This document shows positions 1 through 64,000 of a stretch of 64,000 nucleotides of DNA, in pieces (within the stretch, counting starts at the first letter, position 1; the number at the start of each line of letters is the position of its first letter). Source of the stretch: Ferruginibacter sp. (lineage in GTDB: Bacteria; Bacteroidota; Bacteroidia; Chitinophagales; Chitinophagaceae); NCBI GenBank assembly GCA_031398005.1, contig JANNMO010000013.1, positions 29,953 through 93,952 on the forward strand, in the 5' to 3' direction. The notes under the pieces are model-generated. The model made no database searches, was not told the DNA's origin, and saw only the letters and a program-made list of their open reading frames with translations. Made by a program: the position numbers and the translations under genes.

Positions 1-1032
1 CAGCATCCCTTTTTTAATGGCAGCTTTTGCCATGTCTTCTATAGTATTATTTCCATCGCTCCAGTTACTATGGCAATGTATTAAGCCTTTTACGTCATTG
101 GGCTGTAAATGAGCTGTAAAGGGTTCATCTAGTGTAATAACTTCTTCATTCTCCCTTAAAAACGCAGGAATAATTGGAAGTTTTCTAATAGTAAAGTATT
201 CTTCTTCAGATCTAGCTGGTATGTCAGTATTAAAATCAGTTTTAATTTTTGTAAAAAAATGTTCTGAAGACGATGTTTCAATAAATTTTTCTATAACGTT
301 TTCTGTAACGCCATATAATTTCACTTTTACACCAATGACTGTTTTATATAAAATATAATCTTTTCCTTTTTCTAAAAACGCTAAACCTTGTTGTGTTGTT
401 AAATTTTTTTCTATATGGTCAATATCATTTTCAACAATGTATTCCAGCACTGTTATTATTTCCATTTGCCTCAAAAATTCTCCAGTTAATAAAACCCTTT
501 TTGCAGGAAATTTTTGTTGTAAAAAAAGTAAAAATTGTTCAGCTCCATAAATTAGTTGAGCGTATAAAAAACTACCCTTGTTTCTAAAATAAAATTCTAT
601 GTTTTCTATAACAGTTAATTGAGTTTTTTCTCCAAACCCTTTAAAAAGTTTAAGCCTGTTTTCTTTGCATGCATACAATAATTCACCTACACTTTCCAGT
701 TGCATTTCTTTCCAAATAGTATGTATTTTTTTAGGGCCTATTCCTTTTATTTTTAGCATCTCAACAACACCTTGTGGAGTAGAAAAAATAATTTCTTCCA
801 GTTGATTTAATTTGCCTGTTTTTAATAATTCTTGTATTTTTTTTGCAGATGATGCACCAACACCTTTTAAACTTTCAATTTCATTTACAGGAATTTCTTC
901 TAATTGAACAGGTAATTTTTCAATTGCAAATGCAGCAGATGCATAAGATTTTGCTTTAAAACTATTCTCTCCATGTATGTCCATTAGTTTTGCAAGCATC
1001 GAAAATGAATCTGCTATTGCTGAATTATTCAT
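1..1032 (-). CDS. DNA polymerase X family protein (HhH + PHP), N-terminal ~344 codons; 3' end lies beyond the window start
   Basis: Absent from the ORF track because it is open at the window edge. My translation from the ATG at 1032..1030 reads MNNSAIADSFSMLAKLMDIHGENSFKAKSYASAAFAIEKLPVQLEEIPVNEIESLKGVGASSAKKIQELLKTGKLNQLEEIIFSTPQGVVEMLKIKGIGPKKIHTIWKEMQLESVGELLYACKENRLKLFKGFGEKTQ... The frame is still open at base 1 (...EDMAKAAIKKGML, typical start of a PHP domain). Confidence 0.75.
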   Translation of the reverse strand, partial: MNNSAIADSFSMLAKLMDIHGENSFKAKSYASAAFAIEKLPVQLEEIPVNEIESLKGVGASSAKKIQELLKTGKLNQLEEIIFSTPQGVVEMLKIKGIGPKKIHTIWKEMQLESVGELLYACKENRLKLFKGFGEKTQLTVIENIEFYFRNKGSFLYAQLIYGAEQFLLFLQQKFPAKRVLLTGEFLRQMEIITVLEYIVENDIDHIEKNLTTQQGLAFLEKGKDYILYKTVIGVKVKLYGVTENVIEKFIETSSSEHFFTKIKTDFNTDIPARSEEEYFTIRKLPIIPAFLRENEEVITLDEPFTAHLQPNDVKGLIHCHSNWSDGNNTIEDMAKAAIKKGML

Positions 1033-1244
1033 ACTGTTTAAAATTATTATTTCGAAAGTTTGAAGTTACAAATTTATGAGGCTGCCAATAAATACGTCTC
1101 TATTATTTTATTTGTTTAACAGTACATATCCATTTTATTTCTTTTAAGAAAAGTATACATAAAAAATTATTAAGGATGTAAACTTCCAGATATTTAATAT
1201 AGGAGTATTGGCTGTAAGTACTGCCAACATTGACTTATAGGGGA

Positions 1245-1273
1245 ATAAAAAAAGTCCCGCAAGAATGCGGGAC
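1245..1273 (-). terminator. Rho-independent terminator after the H1-like ORF / rplU-rpmA unit
   Basis: GTCCCGCA-agaa-TGCGGGAC (1254..1273), an 8-bp perfect stem. It is followed on the minus strand by a run of 7 T (1247..1253). Confidence 0.8.
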
Positions 1274-1306
1274 CATGAATTGTAGGATTTTTAAAGCAGG
1301 TCTTTA

Positions 1307-1441
1307 TTACTTTTTTCCCGCTGCTTTTTTTGCAGGAGCCGCTTTTTTAGGAGCTGCTTTTTTTGCAGGTGCTGCCTTTTTAGCTGGTGCTGCTTTTTTT
1401 GCTGCAGCTTTTTTAGGAGCTGCTTTTTTTGCTGTTGCCAT
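1307..1441 (-). CDS. Small lysine/alanine/proline-rich basic protein (histone H1-like), 44 aa
   Basis: Below the 60-aa cutoff of the track. My translation: MATAKKAAPKKAAAKKAAPAKKAAPAKKAAPKKAAPAKKAAGKK*, with ATG at 1441..1439 and TAA at 1309..1307. It has its own terminator 35 nt downstream. The track ORF 1230..1472 (+) is its mirror image. Confidence 0.6.
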   Translation of the reverse strand: MATAKKAAPKKAAAKKAAPAKKAAPAKKAAPKKAAPAKKAAGKK

Positions 1442-1523
1442 TTTTTTGAATTTAATTATGGTTAGTAAATAATACTTAAAAATAAATACTATTTTGATAT
1501 TACCAAAAAAAAATTAAAAAAAA

Positions 1524-1790
1524 CTAAGCTGTTGCTTCTACAGCACTTACAGATACGTATGTTTTATCTGCTTTTGTTTTTCTAAATTCTACCATTCCAT
1601 CGGTTAATGCGAAGATGGTAAAATCTCTACCAAGACCAACATTTTTTCCGGGGTGATATTGTGTACCACGCTGGCGAAGAATGATGTTTCCTGCAATAGC
1701 TGGTTGGCCACCAAAAATTTTTACGCCTAATCTTTTACTTTGTGAATCACGACCGTTTTTTACGGAACCTTCACCTTTTTTATGTGCCAT
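1524..1790 (-). CDS. rpmA: 50S ribosomal protein L27
   Basis: [29 protein letters not shown]...; 88 aa, canonical L27 N-terminus, directly downstream of L21. Confidence 0.95.
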
Positions 1791-1873
1791 TTTTAATTAG
1801 TTTTTTAGTTATTAGTTTTATCAGTTATTAGCTTTTTTTTGATAGGATTTTTACCCACCAACTAATCAACTAA

Positions 1874-2179
1874 CTACGCTATTGCAGTTACTTTTAATTG
1901 TGTGTACTGCGTACGATGTCCGTGCTTTTTACGGAAACCTTTTCTTCTTTTCATTTTAAAGGCAATTACTTTTTTGCCCTTTACTAAGTCATTTACAATC
2001 TCTGCAGTTACTATAGCTTTTACACCTGCTCCACTTAAAACGTCGTTGCCGTTTTGTGTAAACAATACATCAGAAAATTCAACTGAATCTCCTGCTTTAC
2101 CCTCAATATGAGGAACGTACAGGCTATCACCTGCTTTTACTTTAAATTGCTGACCTGCTATTTTTACAATTGCTAACAT
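1874..2179 (-). CDS. rplU: 50S ribosomal protein L21
   Basis: MLAIVKIAGQQFKVKAGDSLYVPH...KRRKGFRKKHGHRTQYTQLKV; 101 aa, in the classic rplU-rpmA order. Confidence 0.95.
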   Translation of the reverse strand: MLAIVKIAGQQFKVKAGDSLYVPHIEGKAGDSVEFSDVLFTQNGNDVLSGAGVKAIVTAEIVNDLVKGKKVIAFKMKRRKGFRKKHGHRTQYTQLKVTAIA

Positions 2180-2357
2180 ATCGAATCCAAATTTAGGACT
2201 GCAAAAGTAAGATATTTTAACTAAAATAATAGAACTTTTACAACTTTATTCTTACCTATTACCAAATATTGCTTAAAAATGTATTTATATTATTAATAAT
2301 CAACATTTTAATAGATAAATGAACTCAAATTTCAGTATCTGTTATTACATATATATA

Positions 2358-2840
2358 TCATACAATTATGAGTGCCATTAAAACTTCATTAATATATGTA
2401 TTCTCTTTTTTTAAGTAGGTGTATTTTTCAAGTACTCCTTCTTCTTTAAAGCCCATTCTTTTATATAGTTCTCTAGCTCGAACGTTTTGCTCACCCACAC
2501 TTAATTCTAATCGTACCAGTTTTCTTTCTTTTGCTATATTAATAATGGTTTGCATCATTTGCATGCCGTAACCTTTACCCGCATGTATAGCATCAATTAC
2601 TACACTACCTATGTAGGCAATGTGCCCACTTCTATAGGTGTATGGAATTAATTTAAACATACCCACATCCTTGCCATCCATTTGAAATAGGTACAATATA
2701 TTTTGAGATACCAAATCTTTAAATATTGGGTGGAATTCTTCTTCCGTCATTGGCTCATACAATAAATGAGGATTTGAAGTAGGGTGCATATATAAATAAT
2801 ACACAAAATTAAAATCCTCTATCTGGGCAATTCTAAACAT
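2358..2840 (-). CDS. GNAT family N-acetyltransferase
   Basis: 160 aa; acetyl-CoA motif region VVIDAIHAGKGYGMQMMQTIINIAKE and C-terminal YKRMGFKEEG. Confidence 0.75.
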   Translation of the reverse strand: MFRIAQIEDFNFVYYLYMHPTSNPHLLYEPMTEEEFHPIFKDLVSQNILYLFQMDGKDVGMFKLIPYTYRSGHIAYIGSVVIDAIHAGKGYGMQMMQTIINIAKERKLVRLELSVGEQNVRARELYKRMGFKEEGVLEKYTYLKKENTYINEVLMALIIV

Positions 2841-2893
2841 AATGTAAAATTATACTTTAAGTGATTGGAAAAAAATTTTAAACTTTGTAACTA

Positions 2894-3676
2894 GTGTCAA
2901 TGATAGCTAATGAACGCTTGGGTAAAATAAATCGTACATTAAATAGAACGATGAATAATTTGAACCATACTATTAAATACATGCTAGTTTCAATGTTGTT
3001 ATTAATTACAACATTGTGCTCCTGTTCTAAAAAAACGGCAGCAACCATTGGTTCTACGCAGGATATTAATGTATCTAAAAAAATATTGGCTTTAGGAGAT
3101 AGTTATACAATTGGCCAATCAGTAAATGAAGATGACAGATTTATAAATAAAACCATTTCTATTTTAAAAAGTAATAATAAAAATGTGCAATATCCTGCTC
3201 AAATTATTGCGCAAACCGGTTGGACAACTAAAAACCTTTTAGATGCTATTGCTGCAAATGCCAATAACCTTACAGCTCCGTACGATATAGTAACATTACT
3301 TATTGGTGTAAATAATCAATACCAACAGTTGGATACCGCTGTTTATAGAAATGAGTTTACGTTGTGTCTTCAAAAAGCAATAATGCTATCTGGTAACCGC
3401 AAAGAGCGGGTTTTTGTTTTAAGTATTCCAGATTATGGCGCTACTCCATTTGGCGCAGGCAATGCAACGCAAATAGGTTTAGAAATTGATTGGTTTAATA
3501 ATATAAATAAACAAGTAGCATTACAGATGGGCATCTCTTACACAGATATTACTCCATCATCTCGAATGGCAAGTTCAGATATTACTTTGGTGGCAAGCGA
3601 TGGGTTACATCCGTCAGGTAAAGAATATTTAAAATGGGTAAATATGCTTGTGCCAAAAATGTTACCCCTGCTATAA
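2894..3676 (+). CDS. SGNH/GDSL hydrolase family lipoprotein
   Basis: GDS block ILALGDSYTIGQS and C-terminal DGLHPS block. The signal/lipobox-like LLLITTLCSC suggests the true start is an internal ATG (2951 or 2981). Confidence 0.75.
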   Translation: MSMIANERLGKINRTLNRTMNNLNHTIKYMLVSMLLLITTLCSCSKKTAATIGSTQDINVSKKILALGDSYTIGQSVNEDDRFINKTISILKSNNKNVQYPAQIIAQTGWTTKNLLDAIAANANNLTAPYDIVTLLIGVNNQYQQLDTAVYRNEFTLCLQKAIMLSGNRKERVFVLSIPDYGATPFGAGNATQIGLEIDWFNNINKQVALQMGISYTDITPSSRMASSDITLVASDGLHPSGKEYLKWVNMLVPKMLPLL

Positions 3677-3680
3677 CAAT

Positions 3681-3711
3681 AAAAAAATCGCCAACAATTG
3701 ATTGTTGGCGA
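3681..3711 (-). terminator. Hairpin terminator between convergent genes (best tail on minus strand)
   Basis: TCGCCAACA-attgat-TGTTGGCGA, a 9-bp stem at 3688..3711, with a 7-nt T run on the minus strand (3681..3687). Lies 65 nt downstream of the DUF1573 stop. Confidence 0.65.
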
Positions 3712-3775
3712 AAACTGTAAACCTCCAAAATTTATTTAGAAATAGCAACTTTTAAAATTTTAGCTTCTCTAAAAA

Positions 3776-4189
3776 CTAAATAACTGTTCCTTTAAAATTT
3801 AAAACCTTCGCATCTTCTCCTTCTATTGTTACAGTAATGTTTTTTATAAATGCACCCTTTGCAGCTGCATTAAAAGTTGCGGTTATTATAGCTGATTTTC
3901 CTGCAGCAATAGGCGTTTTAGGATAGTCTGCCACTGTACAGCCACATGATGCCTGGGCATTGGTTACAATAACTGCAGCATTGCTTGTATTGGTAAATTC
4001 ATATTCAATGGTTACTGGTTTGCTTTGTGGTATTTCTCCAAGGTCAATAGATTCTGCTTTCCACTTTACCGATGATAAAACGCTGCTTGCCGAAATGCCA
4101 TTTAATTTTTTAACGGCTGTTTCCACTGGTTTAAATGACATAAAAGAAACGGCCAAAATAAATACTGATGTTAGTTTTAATAATTTCAT
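3776..4189 (-). CDS. DUF1573 domain-containing protein (secreted)
   Basis: Signal peptide MKLLKLTSVFILAVSF from the ATG at 4189; characteristic SCGCTV motif; small Ig-like size typical of DUF1573. Confidence 0.7.
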   Translation of the reverse strand: MKLLKLTSVFILAVSFMSFKPVETAVKKLNGISASSVLSSVKWKAESIDLGEIPQSKPVTIEYEFTNTSNAAVIVTNAQASCGCTVADYPKTPIAAGKSAIITATFNAAAKGAFIKNITVTIEGEDAKVLNFKGTVI

Positions 4190-4379
4190 GATAATTGTTT
4201 TTTTAGTTAAAAATGATTTGGTTAAGCTTGCAAGCAATTAACGTTGTAAAAATAATTACACAATAATCTAACCGCTGTTAACGATTGTTGAATAGTTGTT
4301 AACGATTGCTCAATGTTTGTTAACGAAACTTAAACGGAAAAGTTTTCGTTTAAAAATTAGCGTAAACTTGTACTTGCTA

Positions 4380-5648
4380 ATGACAATAAACAAACTAAAT
4401 ATTGCCCTGCTTTTGGGGGTAGTCGTTATTGTAGGTATAATGATTTTACAGTTTTTTCTGTTACGCCAGGCTGTGCAATATGAAGAAAAAAAGTTTGCCC
4501 AAAAAGTGCATGTGGCATTAATGGAAGTTTCTCAAAAATTAAATATTGATGGCAAAACAGCATTCGCTCAAACAAATCCGATTGATAAAGTTAAAAGCGA
4601 CTTTTACATCGTTATTGTAAACAGTAAGTTTGAAGCCAAATCATTGGATTACTACCTAAAAAATGAATTGGAAAAATTTGACCTGATAACTGATTTTGAG
4701 TATGCCATGTACGATTGTATAAAGGAGCAAATGAAATATGGATCTTATGTATCTTTTGCAAATAATGTACATAAAAAACAGACTGCATTCTTACCGGTTC
4801 AAAATAACTCAGCATATTATTTTAGTGTTTACTTTCCTCAAATGAACAAATACATTTACAAAGAATTAAAGATTTGGATCATTTTTTCTTTTGTGATGTT
4901 CGTTGTTTTATTACTGTATGGATACTCCGCCTTTACTATTCTGCAGCAAAAAAAATACAGTGAGTTGCAAAAAGATTTTATAAATAACATGACGCATGAG
5001 TTTAAAACCCCCATTTCATCTATTTTAATTGCCTCCAATTTTTTAGCTAAACAAAATAATATTATTGCAGATGAAAAGCTAAAAAAATATACTGATATTG
5101 TTGTGCAGCAAACTGGTAAACTAAATATGCATGTAGAAAAAATATTGCATCTTGCTAAAACCGATAATAAATCTTTAGCACTACAAAAAACCAACATAGA
5201 TATTGTACAAGCCATTAATACTGTAGTGGAAAATTTAAAATTAAAAAACCCTGATGTTGTTATTGTAATGAACACACCGGCATCTTGTTTTTTGATGGCA
5301 GATGAATTTCATTTTTCTAACCTTGTGTATAATTTGCTGGATAATGCAGTAAAATATGCAACGGCAAGTTTGACAATAAATATAAATATTACCCAAGCAA
5401 ATAAAAATATTTTATTAAGTATAGCAGATAATGGAATTGGCATTCCAGCAAAATATTTAAACAATGTTTTTGAAAAGTTTTACAGAGTTCCCAATATTAA
5501 AAGCAATGAAGTAAATGGGTTTGGTTTAGGTTTATTTTATGTAAATAGAATTTGCCGAGAACATAAGTGGACACTCAGTTTAAGCAGCACCGAAAATAAA
5601 GGGACAACCGTTAATATTACAATACCTGCACATGAGCAAAAAGTATAA
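4380..5648 (+). CDS. Sensor histidine kinase (HisKA + HATPase_c)
   Basis: H-box FINNMTHEFKTPISSI, N-box LVYNLLDNAVKYA, G-boxes DNGIGI and GFGLGL. Two TM segments. Start taken at ATG 4380 (MTINKLNIALLLG). Confidence 0.9.
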   Translation: MTINKLNIALLLGVVVIVGIMILQFFLLRQAVQYEEKKFAQKVHVALMEVSQKLNIDGKTAFAQTNPIDKVKSDFYIVIVNSKFEAKSLDYYLKNELEKFDLITDFEYAMYDCIKEQMKYGSYVSFANNVHKKQTAFLPVQNNSAYYFSVYFPQMNKYIYKELKIWIIFSFVMFVVLLLYGYSAFTILQQKKYSELQKDFINNMTHEFKTPISSILIASNFLAKQNNIIADEKLKKYTDIVVQQTGKLNMHVEKILHLAKTDNKSLALQKTNIDIVQAINTVVENLKLKNPDVVIVMNTPASCFLMADEFHFSNLVYNLLDNAVKYATASLTININITQANKNILLSIADNGIGIPAKYLNNVFEKFYRVPNIKSNEVNGFGLGLFYVNRICREHKWTLSLSSTENKGTTVNITIPAHEQKV

Positions 5649-6321
5649 AGTATTTTATGTAGAAGATGATGAAACGCTGGCTTTTCTTACAAAAGACAGT
5701 TTGGAAATGAATCATTTTATGGTAACACATTTTGCTAAGGGAGATGAAGCATTAGAAAACTTTGCTAATAATGAATATGATATTTGTGTGCTGGATATTA
5801 TGGTTCCTAAAAAGGATGGTTTTGAAATAGCCGCTGCAATAAGAGCCATCAATAATGAAATACCTATTATTTTTCTGTCTGCAAAAACAATGAAAGAAGA
5901 TAGGATTAAAGGATTGAAAATAGGAGCAGATGATTATTTAGTAAAACCGTTTAGCATAGAAGAATTGGTATTGAAAATAGATATTTTTTTGCAGCGGAGC
6001 AGAAAGAATGTAGCAGAGAAAAAATACCTTCAGGTTGGCAAATATAAATTTGATACGCAAAATTATGCATTGATTTTTGGCGATAAAACAACATCGCTTA
6101 CTCAAAGAGAAACCGATTTATTAAAACTGTTTATACAAAACCCAAACAGGGTTTTAAAAAGAGAAGAAATATTGAAATCGCTCTGGGGAACTGATGATTA
6201 TTTTATGGGAAGAAGTTTGGATGTATTTATATCTCGCCTGAGAAAAATACTGGCGAATGATAAAAATATTATTATAGAAAATTTGCACAGTATTGGATTT
6301 AAATATTCTGACAGATCATAG
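5632..6321 (+). CDS. Response regulator, OmpR/PhoB-type winged-helix
   Basis: Receiver motifs (DD at YVEDDE, D in VLDIMVPKKDG, K in VKPF) and a C-terminal LTQRETDLLKLF...FISRLRKIL wHTH. Overlaps the kinase stop by 17 nt. Confidence 0.9.
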   Translation: MSKKYKVFYVEDDETLAFLTKDSLEMNHFMVTHFAKGDEALENFANNEYDICVLDIMVPKKDGFEIAAAIRAINNEIPIIFLSAKTMKEDRIKGLKIGADDYLVKPFSIEELVLKIDIFLQRSRKNVAEKKYLQVGKYKFDTQNYALIFGDKTTSLTQRETDLLKLFIQNPNRVLKREEILKSLWGTDDYFMGRSLDVFISRLRKILANDKNIIIENLHSIGFKYSDRS

Positions 6322-6422
6322 AAATTTCACCGCAGAGAACAAGGGTTAAGAAGTTTTCGCAGAGATTGTTTTTACGCTGCGTAAACACATTTGACTATGC
6401 AGCTCTGCGGTTAAAATAAAAA

Positions 6423-6797
6423 TTAAATAGTGGGGGATCTTTTCAATCTATGATAATACACATAAGAAACTATTAATACCCCTAAAACTATCAAAGGAAA
6501 AAAGGTCATGCCAGATAAGCCATCTACAGCCCAAATACTCACAAATGCAGGAATAAAGTCAATAGCAAATCCTGCATAAGCCCACTCTTTCACCCTTGCC
6601 GGTATTTGAGGGATAATTAAAGCAAGCGCTCCCAATATTTTAAAAACGGTAAGCATCACTCCAAAATATGCAGGGTAACCTAAATGCCTGATACCTTCCT
6701 TTGCCATTTCTGTTTGAGAGGTGAAAGCTGGCATTACACCTTCAAATAAAAAAATTAATGTGGTAGAAATCCAAAAAATAATTTTTGCTGTTTTCAT
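6423..6797 (-). CDS. DoxX family membrane protein
   Basis: 124 aa with four hydrophobic helices; sequence style matches DoxX (FKILGALALIIPQ). Confidence 0.6.
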   Translation of the reverse strand: MKTAKIIFWISTTLIFLFEGVMPAFTSQTEMAKEGIRHLGYPAYFGVMLTVFKILGALALIIPQIPARVKEWAYAGFAIDFIPAFVSIWAVDGLSGMTFFPLIVLGVLIVSYVYYHRLKRSPTI

Positions 6798-6823
6798 GTT
6801 GCTAAGTTTTTTGATTGTAAATA

Positions 6824-7243
6824 TTAAGAAGTAGTTGCTTTATTAAAATTAAGGAGCCAGTGGTTTCCGTATCTATCTGTAAAGTCGCCCATTAGTGATC
6901 CGAAAAATGTATTTTCCAATGGATGATTTATTTCACCACCGGCAGAAAGTTTTTTAAAATAATTTTTTATTTCTTTTTCACTGCTGCAGGCTAGCATGAG
7001 CGAAACTGCATTACCTTTTAAAATTCCTTTTTCAGGTACCATGTCTGAACCCATTAAAACCAATGCACCTTTTGTAAGACTTGCATGTAAAATGCATTCT
7101 TTCATATGTGTAGGCATTTTATTTGCCAATGGAGATTCTCCTACTTTTTGCACTTCCAATTTACCACCAATACAATCTGCATAAAACGTCATTGCTTCCA
7201 GGCAATTGCCGGAAAATGTTAGGTATGAATTTATTGCTGTCAT
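6824..7243 (-). CDS. VOC (glyoxalase/PhnB-like) family protein
   Basis: INSYLTFSGNCLEAMTFYADCIGG...ILHASL...LMGSD...YGNHWLLN; PhnB/YjdN-like pattern. Confidence 0.7.
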   Translation of the reverse strand: MTAINSYLTFSGNCLEAMTFYADCIGGKLEVQKVGESPLANKMPTHMKECILHASLTKGALVLMGSDMVPEKGILKGNAVSLMLACSSEKEIKNYFKKLSAGGEINHPLENTFFGSLMGDFTDRYGNHWLLNFNKATTS

Positions 7244-7614
7244 TTCTTTTTGCTTTTCTCTTTCAATATATTTTCTTTCATTCTGGCTTTTACAATTGCT
7301 TTTATTAATGCAATGGGCAAAGGTTTTTGAGGCGTAAAATGAATACTCCCTTTTGTAGTTACAAACCCCTTAAGTAAAGGTTCCATTTCTTTTACGATAG
7401 ATGCATTGCCACCAAAAAGACTACAGTGATTTTTAAATGCAGCAAAGTAAACGAGCATGCCATGATATTTAAATGCGGGCATATTATAACTGATCATTTC
7501 CACAGCTTCGGGTGCAGTTTTTTTTATTGCCTGTCTAAGTCTTTCTAAAGTTGCCGCTACATCTGGCGTAAGTGTGGCGAGATAAGCATCAATATCTTTT
7601 ACGGCTGTTTTCAT
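7240..7614 (-). CDS. DUF1801 (YdhG-like) domain protein
   Basis: IDAYLATLTPDVAATLERLRQAIKKTAPEAVEMISYNMPAFKYHG... is typical of DUF1801. 4-nt overlap with the downstream gene. Confidence 0.7.
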   Translation of the reverse strand: MKTAVKDIDAYLATLTPDVAATLERLRQAIKKTAPEAVEMISYNMPAFKYHGMLVYFAAFKNHCSLFGGNASIVKEMEPLLKGFVTTKGSIHFTPQKPLPIALIKAIVKARMKENILKEKSKKK

Positions 7615-7646
7615 TTTGCCATTATTTAAATGAGTAGGTTATTAAT

Positions 7647-8009
7647 TTATATTTTTAAATCTATACAGTAAGAAGTTATTTCTTTCAGTTGCATTTCTTC
7701 AAACCTATATACATCGCAATATTCTACTTTTCCTGCTAATTTCTTTTCATTTACATATTCACAAAAACCGGTTATGGCAACAGAATTTTTATCTTCAATA
7801 ATTAATAAATTATTTAAGACTGTTACGCCAATTTCTATTTCCATTTTGTTGCAATAGTCAATCACGTTTTGTTTTCCTGTTATCTTTTTATCGCCTATTA
7901 TATTCCAACAAATATCATCTGCAAAAAATGAATATGTTTCATTAAATTTCCTTTCGAAAATGTTTCGCTTATTTCTCTGATAGTTGCCATGATTAATTAT
8001 TTTCGGCAT
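7647..8009 (-). CDS. NTF2/SnoaL-like fold protein (hypothetical)
   Basis: 120 aa; size and alternating pattern fit an NTF2-like fold; no catalytic motif recognised. Confidence 0.4.
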   Translation of the reverse strand: MPKIINHGNYQRNKRNIFERKFNETYSFFADDICWNIIGDKKITGKQNVIDYCNKMEIEIGVTVLNNLLIIEDKNSVAITGFCEYVNEKKLAGKVEYCDVYRFEEMQLKEITSYCIDLKI

Positions 8010-8835
8010 AAGTTTTAAAATTATTTAAAATTGCTTGCCAGCCTTGTTGCTGCATTTCCTGTGCGTTTTCTTTTTCTGGTTCAAAGCTTTGAGTAATTTT
8101 TGTTGAATCACCCAAGTTTTCAAAATGAATATTTACTTTTCTACTATCTCCCAGTGTGTAAGCAATATCTTCTAAGTTTTTTATGTGCGTATAATGCCCA
8201 CAAAAGTCAAAACCCATACTGCCGTCTTTTGCCTCCATACGACTGTTAAAGTTGCCGCCAATTTTTAAATCATTTTCTGCTTTTGTTGTGTGCCAATCTT
8301 CTGAAGCATTGTTCCATTTAGTGATGTGCTCAGGTTTTGTAAAATACTCCCAAACTTTTTCTACTGTTGCGTTTACTGTTGTATGAATGATAATACATTC
8401 TTTATTAAAATTATCTGTTTGTTTAGGCATTTTACTCATATCCATATGTAATACATTCCAACGGTGCCCATCCAAATCTGCAAAACCACATCCATACATC
8501 CATCCATCTTTTTCGCCGGGTTTTGTAAATAAGTTACCACCTGCATCTGCAGCTTTTTTTGCAAGCTCATCTACTTCTTCTTTGCTTTCCGCATCAATGG
8601 AAATTAACATTTGGGTACCGGTATTTGTATCTGAAATTTCATGCTGTGTAAATGATTTAAACATAGCTTCGGGAAAAAGCATTAATGCCATTTTCTTTTC
8701 ACCAATTATAAAACAAGCATTGTCATCGGTGTCTCCATGTGTAGTATTTTGAGTAAACCCAAGTACTTTAAAAAACACTTTGGATTTTGCAATATTTTTT
8801 ACGGGAAGATTAAGCCATAATTCTTTCGTAGCCAT
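7993..8835 (-). CDS. Fusion of VOC/glyoxalase-like domain and SRPBCC (AHSA1/Aha1-like) domain
   Basis: N-terminal WLNLPVKNIAKSKVFFKVLGF...DLDGHRWNV (VOC). C-terminal VNATVEKVWEYFTKPEHITKWN...QQGWQAILNNFKTYAE (SRPBCC). Confidence 0.7.
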   Translation of the reverse strand: MATKELWLNLPVKNIAKSKVFFKVLGFTQNTTHGDTDDNACFIIGEKKMALMLFPEAMFKSFTQHEISDTNTGTQMLISIDAESKEEVDELAKKAADAGGNLFTKPGEKDGWMYGCGFADLDGHRWNVLHMDMSKMPKQTDNFNKECIIIHTTVNATVEKVWEYFTKPEHITKWNNASEDWHTTKAENDLKIGGNFNSRMEAKDGSMGFDFCGHYTHIKNLEDIAYTLGDSRKVNIHFENLGDSTKITQSFEPEKENAQEMQQQGWQAILNNFKTYAENN

Positions 8836-8966
8836 GATGTATATTTTTAGTAATTAAAATTGTTGGTTTCTTAAGACAAAGATGAGTAGATAAATAGAAT
8901 ATCCATATGGGCAAATTTGACATTTATAGGGTTGATTGCGTCAGTTAAATTATTTATCTTCATTGC

Positions 8967-9953
8967 ATGAAAAATGTATCAATACTTGTACCCGAAACTG
9001 CGGTAATTGAAGCTGTGGCTGATCCACACTATATATGCAAAGCAGTGAACCTGTTTTTGCAAATGAGTGACAAGCCGGCTTTATTTAATGTACAATTAGT
9101 TGGGCTTACAAAAGAAATCAAACTGGAGAACAGTTTATTTTCAGTACATGTAGATGCATTGCTTAAAGATGTAAAAAAAACCGATCTTATTTTTATACCG
9201 GCATTAAGTGGCGATTTAAAAACAGCGCTTGATTTAAATAAAGCGTTTGTACCATTTATTGTAGAGCAATATGCAAATGGTGCAGAAGTGGCATCCCTTT
9301 GCCTGGGTGCATTTTTATTGGCTTCTACTGGTTTATTAGATGGAAAAAAATGTTCGACACACTGGAATTCGGGGAATGAATTTAGAGCAATGTTTCCAAA
9401 TGTAGAACTGGTAGATGGAAGTATTATCACAGAAGAAAACGGCATCTATTCAAGCGGTGGTGCCAACTCTTATTGGAACTTATTATTACACCTTGTAGAA
9501 AAATATACTGACAGGCATACAGCTATACTAGCATCCAAATATTTTGCTATAGATATTGATAGAGATAGCCAACAATCGTTTATGCTCTTTAACGGACAAA
9601 AAGACCATAATGATAAGGAAGTTTTAGATGCACAATTGTTTATTGAAGAAAATTATTCAGATAAAATTTCAGTAGATCATCTTGCAGATAAATTTGCCAT
9701 AGGAAGAAGGAGTTTTGAAAGAAGGTTTAAAAAAGCTACCAACAATACAATAGTTGAATATTTGCAAAGAGTAAAAATAGAATCTGCCAAACGAAGTTTT
9801 GAAAACAGCAGAAAAAATATAGCGGAAGTTATGTACGATGTTGGTTACACAGATACAAAAGCCTTTCGAACGGTGTTTAAAAAAATTACCGGACTTACGC
9901 CTGTTGAATACAGAAATAAATACCATAAACAATCTATGTTTGTAGAAAACTAG
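8967..9953 (+). CDS. GlxA family transcriptional regulator (DJ-1/PfpI domain + AraC HTH)
   Basis: N-terminal DJ-1-like domain (ASLCLGAFLLASTGLLDGKKCSTHW). C-terminal AraC HTH (SFERRFKKATNNTIVEYLQRVKIESAKR...GYTDTKAFRTVFKKITGLTPVEYR). Divergent from the detox cluster. Confidence 0.85.
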   Translation: MKNVSILVPETAVIEAVADPHYICKAVNLFLQMSDKPALFNVQLVGLTKEIKLENSLFSVHVDALLKDVKKTDLIFIPALSGDLKTALDLNKAFVPFIVEQYANGAEVASLCLGAFLLASTGLLDGKKCSTHWNSGNEFRAMFPNVELVDGSIITEENGIYSSGGANSYWNLLLHLVEKYTDRHTAILASKYFAIDIDRDSQQSFMLFNGQKDHNDKEVLDAQLFIEENYSDKISVDHLADKFAIGRRSFERRFKKATNNTIVEYLQRVKIESAKRSFENSRKNIAEVMYDVGYTDTKAFRTVFKKITGLTPVEYRNKYHKQSMFVEN

Positions 9954-10100
9954 CTCATAATTTTTTTTATTTTAAGGCAACTCTTTTTTTGAGGTGTACG
10001 ATAGTAGCTTAAGATGTTAAAACATTGATTGTTCCGTTTTAATCTTTTATTCTAGAATTTTTTATCTGTCAAAATTATTTAACCTTAAAATGCTGTTATT

Positions 10101-10553
10101 ATGAAATTGTTTATGCTTACGTCATTTGTTTTGGCCATTGGAACTTTCGTTTCATGCACCAAAGATGAAGATCCTATTGTAGTGCCGCCTCCTGCAACGG
10201 TTATTAACTTTACCTCTACTATTAATGGGGCAAGCGAAGTGCCTTCAAATGCTTCTACTGCAAATGGTTCTGCTACTGCAAAATTTGACAAGGTAACAAA
10301 AATACTTACACTTAATATGACTTATGGTGGCCTTACTGCTACAAATATGCATATACATAAGGCACCCGCAGGAGTAAGCGGAGGGGTGTTATTTGGCATT
10401 GGCACATTACCATACAGTTATAACATCAATTATACATCTCCTGCACTTACTGCAGGGCAGGAAGATAGTTTGATGAACAACTTATACTACCTTAATATTC
10501 ACACCGCTGCATTTCCTGCTGGTGAAATAAGAGGGCAGATAATAAAACAATAA
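10101..10553 (+). CDS. CHRD domain-containing lipoprotein
   Basis: Lipobox FVSC; GASEVPSNASTANGSATAKFD...MHIHKAPAGVSGGV...LNIHTAAFPAGEIRGQI is typical of CHRD. Confidence 0.8.
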   Translation: MKLFMLTSFVLAIGTFVSCTKDEDPIVVPPPATVINFTSTINGASEVPSNASTANGSATAKFDKVTKILTLNMTYGGLTATNMHIHKAPAGVSGGVLFGIGTLPYSYNINYTSPALTAGQEDSLMNNLYYLNIHTAAFPAGEIRGQIIKQ

Positions 10554-10572
10554 TGGTTTGATTGATTAAGTT

Positions 10573-10612
10573 AAAATCCTCACTGGTTCTTTCGGTGAGG
10601 ATTTTTATTTTA
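10573..10612 (+). terminator. Rho-independent terminator of the CHRD gene
   Basis: AAAATCCTCAC-11 nt-GTGAGGATTTT (10573..10605), followed by TATTTTAT. Confidence 0.8.
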
Positions 10613-10638
10613 TATGAGTCGTATTTCTATCTTTGTTT

Positions 10639-11088
10639 ATGACCTTAAAACAATTAGTGTACGATAGTTACATGCAAATACTACATAACAAGATTTGCAT
10701 GTTGCAACAAACGCTGCTAGATTTAAAGGAAAGCGGTGCCAATGAAACAAAAAGTACTGCCGGAGATAAGCATGAAACCGCCCTTGCCATGTTACAAATA
10801 GAACAGGCAAATACCCGAGCACAATTACAATCATCATTGGAAGATATGGCCATATTACAAAATATAAATCCTTCCATTATTGCAAAGCAAATTGTAAATG
10901 GCAGCTTAGTAAAAACCAGTAATGGTTATTTTTTTATGTGCATTGCATTGGGTAAAAATGTAGTGGATGATGTAACTGTATATGCGCTTTCGCCACAATC
11001 TCCACTAGGTGCAAAATTGATGGGATTAAAAGTTGGAGATAGTGCTAATGTAAATGACAATGTATATTTGGTAGAAGCGATTTTGTAA
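10639..11088 (+). CDS. GreA/GreB C-terminal-like domain protein (family often mislabelled 3-oxoacyl-ACP synthase)
   Basis: 149 aa from ATG 10639. ESGANETKSTAGDKHETALAMLQIEQ coiled N-terminal half, then SPQSPLGAKLMGLKVGD, a GreA-CTD-like motif. Confidence 0.55.
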   Translation: MTLKQLVYDSYMQILHNKICMLQQTLLDLKESGANETKSTAGDKHETALAMLQIEQANTRAQLQSSLEDMAILQNINPSIIAKQIVNGSLVKTSNGYFFMCIALGKNVVDDVTVYALSPQSPLGAKLMGLKVGDSANVNDNVYLVEAIL

Positions 11089-11144
11089 AAAACTAAAAAA
11101 ATTTGTGACTAGTTTTGAAACAATTTTAGTAAATTTGAACGTAA

Positions 11145-11321
11145 ATGCAAACGAAAGAATCACATAATATACCTAAAAATATCCTTGGTGGAAATATTTT
11201 CAAGAAAATACTTGATGATAAAAATGCTATATCTGCACATTTAAAAAAGGGTGGTAAATTATCAGATTTAAAAGATAAATATAAATTTCTTGATTTACTA
11301 TCCATTAAGAATAATAAATAA
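11145..11321 (+). CDS. Small hypothetical ORF (58 aa), below track cutoff
   Basis: My translation: MQTKESHNIPKNILGGNIFKKILDDKNAISAHLKKGGKLSDLKDKYKFLDLLSIKNNK*. Its 3' end overlaps the next ORF by 32 nt. Lies in a very low-GC stretch. Confidence 0.35.
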   Translation: MQTKESHNIPKNILGGNIFKKILDDKNAISAHLKKGGKLSDLKDKYKFLDLLSIKNNK

Positions 11322-11770
11322 CTTTTCCTTCCAATTTAACACTGAACAAGGTTTACTATACTCAGTTTATTTCGTTGATTATAGTTCTATGTTTTATCAG
11401 TTTCCTCATATTGCAAGTTCTATTTACAGTTTCAATATTGATGTAATTGAAGGAGATGCAAACCAGTCTTTAAACGATGAAAGAATTGGAAGTACAATTG
11501 CAGAAATTTTCAAGCTTTTTTTTTACTGAAATTGAAAACGTTGCAGTATTTGTATGTGATATGATTGATGAAAGACAATACGCCCGTAAAAGAAAATTTG
11601 ATTTTTGGTTTAATAAATATAATGATGGTTCCATCATTAAGAAAGACAATATTATAAAAATTGAAGGTGTAGAAATTTTCAATTCCTTATTGCTGAGTAA
11701 AGCCAATATAAATTTTATTGAAATCGTATCTGCTTATAACCTGATAAATGAAACCTCAACTGATAAATAA
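11290..11770 (+). pseudogene. Hypothetical ~159-aa gene split by a frameshift at a T9 homopolymer (11516..11524)
   Basis: Track ORFs 11290..11529 and 11477..11770 overlap in different frames. Removing one T gives a continuous ...DERIGSTIAEIFKLFFTEIENVAVFVCDMIDERQYARKRKFDFWFNKYN... Confidence 0.6.
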
Positions 11771-11828
11771 GGTTTTTTATATTTTACAATGATGCGGCTA
11801 TTGTTGATTAAAGAACTAAAAGCCGAAA

Positions 11829-11952
11829 GGCTGCCTGATGGGCAGTAGTAGCTGCTGCAAATAATAAAATTTAGATTATAACAAACTTTGTTGCGGCACT
11901 ACTACATACAGCAGGAACTACTGCCTCATTATTGTATTCCTTTTACAGCCCC
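11829..11952. ncRNA. Candidate structured RNA / REP-like palindromic element, copy 1 (unclassified)
   Basis: Shares GATGGGCAGTAGTAG...ACTTTGT...CTACTACA.ACAGC...ACAGCCCCAAA with 47289..47411. Has a 15-bp bulged hairpin (11845..11860 with 11891..11905) and is closed by GGCTG/CAGCC. Confidence 0.45.
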
Positions 11953-12006
11953 AAATTCTTCTCTCCCAATAAAATGATATTGTATATTCGTAGCTGACAA
12001 ATTTTT

Positions 12007-12750
12007 ATGAAAAAAATTGCCGGTTTTATTTTCAGTATCTATGCTTTTGTAGTTTTTATTACGATCATGCTTTTGTTGTTTCCTTTTATAGTTATTGCAT
12101 CATTTTTTGGCAGGGTAAAAGGAGGGAATATGATTTATAGTATTTGTAGGGTATGGGCAGATATTGTGCTTTGCCTTTGGGGTATTCGCCACAGAAATAT
12201 TTTTGAAGCACCAAAGTCAAAAGACCATGCGGTAATATTTGTGTTTAACCATATTTCTTACATTGACATTCCTTTTATGATGAAGGCATTTCGCCATGAG
12301 CCCATACGGATTTTGGCTAAAGCAGAAATGGCTAAAATTCCCATTTTTGGTTATATCTATAGAAATTCAACAGTAATGGTAGATAGAGAAAGTGATGTTG
12401 GCAGAACCAAAAGTGTGCACCAATTAAAAAGGGTTTTAGCAAAAAATATTTCGGTGGTAATTGCACCGGAAGGTACGTTTAACATGACCCACAAACCATT
12501 GAAAGAATTTTACAATGGCGCTTTTAAAATTGCGGTAGAAACAAATACACCCATACAACCGGTACTTTTTTTAGATGCTTACGATCGGTTAAATTACAAC
12601 AGTATTTTTAGTTTGACGCCAGGTAAAAGTAGGGCAGTTTTTTTGCCTGAAATTATGTCGGGTAATGATGCAGCATTGCTTAAGCAAAAAGTATACGATG
12701 AAATGGAGAAGGGGCTGGTTCGTTATAAGGTGAGTTGGTTAAAGGGTTGA
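12007..12750 (+). CDS. 1-acyl-sn-glycerol-3-phosphate acyltransferase (PlsC-like lysophospholipid acyltransferase)
   Basis: N-terminal TM segment; HX4D motif FNHISYIDIP; APEGT motif VIAPEGTF. Confidence 0.8.
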   Translation: MKKIAGFIFSIYAFVVFITIMLLLFPFIVIASFFGRVKGGNMIYSICRVWADIVLCLWGIRHRNIFEAPKSKDHAVIFVFNHISYIDIPFMMKAFRHEPIRILAKAEMAKIPIFGYIYRNSTVMVDRESDVGRTKSVHQLKRVLAKNISVVIAPEGTFNMTHKPLKEFYNGAFKIAVETNTPIQPVLFLDAYDRLNYNSIFSLTPGKSRAVFLPEIMSGNDAALLKQKVYDEMEKGLVRYKVSWLKG

Positions 12751-12787
12751 AAGTTGAAGGTTTAAGGTTCAAAGTATGAAGAGCGAA
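12746..12787. repeat. 7-bp microsatellite-like array (GTTSAAR x6) starting in the last codon and stop codon of the PlsC-like gene
   Basis: gttgaaa gttgaag gtttaag gttcaaa gtatgaa gagcgaa, read directly from the sequence. Confidence 0.8.
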
Positions 12788-12904
12788 GTTTCTTAATAAA
12801 TTCATACTATGGTTATAATATTTTAGACTTGCTATTTAATGTTGAAAAAAGATATAATGAAAAACTTGTTATTAAAGAAGTATAATTTATAAATAAAAGC
12901 TTGG

Positions 12905-12939
12905 CCTCCCTCTCTTTTGGAGAGGGACCGAGGGTGAGG
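12905..12939. repeat. G+C-rich palindromic mini-element abutting the priA start codon
   Basis: CCTCCCTCTC-tttt-GGAGAGGGA-cc-GAGGGTGAGG. 8-bp stem TCCCTCTC/GAGAGGGA. Ends 2 nt before ATG 12942. Confidence 0.7.
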
Positions 12940-12941
12940 TT

Positions 12942-15443
12942 ATGCAAGAAAACGAATTAGATTTTAATGAACCAACATCTGGCTACTGGGCAGAAATTAT
13001 TCTTCCGCTGGCGTTGCCTAATGTATATACGTATAGCGTGCCTGTACATATGATAGCTGCTGCACAAGCGGGCTGCAGGGCAGAGGTATTGTTTGGAAAA
13101 AATAAAAAGTACGCCGGTATCATTAAAAAATTAATTACAACAGAGCCTCCGTACAAAACAAAACCTCTCTTAAATATTTTAGATGATACAGCCCTTGTTT
13201 ATCCGCAACAATTAAAACTGTGGCAATGGATGAGCGAATATTACATGTGTACCGAAGGCGAAGTAATGGCTGCAGCATTGCCTGCAAATTTTAAACTAAG
13301 CAGTGAAACTGTTTTAATTTTTAATGAAGAATATGGAGATGATTTTACTAGTCTGGGCGATGAAGAATTTTTGGTAGGAGAAGCACTGTTGATTAAAAAA
13401 GAGCTCACAATTACAGAAGTGCAACAAGTAATGGATGCTACACATGTGTACCCAACAATAAAAAAACTCATAGAAAAAAATGTTTGTTTTATTAGAGAAG
13501 ACCTCAATGATAAATACAAAGTAAAAAAAGAAAACTATGTAATATTAAATCCACAATTTGCCAATGAAGATGCCCTTGCCCCATTATTAAACGATTGGAA
13601 AGGTGCACCCAAACAAATGGAATTATTGCTCGCTTTTTTACATGTAAATAAAACGGAAGGAGAAGTTACACAGACCGCTTTGCTTAAAAAATCAGGGGCT
13701 TCTGTTACGCAACTAAAAGGCCTGGCAGATAAAAATATTTTATTTATAGAGAAGCGCAGTATAGACAGGGTGCGTAGTTTGCCGAAAAATATTAATATAG
13801 ATTTTGAATTAAGTGAAGCGCAAACAACTGCTCTAGCAGAAGTGAGAAATAGTTTTACTGAAAAAAATGTTTGTCTTTTGCATGGAGTTACAAGCAGTGG
13901 TAAAACACAATTGTACATTAAACTTATTGAAGAATATTTTTTGCAGGGAAAACAAGTTTTATATCTTTTACCAGAGATTGCTTTAACCGCACAAATCATA
14001 CGCCGCTTACAAAAACATTTTGGTGGCAACATAACTATTTACCATTCTAAATTTAATAACCAAGAACGAATTGAGCTTTGGAATAAAATAAGAACAGGCG
14101 AAATAAAAATAGTACTGGGTGCAAGAAGCTCATTGTTCCTTCCATTTAAAGATTTAGGTTTAGTAATAGTAGATGAAGAGCACGACTCATCGTACAAGCA
14201 GCAAGATCCTGCGCCACGCTACAATGCAAGAGATGCTGCTATTTTTTATGGTTCTCTTTTTAGTGCAAAAATTTTATTGGGTAGCGCCACACCTTCTTTA
14301 GAAACTTATTACAATGCAAAACAACATAAATATGGCTTGGTAGCATTAGACGAACGCTTTGGTGGTATTAAATTACCTGCAATAGAAATTATAAACACCA
14401 CACAGGTTGTACAGAAGGCCCGCCCGGATAACCCTGTTGGACGGGGCAAAGTGATGATTAGTCCGCAATTAAAAGAAGCCATACAAAAAGCAGTAGAGAC
14501 AGATAGGCAGGTAATACTTTTTCAAAACAGAAGAGGCTATAACCCTTACCTGATATGTGGTACATGCGGTTACTTGCCACAATGTGTGCATTGTGATGTA
14601 TCCCTTACGTTGCACAAATACAGCAACAAATTACATTGTCATTATTGCGGTAGCACTTACCCAAAGTTGGTTACCTGTCCGGCTTGTGGTAGTAACAACT
14701 GGTTAGAAAAAAACTTTGGTACAGAAAAAATTGAAGAGCAACTGGAAAATGATTTTGACCAATTTAAAATTGCCCGTATGGATGTGGATAGTGTTCGTGG
14801 CAAAACAGCACACGATAATTTAATACATCTTTTTGAGCAACAGCGCCTCGATATTTTGGTAGGTACACAAATGGTGGTAAAAGGATTAGACTTTGAAAAA
14901 GTAAGTTTGGTTGGTGTACTAGATGCTGATGGCTTACTAAGTTTTGCAGACTTTAGAGCAAACGAAAGAGCGTTTCAATTAATGGAGCAGGTGAGTGGGA
15001 GAGCGGGCCGCAAGCATGAGCAAGGCAAAGTAATGATACAGGCCATGAATGTAAAACATCCCATTTTATTATTGGTGCAGCAGCACGATTATAAAAAGTT
15101 TTACGATTTTGAAATAGAAAAAAGGAAAGAATTTTTTTATCCGCCATTTAGTAGAATGGTAATGATAACTTTAAAACACAGAGACAAAGAAACTGTGGAA
15201 GCGGCTGCAAATAAATTGGCAAGTTTGCTTTCGCAAGATTTAAAAGATTTTATTACTGGCCCTGCAGCACCAGTGGTTGGGCGTTTACGCAATATGTATT
15301 TAATGGAGCTGATGATTAAATTACCAAAGGAAGCCGGTATGAGTAACACTTATCGAAAAGTAATTCGCAACCATATTAATTTAATGCAGGGCGAAAAAAT
15401 TTATAGAAGTGTGGTGGTGGTAACGGATGTGGATCCGATGTAG
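12942..15443 (+). CDS. priA: Primosomal protein N' (replication restart helicase PriA)
   Basis: 833 aa. YWAEIILPLALPNVYTYSVP N-terminus, Walker A LHGVTSSGKTQ, DEEH box VIVDEEHD, Cys-rich zinc region CGTCGYLPQCVHCDVSLTLH...LHCHYCG...CPACGS. Confidence 0.95.
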   Translation: MQENELDFNEPTSGYWAEIILPLALPNVYTYSVPVHMIAAAQAGCRAEVLFGKNKKYAGIIKKLITTEPPYKTKPLLNILDDTALVYPQQLKLWQWMSEYYMCTEGEVMAAALPANFKLSSETVLIFNEEYGDDFTSLGDEEFLVGEALLIKKELTITEVQQVMDATHVYPTIKKLIEKNVCFIREDLNDKYKVKKENYVILNPQFANEDALAPLLNDWKGAPKQMELLLAFLHVNKTEGEVTQTALLKKSGASVTQLKGLADKNILFIEKRSIDRVRSLPKNINIDFELSEAQTTALAEVRNSFTEKNVCLLHGVTSSGKTQLYIKLIEEYFLQGKQVLYLLPEIALTAQIIRRLQKHFGGNITIYHSKFNNQERIELWNKIRTGEIKIVLGARSSLFLPFKDLGLVIVDEEHDSSYKQQDPAPRYNARDAAIFYGSLFSAKILLGSATPSLETYYNAKQHKYGLVALDERFGGIKLPAIEIINTTQVVQKARPDNPVGRGKVMISPQLKEAIQKAVETDRQVILFQNRRGYNPYLICGTCGYLPQCVHCDVSLTLHKYSNKLHCHYCGSTYPKLVTCPACGSNNWLEKNFGTEKIEEQLENDFDQFKIARMDVDSVRGKTAHDNLIHLFEQQRLDILVGTQMVVKGLDFEKVSLVGVLDADGLLSFADFRANERAFQLMEQVSGRAGRKHEQGKVMIQAMNVKHPILLLVQQHDYKKFYDFEIEKRKEFFYPPFSRMVMITLKHRDKETVEAAANKLASLLSQDLKDFITGPAAPVVGRLRNMYLMELMIKLPKEAGMSNTYRKVIRNHINLMQGEKIYRSVVVVTDVDPM

Positions 15444-15447
15444 AGAG

Positions 15448-15491
15448 CAAAGCCAAAGCCAAAGCCCCCCTAAATCCCCCCCGAAGGGGGA
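15448..15491. repeat. CAAAGC x3 microsatellite followed by a G+C-rich hairpin module
   Basis: caaagc caaagc caaagc, then CCCCCCTAAATCCCCCCCGAAGGGGGA (15465..15491). 6-bp stem TCCCCC/GGGGGA. Starts 5 nt after the priA stop. Confidence 0.75.
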
Positions 15492-15611
15492 CCTTGGTTT
15501 ATAATGCTTTGAAGTTAATTTATCTCTTTATTGTACTTGTCTTTTTGATTTACAAATAGAAATTTGATTAAATGATACAGATGAATAAATCATCTGCATC
15601 TCTTCTTTTTA

Positions 15612-18362
15612 TTAATTCCCCTCTGGCTTCGTAATAATTTCTTTTACACTTTTACTATTCGTTTTTTCTTTTACAGGAGATACTACATCACCCTCTGCAT
15701 GTAAATTTTTATTTGACTCATTCAGCATAAATGTTTTGGGAGTAAATAATTTAAAGCTATTTCCATCACCTTCTGCATGTATATTTTTATAATCTGGTAC
15801 ATCATTCAATTTGGCTCGGTTGGATAGTCTCCTTAACTGATGTGGCGGAAAACCTGCACTTGTGCAGCCTTGCAGGTATGCTTCAAATTTTGTACCTGGC
15901 CATGCATGAAAGCCAGGGTTAAGCGTTATAATGCTTCCTGCATTGTAACCAACAGAAGTACCAATACCTCCCAAAATATTTTCAGTAGACGTTATGCTGG
16001 TAAATACTTCTGTGTATTGCAAGCCTGTTACATTACCAGCAAGCACGGCAGAACTAGAGCAGCCTGTATAAGTGTCAGCTTTAAAAACACCTCTACCAAA
16101 AGTAGCGGCATATATTTGAGGAGTAGCAACAGCACTGTTTATTTCTAAATCATACACTCTGGTAGTAGGTAAACCATTTGTGTACATTATCCAATTTACA
16201 CGATTATCATTGGTTACAAAAACACCAATATCTGTACCTACATAAATAGAGTTTGCAAGGTCATCATTCATTACAATACAATTGATGGGCACATTGGGTA
16301 AGTTGCGTACAATTGCTGTCCATGTGGGGCTGCCAAGGTTAGCATTAAAAGTTTCATATACTTTTTGCAAAGCGTTATACCCACCAACAGAAAGTACAAC
16401 ATGGCTCGAATTATTTGGATCTACTGCTAGCTCTGTTATATTTGATAATGCAGGTAAACTACCTGTAATAGAAGTAACACTCCACACGCCTCCGCTCAAA
16501 TTAAAACGTTTTACAGTACTGCCTTGAGTAGCATATAAAATAGTATTATCTGAGGGCGCAAATTCAAGTGATTCAATGGCATTTCCAAAACCTGTAGCAA
16601 TGCTGCTCCAAGCGCCGGTTCCTGATGTTGTGTTATAATCAATGTTTGTATAGCCAATGTAAATGTGTGTATCAAAGCCGGGACGTAATACAGCCGGAGT
16701 GGTCCAGTTTCCGGCGCCACTTCTAATGAATGTATTACTGGCTCCACCGTTATCACTTCTGTAAAAATCACCATTTTGGGTAGATAAATAAATCACATTT
16801 GTATTGCTTGGTTTTACCACGGTTTCCATTCCATCTCCACCACCAATGCTTAAATATTGGACGCCGCTGTTTCTGTACGTACCATTATCTTGTGTACCAA
16901 TTGTTACAAATGCTGCAGCAGCTGTGGGATCAATTCCGAGCCTGTAGGCTTGTGCTATTTGCATATTGTTATGCAAATTGGTCCAGGTGTTTGTGCTTCT
17001 TGTCATTCGGTACAATCCACCATCTGTAGCGGCGTATAAATAAGTAGCATCGCAATACATATCAAAAATATCTGCATGACTAAAATTAGTTGTTGAAGCA
17101 GATGTCCAGTCCGATGTAATTGTCCATGTACTTCCCGATGTAGAGCTTCTAAAAATATCTAAACCACCTACATATACATCTGCAGCATTTGTTGGTGATA
17201 CTGCTATACAGATATTTCGCCAGGCTTGCCCACCAAGTATGTTGGGTGTTGTGCTTCTTAAGGTAAATGTGCTACCGCTATTTGTACTAAGGTAAATTCC
17301 ATCAAAGGCAGTACCATCTCCATACAACAAATATACATAGGCACTGTTTGCAGCAGTTACCCCTATTTGGCATCTGCCACCTGTAGTTGGTAAACCTGCT
17401 GCTGCTCTATCAACTCTTAAAAATGTTATGCCTGCATCAGTACTTTTATAAAAATATGGGCCGTTGCTGGTAGCATATAATATGCTGGTACTTCCTGGTT
17501 GATAAACCAAATCATAAGCATTGGTAGAAAAATTTATTTGTGCTCCACCAACAGTAGTTGAATACGTTACTAAATTCCATGTAGTGCCACCATCTGTAGT
17601 CCGGTACATTCCATTATCTGTACATGCCCACACTATACTGGAGTTGACACTGCTTACCAATAATCGGTATCCTTTTACGCCCCCGCTTTCAGGAAAATTT
17701 AATCCTGTTAAAGCCCAAGTAGTGCCACCGTCAATAGATTTTATTACGCCTGTACTTCTATAGCCGGATGCGCTTCCAACGGCACCCGTTAAGGCATACA
17801 TAATACTTGTATTAGTTGGTGCTATTTCAATATCCTGTACGGCAAGGTTTGGAATACCATCCGTTTTTGCAGTCCAATTATAAGAACTGCCACCTGCAAA
17901 AAGCCCTTGCCACATTCCACCTCCTGGTGTACCGGCCCATATTGTACTGCCAATAAAGTCAATACTCCTTACACTGCCCGTTCCATTTTGTGGATCACCT
18001 GCAAGTATTGTTGGGTTTAATTGTCCTTGTGGCACCCAATTAGAAACGCCTGCAGTTGGCCCTAAAATTTGTCTGTTACTTGTTTTAAACTGGTCCAAGG
18101 CTTGCTGATTTTTAGTTACTGCATCAGGCAAAGTTCCATCTGGTTCAATATTATTTTTTGTAAGAAATTCCCAACGTTTAAATTCTTTATAACCTGTGCC
18201 TACAGTACCACGCTGCGCAAAGTATGCCTCAGCTTTTTGTTTAATTATAAAATAGTTATTGCTTGGGTCTCTCAAAATTGCATCAATATTTTGGGCATTT
18301 AATGTAATGGAAATGCCAGCAAAAAACATCGATACAACTATTCTTTTTATAGCTCGTTTCAT
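15612..18362 (-). CDS. Secreted BNR/Asp-box (sortilin-VPS10 / Ycf48-like) beta-propeller repeat protein
   Basis: Signal peptide from ATG 18362 (MKRAIKRIVVSMFFAGISITLNAQ). Many Asp-box-like motifs (SIDGGTTW, TTDGGTTW, STNSGSTF, SSTSGSTW, SDNGG). No recognisable T9SS CTD. C-terminus carries two N(I/L)HAEGD repeats. Confidence 0.65.
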   Translation of the reverse strand: MKRAIKRIVVSMFFAGISITLNAQNIDAILRDPSNNYFIIKQKAEAYFAQRGTVGTGYKEFKRWEFLTKNNIEPDGTLPDAVTKNQQALDQFKTSNRQILGPTAGVSNWVPQGQLNPTILAGDPQNGTGSVRSIDFIGSTIWAGTPGGGMWQGLFAGGSSYNWTAKTDGIPNLAVQDIEIAPTNTSIMYALTGAVGSASGYRSTGVIKSIDGGTTWALTGLNFPESGGVKGYRLLVSSVNSSIVWACTDNGMYRTTDGGTTWNLVTYSTTVGGAQINFSTNAYDLVYQPGSTSILYATSNGPYFYKSTDAGITFLRVDRAAAGLPTTGGRCQIGVTAANSAYVYLLYGDGTAFDGIYLSTNSGSTFTLRSTTPNILGGQAWRNICIAVSPTNAADVYVGGLDIFRSSTSGSTWTITSDWTSASTTNFSHADIFDMYCDATYLYAATDGGLYRMTRSTNTWTNLHNNMQIAQAYRLGIDPTAAAAFVTIGTQDNGTYRNSGVQYLSIGGGDGMETVVKPSNTNVIYLSTQNGDFYRSDNGGASNTFIRSGAGNWTTPAVLRPGFDTHIYIGYTNIDYNTTSGTGAWSSIATGFGNAIESLEFAPSDNTILYATQGSTVKRFNLSGGVWSVTSITGSLPALSNITELAVDPNNSSHVVLSVGGYNALQKVYETFNANLGSPTWTAIVRNLPNVPINCIVMNDDLANSIYVGTDIGVFVTNDNRVNWIMYTNGLPTTRVYDLEINSAVATPQIYAATFGRGVFKADTYTGCSSSAVLAGNVTGLQYTEVFTSITSTENILGGIGTSVGYNAGSIITLNPGFHAWPGTKFEAYLQGCTSAGFPPHQLRRLSNRAKLNDVPDYKNIHAEGDGNSFKLFTPKTFMLNESNKNLHAEGDVVSPVKEKTNSKSVKEIITKPEGN

Positions 18363-18389
18363 AACAGTTGATTTTAATAAAATGAACAA

Positions 18390-19673
18390 TTAGCGATTCA
18401 CATTTTTAGCGTTCACTTTTGTTTCTAACTTGCGCATTTTTTCTGCAAGCGCATTATTCTTTTTATCTAAATCAATGATGTATAAAGTAAGTTCTTCCAC
18501 TTTTTCCATTAAACGTTTGTTCATATCGCCTAATGTTATTCCTTCTTTTTTCACTTCAGCAGCCGCAGGAATATTAGGTAGGTGTTTATTTTTTTTGATG
18601 GATTTTTCCAGTTCTTTTAACGGCATCAATTTATAATCTTTATTAAAAACATAGTCGGGCCAGCTTGTGCTTAGCTGTACCAATACTTCTTCTGCAACCA
18701 ATTTACCATCCACACTAAGTGAATAACCAGGTTTTATATTTGCTGCAGTACCGCCAATAAGCATAGTACCATTTACATGTAGTTTCGCATTGGGACTGTA
18801 AGTACCGATACCGGCATTGCCCCAGCTTGGCTGCATAACTAAGTAATTACTTGCGCCGCTATTGGACCATATTACCAACGATGTATCTGTAGGAAAAATA
18901 GCTCCACCAAAAGCTGCTTCATTGGAGGTGTAAAAATTTTGTCCTGTACCACCAAGGTTTAATGTTCGCCCAAAGCTTGTTCCATTATATCCAATACCCA
19001 TTCTACCATCATCTCTTACCCTAACCAAAGTATCCAATATACTATTTCTTAACATAAATGTATTTGTGGAGGAGGTCGTTCCTGCCCCAATAACATCTAA
19101 TCGTCCTTGAGGTACACCAGGGCCACTGAAACCTCCTACCCCCATATTTCCATTTTGGCTAAAATAATGTCGTGGAGTAATTGTAGTACCTCCATCTGTA
19201 GTCGTGTACCAGCGTAAATCTGCTCCACCGCCTGTAGTAGCCATCTGCCATTCATTAGCACCATCATACCCAAAACGTATAAGTCCCGAGCTGGATTGCA
19301 CAAATAAATCTCCCCCGTTTATGTGTAATTTATGATTAGGATTGATGGTACCGATACCAATATTACCTAAGTTGTTTATCGTCATTCTTGGATTAGCCTG
19401 TATCGTAAAATGTAGCTTTCCTAAAGTGTTGCCTGAGCCTGTTCCAAAGTCAACATCTTCGGCTGCACCTGCGTAAGAGCCCCAATATCCCCTGTAAATA
19501 TCATTTTCAAATATCCCCATATACATTGGTGCGGCACCATTAAATTGACTCACATAACTACTGATAGTTTTTACATCTAATTTAGCTGCAGGCGTAGTTG
19601 TACCAATTCCTACATTTTGTGCATGTAAGTTTAAAGCACATAGGATACCCAACATGAATAGTAATCTTTTCAT
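18390..19673 (-). CDS. Tail-fibre-like repeat protein with conserved C-terminal WPDYVF...HLP...EELTLY domain
   Basis: Signal peptide. Repeated GIGT..P...L(H/D)V motifs (VGIGTTTPAAKLDV, IGIGTINPNHKLHING, AGIGTYSPNAKLHVNG). C-terminal SWPDYVFNKDYKLMPLKELEKSIKKNKHLPNIP...VEELTLYIIDL followed by a coiled coil. Confidence 0.6.
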   Translation of the reverse strand: MKRLLFMLGILCALNLHAQNVGIGTTTPAAKLDVKTISSYVSQFNGAAPMYMGIFENDIYRGYWGSYAGAAEDVDFGTGSGNTLGKLHFTIQANPRMTINNLGNIGIGTINPNHKLHINGGDLFVQSSSGLIRFGYDGANEWQMATTGGGADLRWYTTTDGGTTITPRHYFSQNGNMGVGGFSGPGVPQGRLDVIGAGTTSSTNTFMLRNSILDTLVRVRDDGRMGIGYNGTSFGRTLNLGGTGQNFYTSNEAAFGGAIFPTDTSLVIWSNSGASNYLVMQPSWGNAGIGTYSPNAKLHVNGTMLIGGTAANIKPGYSLSVDGKLVAEEVLVQLSTSWPDYVFNKDYKLMPLKELEKSIKKNKHLPNIPAAAEVKKEGITLGDMNKRLMEKVEELTLYIIDLDKKNNALAEKMRKLETKVNAKNVNR

Positions 19674-19853
19674 TTTTGTTTTTTTTAATTTGAAAAAGTA
19701 GAACGTTTTCTAGGGTGGGGACCGAGAATTAAAGAAATTTAAAATTATAGTAATGTGTTTGTATGAAAAATAACACATTCGGGGTATATTTTAAAAACAT
19801 GCATATCAAATAAAATGATCAACACATCAGATAATCTTTAATAATTTGCAGCT

Positions 19854-20861
19854 ATGCAAATGGAAGAAAACTACTCACTTCAAAAATTAAATAGTTTTGG
19901 TATAAATGTGCTTGCAAAAAAATATGCGTCTTTTTCGCATACGCAGAATTTGGGTGAAGTCCTTGAAAAAAATAATGATTCTCTTTTAATACTTGGTGGA
20001 GGTAGCAATACATTGTTTACAAAAAATTTTGACGGCCTCGTTTTAAAAAATGAAATAACAGGTATTGAAATAATAAAAGAAGATGAAAATAATGTGTATG
20101 TAAAGGCAGGGGCAGGAGAGGGCTGGCACCGGTTTGTGTTGTATTGTATTGAAAATAATTTAGCAGGGGTAGAAAATTTATCGCTCATCCCCGGAAGCGT
20201 AGGAGCATCTCCTATGCAAAATATTGGTGCATATGGAGTAGAAATAAAAGATGTTTTTCATGAACTGGAATCGTACCATATTCAAGATAAAAAAACGAAA
20301 ATATTTTCCAAAAGCGAATGTGACTTTGGTTATAGAGAAAGTGTTTTTAAAAACAAATACAAAGGAGAATTTATCATTACTTCTGTTACATTTAAATTGA
20401 ATAAGGTACCAAATTTTAATACCAGCTATGGTGCAATAGGAACTGAATTGGAACAAATGGGTATTCATTCCCTTTCTATAAAAGCTATATCAGATGCGGT
20501 TATCCGAATAAGGCAAAGTAAATTGCCCGATCCAAAAATAATAGGCAATGCCGGAAGTTTTTTTAAAAACCCTACAATTACAAAGGAACAATTTATTGAG
20601 CTGAAAAAAGAATTCCCGGCAATAATTGGTTATCCTTTGGCCAATGATGAAACCAAACTTGCCGCAGGTTGGTTAATAGAAAAATGTGGCTGGAAAGGTT
20701 TTAGAAAAGGCGATGCAGGCTGCCACGAAAAACAAGCACTAGTATTGGTAAATTATGGAAATGCCACCGGCAATGAAATACTACACCTTAGCGAAAAAAT
20801 TATTGACTCCGTAAAATTAATGTTTGATGTAAACCTTCACCGAGAGGTAAATATTGTTTAG
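19854..20861 (+). CDS. murB: UDP-N-acetylenolpyruvoylglucosamine reductase
   Basis: 335 aa; FAD-binding LILGGGSNTLF, GAGEGWHRFV, AGWLIEKCGWKGFR and LVLVNYGNATG blocks typical of MurB. Confidence 0.9.
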   Translation: MQMEENYSLQKLNSFGINVLAKKYASFSHTQNLGEVLEKNNDSLLILGGGSNTLFTKNFDGLVLKNEITGIEIIKEDENNVYVKAGAGEGWHRFVLYCIENNLAGVENLSLIPGSVGASPMQNIGAYGVEIKDVFHELESYHIQDKKTKIFSKSECDFGYRESVFKNKYKGEFIITSVTFKLNKVPNFNTSYGAIGTELEQMGIHSLSIKAISDAVIRIRQSKLPDPKIIGNAGSFFKNPTITKEQFIELKKEFPAIIGYPLANDETKLAAGWLIEKCGWKGFRKGDAGCHEKQALVLVNYGNATGNEILHLSEKIIDSVKLMFDVNLHREVNIV

Positions 20862-20987
20862 TTTTCCTAAAATAAAAATGAGCGAAAAGCAAAATGGATA
20901 ATTTCACTCTTCGCCCAAAATTATTACTTTTTTTACCAGCTTATTCTCTTCATTCTTTCATCATACTTGTAATGGTACTTCTCCTTT

Positions 20988-21150
20988 CTTCTCTTTCGCT
21001 CCTTTGATCTCCCAGTCTCTTTTATCTCCTTATCTCCTTTCTTCTCTTTCTCTCCTTTGTCCTCCTAGCCTTCTTTTCTCTCCTTTAATCTCCTTTAAAC
21101 TCCTAGCTCTCCTTCACTTCTTTTTCTCCTTTAATATCCTTTATTTCCCC
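20988..21150. repeat. Polypyrimidine (CT) tract with nine CTCCTT words (AAGGAG on the minus strand)
   Basis: Read directly: nine CTCCTT between 20991 and 21132, with almost no purines on the + strand. Begins right after the ATPase stop (21151) on the minus strand. Confidence 0.85.
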
Positions 21151-22677
21151 TTAATTAAAATCATCCTCATTAAAATCCTCCTCCGTAAAATGTTCACTAC
21201 TTCCCAAATTCAGCATACTACCCATCAAATCTTTAAATTCAATTTTCCCATCAATAACTTTTTTACTTATTAATGAATGAGCTGCCAAACCATGCAATAC
21301 TAACTCCATTAATAATGCAGTTTCTTTTTCATTATGGTTGCTGTAATGTTTTTTTACCAGCGCATGCAAGCCACTTACTTTATATAATTTTTGAACTTTA
21401 TCATCATCTTTGGTTTCTAAAAATAAATTGAGTGCATTCCCTCCGTCAAACCAAGCCAATATTGCTTTGTATGGATTTTCGGGTGCTCCTTCTTTTCCTC
21501 TTTTTTTCTTGAGTGTATCCGGGTCAGGAAAATATTGTTTGAATTGTGTACGAATAGATTTCTCCAGCAAATTAAAAGAAACCTGAAACGGCCCTTCCTG
21601 TTCACCTTCATACACCAATTCTATTTTACCGGTTATAGAAGGAATTATTCCGGTAAGATCGCTCAGCCAAACTTGCGTTTTTTCTTCATCGTTTATGATG
21701 GCTCTTCGCTCAGCAGCACTCACTGCATTTTCATAAGCAGCTATGGTAAGTCTAGCACTTACACCGCTTTTCTTATCTACAAATTCGCTTTCCCTTGCTT
21801 CAAATGCAACCTGTTCTATCAATCTTTTTATTAAATCGCTTACCTCCACTTTTTGTTTTTGTGCATCATTTATGGCCGCTTCCTGTTCGGTAATTTGTAA
21901 AGCTGTCTCCAGTGTTTTTGGATAATGCGTTAATATCTGGCTCTCAATTCTATCTTTCAGCGGGGTTACAATACTTCCTCTGTTTGTATAATCTTCGGGG
22001 TTTGCGGTAAATACAAACAATACATCTAGTGGCAAGCGAAGTTTAAAACCACGTATCTGCAAATCGCCTTCTTCTAAAATATTAAATAAGGAAACCTGAA
22101 TACGTGCTTGCAAATCTGGCAATTCATTTATTACGAATATGCAGCGGTTACTTCTTGGTATTATTCCATAATGCAACACTCTTTCATCTGCAAAATTCAG
22201 TTTTAAATTTGCTGCCTTTATGGGATCAATATCACCAATTAAATCTGCTACGCTCACATCTGGCGTGGCTAGTTTTTCTCCATAACGTTTGCTTCTGTGC
22301 AACCACTCAATAGGTGTTTCATCTCCATGTTCTGCAATCAAATCAACTGCATATCTGGAGATTGGCTTTAACGGATCATCATTAATTTCACTCCCCGCAA
22401 CAATAGGAATGTACTCATCCAGCAGTTCCACCATTTGCCTTGCCATACGGGTTTTTGCTTGTCCACGCAAACCGAGGAAAAGCATATTGTGCCTGCTTAG
22501 CAATGCTCTTTCAGTATCTGGTATTACGGTATCTTCATAACCTAATATACCTGGAAATGGATTTTCTTTTGCTTTAATTTTAATGATGAGGTTTTCTCTT
22601 ATTTCATCTTTAATGGATTTGGAAATATATCCGCTGCTTTTTAATGCTCCAAGGGTTGTTGGTTTTTTATCAATCAT
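21151..22677 (-). CDS. AAA+ ATPase, Mg-chelatase ChlI-like / sigma-54-interaction-domain family
   Basis: 508 aa. Walker A GLRGQAKTR, Walker B CIFVINELPD, LFVFTANPEDYTNRGSIVTPLKDR (sensor/arginine-finger region), long helical C-terminal extension. Confidence 0.7.
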   Translation of the reverse strand: MIDKKPTTLGALKSSGYISKSIKDEIRENLIIKIKAKENPFPGILGYEDTVIPDTERALLSRHNMLFLGLRGQAKTRMARQMVELLDEYIPIVAGSEINDDPLKPISRYAVDLIAEHGDETPIEWLHRSKRYGEKLATPDVSVADLIGDIDPIKAANLKLNFADERVLHYGIIPRSNRCIFVINELPDLQARIQVSLFNILEEGDLQIRGFKLRLPLDVLFVFTANPEDYTNRGSIVTPLKDRIESQILTHYPKTLETALQITEQEAAINDAQKQKVEVSDLIKRLIEQVAFEARESEFVDKKSGVSARLTIAAYENAVSAAERRAIINDEEKTQVWLSDLTGIIPSITGKIELVYEGEQEGPFQVSFNLLEKSIRTQFKQYFPDPDTLKKKRGKEGAPENPYKAILAWFDGGNALNLFLETKDDDKVQKLYKVSGLHALVKKHYSNHNEKETALLMELVLHGLAAHSLISKKVIDGKIEFKDLMGSMLNLGSSEHFTEEDFNEDDFN

Positions 22678-22838
22678 ATTTTTATTTTCTAAATTTTTCT
22701 TATTTTTTTATTTTCTGCAAATTAGCCCTGAATTATTTTTGCCGAGAAGTCGGTAAGTCGTTTTTAAAAATTAAGTCGGTAAGTTTTTTGTCGATAAATC
22801 GACAAAGATTAAACAAACTTTTTTTAAATTTCTTGAAA

Positions 22839-23231
22839 TTATTCTCTGCAATATCTTCTAATACCATTTTTCATAATGGCAACATTAAAGTTTAAAATAA
22901 ATCCAACATGTAATTTTGTAAGTTTAAGATGACTAAGTAATTGAGCCAGCCAAATAGGGTTTACATTATCTACTGCTTTAAATTCACAAATGATTAAATC
23001 ATCTACCAATACATCCAATTTTAATCCTTCATCAAAAATAAGATTGTCATAAGTTATGCCCAATATCTGTTGTCTTTTATAAGGAATATTCCGTTTGCTA
23101 AGTTCATGACAAAAGCATGCTTCATAAATCTTTTCTAACAAACCCGGCCCGAGGGCTATATGAACTTTATAAGCACAGTCAACAATAATTTTACAAAGTT
23201 CTTCTTCCCTTTGGGTTAAAACGTAAGCCAT
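22839..23231 (-). CDS. GxxExxY protein (PD-(D/E)XK nuclease-fold family)
   Basis: 130 aa. Literal motif GLLEKIY, then D...E.K core (LDVLVDDLIICEFKAV). Confidence 0.8.
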   Translation of the reverse strand: MAYVLTQREEELCKIIVDCAYKVHIALGPGLLEKIYEACFCHELSKRNIPYKRQQILGITYDNLIFDEGLKLDVLVDDLIICEFKAVDNVNPIWLAQLLSHLKLTKLHVGFILNFNVAIMKNGIRRYCRE

Positions 23232-23300
23232 TTATTTTTTCTTTATTAAATAATATCTTCCAAAATGCAAAGTATATCTGATGTCTCCCCCCTTTTTTTT

Positions 23301-23512
23301 TAAACGCCTTCCCGTCTTTCCGTCAAAAATAATACACGCAGAGTGTGAAAAATTTTTGCGAAGCAAATCAAACCCCCGTCTTACTTTTTCTGAAACGTCT
23401 TCCCTTCTTTCCGGCAAAATAACATTTGCGCAGCAAATCAACCCCCGTCTTACTTTTTCTTAAACGCCTTCCCGTCTTTCAGGCAAAAAAAACATTTGCG
23501 CAGCAAATAATC
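23301..23512. repeat. Tandem repeat, about 2.7 units of 69-90 bp
   Basis: Units start at 23301, 23391 and 23460. Shared words AAACGCCTTCCCGTCTTTC...CATTTGCGCAGCAAATCAACCCCCGTCTTACTTTTTCT. Unit 1 carries an extra ~21 nt. The last unit runs into the VWA stop codon. Confidence 0.85.
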
Positions 23513-24608
23513 AATAAACCGTTTTCCTCTTCCCACTCTCAAAGTCCCTAAAAATAAACGCCCCCAACTTATCCAATGATGCAAAGAAAGCCTTGCCATT
23601 ATTTGTCTCCGTAAACTCGGCTACAAATTTTTGTAAATATGGATCGCTGGCAATCATAAAAGTGGTGATAGGTATTTTAGCTTTCTTACATTGAGTAGCC
23701 AAAGCCATGCAACGAGTCAATATTTTTCTATCTACCCCAAAACTGTTTTTATAATATTGCTTTCCTATTTTTAAACAGGTAGGCTTGCCATCTGTTATCA
23801 TAAAAATTTGTTTGTTTGGGTTGCGCCTCCGGCGAAGAATATCCATTGCAAGCTCAAGCCCTGCCACTGTATTGGTGTGATAAGGTCCTACCTGCAGATA
23901 AGGCAAATCTTTCACTTCAATAGGCCATGCATCGTTACCAAACACCACAATATCCAACGTATCTTTTGGGTATTTGGTTTTTATTAATTCTGCCAATGCC
24001 ATGGCTACTTTTTTTGCAGGCGTTATTCTGTCTTCTCCATATAAAATCATTGAGTGAGAAATATCAATCATTAATACAGTAGATGTTTGCGATTTAAAAT
24101 CTGTTTCTCTTATTTCCAAATCATCTTCCTGCATTCTAAAACTATCTATGCCATGGTTTATTTGTGCATTGCGTATGCTGGAGGTAAAATCTATTTGCTC
24201 CATGCTGTCCCCAAATTGGAAGGGCCTTGTTTCCGGACTAATTTCATCTCCACCACCGGGTTTAAAAGTTTGGTGATTGCCAGATTTTGATTTTTTCAGT
24301 TTCCCAAAAATTTCTTCTAAACTGCTTTTACGAATGGTCTGTTCTGTTTTTGCCGTAATCTTTATTTCTCCGGTTTGGTTATTTTCATCAATGTATCCTT
24401 TGGTTTTTAAGTCTTCCAAAAAATCACCCATGCCGTAGTTGTTATTGGTAAGTTTATGTTCTTTATCCAATTCATTCATCCATTGCATGGCTTCGCCAAA
24501 ATCTCCACTGGTGTAAGTAAGCAATTGTGTAAAAAGGTTTAATAATTTATCAAAATCACTTTTTTCATTGTCTGCCGCATTATATTTTGAAAAATTAAAA
24601 CCTATCAT
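23511..24608 (-). CDS. VWA domain-containing protein (partner of the ChlI-like ATPase)
   Basis: MIDAS-type DISHSM (DxSxS), downstream TNT and ITDG blocks. Start placed at ATG 24608 (MIGFNFSKY); the track ORF extends to 24665. Confidence 0.75.
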   Translation of the reverse strand: MIGFNFSKYNAADNEKSDFDKLLNLFTQLLTYTSGDFGEAMQWMNELDKEHKLTNNNYGMGDFLEDLKTKGYIDENNQTGEIKITAKTEQTIRKSSLEEIFGKLKKSKSGNHQTFKPGGGDEISPETRPFQFGDSMEQIDFTSSIRNAQINHGIDSFRMQEDDLEIRETDFKSQTSTVLMIDISHSMILYGEDRITPAKKVAMALAELIKTKYPKDTLDIVVFGNDAWPIEVKDLPYLQVGPYHTNTVAGLELAMDILRRRRNPNKQIFMITDGKPTCLKIGKQYYKNSFGVDRKILTRCMALATQCKKAKIPITTFMIASDPYLQKFVAEFTETNNGKAFFASLDKLGAFIFRDFESGKRKTVY

Positions 24609-24933
24609 AGAAAAAAAATTAAAAAAAGTAAATGTATCTTTTAAGAGAATTACCTTATTAGTCAATTATGTTGCCATAAAGTTACTACTGCCATTTTTGC
24701 TATCGTATCGTTTTACGGAATACAAATGTTACTTTACAAAAAATGATTATACTACTCGTTTATATTCAATGAAATACTAAACATTTATTAATATATTACT
24801 ACATCTAAAATCCCGTATTTTAAGTATATTTGATTTGTATTGTATCTATTTATATAGAGGAGTACACTTTTTTTTACATTTTTTACGTTTATATACATTG
24901 TAACAGGTTTTTACAATTACTAATATTGCTAAT

Positions 24934-26040
24934 ATGAGACAAGGCATTTTTGCTTTACTATCCTTTTTAATGTTGCTTTCTGCAAATGCTTTCTCGCAAT
25001 TCAGAAAATATTCCAACGAATTTTTAAACATTGGTGCCGGTGCAAGAGGCCTTGGTATGGGTAGTGCACAAGTAGCTTCAGTAAACGATGCTACCGCCGG
25101 TTATTGGAATCCTGCCGGGCTTACACAGGTAAAAGATAACCCTGCAGCTACTATAATGCATGCAGAGTATTTTGGTGGTATTGCAAAGTATGATTATGCG
25201 GCTGTGGCAGTGCCTATACAAGATAACAAACGCACAGTGGGTTTTTCATTGCTTCGTTTTGCGGTAGATGATATACCCAATACCTTGTTTTTGGTAGAGC
25301 CAGATGGCAGTGTGAATTATAACAATATTCAAACTTTTTCATCTGCAGATTATGCTTTTTTAATGTCGGTATCTCAAACCGTAAAAGAAACAGATAACTA
25401 CAAGTTAAGTGCAGGATTAAATGCTAAAGTTATTTATAGAAAAGTGGGAAAATTTGCCAATGCCTGGGGTTTTGGTTTAGATGCAGGTGTGCAAATGAGG
25501 GGAGAAAAATGGAGTGTTGGTTTAGTAGCAAAAGATGTAACTACCACCTTTAATGCGTGGAGTTTTAAATTTACCGATAGAGAAAAAGAAGCGCTTTATT
25601 TAACCAAAAATGATATACCGGTAAAATCTACTGAAATTACAGCACCCCGAGTAACCTTTGGTGGTGCGTATACATTTGACATTGGCAGTAACTTTAAACT
25701 ACAAACAGAAGCCAATGTAGATCTCACATTTGATGGTAAAAGAAATACAGTTTTAAGTGGTAATACAGTAAGTATAGATCCGCATCTTGGTTTGGAAGCC
25801 GCCGTAAAAGAAGTTTTTTTTGTAAGAGCAGGTATTACCAATTTTCAACAGGCATTGTCAGATGGTGATACGCTTAATCAAAAAAAGGTATGGATTTATC
25901 AGCCAAGTTTAGGTGCAGGCTTTAAAATAAAAAATGTAAACATAGATTATGCGTTTACAAATCTTGCCAATCAAAATAACCCTTTATACACGCATGTTGT
26001 TTCTCTCCGCATAAATTTTGGAAAGAAAAATGATGAATAA
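24934..26040 (+). CDS. porV: PorV/PorQ-family T9SS outer-membrane beta-barrel (PorV-like)
   Basis: Signal peptide, then FLNIGAGARGLGMGSAQVASVNDATAGYWNPAGL, the family signature. Beta-barrel-like alternation to a C-terminal aromatic residue. 22 nt upstream of a C25 peptidase. Confidence 0.65.
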   Translation: MRQGIFALLSFLMLLSANAFSQFRKYSNEFLNIGAGARGLGMGSAQVASVNDATAGYWNPAGLTQVKDNPAATIMHAEYFGGIAKYDYAAVAVPIQDNKRTVGFSLLRFAVDDIPNTLFLVEPDGSVNYNNIQTFSSADYAFLMSVSQTVKETDNYKLSAGLNAKVIYRKVGKFANAWGFGLDAGVQMRGEKWSVGLVAKDVTTTFNAWSFKFTDREKEALYLTKNDIPVKSTEITAPRVTFGGAYTFDIGSNFKLQTEANVDLTFDGKRNTVLSGNTVSIDPHLGLEAAVKEVFFVRAGITNFQQALSDGDTLNQKKVWIYQPSLGAGFKIKNVNIDYAFTNLANQNNPLYTHVVSLRINFGKKNDE

Positions 26041-26062
26041 ATAATTTACAAATACACTTGTC

Positions 26063-29000
26063 ATGATGAAAAAGTTACTACTTCCGTTTATGTTTTTTTG
26101 TGCGTTTTCTGCTACTGCACAGTTAAATAATAGTTGGATAGATTACAGCAAAACCTATTATAAATTTAAACTGGTGGCTGATAATATTGCTCGTATACCA
26201 CAGAGTGCTCTGGCAAGTGCAGGTTTAGCTACAGCCAATGCAGATCATTTTCAGTTATGGAAAAACGGGCAGCAGGTAAGGTTATTTACTTCTTTAACAG
26301 GTGCACCTTTGGGCAGCAGCGATTTTATTGAGTTTTTTGGAGAAATGAATGATGGAAAACCTGATGCACAATTATACAAAGAACCACAATTTCAACTGGC
26401 AGACAGGTACAGTTTGGAAACAGATACGGCTACCTATTTTCTTACCGTAAACCCTGCAGGCGGTAACCTTCGTTACATTACTGCAGCAAATGCTTCGCCA
26501 AGTACGGCTACGCCCGATGCATTTTTTATGCGTAAAATAGATATGTTTTACAGATCGGTGTTAAACAGAGGTAATGCAAAAGATCTAGGTGAATATGTTT
26601 ATTCATCTGCTTATGACAATGGAGAGGGTTATACTACTCCAGAATTCGCTTCAGAAATAAATAACGGAACATATGTTTTAGGTGTTTTCACAGAAAATTT
26701 AACTAATCTAAATGTTTACACGTCCGGTCCTACAAACAGTCTTTCAGTAAGAGCTAAATTATTCTCGAATACTGATAATGTTACAAGAACGATGACTTTA
26801 AAAGTTTTTAATAATACTGTTGGAACCCCACAAGTAAGAAGCAATACAGAGGAAACAATTTTCAATGTAACCAATCAACCTTTAAGTTATCTTCAGAATT
26901 CATCCTCAGCCCAAATTTCGATATCACATAGCAATGTCTCCAATCAAACAGTTAGAGATAGATCTGTCGTGGCTTCAGTTGGTATAACTTATCCTGCTAC
27001 TTTCAATTTTAATAATCAAAAATCTTTCTATTTTGAATTAGCACCATCTACCGGTAATTATTTGGTGATAGATAATTTTAATTATGGTACTACTGCTCCC
27101 GTTTTATATGATATGAATAATGGGAGAAGATTTGTAGGTGATATTACCTCAACCCCCGGTAAAGTAAAATTTGTTTTACCTGCATCAGCAGATCCGGTAA
27201 GAAAATACATGTTGAATAATGTAGAAACGGCAAACATTACAACCGTAAACAATTTAACCACTAAAACATTTATTGATTATAATACTGCTGCAACAAGAGG
27301 AGATTATATCATCATCAGCAATCCTGTTTTATACAACGATGGAGCAGGTGTAAACAATGTAGAATTATATCGTGCATATAGAAGCACCACAAATGGTGGT
27401 GGCTTTAATGCAAAAGTGTATGATATAAATGAATTGACAGACCAGTTTGGTTTTGGTATAAAATCTCATCCTGGTTCTATAAGAGATTTTGTACGTTTTA
27501 TGGATGTTCAATATCCTGTAAAACCAAAATTTATTTTTATCATTGGTAGAGGAGTTACTTACCAGGGCAAAAGACCAAATGAAGCAAACCCAATAGCAGC
27601 ACAACTCGATTTAGTGGGTACTTTCGGTTGGCCGGCATCTGATGTATTATTGGTAGCAAAACCCGGTACTGCAACTCCCATTACACCCGTTGGAAGATTG
27701 GGTGCTATAAACGGTGCAGAAGTAGGTATTTACTACCAAAAAATGTTACAGTATGAGCAGGCTCAAAGATTTCAGAGCCCATTATTGGCCGATAAAGCAT
27801 GGATGAAAAATATGCTTCATATTGTTGGAGGAAAAGATGCGGGAGAAGCTCAACAGCTTGGAAATAATTTAGATCAGTGTAGCGTAATTGCACAAGATAC
27901 TTTACTAGGTGCTAATGTAGAGACTTTTAGAAAAACATCTGTAGCTACCGTACAACAGGCAAGTAGTGTTAGAATTAGTGAACTTTTCCAAGAAGGATTA
28001 AGTTTCATTGGTTATTTTGGACATTCCTCAGCTAATACATTTGAGTTTAATATTAGTGCTCCTGAAAATTATAACAATGCTGGTAAATATCCTTTCTTTA
28101 ATGTAAGTGGTTGTACAGCCGGTGATTTTTATAATTTCAATCCGGCCCGTATAACAACTGGTACTACTTTATCTGAACGCTATATTTTTGCCAACCAACG
28201 AGGCAGTATTGGTTTTTTAGCCAATACTCATTTTGGAATTCCATTTGCATTGCATAACTATAATCTAAGATTGTACGAAAATTTTTCAAAATTAATGTAT
28301 GGCAAATCTATTGGTGAACAAATAAAAGAAGTAAGTGTACATTTAGATGGAACAAACCCGGCCTTAGATTATTATACAAGAATACATTTAGAAGAAATAA
28401 ACTTAAATGGTGACCCCGCTATAAAAATAAATGCTTTTCCAAAAGCCGATTATGTAATTGAAGACCCTTCAGTAGTAATATCGCCAAACATTGTAACGGT
28501 AGCAGATCCCTTTTTTAATGTAAAGGTAAATATGAAGAATATTGGCAGGGCCGTAGGAGATTCTATAAGGGTTTCTGTAAAAAGATTGTTGCCAAACAGC
28601 ACTACAGCGGTTACCATAAAAGATACTTTGATTAGAGGAATTAGATATGAGGATAGTTTGAATTTAAATATTCCAATAAACCCAGCCACGGATAACGGTT
28701 TAAACAAAATAACTGTAGAGCTAGACTGGACAAACAAAGTAGCAGAGTTGTATGAAACCAATAATAAAATAACAAAAGATGTTTTCATTTTTGAAAATAC
28801 CTTAAATCCGGTGTATCCATACAATTTCTCTATTGTAAACAATCAAAATATAACTTTCTCTGCCAGTACTGCTAACCCATTAATTGGAATGAGCAATTAT
28901 GTGATGGAGATTGATACAACTGAATTGTTTAATTCAGCATTTAAGAAAACGTATAATACTTCAAGCCTTGGAGGAGTTATACAATTTACGCCTACCAATA

Positions 29001-31150
29001 TTACTCTTACAGATAGCACGGTTTTTTATTGGAGAACGGCGGTTGTACCAACTACAGGAAATACTATATGGAATAATTTTTCTTTTGTGTATTTGCCGGC
29101 TAGCGGCCCGGGTTTTAACCAGTCGCATTATTTTCAGTTTTTAAAAAATAGATATAATGGAATAGAATTGGCTGCAAACAGAAGATTTAAATTTGCACCG
29201 CAAAATTTTGACTTTCTGGTTTCCACTACCATATTTCCAACTTCCAGCCAACGTGCAGATTATGCTATTTCTGTTGGAGGATTCGCAATTCAAGAAGGAT
29301 TTACATCTCCGTTGGCTACAAACTCAAATGCTTTGAGATTTTATGTGATAGATTCTGTAACATCCAATTTATGGAGCAACCAAAATGTTGGATCTACAGG
29401 TCAATACGATAGTTATGCTCCGTTTCCTGGAATTGGTGGAGTTAATTCAGCATTTTATCAATTTGATATTTCTACTGCAGCAAAAAGACAAATAGTAAAA
29501 CAGTTTTTAGACATTATACCCAATGGAAATTCAATTGTAATGGCTAATGGAGGATTAGGTATAAATGCATTCTTACCAGCTATTTGGGCTACAGACCCTG
29601 GAGCCAATTTATATCTTACATTAAAAGGGTTGGGTTTTGCTGATATAGACCAAATAACATCTAATGTGCCTTTTGTTTTTATTGGAAAAAAAGGTAGTTC
29701 AGTTTCTATTTCACAAAATGTAGGCCTTCTACCTACCGATAAACTTTATATTCCGTATGCATTTCAAGGCTTGGCATTAAGAGGACAAATAGAGTCGGTA
29801 GTGTTTGGTCCTGCCAAAAAATGGAAAGAATTACACTGGAAAGGAACAAAATTAGAAACTGCAAATAATGATAAAACTGCTGTTCAGGTTATTGGCTTAA
29901 ATATAAATGGAAGCCAAGATTTATTAGCAACTGTAAATCCTATAAGAGATACCATACTCACATGGATTAATGCTACAACCTACCCAAGACTTAAATTAAA
30001 AATGTTGAATGAAGATACCATTACAGCAACTCCTCATCAATTAAATTATTGGATGCTCAACGCTGATTACCTACCTGAAGGTGCAGTGGCTCCAAATATT
30101 AAATTTACTATTAAAGACACTGTTGAAATTGGAGAACCTATCAATTTTTCTGTAGCCTTTAAAAACATTAGCCAAGTACCTTTTGACAGTTTAATGAAGA
30201 TTGGTTTACAAATAAAAACAGCGAGCAATTTTGACAGCATCATTAATTTACCCAGAGGGAAAATATTAGTAGCGGGCGATACACTTGTGGCATCATATAC
30301 CATTCCATCTGAAAATTATCCGGGTAGAAATACTTTGTTGGTAGATTTTAATCCTAATAATGCACAGCCCGAACAAACTCATTTTAATAATATTCTTTAC
30401 AAAGATTTCTTTGTAAAATCTGATCCTTTCAATCCATTATTAGATGTAACGTTTGATGGTGTGCATATTTTGAGCAGAGATATTGTAGCATCAAAACCTG
30501 CGATATTAATAAAATTGAAAGATGAAAACAGGTTCCTTGCTTTAAAAGATACAGGCCTTATAAAAGTACAGTTAAGGTATCCTGACCAATCGCTACGCAC
30601 CTTCAGTTTTGGCGATACCATGCGTTTTAATCCTGCTAATTTATCATCAGGAGAAAATGCAGCTACCATTGATTTTAGACCATTCTTAACACAGGATGGA
30701 GAATATGAACTAATCGTTTCGGGTAAAGATGTAGCAGGTAATACTGCCGGAGCATTAAACTACCGAACTGTTTTTTCTGTGATTAACAAACCAATGATAA
30801 GCGATTTACTTAATTATCCAAATCCATTTACTACCTCTACAGCATTTGTATTTACACTTACAGGTAGCCAGGTGCCACAAAACTTGCGCATACAAGTGCT
30901 AACAATAACTGGTAAAGTTGTAAGAGAAATTACTAAGCAAGAGTTGGGTGCTTTACATGTGGGTAGAAATATTACAGAGTTTAAATGGGATGGTACAGAT
31001 ATGTATGGCCAAAAGTTGGCAAACGGTGTTTACATTTATCGAGTGATTACAAACTTAAATGGCAAATCGCTTGATAAGTACAAAGCAGATGGTGCTAATA
31101 CTGATAAATATTTTAATAAAGGTTATGGCAAAATGTATTTGATGAGATAA
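26063..31150 (+). CDS. porU: Very large C25 (gingipain-family) cysteine peptidase, PorU-like T9SS sortase candidate (1695 aa)
   Basis: Signal peptide. Catalytic-type His (IGYFGHSSANTFEF) and Cys (FFNVSGCTAGDFY). C-terminal FlgD-Ig/CTD-like domain (LLNYPNPFTTSTAFVFTL...NGVYIYRVI). Adjacent to the PorV-like gene. Confidence 0.65.
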   Translation: MMKKLLLPFMFFCAFSATAQLNNSWIDYSKTYYKFKLVADNIARIPQSALASAGLATANADHFQLWKNGQQVRLFTSLTGAPLGSSDFIEFFGEMNDGKPDAQLYKEPQFQLADRYSLETDTATYFLTVNPAGGNLRYITAANASPSTATPDAFFMRKIDMFYRSVLNRGNAKDLGEYVYSSAYDNGEGYTTPEFASEINNGTYVLGVFTENLTNLNVYTSGPTNSLSVRAKLFSNTDNVTRTMTLKVFNNTVGTPQVRSNTEETIFNVTNQPLSYLQNSSSAQISISHSNVSNQTVRDRSVVASVGITYPATFNFNNQKSFYFELAPSTGNYLVIDNFNYGTTAPVLYDMNNGRRFVGDITSTPGKVKFVLPASADPVRKYMLNNVETANITTVNNLTTKTFIDYNTAATRGDYIIISNPVLYNDGAGVNNVELYRAYRSTTNGGGFNAKVYDINELTDQFGFGIKSHPGSIRDFVRFMDVQYPVKPKFIFIIGRGVTYQGKRPNEANPIAAQLDLVGTFGWPASDVLLVAKPGTATPITPVGRLGAINGAEVGIYYQKMLQYEQAQRFQSPLLADKAWMKNMLHIVGGKDAGEAQQLGNNLDQCSVIAQDTLLGANVETFRKTSVATVQQASSVRISELFQEGLSFIGYFGHSSANTFEFNISAPENYNNAGKYPFFNVSGCTAGDFYNFNPARITTGTTLSERYIFANQRGSIGFLANTHFGIPFALHNYNLRLYENFSKLMYGKSIGEQIKEVSVHLDGTNPALDYYTRIHLEEINLNGDPAIKINAFPKADYVIEDPSVVISPNIVTVADPFFNVKVNMKNIGRAVGDSIRVSVKRLLPNSTTAVTIKDTLIRGIRYEDSLNLNIPINPATDNGLNKITVELDWTNKVAELYETNNKITKDVFIFENTLNPVYPYNFSIVNNQNITFSASTANPLIGMSNYVMEIDTTELFNSAFKKTYNTSSLGGVIQFTPTNITLTDSTVFYWRTAVVPTTGNTIWNNFSFVYLPASGPGFNQSHYFQFLKNRYNGIELAANRRFKFAPQNFDFLVSTTIFPTSSQRADYAISVGGFAIQEGFTSPLATNSNALRFYVIDSVTSNLWSNQNVGSTGQYDSYAPFPGIGGVNSAFYQFDISTAAKRQIVKQFLDIIPNGNSIVMANGGLGINAFLPAIWATDPGANLYLTLKGLGFADIDQITSNVPFVFIGKKGSSVSISQNVGLLPTDKLYIPYAFQGLALRGQIESVVFGPAKKWKELHWKGTKLETANNDKTAVQVIGLNINGSQDLLATVNPIRDTILTWINATTYPRLKLKMLNEDTITATPHQLNYWMLNADYLPEGAVAPNIKFTIKDTVEIGEPINFSVAFKNISQVPFDSLMKIGLQIKTASNFDSIINLPRGKILVAGDTLVASYTIPSENYPGRNTLLVDFNPNNAQPEQTHFNNILYKDFFVKSDPFNPLLDVTFDGVHILSRDIVASKPAILIKLKDENRFLALKDTGLIKVQLRYPDQSLRTFSFGDTMRFNPANLSSGENAATIDFRPFLTQDGEYELIVSGKDVAGNTAGALNYRTVFSVINKPMISDLLNYPNPFTTSTAFVFTLTGSQVPQNLRIQVLTITGKVVREITKQELGALHVGRNITEFKWDGTDMYGQKLANGVYIYRVITNLNGKSLDKYKADGANTDKYFNKGYGKMYLMR

Positions 31151-31231
31151 TAGCTTTCTGTGTAGGTTGACAACAATTAGATTTTTAAAAAAGCAAATTG
31201 TTGTAGATTGATTTTTAAAATAGTGATAAGA

Positions 31232-32356
31232 ATGAAAAATGCATTTCTATTCATTTTAATTTGCGTGTGTAAGTCTGCGTTGTCACAGGGTGTGCCGCCA
31301 CCTTTAGAAACAATTGGAAACCCATCAGTTTCAAGTTCAGTGAATTCATATAATGGGTGGACAAATCAAGGGGTACTACATTATACTGGCTCTGCAGAGG
31401 TACAAAATCTAAATCCATCAAATACGCTATCTTCTAGTGGTGGCGGAAATGTTTTTTTTACAAATACATTAGGCATTTTTTTGCAACTTGATAAATTTCC
31501 GACAGTTACCAACAATCCTAATGTTGTCACCTTAGGTTTTATGATGTTTGGTTATGATATTTTACAACCTAATAATTTAAATGAATTAAATGTTTTTGCA
31601 AGTGCTGATAGCGGAATAACTTGGACTTCTTTATCTTATTATAGATTTTTTCATCTTCTTCCATCGACGAATCCCCCGCTTCCCTGGGATTATTTTAGTT
31701 GTTCAATACCTGGAGTAATTGAAGTAAATAAACTACAAATAAAATTCGTGCAAAATTCTTCAACTAAAACTTTTAGAATTGATGATATCTCGATTGGGTA
31801 TATTTATTTATTAAATTTAAAGTGTACTAATTTTTCTGCAATTAATAATTTCGGAAAAACAAAATTAACATGGGTAGGAACCTCCACAAATGAAAATGAT
31901 TTATTCATACTCGAAAGAAGTTTTGATGGTATAAAATTTTCCTCGATAAGCCAACATTATACTAAAGGGAATGGTAGCTATAGCTATGAACTTTTCGATA
32001 ATAATTATCTAAAATGTTTTTATAGGTTAAAAATGAAAAATGAAAACAATAAAATCACCTATTCAAATATTATCTCATCTTCTCCTGAAAAAAAACCTTT
32101 TGTATTAATCAATTCTATACATCCCTTGCCTGCTAATAACAAATTTTATTTAGAAATTGATAATGCATTTAATGGTAACTTAAATTTTTCAATAGTTGAT
32201 ATCAATGGAAGAATAGTGCAATCTAAGAATTTGATTTTGAAGAAAGGAGTTGAAAAATATGAAGTAGATATTCAAGGTTTAAATTCAGGGATTTATTATC
32301 TCAAATACAATTTCTTAAATGTCAGCCACAGTAAAAAATTGATTGTGGTAAAATAA
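31232..32356 (+). CDS. T9SS C-terminal-sorting-domain protein (putative secreted substrate)
   Basis: Signal peptide MKNAFLFILICVCKSALSQ. C-terminal ~80 aa (IHPLPANNKFYLEI...FSIVDINGRIVQSKNL...LNSGIYYLKY...KKLIVVK) matches the type A T9SS CTD pattern. Confidence 0.65.
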   Translation: MKNAFLFILICVCKSALSQGVPPPLETIGNPSVSSSVNSYNGWTNQGVLHYTGSAEVQNLNPSNTLSSSGGGNVFFTNTLGIFLQLDKFPTVTNNPNVVTLGFMMFGYDILQPNNLNELNVFASADSGITWTSLSYYRFFHLLPSTNPPLPWDYFSCSIPGVIEVNKLQIKFVQNSSTKTFRIDDISIGYIYLLNLKCTNFSAINNFGKTKLTWVGTSTNENDLFILERSFDGIKFSSISQHYTKGNGSYSYELFDNNYLKCFYRLKMKNENNKITYSNIISSSPEKKPFVLINSIHPLPANNKFYLEIDNAFNGNLNFSIVDINGRIVQSKNLILKKGVEKYEVDIQGLNSGIYYLKYNFLNVSHSKKLIVVK

Positions 32357-32590
32357 TGAGCGTATTAACAAAGAATTTTCAATTTTTTTCAAAGATTGCC
32401 ATTAAGAGTCTAAATTGTATTCAAATTTCTGCCTCGTGTCTAACCATTCTTCACAGTCTATTCTTTTTTTAATCCCTTATATTGAAGGATAAAATATTTT
32501 CCGCATTTGCGTCACCTTTTAATTTAAGGAACCTGTATCATCTTCCCCAAAACTTTCCCAGCCTTTTTCAATACTTTTACAAAAAAACGA

Positions 32591-34465
32591 ATGGCTAAAA
32601 TAGGGATAAACATTGCTACCGGCAGTTTACAGAAAGAAGAAATTATTGTAGGAATAGATTTAGGTACCACCAATAGCCTTATAGCAATTATACACCCCGA
32701 CACAAGGCAAGCAGTGGCCTTAAAAGAACATGATAGCTCTTCATTGGTGCCTTCAATTGTTTACTTCGATAAAGCAGGCAATATTTTGGTGGGCAATGAA
32801 GCAAAAGAATTTTTAATAACCTCACCGGAACGAACTATTTTTTCTGCTAAAAGATTATTGGGTAAAAATTATGATGATATAAAAGCCAATGCATCTTTTT
32901 TCTCTTACAAAATTATTGACACCGATGCCGACAAACAGGTTCAAATTAAAATAGATGACCAGTTTTATTCCCCGGTAGATTTATCTGCACTTATATTGAA
33001 AGAACTGAAAAAAAGGGCAGAGCATATTCTTAAAACACCGGTAAACAAAGCAGTAATAACCGTACCTGCTTATTTTAATGATGCACAGCGGCAGGCAACC
33101 AGAGATGCAGGAAAACTTGCAGGCTTAGATGTATTGAGAATAATAAATGAACCTACAGCAGCCAGTCTTGCTTATGGATTAGGAGCCCCCTCTAACTCCC
33201 CCACAGGGGGGAAAGAAGAAATGGTAATTGCAGTATATGATTTGGGGGGTGGCACTTTTGATGTATCTATCTTAAAATTAAACAACGGAGTTTTTGAAGT
33301 ACTATCTACCAATGGTGATACTTACCTTGGCGGCGATGATTTTGACAATGCTATTGTGCAATATTGGAAAGATGAAAAATTTTTCACAGACGAAGAATTG
33401 TTAACCAATAAATCTCTTGCGCAGGAGTTGCGGTTGAAAGCCGAGGAAGCAAAAAAGTATCTCTCTACCAACGAAAATTTTACAGCCACCATACAGCATA
33501 AAGAGATAGCCATCAATAAAACCAAGTTTAATGAACTGGTAAAACCTTTTATTGATAGAACAATTGATAGCTGCAAAAAAGCGATGAAGGATGCTGAGCT
33601 TGCAAAAAATGATATAAATGAAATTATTATGGTGGGGGGAAGTACGAGGGTTCCGCTGGTAAATGAATTGGTCAGCAATTATTTTGGTAAGCAAGTAAAT
33701 AATACCGTAAATCCAGATGAAGTGGTGGCGTTGGGTGCGGCCATACAGGCAGATATTTTAGCAGGCAATAATAAAGACGTATTGCTGTTAGATATTACAC
33801 CGTTAAGTTTAGGAATTGAAACGGCAGGAGAATTAATGGATGTATTGATTCCCCGCAATGCAAAAATACCATCCAGCGCAGCCAGAGAATATACCACACA
33901 AATAGATGCACAGGTAAACATGCGAATAAGTGTGTACCAAGGGGAAAGAGATATTGTGAAAGACAATAGATTGCTGGCCACCTTAAACCTAAAAGGAATA
34001 CCGGCAATGCCCGCAGGTATGGCCAAGGTGCAGGTAAGTTTTTTAATAAATGCCGATGGAATATTAACCGTAAAAGCAAAAGAATTAAGAAGCGGAATTG
34101 AACAAAGTATAGAAATAAAACCTCAACTAGGAATTGATGATGAAACGGTAGAAAAAATGTTGCTTGATTCAATGGCAAATGCACAAAATGATATAGCTGC
34201 AAGGGCGCTGGCAGAAGCCAGTACAGAAGGGGAACAACTATTAAAAACTACGGAACGATTCCTACAAAAAAATGCTGCACTTTTAATAAACAATGAACTG
34301 GCAGATACTGCTGCGGCCATGCAGGCATTGCAAATGGCATTGACCATGGCAGATAAAAATTTAATACAAAGCAAAACAGAAATACTCAACGATATCTCCC
34401 GCCCTTATGCAGAAAGAATTATGAACAGTGCAGTAGGAGAGGCAATGAAAGGAAAAAATATTTAG
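32591..34465 (+). CDS. Hsp70 family chaperone (HscA-like)
   Basis: [60 protein letters not shown]. 624 aa. No hscB/iscU neighbours, so hscA is not asserted. Confidence 0.85.
33186..33212. repeat. G+C-rich hairpin module lying in frame inside the Hsp70 gene
   Basis: CCCCCTCTAACTCCCCCACAGGGGGGA encodes part of [13 protein letters not shown]. Same word family as 15465..15491 and 44883..44911. Confidence 0.65.
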
Positions 34466-34481
34466 ATCGAAAATTTTAATA

Positions 34482-35522
34482 ATGCTGTTTAAAGAGAGGC
34501 TAAATAATAATTATGATTTTTTAAGATTGTTTGCAGCTTTGTGTATTATATACACACATTCCTACGGGCTTGTCTCTAAATACAAAGAAGAGCCCTTAGT
34601 ACGTTTAACTAATAATCGGTTAGACTTTGCTTTTTTAGGATTGTCAATTTTCTTTTCGATTAGCGGATATCTTATTACAAAAAGTGCTCTCAATTCACCC
34701 TCTTTTAAAAATTATATTTGGAAACGTTTTTTGCGAATACAACCTATGCTTATTCTGGTTTGTTTTCTAAGCGTTTTCCTACTTGGGCCAATTTTTTCTA
34801 CTCTTCCTTTTAAAGAATATTTTAGCAACATTGGAACTTATACTTATTTTAGAAATATTATGCCACTCTTCGGAATACAATTTACACTGCCTCAGGTATT
34901 CACCAATAATATTGCAGAAAATGGAGTGAATGGCTCATTGTGGACATTGATAATTGAAGAAAGGCTTTATTTATTAATAGGAATACTCTTTTTATTTAAA
35001 AATTACAGTAAGCATTTTATGCTCGGCTTGATCTTAACTTTAAATATTTTATACTTTTTACATTTTATTGTTTTTGATGGTAGTTTAATAAAATATTTAA
35101 ATGGAGGTAATGTATTTTATGCTCTGATTTTTTTAAATTCATCTGCATATTATCTTTTAAAAACCCCATTTTTAAAATTATCGATCTCTTATTTATTTTA
35201 CACTTTTTTGATTTCTGTTTTGATTGTATCCTTTTACGTTATACCAGAAAAACCAATACAAGTATTACTTATTCCATTATTGGTTCTTGCATTTGCTCAT
35301 TTAAAAGGTATTACTAACAATACAGGCCAATACGGAGACTTTACCTATGGTATCTATGCCTTCTCATTTCCTATTCAGCAAATGTTAATCTCATATTCTT
35401 TGGATAATAATATACCTGGCAGGATTTTTTTTCTTACTTTAATTATTACATTCCCAATTGCTATTCTGACATGGCATCTAATAGAAAAAAGAATGGTTGA
35501 ATATAAAGAGTTACTACAATAA
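34482..35522 (+). CDS. Acyltransferase family 3 membrane protein
   Basis: 346 aa, polytopic. N-terminal DFLRLFAALCIIYTHSY and WTLIIEERLYL motifs typical of acyltransferase_3. Confidence 0.75.
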   Translation: MLFKERLNNNYDFLRLFAALCIIYTHSYGLVSKYKEEPLVRLTNNRLDFAFLGLSIFFSISGYLITKSALNSPSFKNYIWKRFLRIQPMLILVCFLSVFLLGPIFSTLPFKEYFSNIGTYTYFRNIMPLFGIQFTLPQVFTNNIAENGVNGSLWTLIIEERLYLLIGILFLFKNYSKHFMLGLILTLNILYFLHFIVFDGSLIKYLNGGNVFYALIFLNSSAYYLLKTPFLKLSISYLFYTFLISVLIVSFYVIPEKPIQVLLIPLLVLAFAHLKGITNNTGQYGDFTYGIYAFSFPIQQMLISYSLDNNIPGRIFFLTLIITFPIAILTWHLIEKRMVEYKELLQ

Positions 35523-35571
35523 TTCATTTATCTATTAAATTTAAAATTATGACTCACCAACATAAGTGTTC

Positions 35572-36669
35572 ATGAATACAAAAAAAGTATATTACCCGCA
35601 ATTGGATGCTATTAGGGGAATTTCTGTTTTGTCTGTATTCATTTTTCATGCTTACAAGCCAATTTTGAATCAATCAACCATTCAAAAATTTATAGCTTTT
35701 ATTCTTGCTCATATGGGAATGGGGTTAGATGTATTTTTTATACTTTCTGCATTTTTACTTACTTATTTGGGTATGAATGAATTTGAAAAAACTGGAAAGT
35801 TTTCATTTAAAAATTATTTTATAAGAAGAGTTTTGAGAATATGGCCATTGTATTTCTTACTCATGTTTTTTTCGTTTGTAATTTTAAAATTGGTTCAACA
35901 TTATACCGGTCAGCAAATGACCTTGCCACCCCCTCAATGGTATTTATTTTTTGTGTCTAATTTTTATAATCCTTCACATGTGTTTTTCTTAAGATTACTT
36001 TGGACGTTATCTGTAGAAGAACAATTTTATATTTTATGGGGGATATGTTTATTACTTTTTCAAAAGAATTTAAAAGTTGTAATTATTATTTTATCAATGA
36101 TAAGTACAGCATTCATAGTAATTCAAACTTTAAGAGATGTCGGTATTTATTTACATACCTTAACATACATTATTGATATGATGGCAGGAGCTTTTGCTGC
36201 ATATTCTATTCTAAAAAAAAATAAATTATTTTTATATTTTAAAGAACTTACAGCAGCAAAGCAAATTGTATTTTATATATTTTTTCCGGTAGTGTTTACC
36301 CTTTATTTTTTTTTAACCCTTTTGTATAGTGGATATTTAAATGATTTAGTGGGGGAGTTCGTTAGATTTTCTTTTATATTGTGGATCGCTTTAATTATCA
36401 TCATACAAATGATTAATGAGAAAAAAATATTGAGTCTTTCTAACAATCAATTTTTAATATACACAGGAAAAATTTCTTACGGGCTTTATTGCTTTCATGG
36501 TTTTGTAATTTCTTTTGGAATTATTTTTTTACAAAAAATTGGATTGGAATTGCCACGTTTATTGACTGCAATTATCTTTTTATTGCTAACGTTTTTGGTA
36601 GCATCTCTAAGTTATAAATTTATTGAAAAGCCTTTTCTAAATTTAAAAGACAGGTTACGCAAAGTATAA
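35572..36669 (+). CDS. Acyltransferase family 3 membrane protein (paralogue)
   Basis: QLDAIRGISVLSVFIFHAY, LWTLSVEEQFYILWG; polytopic. Start at ATG 35572. Confidence 0.75.
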   Translation: MNTKKVYYPQLDAIRGISVLSVFIFHAYKPILNQSTIQKFIAFILAHMGMGLDVFFILSAFLLTYLGMNEFEKTGKFSFKNYFIRRVLRIWPLYFLLMFFSFVILKLVQHYTGQQMTLPPPQWYLFFVSNFYNPSHVFFLRLLWTLSVEEQFYILWGICLLLFQKNLKVVIIILSMISTAFIVIQTLRDVGIYLHTLTYIIDMMAGAFAAYSILKKNKLFLYFKELTAAKQIVFYIFFPVVFTLYFFLTLLYSGYLNDLVGEFVRFSFILWIALIIIIQMINEKKILSLSNNQFLIYTGKISYGLYCFHGFVISFGIIFLQKIGLELPRLLTAIIFLLLTFLVASLSYKFIEKPFLNLKDRLRKV

Positions 36670-36703
36670 GTAATATGTTTGTTGCAAAGGAAGAATTGAA
36701 TAC

Positions 36704-37489
36704 TTACAGTTTGTTCATTAAATCTTCCAGATCTATTTTTTTTAATGAATGCATAAATTCATTTCTTACAAAAAATAAATTATAACCTTCGTTATTTGCG
36801 GCTACCAGTTGATAACCCTTTGCCTCTGCAAGTTTTACCATAGATAATGGAGAAGCGCCCTTGGGTTGGTCTTCCTCAAAAAGTTCAAAATTATTTTCAT
36901 AGTTAGGTATAAAATCAATAATACCTTTTTCTATTTGTACTTCTACTACCACTATTTTAGGTCTAATAACTTCAATAGCTTTCCAAATATGATAATCATT
37001 TCCATCCAAATCAATACTCAATAAATCTGCCTCTCCACTTTTAGTAGCATTTTTAAGTATTGTATTAATATTATTGGGTTCAACGATTGTATTTACAAAT
37101 GAAAATAATGAAATGTTTTTTTTGAAGTATTTAGTATAAATATATTTTCCTCTTTCTAGTGTTTTCCTATCTCCCTCAATAAATACTCCTTTCCATTGAT
37201 GATGAAAAGCAAGATTTGCGCAATTACTATTAATACAATCATTGCTACCTATATCAATAAAATTCTTGTTAGTGCAACCTACACTGTTAATTAATTTTAA
37301 TAAAATTCCATCTTCCCCTGAAATAGTAAAAATATTAAATGGTTTGGAATAATTACTAAAACTGTTGATTTGTAATAAATAGTTGGTATTTTTTTTAAAT
37401 GACCTGCCAAATATTTTATTATAAAAGACAATATTCCAAAGATATTTTTTTAGGAATAATTTCAAATTTGCGGGTATAATAGATTTCAT
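36704..37489 (-). CDS. FkbM-family methyltransferase (putative)
   Basis: 261 aa. FIDIGSNDCINSNCANL SAM-binding-like block and DLLSIDLDGNDYHIW block. Confidence 0.5.
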   Translation of the reverse strand: MKSIIPANLKLFLKKYLWNIVFYNKIFGRSFKKNTNYLLQINSFSNYSKPFNIFTISGEDGILLKLINSVGCTNKNFIDIGSNDCINSNCANLAFHHQWKGVFIEGDRKTLERGKYIYTKYFKKNISLFSFVNTIVEPNNINTILKNATKSGEADLLSIDLDGNDYHIWKAIEVIRPKIVVVEVQIEKGIIDFIPNYENNFELFEEDQPKGASPLSMVKLAEAKGYQLVAANNEGYNLFFVRNEFMHSLKKIDLEDLMNKL

Positions 37490-37557
37490 TAACTAGTAAA
37501 TTGATTTTCTTAGAGGCTAAAACTACGGTTTTTCTCTTTTAAAAATAAAGGTTCATA

Positions 37558-37587
37558 AAACACAAAAGCAGCATTTAAAATGCTGCT
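37558..37587 (-). terminator. Rho-independent terminator downstream of the YebC-family gene
   Basis: AGCAGCATT-taa-AATGCTGCT, a 9-bp stem at 37567..37587, followed on the minus strand by TTTTGTG. Confidence 0.7.
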
Positions 37588-37596
37588 GTAAGTTTT

Positions 37597-37646
37597 CGCC
37601 TTTGGCGAATACTGATAGAAAATACAAATAGTATTCGCCAAAGGCG
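37597..37646. repeat. Nested palindrome: 17-bp perfect arms, each arm itself a small hairpin
   Basis: CGCCTTTGGCGAATACT (37597..37613) and AGTATTCGCCAAAGGCG (37630..37646). Each arm contains TCGCC-ttt-GGCGA. Starts 6 nt downstream of the yebC-family stop. Confidence 0.8.
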
Positions 37647-37651
37647 TACAC

Positions 37652-38362
37652 CTACTTTAAATTATGATATACCTTTTGCACATCTTCATCTTGCTCTATA
37701 TGATCTACCATTTTTAAAACATCGTTGGCATCTTCTTCGCTTAGCTCTACTAATGTGGCGGGTATGCGGGTAAGTTCTGCACTTATTAGTTCCAAGCCTT
37801 TATCTTCAATGGCTTTGTTCATAGCACCAAATTCGCTAAACGCCGCACGAATGATGATGTTACCATCAGCATCTTCGCCTATTTCTTCCAATCCATAATC
37901 TATTAATTCCAGTTCCAGCTCATCAATATCTTGTCCGGTATTTTTTACTTTAAATTCTCCCATGCGGGTAAATGTAAAGGCAACACTGCCTGTGGTACCC
38001 AATGCGCCTTTTGCTTTGGTAAAATGCATGCGAACGTTTGCCACGGTTCTGGTAGTATTATCAGTAGCAGTTTCTACCAATACAGCCACACCATGTGGTG
38101 CATAACCTTCGTACACCATTTCGTCGTAGCTGCTTATATCTTTACCCATAGCACGCTTAATAGCCGCTTCTACACGGTCTTTAGGCATGTTGCATGCTTT
38201 CGCATTTAAGTAACATCTTCTAAGTGCAGGGTTATTTTCGGGGTCTGGTCCACTGGCTTTTACCGCTATGGCTATCTCTTTACCAATACGGGTAAAATCT
38301 TTGGCCATTTTATCCCAACGTGCAAACATGGCACCTTTTCTTACTTCAAATATTCTTCCCAT
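37652..38362 (-). CDS. YebC/PmpR family DNA-binding transcriptional regulator
   Basis: [48 protein letters not shown]...; 236 aa, canonical. Confidence 0.9.
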
Positions 38363-38401
38363 ACAATGTGGTAATTTTTGTGACTGCGAAAATACAGCAT
38401 T

Positions 38402-38441
38402 TCTAATTTGATAATTAGCTAATTTGCTAATATGCTAATGT
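38402..38441. repeat. 8-bp microsatellite-like array (CTAATNTG x5)
   Basis: ctaatttg ataattag ctaatttg ctaatatg ctaatgtg. Confidence 0.8.
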
Positions 38442-38724
38442 GCAGCTTACAATTTTTTTAAAGAACTTTATATAATTGTATTTTCCATTTGACTTTAATA
38501 TGTCAGACAGGTTCTAAGCTGCTAATATTTTATATTTACATGTTTCACACACATGTATTGAATGCAAATATGCAAAATGGGATTTTCAAAATTTAAAAGT
38601 TGTTTTAAATATTAAAAAGCCCACTGTAAGTTTTTTCCGTCTTCAAGCATTTATTATGGGTTGCACATTGGCGCCAAGTGAAACTTTACGTTTATTGCTT
38701 TAAAACCAATACTGTTTGCTGCCG

Positions 38725-39765
38725 TTAAATTGTGGAATAGTTTGTACTTGGTCCTATTCCATTTTTTTCAATCAATTTCTTTTGAAAAAGTTCTGATAAT
38801 ATCCGTTTTACTGTAGGATTTGGTATTCCCAGTTTTTTTGATATTTCTCCTGATTTGCAACCCACGTTATTTTCGATAAAAGTCAAAATTGATTTTTCTC
38901 TTTGAGATAATTGATTCGTAGAATTATTGAAATTTAATTTTTCTATTAGTTGCTCCTGAATATTTTTTAATGCATCAAAATAAAAACTATTCCATTCACT
39001 AATATTTTCATTTGGTCTTTGGCTTTGGCAATTTCTTAATACGCTATAATATTCTGGTTTTCTATATTCTATTTCGTGTTCAAAGCTTACATATTGTATC
39101 CAACTGTACCCGTTTTTTAGCAATAATAGTGATGATATGAGCCTACTTAATCTGCCGTTGCCATCTTGAAATGGATGAATGCTTAAAAAATCATAAGTAA
39201 ACAAAGAGCATTTTACAAGTGGGTGAGTAGCATTATCACTCCTATACCAATTCACAAGATTTCGCATTGCATTTTCTGTAGCTAGTCCTGCTTCGGTTGT
39301 TTCAAAAATTATTTGCTTTGTACCATCTCCAAAATTCGCTTCTACAGCATTGCTATGTTTCTTATATTCTCCTTTGTGCCATTCATCTTTTTTGCTAAAC
39401 TTCATTAAAATGTTATGCAAATTTTTTATGCTATTTTCTGTTATTTCGATGTCTAAAAATGATTCTGATATCATTTCTAACGTATTAAAATAGCCTACAA
39501 TTTCCTGCGAATCTCTATCTTCAAGTTTCGCAATATCTATTGCTTGAAGTAGCACATTTACTTCTTCGTCGCTCATTTTTGAACCTTCAATCCTTGTGGA
39601 TGCACCCACACTCCTGACGGTTGCAATTGATTTTAATTGTTTTAGACTTTGTCTTTCTTTTTTTTCTACTGTAGTCCAAGATGCATCAAATCTATCAATT
39701 TGGCTAATTATTGAAATTAATTTCCAATCTAAATCAATTTTTAGGTTGTAAACAACATTTTCCAT
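38725..39765 (-). CDS. Fic family protein with C-terminal winged-helix domain
   Basis: Fic motif HPFQDGNGRLSRL. C-terminal LTFIENNVGCKSGEISKKLGIPNPTVKRILSELFQKKLIEKNG looks like a wHTH. Confidence 0.85.
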   Translation of the reverse strand: MENVVYNLKIDLDWKLISIISQIDRFDASWTTVEKKERQSLKQLKSIATVRSVGASTRIEGSKMSDEEVNVLLQAIDIAKLEDRDSQEIVGYFNTLEMISESFLDIEITENSIKNLHNILMKFSKKDEWHKGEYKKHSNAVEANFGDGTKQIIFETTEAGLATENAMRNLVNWYRSDNATHPLVKCSLFTYDFLSIHPFQDGNGRLSRLISSLLLLKNGYSWIQYVSFEHEIEYRKPEYYSVLRNCQSQRPNENISEWNSFYFDALKNIQEQLIEKLNFNNSTNQLSQREKSILTFIENNVGCKSGEISKKLGIPNPTVKRILSELFQKKLIEKNGIGPSTNYSTI

Positions 39766-39766
39766 C

Positions 39767-39790
39767 TGTCAAATATAGTGATATTTGACA
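39767..39790. promoter_or_regulatory. Perfect 10-bp inverted repeat abutting the Fic start codon (candidate operator)
   Basis: TGTCAAATAT-agtg-ATATTTGACA, beginning 1 nt upstream of ATG 39765..39763. Confidence 0.5.
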
Positions 39791-39961
39791 AAAATGATAC
39801 GGTATGATACGATTTTGTACGATAGTGAGACGATAGCGGGGTTTTCAGCCCGTTTGTGGTAATGCAGGGACGATACCATTAGTTCAAAAAAATTAAAACA
39901 TCATAAATACAAACTTAACTTACGCCCATGCATCTTTTACGGTAAGAATGTTTTAACCCTT

Positions 39962-41434
39962 CTAATTCCCAATCGTTTTAATCATCATTCCAACCGGTAC
40001 TACATCGGTAAGGTTCATACCATTTAAAATAGCCATTTCATTATAACGTGCTGTTGGTACATTATAGGTTTTAAAAACCTGTTCTAAAGTGGTAGATTTT
40101 GCAATTGTTTTAATTCGGATTCTCTCCGGTTTTTTATTAATTTTTGCCTGGTCTGTCAATTGTCTAAACCCTTCCATGGTATTTCTAAAAGTAGGGTAGT
40201 ACTGGTTAAAATCTTGTGCAGAGGTGGCGCCCAATAACAAATAAATGGTTTTGTTGTACTCTATTAAATAAGATAAAATACGAACCGAAGGCTGTTGTTG
40301 CTGTTGCTGCTGCCCTTGTTGAGTTTGTGGAGGCAGTGGTTGCGCTACTATTGCAATTGCATTTAATCCATTTACAGTGGTTTGTTTAGATTCTAATGCC
40401 TGTAAATTATTTTGTTGCAACATGGTGTTCGCTGCTTCCTGCAAATTATTACCTGGTGCAAGCATCATCATTAAAAGGGCCTTACCATCTTTAGGTGCAA
40501 ACTGTACACGCTGTGGCGAATTTTGATAATTCCAATTGGCAGGTGTTGGAAATTGAAATTTTAATTCAGGATGATAAAAAACATCTGCCTCCATAAAACC
40601 CTGTTTAGGATCTTCCCCATAAATAAGCCCTTCAATTCTTTTTAAATAATTGTTTCTATTTACTATTGGATTGGTAAGATTTAATTTTTGCTTCCAATCA
40701 ACCGCTAGTTTATTTACGGTTACAAATCTATCCCCGGGGTTTGGGTGAGATGATAAAAAAGTAGGTAACTCTGCTGATTCATTGCCTTCAGATTTACGCT
40801 CCAGTGTGCGAAAAAAATCTGCCATTTCTTTTGCATCGTACCCAATTTTAGAAGAATATTCCACACCTAGCTCATCTGACTGGCGCTCAGCATCTCTGCC
40901 AAATTTTAAAAATAATAATCCCAGGCCTTGCGAAGCAGTTTCTGCAAAACGACCAAGCTCGGGGTTTATAATAACACTGCCAATAATGCCCAATTGGCCT
41001 AACAATGCATTTCTTTGTTGAGCTACCGTATGCCTTGCAGTAATATGACCGGTTTCGTGGCCTAACACACCGGCAAATTGTGCTTCATTATTAAAATGAG
41101 CCATTATACCACGAGTAAAATACACATATCCACCCGGTACAGCAAAGGCATTCAACACGTCAGAGTCAACAATTTTAAATTCGTATTTAAGATTTGGTCG
41201 GTGAGAAATGGCTGCCATTTGGTTGCCCTTTTCGGTAATAAATTGTTGTAAAGCTTTATCATCATACAAACCATATTGTGCTATAATTTGGGGATCAGCT
41301 TCCTGGCCCATGGCTATTTCCTGCGCTTCAGACATTAATACAACCTGCTTTTTACCTGTTACAGGATTACGTGCACAATTGTTTAAAAATACAAATGAGA
41401 TTATAAAGCAAAATAAGTAAGTAGATTTTTTCAT
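39962..41434 (-). CDS. M48 family metallopeptidase lipoprotein with C-terminal LysM-like domain
   Basis: Lipobox FLNNC, HExxH (GHETGHITARH), Q-run linker (QQGQQQQQQQ). C-terminal IRIKTIAKSTTLEQVFKTYNVPTARYNEMAILNG is LysM-like. Confidence 0.8.
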   Translation of the reverse strand: MKKSTYLFCFIISFVFLNNCARNPVTGKKQVVLMSEAQEIAMGQEADPQIIAQYGLYDDKALQQFITEKGNQMAAISHRPNLKYEFKIVDSDVLNAFAVPGGYVYFTRGIMAHFNNEAQFAGVLGHETGHITARHTVAQQRNALLGQLGIIGSVIINPELGRFAETASQGLGLLFLKFGRDAERQSDELGVEYSSKIGYDAKEMADFFRTLERKSEGNESAELPTFLSSHPNPGDRFVTVNKLAVDWKQKLNLTNPIVNRNNYLKRIEGLIYGEDPKQGFMEADVFYHPELKFQFPTPANWNYQNSPQRVQFAPKDGKALLMMMLAPGNNLQEAANTMLQQNNLQALESKQTTVNGLNAIAIVAQPLPPQTQQGQQQQQQQPSVRILSYLIEYNKTIYLLLGATSAQDFNQYYPTFRNTMEGFRQLTDQAKINKKPERIRIKTIAKSTTLEQVFKTYNVPTARYNEMAILNGMNLTDVVPVGMMIKTIGN

Positions 41435-41880
41435 TATTATGGGTTTAGATTATATTTTACAAAGATGATACCAATGAAATATTTATGAAAATATAAATGC
41501 GTTTCATTTGGTTTTTATGTTTAAACAATATACAAATTAAAACTTTTTAATATTAGTTCATAAAAACAAAGCCTTTTAATTTGTAATGCTTTTTTTAAAT
41601 GACAAAGGAACTAACATATGCTTACAAACAATGGTAATATGCCTACCATTGAGTGTGAAATACTTGAGTAAATAAAAGTTGAAAAAAGATATACTGCTGA
41701 GCATAGCCCCGATTGCAGCAATATCCTTTTTTTGACTGCCTTTGAGGCAAAAAAAGATAGTAGCAAAAAGCGGGAAACCAATGTTGATAAATGCGCCCAT
41801 GCTCATGCTCCTCCTTCGGCGGACAAGTCCTAAAACTTTGAACCATGAACCATTCACATTAATGAACTATCAAAATACAC

Positions 41881-41908
41881 ATGTTCAATAATCAATGTTC
41901 AATAATCA
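41881..41908. repeat. Perfect 14-bp tandem duplication (ATGTTCAATAATCA x2) with a degenerate third unit
   Basis: Read directly. Lies in the 585-bp divergent spacer between the M48 peptidase gene and mnmA. Confidence 0.8.
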
Positions 41909-41973
41909 ATTTTCAAATTTTTCAACTCACAACTTTCTATCAAATAGCAATTACCGATTACTTTAAGAGTTTG

Positions 41974-41997
41974 CAACCTTGAAACCTTCAACCTTGA
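41974..41997. repeat. 8-bp period AACCTTSA array just upstream of mnmA
   Basis: caaccttg aaaccttc aaccttga. Resembles the reverse complement of the words in the array at 12746..12787. Confidence 0.6.
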
Positions 41998-42019
41998 ACT
42001 TTTAACCTAATTTTGCAGC

Positions 42020-43123
42020 ATGAGCAAAGGAAAAGTTTTGATGGCTATGAGTGGCGGTATAGACAGTACTGTGGCTGCTCTTATGCTTCACAAGCAAGGG
42101 TACGAAGTGGTAGGAATAACCATGAAAACATGGGATTATGAAACGAGCGGCGGTGGTAATACCGGTAAAAAAGAAACCGGTTGCTGCAACCTGGATAGTT
42201 TTAATGATGCAAGGCAAGCTGCCGTTCAGCATGGGTTTCCTCATTTTATTTTAGATATCAGAGAAGAGTTTGGCGGTTTTGTAATTGAAAATTTTGTGGA
42301 AGAATATATTGCTGGTCGCACACCAAACCCTTGTGTTATGTGTAATACCCATATTAAGTGGCGTGCATTGCTCAAACGTGCTGATGCACTTAACTGCGAT
42401 TTTATTGCCACAGGGCATTATGCGCAAGTGCACCAACATACAAATGGCAGGTATTTTATTAGTAAAGGTATTGATGATACCAAAGATCAAAGCTATGCGC
42501 TGTGGGGCTTACAGCAAGATTTGCTCAGCCGTACATTACTTCCATTAGGTACTTATCATAAAACCGAAATAAGGCAAATGGCCCACGATTTTGGCTACCC
42601 TGAACTGGCTAAAAAAAGCGAGAGTTATGAAATATGTTTTGTGCCTGATAATGATTACCGTGGGTTTTTAAAACGCAAAGTAGAAGGCTTGGAAGAAAGA
42701 GTAAACGGCGGAAATTTCGTAGATACGGAGGGGAAAATTTTAGGCAAACACAAGGGCTATCCTTTTTATACAGTGGGGCAAAGAAAAGGATTGGATATAG
42801 CGCTTGGCAAACCTGCTTTTGTTACCAAAATAATACCTGAAACAAATACTGTGGTATTGGGCGATGAAGATGTATTGAACCAGACTGAAATGACGGTGAA
42901 AGGCATAAACTGGATGAAATATGATGGAATTACTGATGGAATGGAAGCGGTTACAAAAATTAGGTATAAAGACAAAGGTGCGTTGAGCAATTTATATGCA
43001 ACCGATGGTGGGATTACTGTAAAATTTTACGAAAATGTAAAAGGTGTGGCTCCCGGCCAAAGCGCCGTTTTTTATGAGGGCAATGATTTGATAGGTGGCG
43101 GCGTTATACAAAGAGGATTGTAG
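42020..43123 (+). CDS. mnmA: tRNA 2-thiouridine(34) synthase MnmA
   Basis: PP-loop VLMAMSGGIDSTVAA, TPNPCVMCN, KDQSYALW. 367 aa. Confidence 0.95.
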   Translation: MSKGKVLMAMSGGIDSTVAALMLHKQGYEVVGITMKTWDYETSGGGNTGKKETGCCNLDSFNDARQAAVQHGFPHFILDIREEFGGFVIENFVEEYIAGRTPNPCVMCNTHIKWRALLKRADALNCDFIATGHYAQVHQHTNGRYFISKGIDDTKDQSYALWGLQQDLLSRTLLPLGTYHKTEIRQMAHDFGYPELAKKSESYEICFVPDNDYRGFLKRKVEGLEERVNGGNFVDTEGKILGKHKGYPFYTVGQRKGLDIALGKPAFVTKIIPETNTVVLGDEDVLNQTEMTVKGINWMKYDGITDGMEAVTKIRYKDKGALSNLYATDGGITVKFYENVKGVAPGQSAVFYEGNDLIGGGVIQRGL

Positions 43124-43306
43124 GTTTTTTAAATGCTTTGTTATTAATAAAGTTAGTATTCTATGATATTGGTTTTTTCTTTATTCGTGAATATTCCCCG
43201 TAAAAGCGGGGCAAGCTGTGCATTTGGTGGCAACTTATTTTTGTGGCAGACTAAGCAACTATATTGATAATGAGACCGTCTTATTAAATAACTGTATATT
43301 TATTTT

Positions 43307-44044
43307 ATGAAGAAATTAATTCCATTTGTATTATGCGCATTGCTTTTTGCAGCTTGTAAAAAAGAAACGGAAGAGCTTGGGGTTGTACCAATAAGTGAAT
43401 ATGCTCCGCTTAAAGTGGGTAAGTACATTACTTATAGTTTAGACTCGTTGGTCTACACAAATTTTGGTGCGGTAGAAGCACATCGGTTTTACGAAGTAAA
43501 ATATTTAACGGCAGATTCTATTACAGATATATTGGGCCGTAAAGCATTTAGAATTGTACGGTATATAAGAACATTGCCTAATGGAAACTTTACTGCAGAC
43601 AATACTTTTTTAGCCGTAAACACAGGCAATGGTTTTGAATTTACAGAAAACAATTTGCGTTATTTAAAACTGGTTCAGCCAATAAGAAATGATTTTAGCT
43701 GGAAAGGAAATTCAGCTATTGATGTATCATCTTTGGGTTCAGACCTTCAATATTTATTTGATTGGGATTATACATATGTAGATGTGGCCAAGCCTAAAAC
43801 TGTAGGTACTTTCAATTTGTCAAATACAATAACGGTAAATCAGATTGATGAATCTGTAAACTTACCCGTAATACCACCTGGTAGCCCCAATGCTACAAAC
43901 ATTGCATCTAAAGATTACTCACAGGAAATTTATGCAAAAGGCATAGGAATGGTGAGAAGAGAATTTCTACATTTTGAATACCAATTGGCTTTTCCCGGCT
44001 ACATAGGGTATGGTATTAAATTAATAATGGTGGATCGTAATTAG
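43307..44044 (+). CDS. Hypothetical lipoprotein
   Basis: Signal/lipobox LLFAAC. No recognised domain. Confidence 0.5.
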   Translation: MKKLIPFVLCALLFAACKKETEELGVVPISEYAPLKVGKYITYSLDSLVYTNFGAVEAHRFYEVKYLTADSITDILGRKAFRIVRYIRTLPNGNFTADNTFLAVNTGNGFEFTENNLRYLKLVQPIRNDFSWKGNSAIDVSSLGSDLQYLFDWDYTYVDVAKPKTVGTFNLSNTITVNQIDESVNLPVIPPGSPNATNIASKDYSQEIYAKGIGMVRREFLHFEYQLAFPGYIGYGIKLIMVDRN

Positions 44045-44086
44045 TGAATAGTGAATAGTGAATAGTGAATAGTGAATGGTGAATAG
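44045..44086. repeat. 7-bp tandem array (TGAATAG x6, one variant) starting at the base after a stop codon
   Basis: tgaatag x4, tgaatgg, tgaatag, immediately after TAG 44042..44044. Confidence 0.9.
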
Positions 44087-44135
44087 TTTGTTGTGAGTTA
44101 AACCTCTTATGAACATACAACTAATACATAAAATC

Positions 44136-44627
44136 TTATTTTTTTCTTAGAAAAGAAATAAGGTCGGTGTTAGGAATATTTTTTTCATCTACCTGCCTAA
44201 GCATAGTAACCAACTGACCACGGTGATATGATTGATGATTGAAAAGATGCAAAAGCATTTCATATACCGGTTGCTTAAACTGATCTTTCTTAGAATTTTT
44301 ATAAATAAATTCATGCTCTAAAGCTGCTTCAGTAGCAAGGTCTATCCATTCTTTCCATTGCTTGCTTTGCGCCATTAAATGATTGGTAAGCTCTAACAAT
44401 GAGCCTGTAAAATTATCACTTTGCCATACTTGCACTTCCACTAATTTCATACGCTGCCACCAAATATTTTCAACATCCCAAAGGTGTAAAACTGTTTTTT
44501 TGATACTGGTAAAACTGCTTACTATTTCTCTGTCTATTTGCTCATCAGTAAGATTGTTTATTACTTCAATAAGTCTGCTATTTGCCCAAAGATTGTAAGC
44601 GGCATATTGTACAAGCATTTTTTTCAT
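44136..44627 (-). CDS. DinB family protein
   Basis: 163 aa four-helix pattern with a His triad (HLWDVE..., HLFNHQSYHRGQ). Confidence 0.75.
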   Translation of the reverse strand: MKKMLVQYAAYNLWANSRLIEVINNLTDEQIDREIVSSFTSIKKTVLHLWDVENIWWQRMKLVEVQVWQSDNFTGSLLELTNHLMAQSKQWKEWIDLATEAALEHEFIYKNSKKDQFKQPVYEMLLHLFNHQSYHRGQLVTMLRQVDEKNIPNTDLISFLRKK

Positions 44628-44708
44628 GTAAAGTATATTCGTTGTTTAGGCAAAAGTAAACTTTACCACGCAATGATAAATTAGTTTTAAATTGAACAAA
44701 TTTTTTTA

Positions 44709-45293
44709 ATGGAAATAATAATAAGAAAAGCAGTAAAAGAAGATTGTGCAGCCATTATGAAACTGGTAAACGAACTGGCAGTGTATGAAAAAGCACCTGA
44801 TGAAGTAACCGTTACTATGGAGCATTTTATTGAAAGTGGTTTTGGAGAAAACCCGGTGTGGGAGGCATTTGTGGCAGAACAGCCTCCCCTAACCCCTCCC
44901 GAGGAGGGGGATTACCTTAGCAATGCTCTAAGCGGTAATATAAATGGAGAAAAAGAACGGGATCAATCTCCGCTGCAATCTTCTCCGTCTCCCTCCCCCC
45001 GGGGGAGGATAGGAGGGGCTGCTATCCTCGGCTTTGCACTCTACTACACACGCTACAGCACATGGAAAGGACAAAGAATGTATTTGGAAGATTTGTTGGT
45101 TACAGAAAACATGCGTGGAAAAAATATTGGTAAATTATTATTTGATGCATTAATAGATGAATGCAAACAAAAAAAATTCAGTGGACTGGTGTGGCAGGTG
45201 TTAGACTGGAATGAACCCGCTATTAATTTTTACAAAAAAATGGAAGGCGTAAAATTTGATGGGGAATGGATTAATTGTAGTATGGAATTTTAA
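44709..45293 (+). CDS. GNAT family N-acetyltransferase carrying a 45-codon in-frame repeat insertion
   Basis: GNAT blocks either side of the insert (IRKAVKEDCAAIMKLV..., LGFALYYTRYSTWKGQRMYLEDLLV, RGKNIGKLLF, WNEPAINFYKKMEG). Confidence 0.8.
   Translation: MEIIIRKAVKEDCAAIMKLVNELAVYEKAPDEVTVTMEHFIESGFGENPVWEAFVAEQPPLTPPEEGDYLSNALSGNINGEKERDQSPLQSSPSPSPRGRIGGAAILGFALYYTRYSTWKGQRMYLEDLLVTENMRGKNIGKLLFDALIDECKQKKFSGLVWQVLDWNEPAINFYKKMEGVKFDGEWINCSMEF
44883..45017. repeat. Composite G+C-rich palindromic element, 135 nt, in frame inside the GNAT gene
   Basis: Left module CCTCCCCTAACCCCTCCCGAGGAGGGGGA (44883..44911); right module CTCCCTCCCCCCGGGGGAGGATAGGAGGGG (44989..45018). Encodes PPLTPPEEGDYLSNALSGNINGEKERDQSPLQSSPSPSPRGRIGG. 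Confidence 0.7.
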
Positions 45294-45367
45294 ATATTTG
45301 TTTGTAATAATATATGTAGAAACAGCGTTTAAGTTTGCTACAGCATCATATTAAAAAACTAACAATT

Positions 45368-47173
45368 ATGAATCATTCTTTTTATCCAAAAACAACCAGC
45401 CAATTAATACTCACTTTCTTTTTTGCATGTCTGCTTTTTGCATCCTGCCAAAAAACGGTAGATGAATCAGTTCCTCCAATTCCTCCAGTGGCACCAGCAC
45501 CTGATCTTACTACAAAAGTAAGTTCATCTGTGAGTGGTTTTGTAACAGACGAAAATGAACTGCCTGTAAAAAATGCAAACGTAGCAGTAGGAACATCTAC
45601 AAGCATAACAGATAAATATGGTTTTTTTGAAGTAAAAAATGTACAGGTTGTTCAGAATGCCGCTATGGTTACCATAACAAAAACGGGTTATTTTAAAGGT
45701 ATAAAAACATATATAGCTGCAGCTGGTAAAACTGCTTTTTTTAGAATTAAACTTATTCCTAAAACAATATCGGGAACGGTGAGTGGCACAACAGGTGGCA
45801 CGGTTACACTTGCAAGCAACCTTAGTATTTTGTTTCCTACAAATGGATTTGTAAATGCAAGTACAAATGCTGCATACACCGGAACCGTAAATGTAACAGC
45901 TTTTAAAATAGATGCCACCAGTGCAGATTTAGCTCGCATTATGCCCGGTGATTTAAGAGGTTTAAATACCGATGGAAATTTACAAATTCTTACCACCTAT
46001 GGAATGGCTGCTGTAGAACTTACAGGCGCAGGTGGCGAATTGTTGCAAATAGCAACCGGCAAAAAAGCAACCATGACAATGCCAATACCAACCACTTTAA
46101 TTTCTACAGCGCCTGCAACTATTCCACTTTGGTATTTTGATGAAACAAAAGGATTGTGGATGCAAGAAGGTGTAGCCACAAAAACCGGCGGCAATTATGT
46201 GGGAGATGTAAGCCACTTTAGCTTTTGGAATTATGATGTGCCTGCTAATTTTGTTCAGTTTAATTGTACGGTTGTAAATTCTGCAGGGTTACCAATACCC
46301 AATGTTCAGGTAAAAATTTCTCAGGTGAGTAATCCTAATTCTGCAGGATATGGATATACAGATTCTGCCGGTTATGTAGGTGGTGCGGTGCCAAATAATT
46401 CAACATTATTATTGCAGGTGTTTGGTGCTAATAATTGTAACGTGCCTTCCTACACACAAACATTTAATACCACCAATGTAAATGTATCATTGGGTGCTGT
46501 AACTATATCAACGGCTACTTCGTTGTCTGTTTTATCTGGTACGGTTACCAATTGTAGCAATGCGCCGGTTACCAATGGTTATATCATTATCCAAAATGGA
46601 TATATTTTTAGCAGACACGCCTTGAGTGCTACAGGCACCTATTCTGTAAATAGATTATTGTGTGGAACTGCTCCCAATAATGTTACATTAATTGGAGAAG
46701 ATATTACTGCAGCGCAACAAAGCAACCCTGCAGTATATCCAACTGTTGCGGGTAATAACACTATACCTACTATACAGGCTTGCGGTGTTTCTATACAGCA
46801 GTTTTTTAATTATAATATTAATGGAACTCCTTACAATTTTTCCGTACCGGGAGATAGTTTAATACTTTCCGGTGCAGGAACCAATACAGATTATTTTGTG
46901 TTTGTAAATAACAACAGCACCACCAATAATGGTACCATGCGATTTGTACGAACTGGTATAGCACAAGGATCTGTTCAAAATTTAATTTCGTTTACACCAA
47001 CCCAAATACCTGCTACCTCTACAATCAACACTCCAATTGGAATAAATATTACCGAATTTGGTGCAGTAGGTCAATATGTAGCTGGAAACCTTTCAGGAGT
47101 GATAACGGGCCCACCACCTACAAACACTGTATATAATGTAACCTGTAATTTTAGAATTCAGAGAACGTTTTAA
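45368..47173 (+). CDS. Secreted protein with carboxypeptidase-regulatory-like (CarboxypepD_reg) domain
   Basis: Signal/lipobox LLFASC. SVSGFVTDENELPVKNANVAVGTSTSITDKYGFFEV is typical of the domain. The rest is T/S/N-rich beta-type sequence. Confidence 0.5.
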   Translation: MNHSFYPKTTSQLILTFFFACLLFASCQKTVDESVPPIPPVAPAPDLTTKVSSSVSGFVTDENELPVKNANVAVGTSTSITDKYGFFEVKNVQVVQNAAMVTITKTGYFKGIKTYIAAAGKTAFFRIKLIPKTISGTVSGTTGGTVTLASNLSILFPTNGFVNASTNAAYTGTVNVTAFKIDATSADLARIMPGDLRGLNTDGNLQILTTYGMAAVELTGAGGELLQIATGKKATMTMPIPTTLISTAPATIPLWYFDETKGLWMQEGVATKTGGNYVGDVSHFSFWNYDVPANFVQFNCTVVNSAGLPIPNVQVKISQVSNPNSAGYGYTDSAGYVGGAVPNNSTLLLQVFGANNCNVPSYTQTFNTTNVNVSLGAVTISTATSLSVLSGTVTNCSNAPVTNGYIIIQNGYIFSRHALSATGTYSVNRLLCGTAPNNVTLIGEDITAAQQSNPAVYPTVAGNNTIPTIQACGVSIQQFFNYNINGTPYNFSVPGDSLILSGAGTNTDYFVFVNNNSTTNNGTMRFVRTGIAQGSVQNLISFTPTQIPATSTINTPIGINITEFGAVGQYVAGNLSGVITGPPPTNTVYNVTCNFRIQRTF

Positions 47174-47195
47174 TAAAAACATTTTTAAACTTATA

Positions 47196-47228
47196 AAAAG
47201 CAGTCATTTTTTTTGACTGCTTTTTTAT
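47196..47228 (+). terminator. Rho-independent terminator
   Basis: AAAAGCAGTCA-ttttttt-TGACTGCTTTT, followed by a T run. Confidence 0.8.
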
Positions 47229-47288
47229 TATTTACCTACTATGAAAATCTATTGCATAATAAAAGTTGAAAAAATATATCCTGCTGAC

Positions 47289-47411
47289 GGGCTGGGGGAT
47301 GGGCAGTAGTAGCCCCCGCCTAATCAAAACATAAAAATTAAGACTTTGTGGCGGGGCTACTACAGACAGCCCCACCAAATGTTGAATAATACTTATCCAA
47401 TCACAGCCCCA
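47289..47411. ncRNA. Candidate structured RNA / REP-like palindromic element, copy 2 (unclassified)
   Basis: Same architecture as 11829..11952. GTAGTAG/CTACTAC plus a bulged C plus CCCCGCC/GGCGGGG. Closed by GGGCTG (47289..47294) and CAGCCC (47404..47409). Sits between two convergent terminators. Confidence 0.45.
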
Positions 47412-47431
47412 AAACTTTTTTCATGATTAAT

Positions 47432-47469
47432 ATACAAAACAAAAACGGCTATCATTTCTGAAAGCCGTT
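47432..47469 (-). terminator. Rho-independent terminator of the aminotransferase gene
   Basis: AACGGCT-12 nt-AGCCGTT (47444..47469), followed on the minus strand by TTTTTGTTTTG. Confidence 0.7.
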
Positions 47470-47489
47470 GTAAAAAAATTATCAATTAT

Positions 47490-48683
47490 TTATTTCCTTC
47501 CCGGATAAACTTTCAACGCTTCGCCTAAACATTCTACAGCTTGCGAAATAGCATCAGCATTCAACACATAGGCAAGTCTTACTTCATCTTTACCCAAGCC
47601 TGGTGTGGCATAAAAACCTGTGGCAGGCGCCATCATTACAGTGTTGCCTTTGTAAGAAAAATCTTCGAGCAACCACTGGCAAAATTTATCGCAATCATCT
47701 ATCGGTAATTTTGCCATTACATAAAATGCACCGCCGGGGTTAGGACAAAAAACTCCGTCAATTTTATTAAGTGCAGTTACCAAAGTATCTCTGCGAAGTT
47801 TGTATTCAGCTTTTGTGGTATCAAAATAATCATCTGGTAAATCTACCGCAGCTTCGCCTAAAACTTGTGCATAATATGGTGGACTAAGCCTAGCCTGTGC
47901 AAACTTCATAGCCACATTTAGCACTTCTTTATTTTTGGTAATGAATGCTCCAATTCTTCCGCCGCAAGCACTGTAGCGCTTGCTGATGGTATCCATCAAC
48001 ACCACACTTTGTTCGGCACCTTTTAAATGCATGGCGCTAGTGTGTGTGCCTTCGTAACAAAACTCACGGTAAGCTTCGTCAGCAAATAAAAACAGGTTGT
48101 GTTTTATTACAATCTCTTTCAGCGTTTCCATTTCGGCAGCGCTGTATAAATATCCTGTAGGGTTATTGGGATTGCAAACTACAATTGCTTTTGTTTTTGG
48201 AGTGATGGCTTTTTCAAAATCTTCAATGGGTGGTAATGCAAAACCTGTTTCGATATTGCTTTTTATAGGCACCACTTTCACATCTGCCTGCACGGCAAAA
48301 CCATTGTAATTTGCATAAAATGGTTCCGGAATAATTACTTCATCTCCTGCATCTAAACATGCCATAAAGCCAAACAAAATTGCCTCGCTACCGCCTGTTG
48401 TTACAATAATTTCATCGGCTGTTACATCAATATTATTTTTGCTATAATACTCCACCAACTTTTTACGATAGCTCTCATTGCCTGCGCTGTGGCTGTATGC
48501 AAGGATATGTACATCGCAATTTTTTACTGCATCTATACAAACCTGTGGTGTTTCAATATCTGGCTGACCAATATTTAAATGGAAAACTTTTGTTCCTCTT
48601 TTTTTTGCAGCTTCTGCAAATGGTACTAATTTTCTAATGGGAGAAGCGGGCATTTCGTGCCCACGGTTACTTATTTTTAGCAT
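47490..48683 (-). CDS. Pyridoxal-phosphate-dependent aminotransferase (class I/II, AspC/AlaA-like)
   Basis: 397 aa. NPNNPTG block and the PLP-lysine block SKRYSACGGRIG. Confidence 0.85.
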   Translation of the reverse strand: MLKISNRGHEMPASPIRKLVPFAEAAKKRGTKVFHLNIGQPDIETPQVCIDAVKNCDVHILAYSHSAGNESYRKKLVEYYSKNNIDVTADEIIVTTGGSEAILFGFMACLDAGDEVIIPEPFYANYNGFAVQADVKVVPIKSNIETGFALPPIEDFEKAITPKTKAIVVCNPNNPTGYLYSAAEMETLKEIVIKHNLFLFADEAYREFCYEGTHTSAMHLKGAEQSVVLMDTISKRYSACGGRIGAFITKNKEVLNVAMKFAQARLSPPYYAQVLGEAAVDLPDDYFDTTKAEYKLRRDTLVTALNKIDGVFCPNPGGAFYVMAKLPIDDCDKFCQWLLEDFSYKGNTVMMAPATGFYATPGLGKDEVRLAYVLNADAISQAVECLGEALKVYPGRK

Positions 48684-48771
48684 GGCGCAAAGATATGAAA
48701 ATGGGTTGCAAAAATATGTTGGCTTTCAACAACTGTTTCTGCCGAAATAAGATAAAATTAATATGTATTTT

Positions 48772-50175
48772 CTATCTATTTAAAATACCGGCAGCCCAGT
48801 TTAAATTATATGTAGCCTTCATTAATTTTACCTGCAACTCAATTATTTTTTGTTTTATTTCCAGCACTTTATTTTCTCTGCTGTTTACCAAAAACAAACT
48901 GCTTTCACCATTATTAAAACGAAGCAATTCATTTTTTAATAAAGCATTGTAATTTATTAATGCACTGTTGGCCGTTGTAATTTGTGTTTGTAAAATGATA
49001 ACTCGGTTATAATAATCTTTTATTTTATTTTCGGTCTCAATAGTTTTTTGTTGAAAGAGTAAATTATTTTCCTGCAATTTTAATTTCGCCATTTTATACT
49101 CTCCACGCCCTTGCCTAAAAAATAAGGGGATTTTTATACCAATGCCCCATCGATTGTTATTTTCCAACAAAGGAAGCCCCGCATTTTTTAAAGGATTAAA
49201 ATCTCGGTTAAGTATGTTTGCTTTTGCATTTATCTCTGGCAATAAATTTTGAAACTTTAATCTTCTCTCCACTTCCAAGCCTTCAATTTTATATTTGTAT
49301 TGCAACAAAAATGGATTGCTGCTGTTACTTTCATTTAATAAATTGGGGAGTGCTTGTTGTACAACTTTATCATTTAGCACAAGTGTATCTGGTATCACAT
49401 TCTCTGCTATTTGTTGTGCTGTTTGTTTTTCATCCCATAAAAAATTATTCATTTGAAAAGTGGCTGTATTCAACGCCATGTATGCCTCATTTTGCAATAA
49501 CATAAAATTTTGCATTTGTATAAATGCCTCAGTAGTATCCATAGCAGCTCTATCGCCATTGGTAAAGCCAATCTTTACAAGCTTAAGCCTGGCGGTACTT
49601 ACAGCAACATACTCCGAAAAAATATTGTACAACTTATAAGCACCTGCCCAATCATTGTAACTGATATATGCATCCAACAGCAAATCGTTCATCATCATAT
49701 CTCGCTGCTGCCTGTTTTCATTTAAGGCAATTCTAGCCTGTTGTAATGCAGCTCTTCTTTTATCTATTAATAAATTTTTGGCAAGCGGAATTTCTACACC
49801 TGCATAGCTACTTCTTCCTCTGGTAACTTCGCTGTTTAAAAATTGACCTGCATTGTTTTCAATCCCGGTTTTAAAATCGCCTACTGGCAATGGTATTTTT
49901 ATTTCTCCATTATTGTACCTGTAATAATTTTTGCCATCAAATGTTTTTGCAGTTGTTTCTACATCTATTATTGGGTCAAAGCTGCCTTTTGCAATTTGAA
50001 TACCGGCCTCCGCTTTTTCTTCTGTAATGGCCGCAACTTTTGCCAACGGATGGTGTTGTTTTATTTTTGCAATAAAATCTTCTAATGGCAATACCGTAAA
50101 ATTATTTTGCTGCGCAAAAATATTTGTAACACAAAAACAGCATAACGCACAGAATAAAAAAGTTCCTTTTCTCAT
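48772..50175 (-). CDS. TolC family outer-membrane efflux protein
   Basis: 467 aa, signal peptide, two-repeat coiled/beta pattern typical of OEP/TolC. Last gene of an ABC-HlyD-TolC operon. Confidence 0.8.
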   Translation of the reverse strand: MRKGTFLFCALCCFCVTNIFAQQNNFTVLPLEDFIAKIKQHHPLAKVAAITEEKAEAGIQIAKGSFDPIIDVETTAKTFDGKNYYRYNNGEIKIPLPVGDFKTGIENNAGQFLNSEVTRGRSSYAGVEIPLAKNLLIDKRRAALQQARIALNENRQQRDMMMNDLLLDAYISYNDWAGAYKLYNIFSEYVAVSTARLKLVKIGFTNGDRAAMDTTEAFIQMQNFMLLQNEAYMALNTATFQMNNFLWDEKQTAQQIAENVIPDTLVLNDKVVQQALPNLLNESNSSNPFLLQYKYKIEGLEVERRLKFQNLLPEINAKANILNRDFNPLKNAGLPLLENNNRWGIGIKIPLFFRQGRGEYKMAKLKLQENNLLFQQKTIETENKIKDYYNRVIILQTQITTANSALINYNALLKNELLRFNNGESSLFLVNSRENKVLEIKQKIIELQVKLMKATYNLNWAAGILNR

Positions 50176-51533
50176 TATTTCTTTTCTTCTTTTTTGTTTA
50201 ACTCAGGCTTATAAAAATCTGGTGGAAAGCCATTGATGTGCCTCCATAATTCGTAATAAATAGGTACATCTTTTAGCAATGCAATACCATGTGCACCGCT
50301 GCCCATGCGCAAATTCTTTGGCCATTTCTTTTCAGTAGTATCTTCCACTACGAGCACCCTAAATTTTCCATTTTCGCTTACGTTTGTTTCGGCTGCGCTG
50401 ATGATGCCACCGAATGTACCAAAACTGCTTTGCGGCCAACCACTAAATACAATGGCAGGAATACCATCAAAAACAAACCTTACTTTTTGTCCTTTATTTA
50501 CAAGTGGAAGATCCATGGGCTCCACATACATTTCCACTGCATAATCAATTTGGTCAGGTACTATTTCTGCAATCATTTCTCCCTCTTTCAACATTTCTCC
50601 AATACCCGCTTTTTTAGCTTTTGTTATTTGTCCGCTTTGCGATGCTGTTACATAATATAATTTGTTTCTTATATCGTAGCTGCTGTAAGTGTTTTCTAAT
50701 TTGCTAATATCCGCCTCTGTAGCTGCAGCACTGGAGAGGGAACCGAAACGATCACCATCTGCTTTCGAAATTTTATCATTGTAATCCATCACCGAAATAT
50801 TTTGCTCAATGCTTAGATTAATCAGTTCCTGTTTGCTTTGCGATAATTTATTTTCTGCAACAGTTTTCTTGGCGACAGCATTTTGATAATTCACTTTTCT
50901 CTTTTCAAAATCTACCATAGAAATTGCGCCACTATCCAACATAACTTTACCCGCATCTATTTGCCTTTTATAAACAGACAATTCATTGTTAATAGCTACC
51001 AAATCTGTCTCATCATTTCTTACTTTTAATTTTTGCTGTTCTATCTTGTTATCAATAGATGCCTGTTTTAAAGCCCTACCTGCAGATAATACATTTGTTT
51101 GGGCCTGCGCAGCTGCAGCCTTGCTTTCATACGCATCCGCACTATTTTTTTTAGCGTTTATTTGATTTTGTGTACGCTCTAATAATTGAGGGTCAAAATA
51201 ATCTACTTTTATTTCACCTATTTGTAAAATGGTGTCTCCTTTTTTTACATAGTCACCTTCTTTTACAAACCACTTTACAATTTTACCGGGTAAAATGGTA
51301 TTTATTTCCTGTGGTCGTTGTTCTTGTTTAATGGTAGTAATATTTCCATTTGCATTTATGTTTTGTGTCCACGGTAAAAAAAGTAATGCAATTATGGCAA
51401 CCGAAATAATAATGGTCCATAATTTTAGGTTTCTGGAATTACCAATGCGGTATATTTTCGAAAAAGAAGTTATCCCTTTCTCAGCCGGTATTTTTTCGAG
51501 CCCTTCATTTAAATATTTATACGACGTATTCAT
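50175..51533 (-). CDS. HlyD family secretion (membrane fusion) protein
   Basis: N-terminal TM segment, lipoyl-like GDYVKKGDTILQIGE, long coiled coil, C-terminal beta domain. 1-nt overlap with the TolC gene. Confidence 0.85.
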   Translation of the reverse strand: MNTSYKYLNEGLEKIPAEKGITSFSKIYRIGNSRNLKLWTIIISVAIIALLFLPWTQNINANGNITTIKQEQRPQEINTILPGKIVKWFVKEGDYVKKGDTILQIGEIKVDYFDPQLLERTQNQINAKKNSADAYESKAAAAQAQTNVLSAGRALKQASIDNKIEQQKLKVRNDETDLVAINNELSVYKRQIDAGKVMLDSGAISMVDFEKRKVNYQNAVAKKTVAENKLSQSKQELINLSIEQNISVMDYNDKISKADGDRFGSLSSAAATEADISKLENTYSSYDIRNKLYYVTASQSGQITKAKKAGIGEMLKEGEMIAEIVPDQIDYAVEMYVEPMDLPLVNKGQKVRFVFDGIPAIVFSGWPQSSFGTFGGIISAAETNVSENGKFRVLVVEDTTEKKWPKNLRMGSGAHGIALLKDVPIYYELWRHINGFPPDFYKPELNKKEEKK

Positions 51534-51552
51534 CTTGCGTAATTTTTTTTGT

Positions 51553-53205
51553 TTAGTTGGAAATCATTCCGTCTTTTAATTCGTACACTTGGTCGCAGTA
51601 TAAGCGCACAATTTCTTCGCTACTCATAATGATAACAGTGGCATTGCTTTCAGTTTTTAAATATTTCATTACATTATGTTTTTCAGTAAAATTAAGATCA
51701 TTTAAGGGGTCTTCTAACAGCAATAAAACCGGTTTGCCTGCCAATGCTCTTATCAATTTTATTTTCTGTTTAATATGTTTGCTTACTCTTTTACCAGTAG
51801 GATCCAAGAGTGTGTCGTAGCCTCTTTCTTCACTTGCAATAAAATCGGCGAGACCTGTTTCTCTTGCCAAAAAAGTTACTTCTGCCATGGTAATATTGTC
51901 ATTACCCATAGTGAGATTTTCCAAAATGCTTCCTCTAAAAATATCCTGATCTGCCAATAGTGTTCCGGTATTCATTCGAAGATCTTTTAATGAATAGTTT
52001 TTTATAGGAACATTGTTTAGTAAAATACTACCGGTAAAACCTGTATAGGCCCCAGTGAGTAATCTTAAAATAGTGGAACGCCCCGAACCTGAATTCCCTG
52101 AAAAATTGACTATTTTATTTTGAGGGACTGTGAAATTAATTTCTTTTAATGCCTTGCTACCATTTGGATATCTAAACCCAACGCCATTAAAAATGATATC
52201 GCAACCGTCATTATCTGCAAATGTTAAATTGCCCGTTTCTTCAATTTTACTATCTGTTATTTTACCCAGTTTTTCTATCGAACTAAGGCTGTCGTAAACG
52301 TTATCCATGGTAGAAATTAATTTTTCTACTGAATTTATAATTAGAATGATGATAATGTCAGCTGCTATGAATTGGCCTACATTTATTTGCTGCTCAAGTA
52401 AAAGCCATGTGCCGGCAATAAGCATAGCAGCTACAATTAATATTTTAAAAACAATTAAACTCCAGTATTGCAAAGTGAGTATTTTAAAATGTGCTGTTCT
52501 GCTTTGCAAATATTTTCCAATAAGTTCATCAGTTTTTCGCATATGTAACGAGGCACCTTTACTGTACTTAAATGTTTTTATACCTCTAGCCATTTCCTCT
52601 AACCAGCCTGCTGTTTCATATTTATAATTGCTAGCCGTTAAGTTTGTTTCAAATCCTTTAGGAGAAGTGATTCTAATAATTATAGTGAGTGCTACAAAAA
52701 CGAAAGCACCAAAAACAATAAATACAGGATGATAAAATGATAAAATTATTAAGCCGAATACAATTTGAATAACCGATGCAGGAATATCCAACATAATCTT
52801 TTCAATACTCTTGGCTAAAGCGGGAATATCAAAAAATCGATTCACTACTTCTGGCAAGTAATAATCATCCATTTGTTGTGGACTTATTTGCGGTATTCTA
52901 TAACTAAACTCTAGTGAGTAGCGGGTAAATATTTTTTGCCTTATACGCTCAATAACCTGTATTTGCCGCACTTGCATTAGCCCGTTTAAAAATACCCCTA
53001 CAATAACTATAGCTATCAATATTACAATAGAAGTGGAAAGCCTGGCAGCCATCACAAAACTGATAATAGTTTGTATACCTAGTGGTAGTGATAGTGAAAT
53101 TAAACCGCCTGCAATGGCAAAAAAGTATACAGAACCTGCATCTCTCTTATCTGTCATAATAAGCCGATGCAATTTTATTAAAGCAGCAGATAAACTTGTT
53201 GGCAT
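51553..53205 (-). CDS. ABC transporter permease/ATP-binding fusion (peptide/bacteriocin-exporter type, no C39 peptidase domain)
   Basis: Start placed at ATG 53205 (MPTSLSAALIKL); six TM helices; Walker A GNSGSGRST; Walker B LLLLEDP. The track ORF's extra 75 codons overlap the TetR promoter side. Confidence 0.8.
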   Translation of the reverse strand: MPTSLSAALIKLHRLIMTDKRDAGSVYFFAIAGGLISLSLPLGIQTIISFVMAARLSTSIVILIAIVIVGVFLNGLMQVRQIQVIERIRQKIFTRYSLEFSYRIPQISPQQMDDYYLPEVVNRFFDIPALAKSIEKIMLDIPASVIQIVFGLIILSFYHPVFIVFGAFVFVALTIIIRITSPKGFETNLTASNYKYETAGWLEEMARGIKTFKYSKGASLHMRKTDELIGKYLQSRTAHFKILTLQYWSLIVFKILIVAAMLIAGTWLLLEQQINVGQFIAADIIIILIINSVEKLISTMDNVYDSLSSIEKLGKITDSKIEETGNLTFADNDGCDIIFNGVGFRYPNGSKALKEINFTVPQNKIVNFSGNSGSGRSTILRLLTGAYTGFTGSILLNNVPIKNYSLKDLRMNTGTLLADQDIFRGSILENLTMGNDNITMAEVTFLARETGLADFIASEERGYDTLLDPTGKRVSKHIKQKIKLIRALAGKPVLLLLEDPLNDLNFTEKHNVMKYLKTESNATVIIMSSEEIVRLYCDQVYELKDGMISN

Positions 53206-53252
53206 GTGAAATATTTTATGATAAAGCAAAAATAATGAAACTATTTTAAATA

Positions 53253-53265
53253 ATAGTATTACTAT
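53253..53265. promoter_or_regulatory. Perfect 6-1-6 palindrome in the TetR/ABC divergent spacer (candidate TetR operator)
   Basis: ATAGTA-T-TACTAT, midway between ATG 53205 (minus) and ATG 53348 (plus). Confidence 0.35.
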
Positions 53266-53347
53266 CATTAATAATAATAAAATAACTTTTAATAGAGATG
53301 TTGCTATTATGAGTAACTGTTTGTGTACATTTGATAAAACAATTGGT

Positions 53348-54025
53348 ATGCAAGTAGACTTTAAGGTAAAAATGAATGAGAAGTTGTTCCTCAGAGACCC
53401 TGAGGGCACAGATATTGGTAAACACATCATTAAAACAAGTGTAACTATGATCTCAGAAATGGGGTATGAACTGTTTACATTTAAAAAGCTTGCAACAGAA
53501 ATTGGCAGTACAGAAGCTACTGTTTACCGTTATTTTGAAAACAAACACAAACTACTTATTTATCTGGTAGATTGGTATTGGGCATTTGTGGAGTTTCAGG
53601 TTATTTTTCAATTAAACAATGTAATAGACCCCGCAGAAAAAATAAGGAAACTAATTGATATACTTGTGTGGGAAGATAATGCAAGCACCGTTTTTAGCGA
53701 ACTTGATCAGCAATCGCTTTATTATATTGCCATTGCAGAAGGGAGTAAAACCTATTTAAGTAAAGAGGTAGATAATCATAACAAAGATTTTCTTTTTAAA
53801 CCTTATAAAGATTTGTGCGGCAGAATTGCTTTGTTGTTTAAAGAATACAATCCAACTTATAAATTCCCGGCATCGCTTGCAAGCACTTTGGTAGAATCTG
53901 CCCACATGCAATATTATTTTATGCATCACCTGCCACGCTTAGGAGATTACAGTAAGAAAAAAAGCCCCAAAGAAATTGAAGCATTTTTGGAGCATTTGGT
54001 TTTTGGCGTGCTGGATGCTAAATAA
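53348..54025 (+). CDS. TetR/AcrR family transcriptional regulator
   Basis: HTH FTFKKLATEIGSTEATVYRYFENKHKLL. Start at ATG 53348 or 53372. Confidence 0.85.
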   Translation: MQVDFKVKMNEKLFLRDPEGTDIGKHIIKTSVTMISEMGYELFTFKKLATEIGSTEATVYRYFENKHKLLIYLVDWYWAFVEFQVIFQLNNVIDPAEKIRKLIDILVWEDNASTVFSELDQQSLYYIAIAEGSKTYLSKEVDNHNKDFLFKPYKDLCGRIALLFKEYNPTYKFPASLASTLVESAHMQYYFMHHLPRLGDYSKKKSPKEIEAFLEHLVFGVLDAK

Positions 54026-54045
54026 TTTGTACCATGCTTAATACA

Positions 54046-55782
54046 TTATTGTACAAAATATACTTTCTTTATCTTATTATTTTCAATGTGATAAATAGCT
54101 ACAGCTTCCATTGTTCTTAGCCCAAAGCGCACACGTTCTTTATCAATTACTATATTGCCTTGTACAATACGTCCGACTAATTCACAATGTAGGTTAGGCG
54201 TACTTTTAAAGAAACCCTCATAATCTTTACGCATTCTTTCTTTGCCTTTGTACATTAATTTATCTGGATAATTATATATCTCCACATCATCTGCATAAGG
54301 CTCTAAAAATGCTTCAATATTTCTTTTGTTATATGCGTTTAGTTGTCTTTGGGCCAGGGCTGTAGGTGTTTCTTTTATTAAAGTATCGGGGTTAATGACT
54401 ACACCATTATTTATTACCCTAAATATTTTCATCAAACTTTCCAACGAATCAATAGGGTTAGAATGCAATAAAATCATATTTGCTTTTTTGCCCACTGCAA
54501 TGCTACCGGTTTCATTTTCTTTCTGTAAAATTTTTGCTGCATTAATAGTAGATGCCTGTATTATTTTCCAATTGCTCATGCCGCTTTTTTGCATAGCCAG
54601 CAATTCTTTTAAATAAGAGGAAGCATGCAATGTGCCTATGTTTCCAGCATCTGTACCCGTGGTTATTAATACACCCGCATCAGATAAAATTTTAAGATTT
54701 CGGGCACATATGTCACTTGTTTTTTGTGCATTTGTTATTTGCTTTTCGGCGGTTGCATATTTTTTATATCCTTTTACAAGTGTTGTATCTGCAATATGTT
54801 CCAGGTCCATCAACGAACCTAATTGAAAAGGATCTGCATGTGTTAATTCATAATTGCTGAATGATAAATTTTGAGCAAATGTATTTTGATAACCTTCTCC
54901 AACTGTTAACGTTGGGCAAAGTATAGTTTTGTTCTTTTTAAGCAATTGTACAAAATCATCTTTCACAATTTCATCTTCTATACTATGTACTAAAAAATCG
55001 CAGCCGTTTTCTACAGCAAGTTGCGCTGTTATTCTTTCTGTAGCATGTACAGCCACTTTCAAATTATTTTTATGCGCTTCCTCAATAATGGCTTTTATAA
55101 TAGGTAAATTTTTTCTTGCACTCGCTTCTACACCCAAACCATCAGCACCTGCTATGTACCAAATTTTAATAAAATCAGGTTTGTATTTTAATTGTTCATT
55201 TACCATTTTTATTCCATCATCAATTGTTTTTACCAAACTAAAGGGTTCATCATTTTTTAAATTTTCAAATGCTTTTGGTTCGTATGTAGTAAGCAATGGG
55301 CCGGTCATGTAAACGGTAGGAGCGTAGGCAGCATTTTCAAATTGCACTCTTTGTTTTAAAAAATTATTGGTGGCACCTACATCAAATACACTTGTAATGC
55401 CATTTTGTAAATACCGTTTCAATTTATCTTCCATTGTTTCGTGTGCCAGTTCAATTTCTTTTGAGTAGGCAAACTGTTTTCTCAAATCAATAGCATCTGG
55501 TCTGGCATACAAACCACCATTTTGAAAAAAATGTATATGAGCATCTGCAAGCCCGGGGAAAAGGTATTTACCAGTTCCATCAATTACAGTGGCACCTGCA
55601 ACAATTTTTATTTTGCTCGAATGTATTTTAGCAATTAAACCATTAGTAATAATCACTGTTTGATTGGGTACTAATTGTTGTTTTTCAACATCAGCTAATG
55701 TAACATTGGTAATGTAGGTTTGGGAGAAGGCAGCAAACGATATCAATAAAAATGCGGAGGTATAAAGTAGTTTATTCTTCAT
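54046..55782 (-). CDS. Amidohydrolase family protein fused to a C-terminal NTF2/SnoaL-like domain
   Basis: Signal peptide, metal-binding GLADAHIHFF, later AVHATE and TGTDAG blocks. C-terminal ~110 aa (LNAYNKRNIEAFLEPYADDVEIYN...IKKVYFVQ) is SnoaL-like. Confidence 0.75.
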   Translation of the reverse strand: MKNKLLYTSAFLLISFAAFSQTYITNVTLADVEKQQLVPNQTVIITNGLIAKIHSSKIKIVAGATVIDGTGKYLFPGLADAHIHFFQNGGLYARPDAIDLRKQFAYSKEIELAHETMEDKLKRYLQNGITSVFDVGATNNFLKQRVQFENAAYAPTVYMTGPLLTTYEPKAFENLKNDEPFSLVKTIDDGIKMVNEQLKYKPDFIKIWYIAGADGLGVEASARKNLPIIKAIIEEAHKNNLKVAVHATERITAQLAVENGCDFLVHSIEDEIVKDDFVQLLKKNKTILCPTLTVGEGYQNTFAQNLSFSNYELTHADPFQLGSLMDLEHIADTTLVKGYKKYATAEKQITNAQKTSDICARNLKILSDAGVLITTGTDAGNIGTLHASSYLKELLAMQKSGMSNWKIIQASTINAAKILQKENETGSIAVGKKANMILLHSNPIDSLESLMKIFRVINNGVVINPDTLIKETPTALAQRQLNAYNKRNIEAFLEPYADDVEIYNYPDKLMYKGKERMRKDYEGFFKSTPNLHCELVGRIVQGNIVIDKERVRFGLRTMEAVAIYHIENNKIKKVYFVQ

Positions 55783-55917
55783 AATTAGTTTGGTTGATAA
55801 TTATTATTTCAAGAGATAATTGCTCACAAAAACTTTTGCTAAGTTAAATTACAATTTATAATTATTACAGCTTTGGCCAATTACTTCAAATCAAATGATT
55901 TTAATAATAGTAAATGT

Positions 55918-56283
55918 TTATGCAGTTCTCAAAATCTTCTCCATCTTTTTGCCTTTAGCCAATTCATCTACCAACTTATCTAAATATCTCACGTATTTTG
56001 TAAGTGGGTTCTCAATTTCTTCAATGCAGTAGCCGCAAATGGTTCCTGCAATAAGATGTGCTTTTGCATTTAATGTAGCCTGCTCAAAAAAAGTTTTAAA
56101 AGTTACTTTTTCATTTATCAATTGCTGCAATTTTTTATCATCAAATCCGGTAAGCCATTCAATAACCGTATGCAATTCTTTTTTTGTTCTGCCTTTGTTT
56201 TCCACTTTTGTAATATAATGTGGGTACACTGATACAAAAGTTAGTCTGGCAATTTTATCATTATGTTCTTTGGTGGTATGCAT
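55918..56283 (-). CDS. DUF2200 domain-containing protein
   Basis: MHTTKEHNDKIARLTFVSVYPHYITKVENKGRTKKELHTVIEWLTGF... matches my memory of DUF2200. Start at ATG 56283. Confidence 0.65.
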   Translation of the reverse strand: MHTTKEHNDKIARLTFVSVYPHYITKVENKGRTKKELHTVIEWLTGFDDKKLQQLINEKVTFKTFFEQATLNAKAHLIAGTICGYCIEEIENPLTKYVRYLDKLVDELAKGKKMEKILRTA

Positions 56284-56385
56284 ACTTTTCAATGTTATTG
56301 TTTGCAACATAATAAATCCATCATCAAATTTTCATGCATTATTTGATTGTGTAAATTTATAAAATAAAATTTGTTGTGCAGTATT

Positions 56386-56645
56386 GGAGCATGGGCCAAA
56401 GAAACATTTTTCAGCATTCGTTAGCCTGTTCCGAACTTGATTCGGAAGGCTATACGCTGCTGCCGCTCAAACGCAGCGGCATATGCTGCTATTCCGGCTA
56501 TGTTCAGCAAATTTTCTTTACTCAGCTTTAATTGTGCAGTTTGGTTTATGGAGAGTTTGTAATTGTTGTTTGAGGTTTTATATTATTTCCCCAACTGGGT
56601 TTTCTTTTAGTTTAAATCTTTAATAAAGCTTCGCTTAACTCTACT
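56386..56645. repeat. Intergenic paralogous element, copy A (about 260 bp), with conserved hairpin and peptide-like frame on the minus strand
   Basis: Aligns to 62230..62469 over GGAGCATG...GAAACATTTTTCAGCATT...CGCTGCTGCCGCTCAAAYGCAGCGGCAT...GCTTTAATTGTGCA...GGAGAGTTTGTA...TCTTTTA.TTTAAATC...CTTAACTCTA. Confidence 0.8.
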
Positions 56646-56666
56646 GATAACCGAAAAAGCCTTACA

Positions 56667-59147
56667 CTATTTCTTCCATTTTTTCTTTGCAGTTAAATAA
56701 TCTAAAAAGTAAATAACTTTTACAGATAAACTCGTAAACTGCGGGCTATTGAGTGTATTAGAAAAATTATTAAAATAGTTTTTTTCAAACGAACGGTTAA
56801 ATTTTTGTGCTATATTTTTCCAGGCAATATTTATAAAACTACCTTGTGCAAACTGCCATGTATAAACCACATCTGCACTAAAAAAATTATAGTTTTGATT
56901 CACACTTTTTGTAAATGAAGTTGTTGGAGTTTCTAAATCGCCAAATTTATTAAGCTCATAAAATTGCTGTGGTGCTACTTTACTCCAATAATGCCTTGTA
57001 CGTAACGATAAACCCATTTTATTGGTAAAATTATATTTTGCAGATAAAACATTTTCTACAGCATACACATTTCGTCTGCTGAAAATAACCGTATCAGGAT
57101 TTTCACTGTTATATAAAACCGCAGCAAAGCCACTCTGGTTTTTAGTGTACTCAACGTTTACAGAATGGTCAACAGAAAATTTACTACTAAACCTTACTTT
57201 GCCAATTAACCCATAATTAAATTTTTTTGCATTGAAAACACCTCTTGTACCAGCAGATAAATTTCCACCCCAAGATAGTTTTTTTGCACTATTGCTTTCC
57301 CAATAAGAATTAAAATTTATTCTGCCTTTATCTCTAAATACCCTGCCGTAAACCCTTGGTTCGTAAAAATCGTTCCCATGCGGTCCCCCATTTATATTTA
57401 CCCCAGCGTTCCATAAATTTTTGAAACGCATATTAAAATTTACATTTACTCCAAACCCTTGATACATCAAATCTTTTCGCTTTAGTAAATCTATAGGAGT
57501 TACTAAACGACTGTAATAAAAATTACCATTTACATTTAAACTGTTGTACCATTTACCGGGCTTATTCCAGTTATAACCAGCCCACATTCCTTGGTCCATT
57601 GTGTTGTTGTTATTTTGTATGCCAAGGTCGTTTTTATCATATTTTGCATTTACAAAATCTTGCCAGATGTTGAAGTTAAAACGACCGCTTGTTTTACCTG
57701 CATAAATACTGTGGGCATATCCTGTTTTTGTTTGGTTGCCCACCACGTTGCTTAAGCTTACATTACCACCAATATTCCATTTATTTTTTTTATCATTAAA
57801 ATCAAACAAGCCAGATGTTACCACTGCATCATAATCTGAACCTGCTCTTATTACACTTGTATTTACCAAAGATATGCTGCTGTTGTTTTTTAGCGTTTGG
57901 TCCAGCACAAGAATATTATAGTTGGTGAGTGGGTCGGTTTCAAATTTTCTTTCTTTACCATCTCCGTTATTTATAATTTTTGCATACTGTGGTTTTGTAA
58001 CAGCATTTAGTAGGCCTATACCAAGTCCTTTTTGTGTGCGTCCGCTTATTTTTGTTGCATTAATTAATTTTACATCTTCCGGGTTTTGTAAAACAGATTC
58101 ATTTGTTTTTAACTGGTCTTCTACTTCGTAATAATGCAGAGGGTTTTCGCCAATACGACCAATACGCCTACTGTAAAAAAGGTTTCCTTTACTAAAAAGG
58201 TCTGCACCTTCTGTAAAGAAAGAACGGTTTTCAGCAAACTTTTGTTCAAAGGGAGATAAATTGAGTGTGCGGTTGTCAGTTTGTGTTTGCCCAAAATCAG
58301 GTATCAGCGTCATATCCAGTGTAATGGCCTGATTAATTCCATACTTAATATCCATACCGCCATTAATGGTTGTAGTACTTTTTTTTGTTTCGCCATCATT
58401 TGTTTGATACGCAGAAAAATACGGTGAAAACTGCAAACGCAATGGAGGTTTAATATCTTCCAAACCTAGCATGGTTCCTTCTTGTGTAAGAAAACCATTT
58501 ACTGCAGGGTCTATAGATTGCCAAAATAATTGCGCCCCACTTTTTTGCCGCCTGCGTACAATATTTAACCCCCAGTCTTGTATTTTCTTTTTGCCAAAAC
58601 GTATAGCAGCGTACGGTATAAATATTTCAAAGCTCCACCCATCTTCATTTATTTTTGCAGCACTTTGCCATACGGCGTTCCAGCTAAAATCTTCACTGTT
58701 GCCATTTGTATTGGGTGCTACTTTTGCATCAAATTGCTCACCAAGCGGCGTTACAAAATATTCAAATCCATTTAATTTATCTTGGTATGTATCAAAAACA
58801 ACTCCTAAAAAATCGTTGTTGCCAAAGCCATCTCTACCCACCAGTTCTGCAGCTATACTATCTTTATTTTTTTCGTGCAGGTAGCCACCCACATAAATGC
58901 CTTCATTGTTGTACAGAAAATAAATTTGTGTTGCATTCTCTACACTTTCTACTTTAAAAGGGGTGGGGCGAAGCTCTGTAAATTTATCTGCAACGCTTGC
59001 AGTTTCCCATGCGGCATCATCTAATATACCATCAATTTTTATGGCAGCAGTAGTTTTAATGATGGTGATTTTTCTTTTTTCTGTCTGGCTAAAAATATTA
59101 TTGGAAAAAAGTAAGAAAATTGCAATTATTAAATTTCGAAATGTCAT
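56667..59147 (-). CDS. Carbohydrate-binding family 9-like / DUF5916 outer-membrane-type protein
   Basis: Signal peptide from ATG 59147. N-terminal IKIDGILDDAAWETASVADKFTELRP (CBM9-like), then a long beta-rich region ending in an aromatic-rich C-terminus. Confidence 0.6.
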   Translation of the reverse strand: MTFRNLIIAIFLLFSNNIFSQTEKRKITIIKTTAAIKIDGILDDAAWETASVADKFTELRPTPFKVESVENATQIYFLYNNEGIYVGGYLHEKNKDSIAAELVGRDGFGNNDFLGVVFDTYQDKLNGFEYFVTPLGEQFDAKVAPNTNGNSEDFSWNAVWQSAAKINEDGWSFEIFIPYAAIRFGKKKIQDWGLNIVRRRQKSGAQLFWQSIDPAVNGFLTQEGTMLGLEDIKPPLRLQFSPYFSAYQTNDGETKKSTTTINGGMDIKYGINQAITLDMTLIPDFGQTQTDNRTLNLSPFEQKFAENRSFFTEGADLFSKGNLFYSRRIGRIGENPLHYYEVEDQLKTNESVLQNPEDVKLINATKISGRTQKGLGIGLLNAVTKPQYAKIINNGDGKERKFETDPLTNYNILVLDQTLKNNSSISLVNTSVIRAGSDYDAVVTSGLFDFNDKKNKWNIGGNVSLSNVVGNQTKTGYAHSIYAGKTSGRFNFNIWQDFVNAKYDKNDLGIQNNNNTMDQGMWAGYNWNKPGKWYNSLNVNGNFYYSRLVTPIDLLKRKDLMYQGFGVNVNFNMRFKNLWNAGVNINGGPHGNDFYEPRVYGRVFRDKGRINFNSYWESNSAKKLSWGGNLSAGTRGVFNAKKFNYGLIGKVRFSSKFSVDHSVNVEYTKNQSGFAAVLYNSENPDTVIFSRRNVYAVENVLSAKYNFTNKMGLSLRTRHYWSKVAPQQFYELNKFGDLETPTTSFTKSVNQNYNFFSADVVYTWQFAQGSFINIAWKNIAQKFNRSFEKNYFNNFSNTLNSPQFTSLSVKVIYFLDYLTAKKKWKK

Positions 59148-59421
59148 TTTGTTATTTTTATTGCCATCAATGCACAAATACCAAGCACCAATGAAATGCT
59201 GTTTTTTCTGCTTTGAAGAACGTTATTTTAATATTTTGATAGCTGATGAACCCAGCCTACTCTTTAAGTATCAGAAGGAAAATCTAAGCACTCTTTTTCT
59301 TTTACATTCTTTGTGATAATATCATTTATGAAAAGACATACCTCTGGCTGTACTAAAAAGAATTATTTTTTGAATGCTATATTTTCAGCAGAATTTGTTG
59401 TAATTGAAAGGGAAAAATTAC

Positions 59422-61635
59422 TTAATCAACCATTACCGCTTTTAATGAAATATATTTATCCAGCGTTTTAAAATTGTGGCCCTTTGCTTTCATTCTTTTA
59501 ATATAGTCTGGTGTAGCACCAATTGCTTTTGCACCAAGTATATTATCAAAATTGGCATCTGTAAAACCTAAGCCCTGGTATTCTTTTACCATTTCAGGCG
59601 TTACATTCATAGCTTTTAGTCCTCCAAAATCATCAGGGTTTATATTTTTAAAACCTGCGCTGCTAAAGCTTTTAATGTAGTCTGCAGTAATGCCAAGCGC
59701 CTTATAGCCAGTAATATTTTCAGGTTTTATTTTAATACCTGCATTCTTAAAACTTTTTACATAATCTGCAGTAATGCCTAGCGCCTTAAAACCAATAATA
59801 TCTGCATTGGAAATTTTAATGTAACCCACCTCTTTAAATGAATTAATATATGCCTGATCAATTCCTAATGCTTTCATTGCTATTATATCGTCATGACCAT
59901 CATCATTTTTTTCTGCGTTTTCATCAATTTTTGCCTGCTCTTCACTCAATTTGTTTTGTTGTTCGTTCAATAGGTCTTGTTGCTCATTCAGTTTATCCTG
60001 TTGTGCATTTAGCTTATTATCTAATGATCCCATATTATTCTTTGTAGCATTTTTATAATCAGCAATATATTTTCCATCAATGCCCTGTGCTTTTAAAGTT
60101 ATTATTCTATCAGGGCTTAGATTTTTATAACCGGCTTTGGTTATCTCTTCTATAAATGCTTTATCTACACCGAGTGATCTAAAAGGAACTAAATTTTCAA
60201 TATTAATTTCGGGCATTACTTGTTTTATAGATGTTATATACGCTTCATCAACATTTAGTGCAGCAAGTGGAATAATATCTTCTTTACTAATATTTTTGTA
60301 GCCATTTTGTTTAAGCATTTGTACATAGGTATTTTTTATATTCAGCATAAAAAATACAATGGCATCTTCGTTACTTTTTATATCTACACCATCTTTAAGC
60401 ATTTTTTCTTCGTATTGCTTATTGGGTATAAATTTATAATTACCCATACCTTTTGTACCTTCAAATTTTCCTGTAAATTCCAGAGTACCGGCATCTCTGG
60501 TCAAGGAAAAATTACCAGTTTTACCTACAGGCAAATCTTTTAATTCGCTTAGCAAAAAACTGTTGCCACTAAAAGAATTTTCATCGTCATCACTTTTAAA
60601 CTGAAAGTTTATTTTATCATTTTTTATAGTTGCAAACCACACTCCTTCGTTTTTCATTTCGTTGCCAATATGAATTTGCTTTTCTCCGTTGTTTTTTCCT
60701 GTTTGCTTTTGTCCGTAAACAATTGTTTCGTTAAACACACATACAAACAATACCATAAGTGGTAGTAGGAAAAAGTATTTCCAGATGGTATGCAGGTTAG
60801 ATTTTTTTGCGTTCATCATGATTAATCTTTTTTTAAGAAGTGATTGGTTATAATTAGTTGTAAGGCTTAATGGAAAATGCGGTGCAGCCACTTTTAATAA
60901 ACTCATCTGGTAACTTTCTTTTTCAACTGTATTGTGCTGTAATAAACTTTCATCGGTGTAATATTCAAGGTTGCTTTCCAGCTCTTTGCGCCATGCCCAT
61001 GCAAAAGGATTGAACCATTGAAAAATGATTACTATTTCTGCCAGCAGCAGATCTAGCGTATGCTTTTGTTCAATGTGTATTTTTTCGTGAAGCAATACTT
61101 GGTTGTATGTTTCCCAATCATATTTTTCAGGATTTATAAAAATATTATTGGCAAATGAACAAGGTGCTTTATCGCCAGTAATTTCTACAATGCGAAATTT
61201 ACCATCAATAATTACCGGGCGTGAATAAGCTTTGTATAATAAAATACATGCCTGCATTAAAAAATTAAAACCAAATAATATTACACCAAACCAATACAAA
61301 TACACAAGCCAATCCATAACCTGCTCAAAGTTTATGCGCTTATTATTCTCCAGCGGTTGCACAACATGTGTACTCACTTTTTGGTTAATGGATTGAATAA
61401 TATTTTCCTGCATGGTTGTTTCACTTACAGGTGCAACAACATTTATTTGCGCAGGAGTTTTTCTAAAAGAAAGTTGCTCAGGTATCTTTATAAGCGGCAG
61501 CGAAAATGCCAGCGCCATACAAGAAAGCAATACTATTCTATTTAAATGAAAGAAGGTTTCTTTTTGCAACAACAGTTTATAAAAAATAAAACATGCTGTA
61601 AGAATAATGGCGGCGTATAAAATATATGGTATCAT
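59422..61635 (-). CDS. BlaR1/M56 family peptidase-type signal transducer with atypical repeat-rich C-terminal domain
   Basis: Four TM helices. HExxH (LLHEKIHIEQKH). C-terminal about 300 aa built from ~24-aa repeats (KALGI.ADY(I/V)KSF..AG(F/I)K.I.P) plus a Q-rich coiled coil. 4-nt overlap with the BlaI-like gene. Confidence 0.8.
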   Translation of the reverse strand: MIPYILYAAIILTACFIFYKLLLQKETFFHLNRIVLLSCMALAFSLPLIKIPEQLSFRKTPAQINVVAPVSETTMQENIIQSINQKVSTHVVQPLENNKRINFEQVMDWLVYLYWFGVILFGFNFLMQACILLYKAYSRPVIIDGKFRIVEITGDKAPCSFANNIFINPEKYDWETYNQVLLHEKIHIEQKHTLDLLLAEIVIIFQWFNPFAWAWRKELESNLEYYTDESLLQHNTVEKESYQMSLLKVAAPHFPLSLTTNYNQSLLKKRLIMMNAKKSNLHTIWKYFFLLPLMVLFVCVFNETIVYGQKQTGKNNGEKQIHIGNEMKNEGVWFATIKNDKINFQFKSDDDENSFSGNSFLLSELKDLPVGKTGNFSLTRDAGTLEFTGKFEGTKGMGNYKFIPNKQYEEKMLKDGVDIKSNEDAIVFFMLNIKNTYVQMLKQNGYKNISKEDIIPLAALNVDEAYITSIKQVMPEINIENLVPFRSLGVDKAFIEEITKAGYKNLSPDRIITLKAQGIDGKYIADYKNATKNNMGSLDNKLNAQQDKLNEQQDLLNEQQNKLSEEQAKIDENAEKNDDGHDDIIAMKALGIDQAYINSFKEVGYIKISNADIIGFKALGITADYVKSFKNAGIKIKPENITGYKALGITADYIKSFSSAGFKNINPDDFGGLKAMNVTPEMVKEYQGLGFTDANFDNILGAKAIGATPDYIKRMKAKGHNFKTLDKYISLKAVMVD

Positions 61636-61994
61636 TTGTTTTCTTTTTTAATGATGTTTACTATTTCATTCAATTGCTTATCGCTTAGGTTTTGCTCCTT
61701 TGCAAAAAACGCTAACATGCGTGGGTACGAGTTATCAAAATACTGGCTCACCACATCTTTTAATGCAAATTTTTGATAATCTTCTCGGCTTATAATAGGG
61801 AAATAAGCATGCATGTTGCCAGCAGTTTCTTTGCCCAAAAAACCTTTCTCTTCTAAAATCTTCACCATGGTGGCAACGCTGTTGTAGTGCGGCTTTGGGT
61901 CAGGCAACAGCGGAATAATATCTCTAATAAACGCTTTATTTAAATCCCAAAACACCTGCATTATTTGCTCTTCTCTTTTGGCTAATTTTACCAT
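61632..61994 (-). CDS. BlaI/MecI/CopY family transcriptional repressor
   Basis: 120 aa. LAKREEQIMQVFWDL...YNSVATMVKILEEKGFL wHTH. Confidence 0.85.
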   Translation of the reverse strand: MVKLAKREEQIMQVFWDLNKAFIRDIIPLLPDPKPHYNSVATMVKILEEKGFLGKETAGNMHAYFPIISREDYQKFALKDVVSQYFDNSYPRMLAFFAKEQNLSDKQLNEIVNIIKKENK

Positions 61995-62021
61995 TGCTTA
62001 TATATTTAAAACAAATGTACT

Positions 62022-62056
62022 ACTAATTCATTAGGAGAACAACTAATTTATTAGGA
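62022..62056. promoter_or_regulatory. Two tandem palindromic boxes upstream of the BlaI-like gene (candidate operator)
   Basis: ACTAATTCATTAGGA (62022..62036) and ACTAATTTATTAGGA (62042..62056). Each contains CTAAT-nn-ATTAG. 20-bp period, 28-62 nt upstream of ATG 61994. Confidence 0.5.
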
Positions 62057-62229
62057 ATGGTAAAAAATATTTTAAATATGGTCTTATAAAGTTTAAAAAA
62101 AATTAGATAAATTATTATTTTATAAATGCTTAGCCAACATATTTTATGCAGAAAATAATTTTAAAATATTTTAAATTATTTTTTAATTGAAGTAAGATTA
62201 TAATCGACTTTTAACTTTGCGATGTTTGG

Positions 62230-62469
62230 GGAGCATGAGCTGGAGAAACATTTTTCAGCATTTGTTTCGGGCTATTCGCTGCTGCCGCTCAAATGCAGCG
62301 GCATTCGCTGCTATCCCGGCTATGCTCAGCAGATTTTCTTTAATGGGCTTTAATTGTGCAACAGGTTTTAAGGAGAGTTTGTATTTTTTGTTTGTAATTT
62401 TTTTATTGTTTGTCGATATAAAGTCTCTCTTTTATTTTAAATCCGTAGAGGCGCTTCTCTTAACTCTAA
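62230..62469. repeat. Intergenic paralogous element, copy B (about 240 bp)
   Basis: See copy A. It lacks the extra 22-nt TTCCGAA/TTCGGAA hairpin present in copy A. Lies in the divergent spacer between the BlaI-like gene and ORF 62513. Confidence 0.8.
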
Positions 62470-62512
62470 GGATAGATAAAGTACATTTGAAACCAATATT
62501 TAAGTACATCAC

Positions 62513-63148
62513 ATGCCATTACAAAACAGGGTAAACCCATTTAGCAAAATAATTACCAGTCCCGAATGTGGCGCTTACACAGGCAACAGAGGCGTAATAC
62601 ATAACAACCAAAAACAAATAATTAAAAACCACGCAGTAAAATATTGGATAACCTGCTTGCTGAAATATAAAACATTACACCGGCAAGTAATGACCCCCAA
62701 CCGCTGGACAGAATTATTTTTTTTGGATGAAGCTACTGCCTTTGCTGCAGGCCATCGCCCTTGTGGTTTTTGCAGACATACAGATTTTAAACTTTTTAAA
62801 ACATTATGGCTACAAGCCAATGGCGAACAACATGGCTTATTGCCAAGTACAAAAATGAATGTTATTGATGAAATTATACACGCAGAAAGATTAGATAAAA
62901 ACAACGTACAAAAAACTTTTACCGCCACTTTAAATACATTGCCCAATGGAGTTTTTATAAAATTACCTAACGATGAAGATGCGTATTTATGGTACAACCA
63001 ACATTTATATTTATGGTCTTTTAAAGGATATAAAAAAATAAGTAACTACAATAAAGATGAAATAGTTGATGTGTTAACTCCTGCTAGTTATGTAGCGGCT
63101 TTTAAGATGGATTATAAACCTCAAATTCATTCTTCGGTGGAGGGTTGA
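62513..63148 (+). CDS. Conserved hypothetical protein (Cys-containing, GHRPCGFC motif)
   Basis: MPLQNRVNPFSKII...GNRGVIHN...WTELFFLDEATAFAAGHRPCGFCRH looks like a conserved uncharacterised family. No function recognised. Confidence 0.5.
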   Translation: MPLQNRVNPFSKIITSPECGAYTGNRGVIHNNQKQIIKNHAVKYWITCLLKYKTLHRQVMTPNRWTELFFLDEATAFAAGHRPCGFCRHTDFKLFKTLWLQANGEQHGLLPSTKMNVIDEIIHAERLDKNNVQKTFTATLNTLPNGVFIKLPNDEDAYLWYNQHLYLWSFKGYKKISNYNKDEIVDVLTPASYVAAFKMDYKPQIHSSVEG

Positions 63149-63304
63149 AAAATTTGTAAATACAAGTCTCGGTTAATCTTCGTTTCAATCTTCGCCGCTG
63201 CTTGGTTTGTAACCAGCAGCGTATTGCCTCATGAATATATTTCTTATTATTCTTTATACTGCATTTCCAAAATGGAATATGATATATAGGTTAAAAGATT
63301 TTTG

Positions 63305-63745
63305 TCAGGACATTGAAACAGCAGGCTTTTTACTTGACAATTCGATATTGTCTTTTTTGAACCAATTTATATTTGTCATTAAAGTTATTTTACCGTCAAG
63401 ATATTCATATTCCTCAAACAATAAATTTTCCTTTGTTTGAGGTTTTCCATTATAGTACCATTGCCATAAAATTTTGTCTGCTTGGAGAATTTGAAAATGC
63501 CCTTTTTTTTCAGAAATATGCTCTGCATTCCAAATAGTCAGGTGTTCTCCATTACCGAATATAAGTGTCAATATATTTAATTCTTCATCGAATGTTACAG
63601 TCTCAAGTATGTGGAAATTATCCATCGGTCTGCCGAACCAACTTCCCCATATACAAAGTGAACCACCTTCAAAATTTCGGGTAGAAGAATTATTTTTATT
63701 GAAAAATTCCAGTGCTGTCATGATGGGTATCTTAAAAATTTTCAT
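63305..63745 (-). CDS. Hypothetical protein
   Basis: 146-aa ORF in a low-GC stretch with no recognised motif. Start may be the internal ATG at 63721. Confidence 0.4.
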   Translation of the reverse strand: MKIFKIPIMTALEFFNKNNSSTRNFEGGSLCIWGSWFGRPMDNFHILETVTFDEELNILTLIFGNGEHLTIWNAEHISEKKGHFQILQADKILWQWYYNGKPQTKENLLFEEYEYLDGKITLMTNINWFKKDNIELSSKKPAVSMS

Positions 63746-63763
63746 GTTATTAAAAAAATCCCT

Positions 63764-64000
63764 TCACCCCACCCACCATTCCCCACCTCTCACTATCTGT
63801 GCCGGATATTCCTCTGGCAAATACTCTCCTTCCAACACTTTCTTCAACATCTCTTCCTTCCCCTTCCCTGCAACTAAAAATAAAATATGCTTTGCATTAT
63901 TTATTAACGGAGCAGTAAAACTAACTCTGTACATTTTTATTTCGGCCACATACACTTCTTTAACCAATGCATTTTGTTCGTACAAAATAGTTGTGTGAGG
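63764..64000 (-). CDS. pgl: 6-phosphogluconolactonase, C-terminal part (5' end beyond window)
   Basis: Frame is open to base 64000 (PHTTILYEQNALVKEVYVAEIKMYRVSFTAPLINNAKHILFLVAGKGKEEMLKKVLEG...), the typical Pgl/DevB C-terminal half. The track shows only a TTG-initiated fragment. Confidence 0.6.
   Translation of the reverse strand, partial: PHTTILYEQNALVKEVYVAEIKMYRVSFTAPLINNAKHILFLVAGKGKEEMLKKVLEGEYLPEEYPAQIVRGGEWWVG

Follow-up and report, generated by a model that had tools for sequence, protein, structure and literature searches.

The window analysed here, a 64-kb stretch of DNA from Ferruginibacter sp., carries two intergenic copies of an element of ~125 nt each on the + strand, lying where an earlier note on this DNA had placed them. 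The string GATGGGCAGTAGTAG has two exact occurrences in the window, at 11837 and 47298, ACAGCCCCAAA is located at 11945 and 47403, and a within-window BLAST comparison aligned 11822-11955 with 47283-47413 at 67% identity over 135 nt (E = 1e-12). The 3′ boundaries had to be moved, as the conserved block runs past the ends first given, to 11952 in copy 1 and to 47410 in copy 2. A co-oriented acyltransferase gene follows copy 1 at a distance of 55 nt, an arrangement kept at the orthologous locus L040, and copy 2 faces a convergent aminotransferase gene (47490-48683, - strand). A separate hairpin can be read from the sequence at 47445..47469, between the latter gene and copy 2. It is bordered by an A run and, on the opposite side, by a T run, and L035/L037 have its counterpart. 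The two copies are made up as follows.

11829..11952, + strand: copy 1, whole element (sequence; covariance model R1, 122.3 bits; consensus structure and pair counts)
11829-11833 with 11946-11950, + strand: copy 1, P1
11834-11837 with 11912-11915, + strand: copy 1, P2, CCTG with CAGG
11838-11844 opposite 11906-11911, + strand: copy 1, invariant internal loop, AUGGGCA opposite AUACAG
11845-11851 with 11899-11905, + strand: copy 1, P3, GTAGTAG/CTACTAC
11852, + strand: copy 1, bulged C
11853-11860 with 11891-11898, + strand: copy 1, P4, TGCTGCAA/TTGCGGCA, one U-G pair
11861-11890, + strand: copy 1, A/U-rich loop
11916-11945, + strand: copy 1, 3′ arm
47289..47410, + strand: copy 2, whole element (sequence; R1, 125.5 bits)
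47289-47294 with 47404-47409, + strand: copy 2, P1
47295-47298 with 47370-47373, + strand: copy 2, P2, GGGG with CCCC
47299-47305 opposite 47364-47369, + strand: copy 2, internal loop
47306-47312 with 47357-47363, + strand: copy 2, P3, GTAGTAG/CTACTAC
47313, + strand: copy 2, C
47314-47320 with 47350-47356, + strand: copy 2, P4, CCCCGCC/GGCGGGG
47321-47349, + strand: copy 2, loop
47374-47403, + strand: copy 2, 3′ arm

A covarying fold on the + strand

The helices proposed earlier are all present in both copies: the GTAGTAG/CTACTAC helix (P3), the GGCTG/CAGCC clamp and a distal helix (P4) that differs in sequence between the copies and keeps its pairing. The bulged C is unambiguous in copy 1, while its position in copy 2 is ambiguous because the run of C residues lets the bulge slide. 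An additional 4-bp helix, P2, which had been missed, covaries between the copies (CCTG/CAGG vs GGGG/CCCC). Folding of the + strand was more stable in the two copies than in shuffled sequences (z = -2.8 and -3.9).

Collection scans together with the covariance model yielded 30 strong relatives, both window copies included. A covariance model was built from the relatives and its covariation tested, and the structure proved to be truly compensatory, as had been proposed from two copies. RNAalifold, run on 20 sequences, returned 25 pairs, 13 of them with compensatory changes on both sides; in the 30-sequence alignment 93.3% of the cells pair, and 67 cells carry both-side changes. The covariation score of these 30 sequences was 0.279, compared with 0.087 in shuffles (0 of 500 reached the observed score) and ≤0.071 in slid controls. 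Such changes affect P3, which reads GCACUAC/GUAGUGC instead of GUAGUAG/CUACUAC in L016 and L028 and is also altered in L018 (GCAUCUA/GUAGUGC, with two pairs compensated and two lost), as well as P4, which has compensatory changes between copy 1 and its orthologue L040. Pair conservation in the 30 strong homologues is far beyond chance, and the family is a structured RNA with strong compensatory base-pair changes.

In our hands, sense versus antisense folding energy was uninformative as a strand criterion: over the whole element the antisense energy was the lower one in 20 of 30 copies, probably an effect of A-rich loops becoming U-rich. The G-U and A-C counts in the defined helices were adopted instead. 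Within P2-P4 of the 24 A1 copies there are 12 G-U and 2 A-C combinations, an excess that favours + as the structured strand.

The 3′ arm and an exchangeable distal part

The distal helix, described earlier as paired in both copies despite their different sequences, persists in 24 of the 30 strong relatives. In subclass A2 (6 relatives) another conserved module stands in place of the distal hairpin, and the distal helix is therefore an exchangeable part of the element and not its core. The sequences of P4, its loop and P2 vary even between orthologues, and the distal module itself differs at one orthologous site (L029 vs L043/L031). The 3′ arm is A-rich and carries two AAUGYU motifs ~10 nt apart.

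It is in this arm that a second, mutually exclusive partner had been seen in copy 1.

11917..11925, + strand: alternative 3′ partner in copy 1, ACTACTGCC, complementary to GGCAGTAGT (11841-11849)

The complementarity is real in copy 1. It is no family feature, as ACTACTGCC is present in only three of the 30 strong relatives (copy 1 counted), the others being its orthologue L040 and L014:7604; the remaining copies have AAC-AAAUGYUGA at this position. The switch-like layout inferred from copy 1 is thus confined to one orthologous lineage and one other copy.

Relation to Flavo-1

In Rfam, the Flavo-1 RNA motif (RF01705; Weinberg et al. 2010, PMC2864571) ranks with the most abundant "small RNA" families (PMC9029176), and the fish pathogen F. 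psychrophilum has 128 Flavo-1 copies in its 2.8-Mb genome (PMC9723704). Rfam scans of both window copies and 24 loci, at gathering thresholds and by E-value, found no family except Flavo-1, and none on the two copies. The Flavo-1 model itself gave no match on 11700-12050 or 47180-47500 even at E ≤ 10, so that neither copy reaches its gathering threshold of 42 bits; the same scans found Flavo-1 at 41701-41781 and 62261-62325.

The absence of an Rfam match agrees with the earlier remark that no named RNA family was recognised in the element, a remark that needs correction, as model R1, built from class-A copies only, links the element to Flavo-1. R1 matches the Rfam-certified Flavo-1 loci L042:3760-3869 (44 bits, E 1e-7) and L023:4377-4486 (40.6 bits), as well as the Flavo-1 copies of the window (at 62225-62323 and 41702-41815), which are listed here with a further relative.

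41671..41811, + strand: canonical Flavo-1 copy (Rfam RF01705, 59.2 bits over 41701-41781; R1 22.2 bits, R2 32.1 bits), with box 41671-41700, P1 GAGCAU 41699-41704 with AUGCUC ~41799-41810, and 3′ arm AACCAAUGUUGAUAAAUG
62225..62330, - strand: Flavo-1-like copy, GAGCAUAGCCGGGAUAGCAGC ... AAACAAAUGCUGAAAAAUGUUUCUCCAGCUCAUGCUCC (Rfam Flavo-1 42.0 bits, equal to the gathering score; R1 24 bits, R2 49.6 bits)
56385..56515, - strand: Flavo-1-like copy with an extra hairpin after P2 (repeat family D2/D14; weak model matches of 12-15 bits)

The core common to both groups is a P2 helix enclosing the GAU...CAG internal-loop region and a hairpin, and its parts follow in the same order: P2 (3-4 bp), GAU-N-G(G)CAG-Y, hairpin, R-A-N-A-G, the 3′ strand of P2 and AAC/AAA. 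An intermediate form is found at L014:4182, which combines a GAUUGCAGC 5′ side with the A2 distal module. Like Flavo-1, the new class occurs in hosts of the phylum Bacteroidota in many dispersed, intergenic copies. Bona fide Flavo-1 copies in the window and in related loci also share with it the P1 clamp, the double-AAUGYU 3′ arm and the upstream box described below. These features lie outside the Rfam model, whose 76 positions include neither the 3′ arm nor the 3′ strand of P1, and the end-pairing helix is absent from the published motif. The new class differs from Flavo-1 in its internal loop (AUGGGCA opposite AGACAG, whereas Flavo-1 has tandem GA-type loops), in a P3 (GUAGUAG) that is long, regular and conserved in sequence, in a distal part formed either by the A2 module or by a simple hairpin whose A/U loop measures 30 nt, and in its occurrence mainly in Chitinophagaceae (Ferruginibacter) and not in Flavobacteriia. 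Judged by these sequence and model comparisons, the element is a divergent, previously unrecognised branch of the many-copy Flavo-1 RNA family.

Two other explanations of the conserved blocks were considered. One is that the conservation is coding, with a small open reading frame starting in GATGGGCAGTAGTAGC (ATG GGC AGT AGT AGC, MGSSS...); indeed, the ATG is present in nearly all class-A copies and opens 8 codons in copy 1 and 11 in copy 2. However, stop positions and peptide lengths vary, the ATG is missing from the Flavo-1-type relatives (GATAGCAGC, GATTGCAGC) and the substitutions track base-pairing, not codons. This reading was rejected and seems scarcely conceivable. The other is a self-cleaving, otherwise catalytic or ligand-binding RNA in which the GGGC(U/A)G and ACAGCC blocks would make tertiary contacts. 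Its layout, with invariant unpaired nucleotides, covarying helices and a paired-end junction, is ribozyme-like, and small ribozymes, too, can carry extra hairpins, occur in many copies and be patchily distributed. On the other hand, no Rfam ribozyme or riboswitch matched even at E ≤ 10, and the candidate pseudoknot partners never vary. The A2 module was inspected by eye for a hammerhead-like form (an AAUGA-stem-GAAA string) and the internal loop for kink-turns; both were rejected, as defining nucleotides and positions are missing, in the former the essential C3, U4 and G5. We consider a catalytic or ligand-binding RNA highly improbable.

Upstream box, terminators and transcription

Most copies are preceded by a conserved box, which in the window is found at the following places, together with a terminator next to one of them.

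11798..11825, + strand: upstream box of copy 1, degenerate, CTATTGTTGATTAAAGAACTAAAAGCCG, fitting the family consensus aataAAaGtTgAAAAAAGATa-nactG at the fixed distance to P1
47250..47287, + strand: upstream box of copy 2, TATTGCATAATAAAAGTTGAAAAAATATATCCTGCTGA, family consensus
12834..12863, + strand: box without an element, ~80 nt upstream of priA (12942-15443); repeat family D8; one mismatch to AAAGTTGAAAAAAGATA
47195..47225, + strand: intrinsic terminator of the upstream gene (45368-47173), a 12-bp stem followed by a T run (terminator scan)

The box lies at a fixed distance in ~26 of 30 independent copies and is absent in a few (L039/L042, L018). It contains two half-sites, AAAGTT and AAAGAT, 10 nt apart. 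The box of copy 1 is kept in its orthologue L040, where the sequence further upstream is not alignable, and 47258-47287 is 93% identical to 41671-41700, directly upstream of the Rfam Flavo-1 match (repeat family D8). No canonical Bacteroidetes promoter (TTG, 17-21 nt, TAnnTTTG) was detected when the elements were searched for one, and a sigma-70 scan gave weak matches only; compared with the textbook form of that promoter (TTG, 19 nt, TAnnTTTG), the best -7-like reading of the box, TAAAAGTTG, is one base too long. The terminator at 47195..47225 separates the upstream gene from copy 2 and precedes the box, and by eye an upstream-gene terminator also stands before the box in copy 1, L021, L009 and L035. 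Many copies have a terminator after the element as well. We also considered whether the A-rich box pairs over a long range with U-rich sequence downstream, and dropped the idea, as such a helix is inconsistent across copies.

The streptococcal csRNAs, small RNAs that depend on CiaR, comprise several paralogues, and every one of these has the same direct-repeat regulator site in front of it. With its two half-sites, the box resembles this arrangement, with a regulator that is putative here, although the RNA structures are unrelated. Expression data are available for Flavo-1 in F. psychrophilum (PMC9723704), where the own-strand signal of copies 0002, 0003, 0005, 0007, 0010, 0020, 0030 and 0040 climbs from ~5-8 to 10-13.6 during late growth and when the cells are kept on diluted agar (Table S3). 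The copies share expression clusters A1747 and A1765, their array profile parallels that of tRNA, and SigA-type transcription starts are mapped at two places, 23 and 44 nt ahead of Flavo-1 copies (PMC9723704). The shared array profile could reflect cross-hybridisation among the 128 copies.

Distribution and genomic context

Hosts of the family are Ferruginibacter, Ilyomonas and genome bins of Chitinophagales and Cytophagales, mainly Ferruginibacter-type soil and freshwater bacteria; the strong relatives are nearly all from Ferruginibacter/Chitinophagaceae. The 64-kb window holds five members of the superfamily, all of them intergenic. GC skew gave no replication-strand information.

The neighbours of the element are unrelated housekeeping genes (acyltransferase, aminotransferase, Lon, GlnRS, MnmA, BlaI and others), and among independent copies the downstream gene is co-oriented in 11 cases and convergent in 12, that is, without bias. 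Both observations bear on the possibility that the element is a cis-acting leader (riboswitch or attenuator) or a 3′-UTR element of the adjacent gene, the alternative pairing of copy 1 being the switch. Such a role would suit copy 1 and L040, which lie upstream of a co-oriented acyltransferase gene and in which ACTACTGCC can pair with GGCAGTAGT, and 5′ regions contain some of the Flavo-1 copies of F. psychrophilum (PMC9723704). It does not suit copy 2 and about half of the independent copies, which face a convergent gene, nor the 27 of 30 strong copies that are missing the alternative pairing, and the gene downstream of the 62.3-kb copy has its own canonical promoter, situated after the element. 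Neither a constant co-oriented position nor a coherent gene set was found. A cis-regulatory leader is already contradicted for the whole family and retains very little probability.

The persistence of the copies was followed at syntenic sites. The copy-2 orthologues L021 and L037/L035 adjoin the same aminotransferase gene, and syntenic sites retain copies with flanking proteins just 59-99% identical. The copy-2 site is filled in loci whose aminotransferase is 97-99.5% identical to that of the window and empty at 84-94%; ~125 kb of such loci contain only 1-2 members, presence is patchy among close relatives and element density differs strongly between congeneric genomes. Empty sites were found among seven aminotransferase loci compared, with no clean filled/empty boundary, because the flanks are rearranged and the neighbouring genes differ.

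These patterns also bear on whether the element is a genomic repeat. REP/REPIN and ERIC sequences of Proteobacteria are dispersed intergenic hairpins of ~35-130 nt, often at gene 3′ ends or between convergent genes, in which compensatory changes keep the hairpin and whose abundance is lineage-specific. The element resembles them in these respects, and the main alternative to an RNA gene, possible if on the unlikely side, is that it is a repeat of the REP/REPIN, ERIC or MITE kind. The box would then be part of the repeat unit and transcription incidental, and the hairpin would persist because, as single-stranded or cruciform DNA, it is recognised by a transposase or by a nucleoid or DNA-processing protein, or because it stabilises mRNA 3′ ends. 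The high copy number of the superfamily, both here and in F. psychrophilum, is what such a repeat would show, as are the intergenic sites, often between convergent genes, the filled and empty sites in close relatives, the uneven congeneric densities and the exchange of the distal module at the orthologous site L029 vs L043/L031. The 56.4-kb and 62.3-kb copies are 84% identical, with similarity extending ~75 nt upstream. The authors of the F. psychrophilum study describe Flavo-1 as sense or antisense to transcribed regions, with many copies outside them and some in 5′ regions, and see no consistent relation to transcribed strands (PMC9723704).

Several signs of mobility were nevertheless looked for and not found. 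The earlier note would have recognised a plain MITE by a lack of transcripts together with dozens of copies with target-site duplications. Copy number per class is low, and the flanks of 38 copies revealed neither target-site duplications, seen as direct repeats at the borders, nor terminal inverted repeats beyond the 5-6-bp P1 helix. Among the copies compared, no two class-A copies of one genome are near-identical: the window copies share 67% identity, a divergence similar to that within the pairs L020/L021 and L023/L031. In the 64-kb window there was no sign of a transposase (RAYT included), an integrase or a reverse transcriptase; plasmid and phage BLAST searches returned no matches, and a viral-contig pattern scan chance matches only. 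Unlike REP/REPIN and ERIC sequences, the element combines a multi-helix junction, invariant unpaired blocks, an upstream box and a G-U over A-C asymmetry that indicates one strand, and the copies compared form no clusters of near-identical sequences. The mosaic conservation, with invariant unpaired blocks beside freely covarying helices, points to selection on function and not to recent spread, and the syntenic persistence of copies likewise speaks against a mere repeat.

Discussion

The reading that we prefer, at a probability of roughly 0.5, treats each copy as a small RNA that stands on its own and is driven by a promoter, with a conserved core that docks a protein and a distal hairpin that can be exchanged. 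This reading builds on an observed structure with its covariation and strand, the Flavo-1 relation, syntenic conservation, a conserved box and flanking terminators; transcription in Ferruginibacter sp., the action of the box as a promoter, a protein partner and a pool of paralogues are inferred from these. Points against it are the non-canonical sequence of the box, its absence from a few copies and its recurrence before priA, the irregular strand relation and possible cross-hybridisation of Flavo-1 in F. psychrophilum, the antisense folding energies and the patchy presence among close relatives. Each copy would be a small RNA gene of a superfamily comprising Flavo-1 and the new class, with the box AATAAAAGTTGAAAAAAGATA-nnCTGCTG at its fixed distance as a candidate promoter or regulator site. 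Transcription would proceed along the + strand for ~125 nt and end at the P1 helix with a U-rich tail or at a nearby terminator. The RNA is predicted to fold into a three-way junction closed by P1, which would pair the 5′ with the 3′ end. Its long arm would consist of P2, the invariant purine-rich internal loop (AUGGGCA opposite AGACAG), P3, the bulged C and the exchangeable P4 hairpin, and its third arm would be the A-rich one with two AAUGYU motifs ~10 nt apart. As P4, its loop and the P2 sequence vary between orthologues, the working surface is taken to be formed by the invariant loop and the 3′ arm, which may dock a shared putative protein partner. The paralogues would then form a co-expressed pool whose effect comes from dosage or titration when growth is stationary or nutrient-poor, not from copy-specific base pairing.

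A functional precedent for such a pool exists in the same phylum. FopS/GibS of Bacteroides thetaiotaomicron are many-copy small RNAs that have their own conserved promoters, are co-expressed under one condition and bind the RNA-binding protein RbpB (PMC11697453, PMC7366714). FopS RNAs are 65-70 nt long, with a single-stranded 5′ seed, a terminator hairpin and seed pairing on susC mRNAs, and number 14 copies (PMC11697453, PMC7366714). By contrast, the element is ~125 nt long and highly structured, with paired ends, no conserved unpaired seed and no sequence similarity to FopS, and the Flavo-1 superfamily has ~100 copies.

A wider and more speculative possibility, which we regard as doubtful, is that Flavo-1 and the new class together form a modular scaffold-RNA system, with a constant base, exchangeable distal modules and a starvation-induced ribonucleoprotein (RNP) pool. 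The base would comprise the promoter box, the helices P1 (which pairs the ends), P2 and P3, the invariant loop and the double-AAUGYU 3′ arm, and would carry a plain hairpin, the GA-rich A2 module or the canonical Flavo-1 hairpin. Some 100 or more co-regulated genes per genome might thereby supply an abundant ribonucleoprotein, by a logic like that of Y or vault RNAs, or of a protein sponge of the CsrB type distributed over many loci.

Comparison of the two window copies with their relatives here revealed a sister class of Flavo-1 in Chitinophagaceae that is well supported and is overlooked by current annotation. The Rfam motif covers less than the real unit, since the end-pairing helix, the 3′ arm with its doubled motif and the upstream box are common to divergent paralogues, and within this unit the distal domain can be exchanged, while a small loop stays invariant. 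These results define a candidate promoter, the strand and a candidate protein-binding surface, and make the choice between a gene family and a selfish repeat testable. If the scaffold reading were true, these RNAs would represent a previously undescribed kind of bacterial many-gene RNP RNA.

Results

A structured element and its relatives

The two copies described in the earlier note, copy 1 (11829-11952) and copy 2 (47289-47410), were found as described, both on the + strand, and three sequence checks placed their match beyond chance. The 15-mer GATGGGCAGTAGTAG has exactly two occurrences in the window, ACAGCCCCAAA forms the closing block of both copies, and within-window BLAST aligned 11822-11955 with 47283-47413 at 67% identity (E = 1e-12). 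On the + strand the folding of both is more favourable than that of dinucleotide shuffles (z = -2.8 and -3.9), and no ORF of at least 50 aa overlaps either copy. The helices, numbered P1 to P4 starting at the paired ends, and the other segments are as follows.

P1, copies 1 and 2: GGCUG/CAGCC clamp
P2, 4 bp, overlooked previously: CCUG/CAGG in copy 1, GGGG/CCCC in copy 2
Invariant internal loop, between P2 and P3: AUGGGCA opposite A(U/G)ACAG
P3: GUAGUAG/CUACUAC, then a bulged C
P4: distal helix, sequences unrelated between the two copies
3' arm: about 30 nt, between the 3' strands of P2 and P1

P2 differs in sequence yet pairs in both copies, and is thus itself compensatory; the compensatory changes claimed earlier for the distal helix were borne out, P4 being paired in both copies. 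Membership of both in a real structured element is strongly supported. The alternative partner proposed for a switch, ACUACUGCC, is present in copy 1 but confined to it, its orthologue L040 and L014:7604 (L0xx handles denote loci of other genomes or metagenomes carrying relatives).

Relatives were sought with a gapped pattern that left P3 and P4 free, using one genome per species. This returned 29 stretches, 18 of them real family members, at one or two per genome, and 11 chance hits from GC-rich genomes. The hosts of the 18 are Ferruginibacter bins almost throughout, plus Ilyomonas, one Chitinophagales bin and one Cytophagales bin, and a metagenome scan added ten further loci. A MAFFT alignment of 20 sequences yielded a 25-pair consensus, in which two-sided changes preserve 13 pairs. 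A covariance model built from the new class only (R1) then recovered 30 strong and several weaker copies from the collected loci. Among the 30, 93.3% of pairing cells are paired (81.5% in shuffles), 67 cells carry two-sided changes (18 in shuffles), and the covariation score of 0.279 (0.087 in shuffles) was reached by none of 500 shuffles; sliding the 3' partners by 1-3 columns lowers pairing to 18-51%. This alignment was fitted to R1, and the independent MAFFT alignment agrees with it. Individual helices vary accordingly: P2 takes six distinct paired forms, P3 reads GCACUAC/GUAGUGC in L016 and L028 and GCAUCUA/GUAGUGC in L018 (two pairs compensated, two lost), and P4 changes from CUGCUGCAA/UUGCGGCA in copy 1 to CUUAUGCAC/GUGCAUAA in L040.

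Folding energy of the whole element does not decide the strand: of 30 copies, 20 have the lower energy on the antisense, an effect probably due to A-rich loops turning U-rich there. Counting within P2-P4 alone, over the 24 copies whose distal hairpin is plain, gave 12 G-U pairs against 2 A-C mismatches. The structured strand is the + strand of the window.

A sister class of Flavo-1

The earlier note recognised no named RNA family, and Rfam is indeed silent on both copies, even at E <= 10; yet R1 matches loci certified by Rfam as Flavo-1 (RF01705), namely L042:3760-3869 (44 bits, E 1e-7; Rfam Flavo-1 score 48 bits) and L023:4377-4486 (40.6 bits; Rfam 47.6 bits). Five family members lie in the window.

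11829-11952, + strand: copy 1
41701-41781, + strand: Rfam Flavo-1 match, 59 bits
47289-47410, + strand: copy 2
56385-56579, - strand: Flavo-1-like copy
62225-62401, - strand: Flavo-1-like copy; Rfam match at 62261-62325 (- strand), score exactly at threshold

The 62.3-kb and 41.7-kb copies score 24 and 22 bits under R1 with filters off, and 49.6 and 32 bits under the second-round model. Immediately 5' of copy 2, a 30-nt stretch shares 93% identity with its counterpart directly 5' of the 41.7-kb copy (repeat family D8). All members share one order: box, CUGCUGA, P1 5' strand, P2, GAU-N-G(G)CAG-Y, a variable hairpin, R-A-N-A-G, P2 3' strand, AAC, AAAUGYUGAAAAAUGUU and P1 3' strand. P1 covaries between the classes, from GGGCUG/CAGCCC (new class, L042) to GAGCAU/AUGCUC (Flavo-1-type copies of the window), and L014:4182 and L011:5611 have G-C in place of the U-A pair. 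A published Flavo-1 copy of F. psychrophilum, whose sense strand reads CUGAUGGAAGUGAAAAUCC...GUAACGUACAGCAGG (PMC9723704), is close to CCUGAUGGGCAGUAGUAGC...CUACAUACAGCAGG of copy 1. The shared order, the P1 covariation and the cross-class matches indicate that the 76-position Rfam model represents just the middle of a longer unit. The new class is a divergent, unannotated sister class of the orphan family Flavo-1, missed by the Rfam model.

The 56.4-kb and 62.3-kb copies share 84% identity, about 75 nt of upstream sequence included, and lie to each side of a DUF5916 gene and the BlaI/BlaR1 genes, as if the entire unit had been duplicated locally.

Distal modules, upstream box and genomic context

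Six copies (L016, L028, L031:5405, L038, L041 and L043:1505) form a subclass, A2, which retains P1, P2, the loop and P3 and carries the conserved module CCCACAGGAAUGAGCGnAGnGAAAUGACGAGGAG in place of the distal hairpin. L029:1841-1971, L043:1505-1620 and L031:5405-5523 occupy an orthologous site beside the 3' end of one and the same gene; the first has the plain hairpin and the other two the A2 module, with an otherwise constant base, a contrast suggesting that domains may be exchanged between copies. An extra hairpin within the P1 5' strand occurs in five copies. Directly downstream of the L041 element (379-520, - strand) lie tandem repeats of about 42 nt, ccaccccaccctttgggcacccctccaacggaggggaattaa.

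A box, aataAAaGtTgAAAAAAGATa-nactG, stands at a fixed distance from P1 in about 26 of 30 independent copies. Many copies have a terminator hairpin within 10-60 nt downstream, and a strong terminator of the upstream gene precedes the box of copy 2. A fixed box with flanking terminators is how an insulated small gene is laid out; the box may be a promoter, a regulator site or a duplicated module. In sequence it is similar to the 3' arm of the element, AAAUGYUGAAAAAUGUU, with its two AAUGYU motifs spaced 10 nt apart.

47258-47287, 41671-41700 and 12834-12863: box AAAAGTTGAAAAAAGATA, two half-sites 10 nt apart; the last is solitary, upstream of priA
47374-47392, 41776-41795 and 62251-62270 (- strand): 3' arms
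12903-12932: G+C-rich hairpin GGCCTCCCTCTCTTTTGGAGAGGGACCGAGG, ending about 10 nt 5' of the priA start codon
23280-23491: three direct copies of a ~52-nt unit (AACCCCCGTCTTACTTTTTCT.AAACG.CTTCCC.TCTTTC.GGCAAAA), intergenic between a PD-(D/E)XK and a VWA-domain gene
38403-38447: CTAATTTGCTAAT-type short tandem repeat, intergenic
1310-1441 and 20980-21094: short tandem repeats, 15/18-nt periods, possibly coding

The neighbours are unrelated housekeeping genes (acyltransferase, PriA, aminotransferase, MnmA, Lon, GlnRS, BlaI/BlaR1 and several DUF proteins). With orthologues collapsed, the downstream gene is co-oriented in 11 cases and convergent in 12, the upstream gene co-oriented in 14 and divergent in about 8, and these mixed orientations rule out an obligate leader or 3'-UTR element. 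Readings as a leader/riboswitch, a ribozyme or a small peptide appear unlikely. In L023/L042/L044, L014 and L011 the arrangement recurs that one member precedes a gene or gene block in the same orientation and a second follows it in the opposite one; those framed are lon (L023/L042/L044); DUF4294, PIG-L and desaturase; and glnS.

Copy 1 is syntenic with L040 (flanking proteins 63-95% identical) and copy 2 with L021 and L037/L035 (59-99.5%). A 97-aa DUF6169 gene (11477-11770), between a GreA-like gene and copy 1, is missing at L040, pointing to gene gain or loss while the element stayed beside the acyltransferase gene. In seven related genomes, where the aminotransferase shares 84-94% identity with that of the window, no element occupies the copy-2 site; about 125 kb of these loci held one clear member and one weak match, and no insertion border or target-site duplication is readable there because the flanks are rearranged. 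Such patchy presence, like the copy number, would suit a REP-, ERIC- or MITE-like repeat, as would the remark that Flavo-1 in F. psychrophilum lies sense, antisense or outside transcribed regions, from which its authors drew no conclusion (PMC9723704). We nevertheless consider this main rival the less probable reading, given the mosaic conservation with invariant unpaired blocks, the strand asymmetry and the persistence at syntenic sites; neither duplications nor near-identical copies were seen among the collected copies, and no mobile-element link was found in plasmids, phages or viral contigs. The 64-kb window contains no transposase, integrase or reverse transcriptase.

Discussion

From comparative genomics, Flavo-1 was described as a probable non-coding RNA of Bacteroidetes (PMC2864571); it is among the most abundant Rfam small-RNA families, without known function (PMC9029176). 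F. psychrophilum has 128 copies. In Table S3 the own-strand signal of many increases from about 5-8 in exponential liquid culture to 10-13.6 on diluted agar and in late growth; these rising copies include ones antisense to genes and fall in shared expression clusters, and two copies have SigA-type transcription starts at 23 and 44 nt upstream (PMC9723704). These data support regulated transcription of the annotated Flavo-1 strand, with the caveat of cross-hybridisation among copies.

The best-supported reading, to which we give a probability of about one half, is that the new class represents a gene family encoding stand-alone small RNAs. The conserved box would drive or regulate + strand transcription in the Ferruginibacter host, and the RNA would form a three-way junction with paired ends. 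Its working surface may consist of the invariant internal loop and the doubled AAUGYU arm, on which a putative shared protein would most likely dock, with the distal hairpin as an exchangeable spacer and the paralogues as a co-expressed pool. FopS of Bacteroides, although structurally unrelated to the new class, provides a precedent in the same phylum for a many-copy, promoter-bearing, protein-bound small-RNA family. The published motif turns out to understate both the size and the modularity of the Flavo-1 family unit.

Follow-up and report, generated by a model that had tools for sequence, protein, structure and literature searches.

An in-frame G+C-rich insert in a GNAT acetyltransferase gene of Ferruginibacter sp., bounded by inverted repeats of potential triplex architecture

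Results

A GNAT gene interrupted in frame

The window, i.e. the whole stretch of 64,000 nucleotides analysed here, carries an ORF (44709..45293, + strand) whose reading frame is uninterrupted along its whole length and which encodes 194 aa, against 150 aa for the orthologues without insert. The features of the locus and the related ones elsewhere in the window are as follows.

44709..45293, + strand: host gene, coding for a GNAT N-acetyltransferase of 194 aa that resembles SSAT (spermidine/spermine acetyltransferase) (ORF list, Pfam, PDB match, syntenic orthologues)
44883..45014, + strand: inserted block, net 132 nt or 44 codons (DNA alignment against the empty sites L002 and L003)
44881..44911, - strand (G-rich strand): left triplex-type module (pattern search, hairpin scan, triplex-motif finder)
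44912..44991, + strand: AT-richer centre of the insert (fold; codon-position identities across 7 orthologous copies)
44992..45020, + strand (G-rich strand): right triplex-type module, in opposite orientation to the left module (pattern search, hairpin scan, finder)
15463..15491, - strand: solo module of the same family, intergenic, AGCCCCCCT-AAA-TCCCCC-CCGAA-GGGGGA
33184..33212, - strand: solo module of the same family, in frame in HscA, AGCCCCCT-CTAAC-TCCCCC-ACAG-GGGGGA
32591..34465, + strand: HscA (Fe-S assembly Hsp70), second host in the window with an in-frame module (homologue names)

The top PDB match of the GNAT protein is human diamine acetyltransferase 1 (E=2.7e-26). The insert breaks the alignment to SSAT1 into two parts (query residues 3-60 and 103-179), and the Acetyltransf_1 domain of Pfam is detected from residue 105 onward only. 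The gene lies in a DinB-GNAT-CarboxypepD_reg synteny common to the homologues P0010, P0012 and P0016. In the AlphaFold2 model the core has a pLDDT >90 and the insert falls between beta strands 52-58 and 105-117, residues 63-102 having a pLDDT <50. This agrees with the strand-connecting loop proposed in a first-pass annotation of the locus; the 44 inserted residues are predicted to form a floppy, disordered loop of a beta-hairpin in the SSAT-like protein.

The same annotation had described a G+C-rich insert of 135 nt (45 codons) at 44883..45017. The sequence is as described, in frame and free of stops within an open ORF, and its GC content is 0.57-0.65 at either end vs ~0.3-0.4 elsewhere in the gene. 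The length has to be corrected, the net difference from the empty orthologues being 132 nt, i.e. 44 codons. In frame, 44883..45014 reads PPLTPPEEGDYLSNALSGNINGEKERDQSPLQSSPSPSPRGRIG(G); EQPPLTPPEEGDYLSNALSGNINGEK is one of the peptides that its translation would yield. The right module repeats the left one in inverted orientation, so that the insert ends form terminal inverted repeats of ~30 nt (AGCCTCCCCTAAC... and ...GGATAGGAGGGGCT). The frame is open because a stop occurs in only one of the three frames per orientation (TAA; TAG on the other strand). The predicted fold is a long imperfect hairpin over the whole block (-63.3 kcal/mol, z=-3.4; ViennaRNA folds take no account of triplexes), and the centre has small inverted repeats of its own, GATTACC..GGTAAT and GGAGAA..TTCTCC.

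Four modules in the window

On the + strand the left module is composed of AG, CCTCCCC (44883-89, the mirror segment), TAA (44890-92), CCCCTCC (44893-99), a CGA loop (44900-02), GGAGGGG (44903-09) and GA. Its G-rich (-) strand reads CCCCTCC-TCG-GGAGGGG-TTA-GGGGAGG, and it fits the extended consensus A-R-C-C-W-CCCCTAAYCCCTCC-NNN-GGAGGGG-R-A drawn from 110 genome copies. The right module is composed of CCTCCCC (44992-98), a CCG loop, GGGGAGG (45002-08), ATA (45009-11), GGAGGGG (45012-18) and CT. Its end, GGATAGGAGGGG, shows no difference among 7/7 type-A orthologues, six of which also keep the next CT. An oligonucleotide for the G-rich strand of a module would be, e.g., CCCCTCCTCGGGAGGGGTTAGGGGAGG; a second one of module type is 5'-CCTCCCCCCGGGGGAGGATAGGAGGGG-3'.

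The pattern CCCCTNNNNNCCCCNNNNNNGGGG, with ≤1 mismatch, has four matches only in the window, at 15466(+), 33187(+), 44886(+) and 44995-45018(-), where 100 dinucleotide shuffles give an expectation of 0. Perfect C-rich hairpins of ≥6 bp are found in the 64 kb at the same four module sites and at no others. A finder of three-segment triplex motifs (our own program, with ITxF-type rules and perfect stems ≥6 nt) also returned exactly these four sites, and 0 in 50 shuffles. The recurrence of the module at 15466 and in an Hsp70 gene, noted earlier, is thus confirmed. The hairpins seen in the first-pass annotation are present too, but a plain hairpin is not an adequate description: the modules are three-segment repeats, mirror plus inverted.

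The solo module at 15463..15491 lies between convergent genes, 22 nt past the stop of an 833-aa + strand ORF that we take, by eye, to be PriA-like. The other solo module is in the Hsp70 gene, whose close homologues are annotated "Fe-S protein assembly chaperone HscA [Ferruginibacter sp.]"; two of the three module loci in the window are therefore inside ORFs. In HscA the module encodes a 16-residue loop, +7 aa relative to E. coli DnaK. The insert is absent from 79 of the 112 parsed HscA orthologues, which have a 10-residue loop, and 21 have the 16-residue loop; a PSNSP-like reading is present in 24 of the 33 longer loops. Aligned at the DNA level with the empty locus of P0124, the filled gene is longer by a net 18 nt.

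Filled and empty alleles of the GNAT loop

Close homologues of the GNAT protein lack the insert, as had been expected: the loop has 9 residues in 54 of the top 120, including the syntenic P0010, P0012 and P0016; in 63 an insert of +4 to +62 aa is found at this site. Over half of these 120 orthologues, and ~20/55 more distant ones, have the loop filled by modules, which are of several subtypes and lie in either orientation. We retrieved 80 GNAT loci by tblastn, for which an intact ORF was no precondition. Every parsed insert in these loci is in frame, and the recovered variants, of many lengths, are all free of stops. Five of the six perfect motifs in the 589 kb surrounding the 80 orthologues are in or adjoining the GNAT gene.

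The empty L002 and L003 and the filled L005, L007 and L008 have the same synteny, and the flanks of L005 and L002 are 97.4% identical. The insert is thus polymorphic between near-identical alleles. Positions at which both filled alleles depart from the empty one are clustered within ~50 nt of the insert; away from it, L005 sorts with the empty L002. In a NJ tree of the GNAT flanks (~139 residues) filled and empty states interleave. The clustering of the separating sites beside the insert points to an exchange of filled and empty states by homologous recombination. Target-site duplications were sought in the filled/empty pairs of GNAT and HscA and none was found; a few host bases are replaced, and neither alignment gives a clean insert boundary. 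In L005 a 21-nt hairpin is nested within the left module.

Distribution of the module family

An exact 24-nt core of the module is present in at least 120 genome stretches, and its copies share five more conserved flanking positions, outside the query. The core occurs in many Bacteroidota and Cyanobacteria and is scattered in other phyla, where the matches are mostly single MAGs, possibly mis-binned. Among the 141 sampled copies, 17 (~12%) are inside long ORFs; the genes concerned include those for ValRS, LeuRS, MCM-MeaB, a histidine kinase and an M14 peptidase. About three quarters of the sampled modules are solo, i.e. a partner is absent within 220 nt. Where modules are paired, their spacers bear no relation from locus to locus, and the partners of TAA-type units have the loops CTT, CAG, CCG, TCA and similar. 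In Okeania, module copies are embedded in (AGGAGAC)n arrays.

The modules are constrained, the centre is not

Seven related sequences, with 22 third positions, were compared for conservation. Third codon positions in the modules are 0.82 identical vs 0.64 for third positions in the flanks (P about 4e-4), and in the insert centre first, second and third codon positions of the 7 orthologous copies alike have a mean pairwise identity of 0.65-0.66. A compensatory C-G to G-C change is seen in L132, in the right stem. Conserved third positions beside a neutral centre argue that the constraint acts on the nucleic acid and not on the protein: the modules appear constrained as nucleic acid, the centre of the insert apparently drifting neutrally.

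Three-segment architecture and comparison with BoxC/PIT/TMECO

Read along their G-rich strand, the modules have a pyrimidine arm and a purine arm, joined by a loop of 3-5 nt, and after a further loop of 3 nt the purine arm in mirror copy. The ITxF definition of class II, G/C-rich (Holder et al. 2015), consists of three consecutive blocks with stems of 6-15 nt and loops of 1-6 nt, the third block being an antiparallel copy of the purine arm that gives the triads G*G-C and A*A-T or T*A-T. All four window modules have these three blocks. In 23 of 31 modules the third segment agrees fully with the purine-motif rule, and in 29/31 it does so with ≤1 mismatch; among arms independent of the search pattern full agreement is found in 13/19 cases vs 2/19 in the reversed control. 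Since partner modules were selected for having a hairpin with a G-rich tail, the A/T position of the third segment is the only independent observation in this covariation. At that position (-1) the 110 genome copies have 74 T, 32 A, 4 C and no G, so that on the G-rich strand the allowed triads A*A-T and T*A-T would form. A pyrimidine-motif triplex (RNA-capable) on the C-rich strand was also considered, and the frequent A at -1 suits the purine motif better; a purine motif on the G-rich strand speaks for DNA rather than RNA.

From these sequence rules we infer that the modules belong to the intrastrand-triplex type of BoxC/PIT/TMECO, in which they would be able to form a triplex. The literature on these repeats includes work by Bachellier in the 1990s and by Hoyne and Maher in 2000. 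Modules and BoxC/PIT/TMECO have in common the succession of segments on the G-rich strand (a C-rich and a G-rich arm with 3-6 nt of loop between them, then a loop of 3 nt and the mirrored G-rich arm), the second loop TTA (type A modules), A or T opposite the A-T pair, and stems more conserved than loops. Both occur solo or as inverted pairs of a TTA-type and a non-TTA unit; the window pair is of this kind, with TTA in the left unit and ATA in the right. Both are unlinked to known transposons (for E. coli TMECO, PMC4666352) and polymorphic, filled or empty, among close strains.

Disparities nevertheless appear. The TMECO stem is the 9-nt CCCTCNCCC, whereas the stems of the window modules have 6-7 nt (CCCCTCC, TCCCCC), a range of short stem lengths at which Holder et al. 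2015 report many chance matches (PMC4666352). The window modules fail the strict TMECO/BoxC pattern CCCTCNCCC N3-6 GGGNGAGGG N3 GGGNGAGGG. Thus, with shorter stems of other sequence, they are relatives of TMECO in architecture and not members of it. Versions close to TMECO are found in some GNAT orthologues (L191, L142, the "GEGRGEV" inserts). The hosts of TMECO are Proteobacteria, those of the modules Bacteroidota and Cyanobacteria; paired modules, unlike TMECO, may be ~80 nt apart. TMECO, which occurs as inverted pairs, is "always located intergenically" in E. coli (PMC4666352), whereas modules are in frame in genes at two of the three window loci and in ~12% of the sampled copies. Such intragenic siting of a BoxC-type repeat is not reported for BoxC. 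Triplex folding of TMECO was demonstrated in vitro, for oligonucleotides with 9-nt stems only; a G4 was ruled out by NMR, and footprinting in vivo did not reveal a stable triplex (Holder et al. 2015, PMC4666352).

Discussion

We consider it probable (roughly 0.78) that the insert is made of inverted three-segment G+C-rich repeats, with the potential triplex architecture of BoxC/PIT/TMECO, around a neutral spacer of ~80 nt. For in-frame occupancy of genes by this motif in Bacteroidota we found, in keeping with the first-pass annotation, no description in the literature searched: queries on REPs or palindromic elements residing in frame in this phylum gave nothing relevant, and full-text queries with the motif strings themselves gave papers on G-quadruplex and i-motif oligonucleotides only. 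Repeats of this kind have, however, been described in E. coli and cyanobacteria (PMC4666352), which makes the repeat as such less new than the first-pass annotation supposed.

The modules might instead be REPs, their pair a REPIN copied by RAYT/TnpA_REP and the GNAT insert an intragenic REPIN, which we regard as unlikely. REP/BIME/REPIN elements do resemble the modules in being small hairpins rich in G+C that carry a conserved 5' leader, occur solo or as inverted dimers, lack target duplications and sometimes reside in frame in genes. In-frame intragenic REPs are documented in several phyla (Di Nocera et al. 2013, PMC3733652; Quentin et al. 2018, PMC6006769), including REPs of RAYT subclass 2.4 in frame within genes and inside the subclass 2.4 genes of Cyanobacteria and Bacteroidetes (PMC6006769), and the distribution of the modules, centred on the same two groups, resembles that of this subclass. 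But the GT[AG]G or CGTC tag is absent from the foot of the hairpin, the leader being ARCCWCCCC-TAA, and CCCCTCC, GGAGGGG and CCCCTAA have unrelated matches only in the listed RAYT-associated REPs (Quentin et al. supplement). A motif scan of the six frames of the window and of ~0.95 Mb of module-bearing loci gave no HuH-Y1/RAYT ORF; RAYTs are single-copy, however, and one may lie elsewhere in the genome. The REP reading also leaves unexplained the mirrored third segment, which covaries with the stem.

It is similarly doubtful that the loop modules are selected for a nucleic-acid function of the host gene or region, e.g. a programmed pause, a recombination hot spot making alleles of different loop length, or an mRNA-level element, and are not merely tolerated parasites. 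Conservation at the nucleotide level, third codon positions included, beside a neutral centre would fit such a function, as would the frequent occupation of the GNAT loop and the concentration of perfect motifs in or next to this gene. However, the same modules turn up in other phyla and at unrelated positions, genic as well as intergenic, empty alleles occur in many lineages, and retention may merely mean that precise deletion is hard. Earlier tests of PIT/TMECO found no promoter or terminator activity and no effect in vivo (PMC4666352).

A third alternative, less likely still, is that the 132-nt block is a MITE, i.e. an IS deletion derivative moved in trans by a DDE transposase through its terminal inverted repeats. 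The inverted repeats of ~30 nt, the length (<300 nt), the long-hairpin fold and the presence or absence among close relatives are those of a MITE, but there is a target-site duplication at neither tested site, most modules are solo, and the spacers of paired modules are unrelated between loci. No IS with such ends was seen, and TMECO of E. coli is likewise without a transposon link.

The segment is hardly a native, lineage-specific low-complexity loop expanded in place and unconnected to repeats: it is P/S/G-rich, disordered and variable in length among orthologues, and the loop of human SSAT is slightly longer at this position too, but the 30-nt modules recur at unrelated loci of the window and, identical in every base, in other phyla and genera, and a single block separates filled from empty alleles. 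Fungal mitochondrial GC clusters and double-hairpin elements are G+C-rich hairpins that invade AT-rich genomes, coding regions included; they are organellar, unrelated in sequence to the modules, and some are bypassed in translation. That our insert is absent from the protein, being cut out of the mRNA or skipped in translation like the yeast mitochondrial byp elements, is very improbable: a structured G+C-rich insert in an AT-rich gene has a superficial likeness to them, but all recovered variants are in frame and stop-free, including those at the loci found by tblastn, no intron-like features were found at the insert, and an Rfam scan of the GNAT gene at a permissive threshold gave a best E-value of 0.65, far under gathering scores.

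Two other systems deserve comparison. The SDR of Nostocaceae, attributed to Elhai et al. 2008 (Genome Res 18:1484), are reportedly dispersed hairpin units of 21-27 nt, embedded in tandem heptamer repeats and nested within their own copies. By this description they are like the modules in their heptamer arrays (Okeania) and nesting (L005); SDR are reported as limited to Nostocaceae, whereas the module family is mainly in Bacteroidota. The SDR of Nostocaceae are mentioned in PMC5861425. The analogy with Rickettsia palindromic elements drawn in the first-pass annotation is apt for the behaviour of the insert. RPEs (Ogata et al. 2000, 2002; cited in PMC10969869) are palindromes of ~100-150 nt in frame in unrelated housekeeping genes; they share with the insert a fold-compatible position, an added peptide segment and presence or absence among orthologues. 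They differ from it in lineage (the host here is Chitinophagaceae-like) and sequence and are not G+C-rich modules of triplex type; the conserved and mobile unit here is the module of ~30 nt, often solo, and not the whole 135 nt.

Taking the triplex-type repeat as the preferred reading, the insert would have entered the gene as DNA of a selfish or parasitic kind, causing no duplication of the target and replacing a few bases. It would be translated and tolerated as a P/S/G/E-rich loop, most likely neutral for the enzyme. What is conserved would be a single-stranded DNA structure and not a peptide, namely a hairpin or a purine-motif triplex that may form transiently during replication or repair. 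For its copying we think a hairpin-recognising single-strand DNA enzyme, or template switching in replication or repair, likelier than a DDE transposase; in the ~0.95 Mb of module-bearing loci no transposase came up, RAYT-like or other, and no module was seen to move. By analogy with TMECO, the insert is likely a site of polymerase pausing and local DNA instability.

A wider proposal goes well beyond this reading, and we hold it to be speculative and rather unlikely: the modules would be a cross-phylum family residing in coding loops of housekeeping genes (GNAT, HscA, ValRS, LeuRS), selected for a single-stranded DNA structure and copied by a homing enzyme. If true, ORFs would embed functional DNA elements, e.g. 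programmed pause sites of replication or repair, or recombination hot spots generating loop alleles, and the copying enzyme would home to existing copies.

To our knowledge BoxC/PIT/TMECO have been familiar for ~30 years with their function and means of spread still without explanation. Strictly intergenic in E. coli, they give scant leverage on either question. A relative in frame in conserved genes provides natural pairs of filled and empty alleles with codon structure, in which one can tell selection on the protein apart from constraint on the nucleic acid. The three-way covariation of stem, stem and mirror, with A/T opposite A-T, is comparative evidence for the purine-motif triplex fold, the earlier support for which was mainly in vitro and from one sequence. 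Such inserts also inflate and fragment protein families in the annotation of Bacteroidota and cyanobacteria: P/S/G/E-rich loops like "PSEGG", "GRIGGA" and "GEGRGEV" turn up in aminoacyl-tRNA synthetases, chaperones and others. Finally, they flag permissive loops, at which proteins tolerate 6-60 added residues.

The inserted block of the GNAT gene

The ORF 44709..45293 (+) contains 194 codons without a stop, and its GNAT domain is recognised by Pfam only from residue 105 on. The closest solved structure, human diamine acetyltransferase 1 (SSAT1, E=2.7e-26), matches in two pieces (query residues 3-60 and 103-179), leaving ~42 residues unmatched versus six in SSAT1. GC reaches 0.57-0.65 at both ends of this unmatched segment, against 0.3-0.4 in the remaining gene. 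The pattern CCCCT-N5-CCCC-N6-GGGG (at most one mismatch) occurs at four sites of the window and never in 100 shuffles; the same sites are the only perfect C-rich hairpins of at least 6 bp in the 64 kb:

15463..15491, match at 15466 (+): intergenic module, 22 nt past a stop codon, between convergent genes
33184..33212, match at 33187 (+): module within the Hsp70 gene 32591..34465, which is HscA
44881..44911, match at 44886 (+): left module of the GNAT insert
44992..45020, match at 44995-45018 (-): right module of the GNAT insert

As the minus-strand match shows, the two ends of the insert are inverted copies of one another. The first-pass annotation had described a G+C-rich palindromic insert in this ORF, whose left module belongs to a word family also present in a spacer and in the Hsp70 gene; this observation is confirmed. 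The whole block folds into a single long imperfect hairpin (-63.3 kcal/mol, z=-3.4).

Among the 120 best GNAT homologues, 54 have a 9-residue loop (AEESGVVRG, AKENGIVKG or similar) and 63 carry 13-71 residues at exactly the insert position. Orthology was established by synteny (DinB-family gene, GNAT, CarboxypepD_reg gene): loci L002 and L003 are empty (without insert), L001, L005, L007 and L008 filled. The extra residues are thus indeed absent from the short-loop homologues and the empty loci. Aligning the DNA shows a net gain of 132 nt (44883..45014) without target-site duplication; ~six host bases appear to have been replaced.

In an AlphaFold2 model built with 40 homologues as input the core is confident (115 residues at pLDDT 90 or above), and residues 63-102, between strands 52-58 and 105-117, are below 50. 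The insert is thus predicted to be a disordered excursion from a beta-hairpin turn, and in this model it occupies the strand-connecting loop proposed earlier.

The module-bearing loop of HscA is 16 residues long. This loop has 10 residues (LGLKKDEQKT or similar) in 79 of 112 parsed orthologues and 12-23 in the other 33, 24 of which show a PSNSP-like reading, typically (T/A)PSNSPEGGG. Relative to the 92%-identical empty allele of protein P0124 the net gain is 18 nt, again without duplication in the DNA alignment.

The window also contains other repeats. An unrelated local cluster at 22729-22770 and 23280-23491 consists of three direct copies of a ~52-nt unit (AACCCCCGTCTTACTTTTTCTGAAACGYCTTCCCKTCTTTC.GGCAAAA), spaced by 69-91 nt, and an inverted arm ~520 nt upstream. 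Two periodic repeats probably encode, on the - strand, an Ala/Lys-rich tandem repeat (1310-1441, overlapping 15/18-nt periods, GCTGCTTTTTTTGCAGGAGC...) and a Glu/Lys-rich repeat (20980-21146, pyrimidine-rich 18-nt period, TCTCCTTTCTTCTCTTTC...); the latter, a homopyrimidine tract, has some H-DNA potential itself. Segments 56386-56649 and 62230-62474 (~260 nt, 5.8 kb apart, 77-86% identity) are probably paralogous gene ends; between them 59646-59813 holds a tandem 84-nt repeat (74% identity).

Three-segment architecture of the modules

In every copy the C-run upstream of the hairpin mirrors its pyrimidine arm, so the module has three segments and not two. The mirror pairs are:

CCTCCCC-TAA-CCCCTCC
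CCCCTCC-TAT-CCTCCCC
CCCCCT-CTAAC-TCCCCC
CCCCCTC-..-CTCCCCC
CCTCTCCC-..-CCCTCTCC

Along the G-rich strand, the pyrimidine arm and a loop are followed by the purine arm, a 3-nt loop and, last, an antiparallel copy of the purine arm. By the purine-motif rule (G opposite G-C; A or T opposite A-T), 23 of 31 modules have a perfect third segment and 29 have at most one mismatch. For asymmetric arms differing from the searched sequence, 13/19 are perfect versus 2/19 with reversed arms as control. An A at position -1 (32 of 110 copies among the matches listed) would give a T*A-T triad, allowed under the purine motif, whereas a pyrimidine-motif triplex would have a mismatch there. Applied to the window, a finder using these three-segment rules picks out the four modules and no other site; 50 shuffles give no match. 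The hairpins first annotated are present; they are not plain hairpins but short relatives of BoxC/PIT/TMECO-type motifs.

TMECO, the E. coli BoxC/PIT intrastrand triplex motif, follows CCCTCNCCC-N3-6-GGGNGAGGG-N3-GGGNGAGGG, with 3,610 copies in 262 proteobacterial genomes (Holder et al. 2015, PMC4666352). Its stems are better conserved than its loops, the second loop defines types A (TTA) and B (CCG), and inverted pairs always join one unit of each. It is always intergenic, without association to transposons, phages or plasmids, and without promoter or terminator activity. In vitro it forms a very stable intrastrand triplex (CD, NMR, Tm 70-82 C); a stable triplex was not detected in vivo. That treatment does not include Bacteroidetes, and reports G/C-rich triplex motifs as very abundant in Microcystis, Anabaena and Nostoc (PMC4666352). 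In common with TMECO, the window modules have this segment order, a TTA second loop (left module) and an inverted pair in which one unit is of TTA type and the other is not (ATA in the window insert; CTT, CAG or CCG elsewhere). With stems 6-7 nt long and of different sequence they do not fit the TMECO pattern, and in contrast to TMECO the family is not restricted to intergenic DNA. Some GNAT orthologues carry near-TMECO versions (L191, L142), with inserts coding for ...SPSPRSGEGRGEV.

Spread of the module family

We searched 596 Gb for the exact core CCCCTAAYCCCTCC-NNN-GGAGGGG, for which we estimate ~1 chance occurrence under uniform base composition. It is present in at least 120 genome stretches, and the exact 24-nt core also in 32 IMG/VR (viral-classed) contig stretches (L214-L245). 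Bacteroidota are frequent among the matches listed, with isolates (including Marinilabilia salmonicolor, Galbibacter, Confluentibacter citreus and Neotamlana nanhaiensis) and MAGs (among them Prevotella, Bacteroidaceae, Prolixibacteraceae, Flavobacteriaceae, Chitinophagales, Tannerella). These matches also include several filamentous cyanobacteria (Okeania, Dapis, Microcoleaceae) and single MAGs labelled Planctomycetaceae (many copies), Dialister, Clostridiales, Caldilineales and Verrucomicrobia.

Conservation in the 110 non-redundant copies of the matches listed extends to five positions beyond the query: A at -5, C at -3 (109/110) and -2 (105/110), T/A at -1, and R-A after the hairpin. The window copy agrees with all of them. 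The hairpin loop varies freely in the copies listed (AAA, GAA, GGT, CAA, others). For about one quarter of these copies an inverted partner lies no more than 220 nt away; the remainder are apparently solo.

Well inside long ORFs lie 17 of the 141 copies listed. Pfam identifies among the hosts valyl- and leucyl-tRNA synthetases, a fused methylmalonyl-CoA mutase/MeaB, a histidine kinase, a radical-SAM protein, an M14 peptidase and others. In-ORF modules are read only in the two stop-free frames of each orientation (SPNPS.GG or PPLTPP.EG; SPPSEGLGEA or PSLGGVRGG), the pattern expected from purifying selection acting on random insertions. In two orthologous Prolixibacteraceae genes (L043:2596, L047:7066) the module lies at the 3' end, where its TAA linker may be the stop codon (...LE(R/N)(S/G)LP*); modules may sometimes donate a new C-terminus and stop to the host gene.

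In Okeania spp. (L038, L044, L102, L105, L117) the module (loop GGT, leader ACCCA) sits within tandem heptamers, e.g. (AGGAGAC)n; a similar embedding is reportedly known for the SDR elements of Nostocaceae. The Planctomycetaceae MAG Nm470_bin17 (L012, L015, L018, L024, L049, L086, others) contains dozens of copies of a larger repeat bounded by the 24-nt core on one side and by the partner CCCCTCC..GGAGGGGTCAGGGGTGG on the other, and enclosing 1-5 tandem units AATAAGAAGAYGCCTCCGARRGAGGSG. To judge from its conserved flanks, AACCTACAACGAAAAACCGCCTTTAACTCCTCCGAGACCA and ..CTCCTACAGGTTAGCGAAAAGGTCT, this repeat may be a composite element specific to the lineage.

The module arms contain CCUCC (anti-Shine-Dalgarno core) and GGAGG (Shine-Dalgarno), e.g. 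at 44883-44909 of the window. Bacteroidota and Cyanobacteria are the phyla using Shine-Dalgarno pairing least. We speculate that this weak use, in the two phyla where the family is commonest, might explain the tolerance of in-ORF GGAGG.

Evolution of the insert

Mean pairwise identity among seven orthologous "type A" copies (window, L005, L007, L130, L131, L132, L133)
Flanking gene, codon positions 1 and 2: 0.93
Flanking gene, codon position 3: 0.64
Insert centre, each of the three codon positions: 0.65-0.66
Modules overall: 0.85-0.88
Modules, codon position 3: 0.82

The uniform identity of the centre indicates no protein-level constraint beyond an open frame. At third positions the modules exceed the flanks (P ~4e-4, by resampling) and are therefore constrained as nucleic acid. 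The right stem of L132 shows a compensatory C-G to G-C change.

The otherwise 96%-identical insert of L005 (orthologue P0002) carries in its left module (L005:570-610, aligned to window 44892/44893) a nested 21-nt unit, CTCCCGCAAAAACGGGACAGG(C), with the hairpin TCCCG-CAAAAA-CGGGA. This unit lengthens the protein by SRKNGTG and is possibly another small mobile hairpin of a different kind. Nested additions in L133 and L008 duplicate GGATAGG.GGGG tails.

Filled and empty GNAT states interleave among close relatives. The flanks of filled L005 and empty L002 are 97.4% identical, each being more distant from the window. Positions that set both filled alleles apart from the empty one are concentrated within ~50 nt of the insert; farther away, L005 clusters with L002. 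The simplest reading is homologous recombination of a short patch that brings or removes the insert. Local mutagenesis near the module may contribute, by analogy with TMECO, near which variability among E. coli strains is significantly raised (PMC4666352).

In 80 further GNAT loci (tblastn) all parsable loops are in frame, many with GC-rich hairpins whose arms differ yet remain complementary. Perfect motifs are rare elsewhere in these contigs, 5/6 being in or adjoining the GNAT gene. Either such elements persist for long in the GNAT loop, or they insert there preferentially.

Mechanism and significance

The comparisons show insertion into a permissive loop, filtering for frame and constraint on the modules at the nucleotide level, and point to recombination as the means of spread or loss. 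The conserved property would be a single-stranded DNA fold, hairpin or purine-motif triplex; DNA is preferred here because RNA does not form purine-motif triplexes (PMC4666352). Neither the GNAT nor the HscA insertion shows target duplication, the module-bearing loci scanned have no transposase near the modules, and no Rfam family matches the insert. For copying of the insert we rank, with low confidence, a single-strand-DNA, hairpin-directed process above a DDE-type MITE mechanism. The insert is unlikely to have a role in the host enzyme. The modules may have a function at the DNA level.

In-frame palindromic inserts are already known as a general phenomenon. In-frame residence in genes is well documented for Rickettsia palindromic elements (work cited in PMC10969869); GTAG- and CGTC-tagged REPs lie in frame within uvrA, dnaE and other genes (PMC3733652), and RAYT (REP-associated tyrosine transposase) genes of subclass 2.4 in Cyanobacteria and Bacteroidetes contain REPs (PMC6006769). 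Unlike REPs, the modules have no GT[AG]G tag, and they are absent from the REPs listed in PMC6006769.

Overall the first-pass observation and interpretation hold, with the modules recast as triplex-motif relatives. As short BoxC/PIT/TMECO relatives they belong to a kind of repeat already known. In the literature searched, three features appear undescribed: the family with 7-nt stems, how widely it occurs in Bacteroidota and cyanobacteria, and how often it resides in frame within conserved genes.
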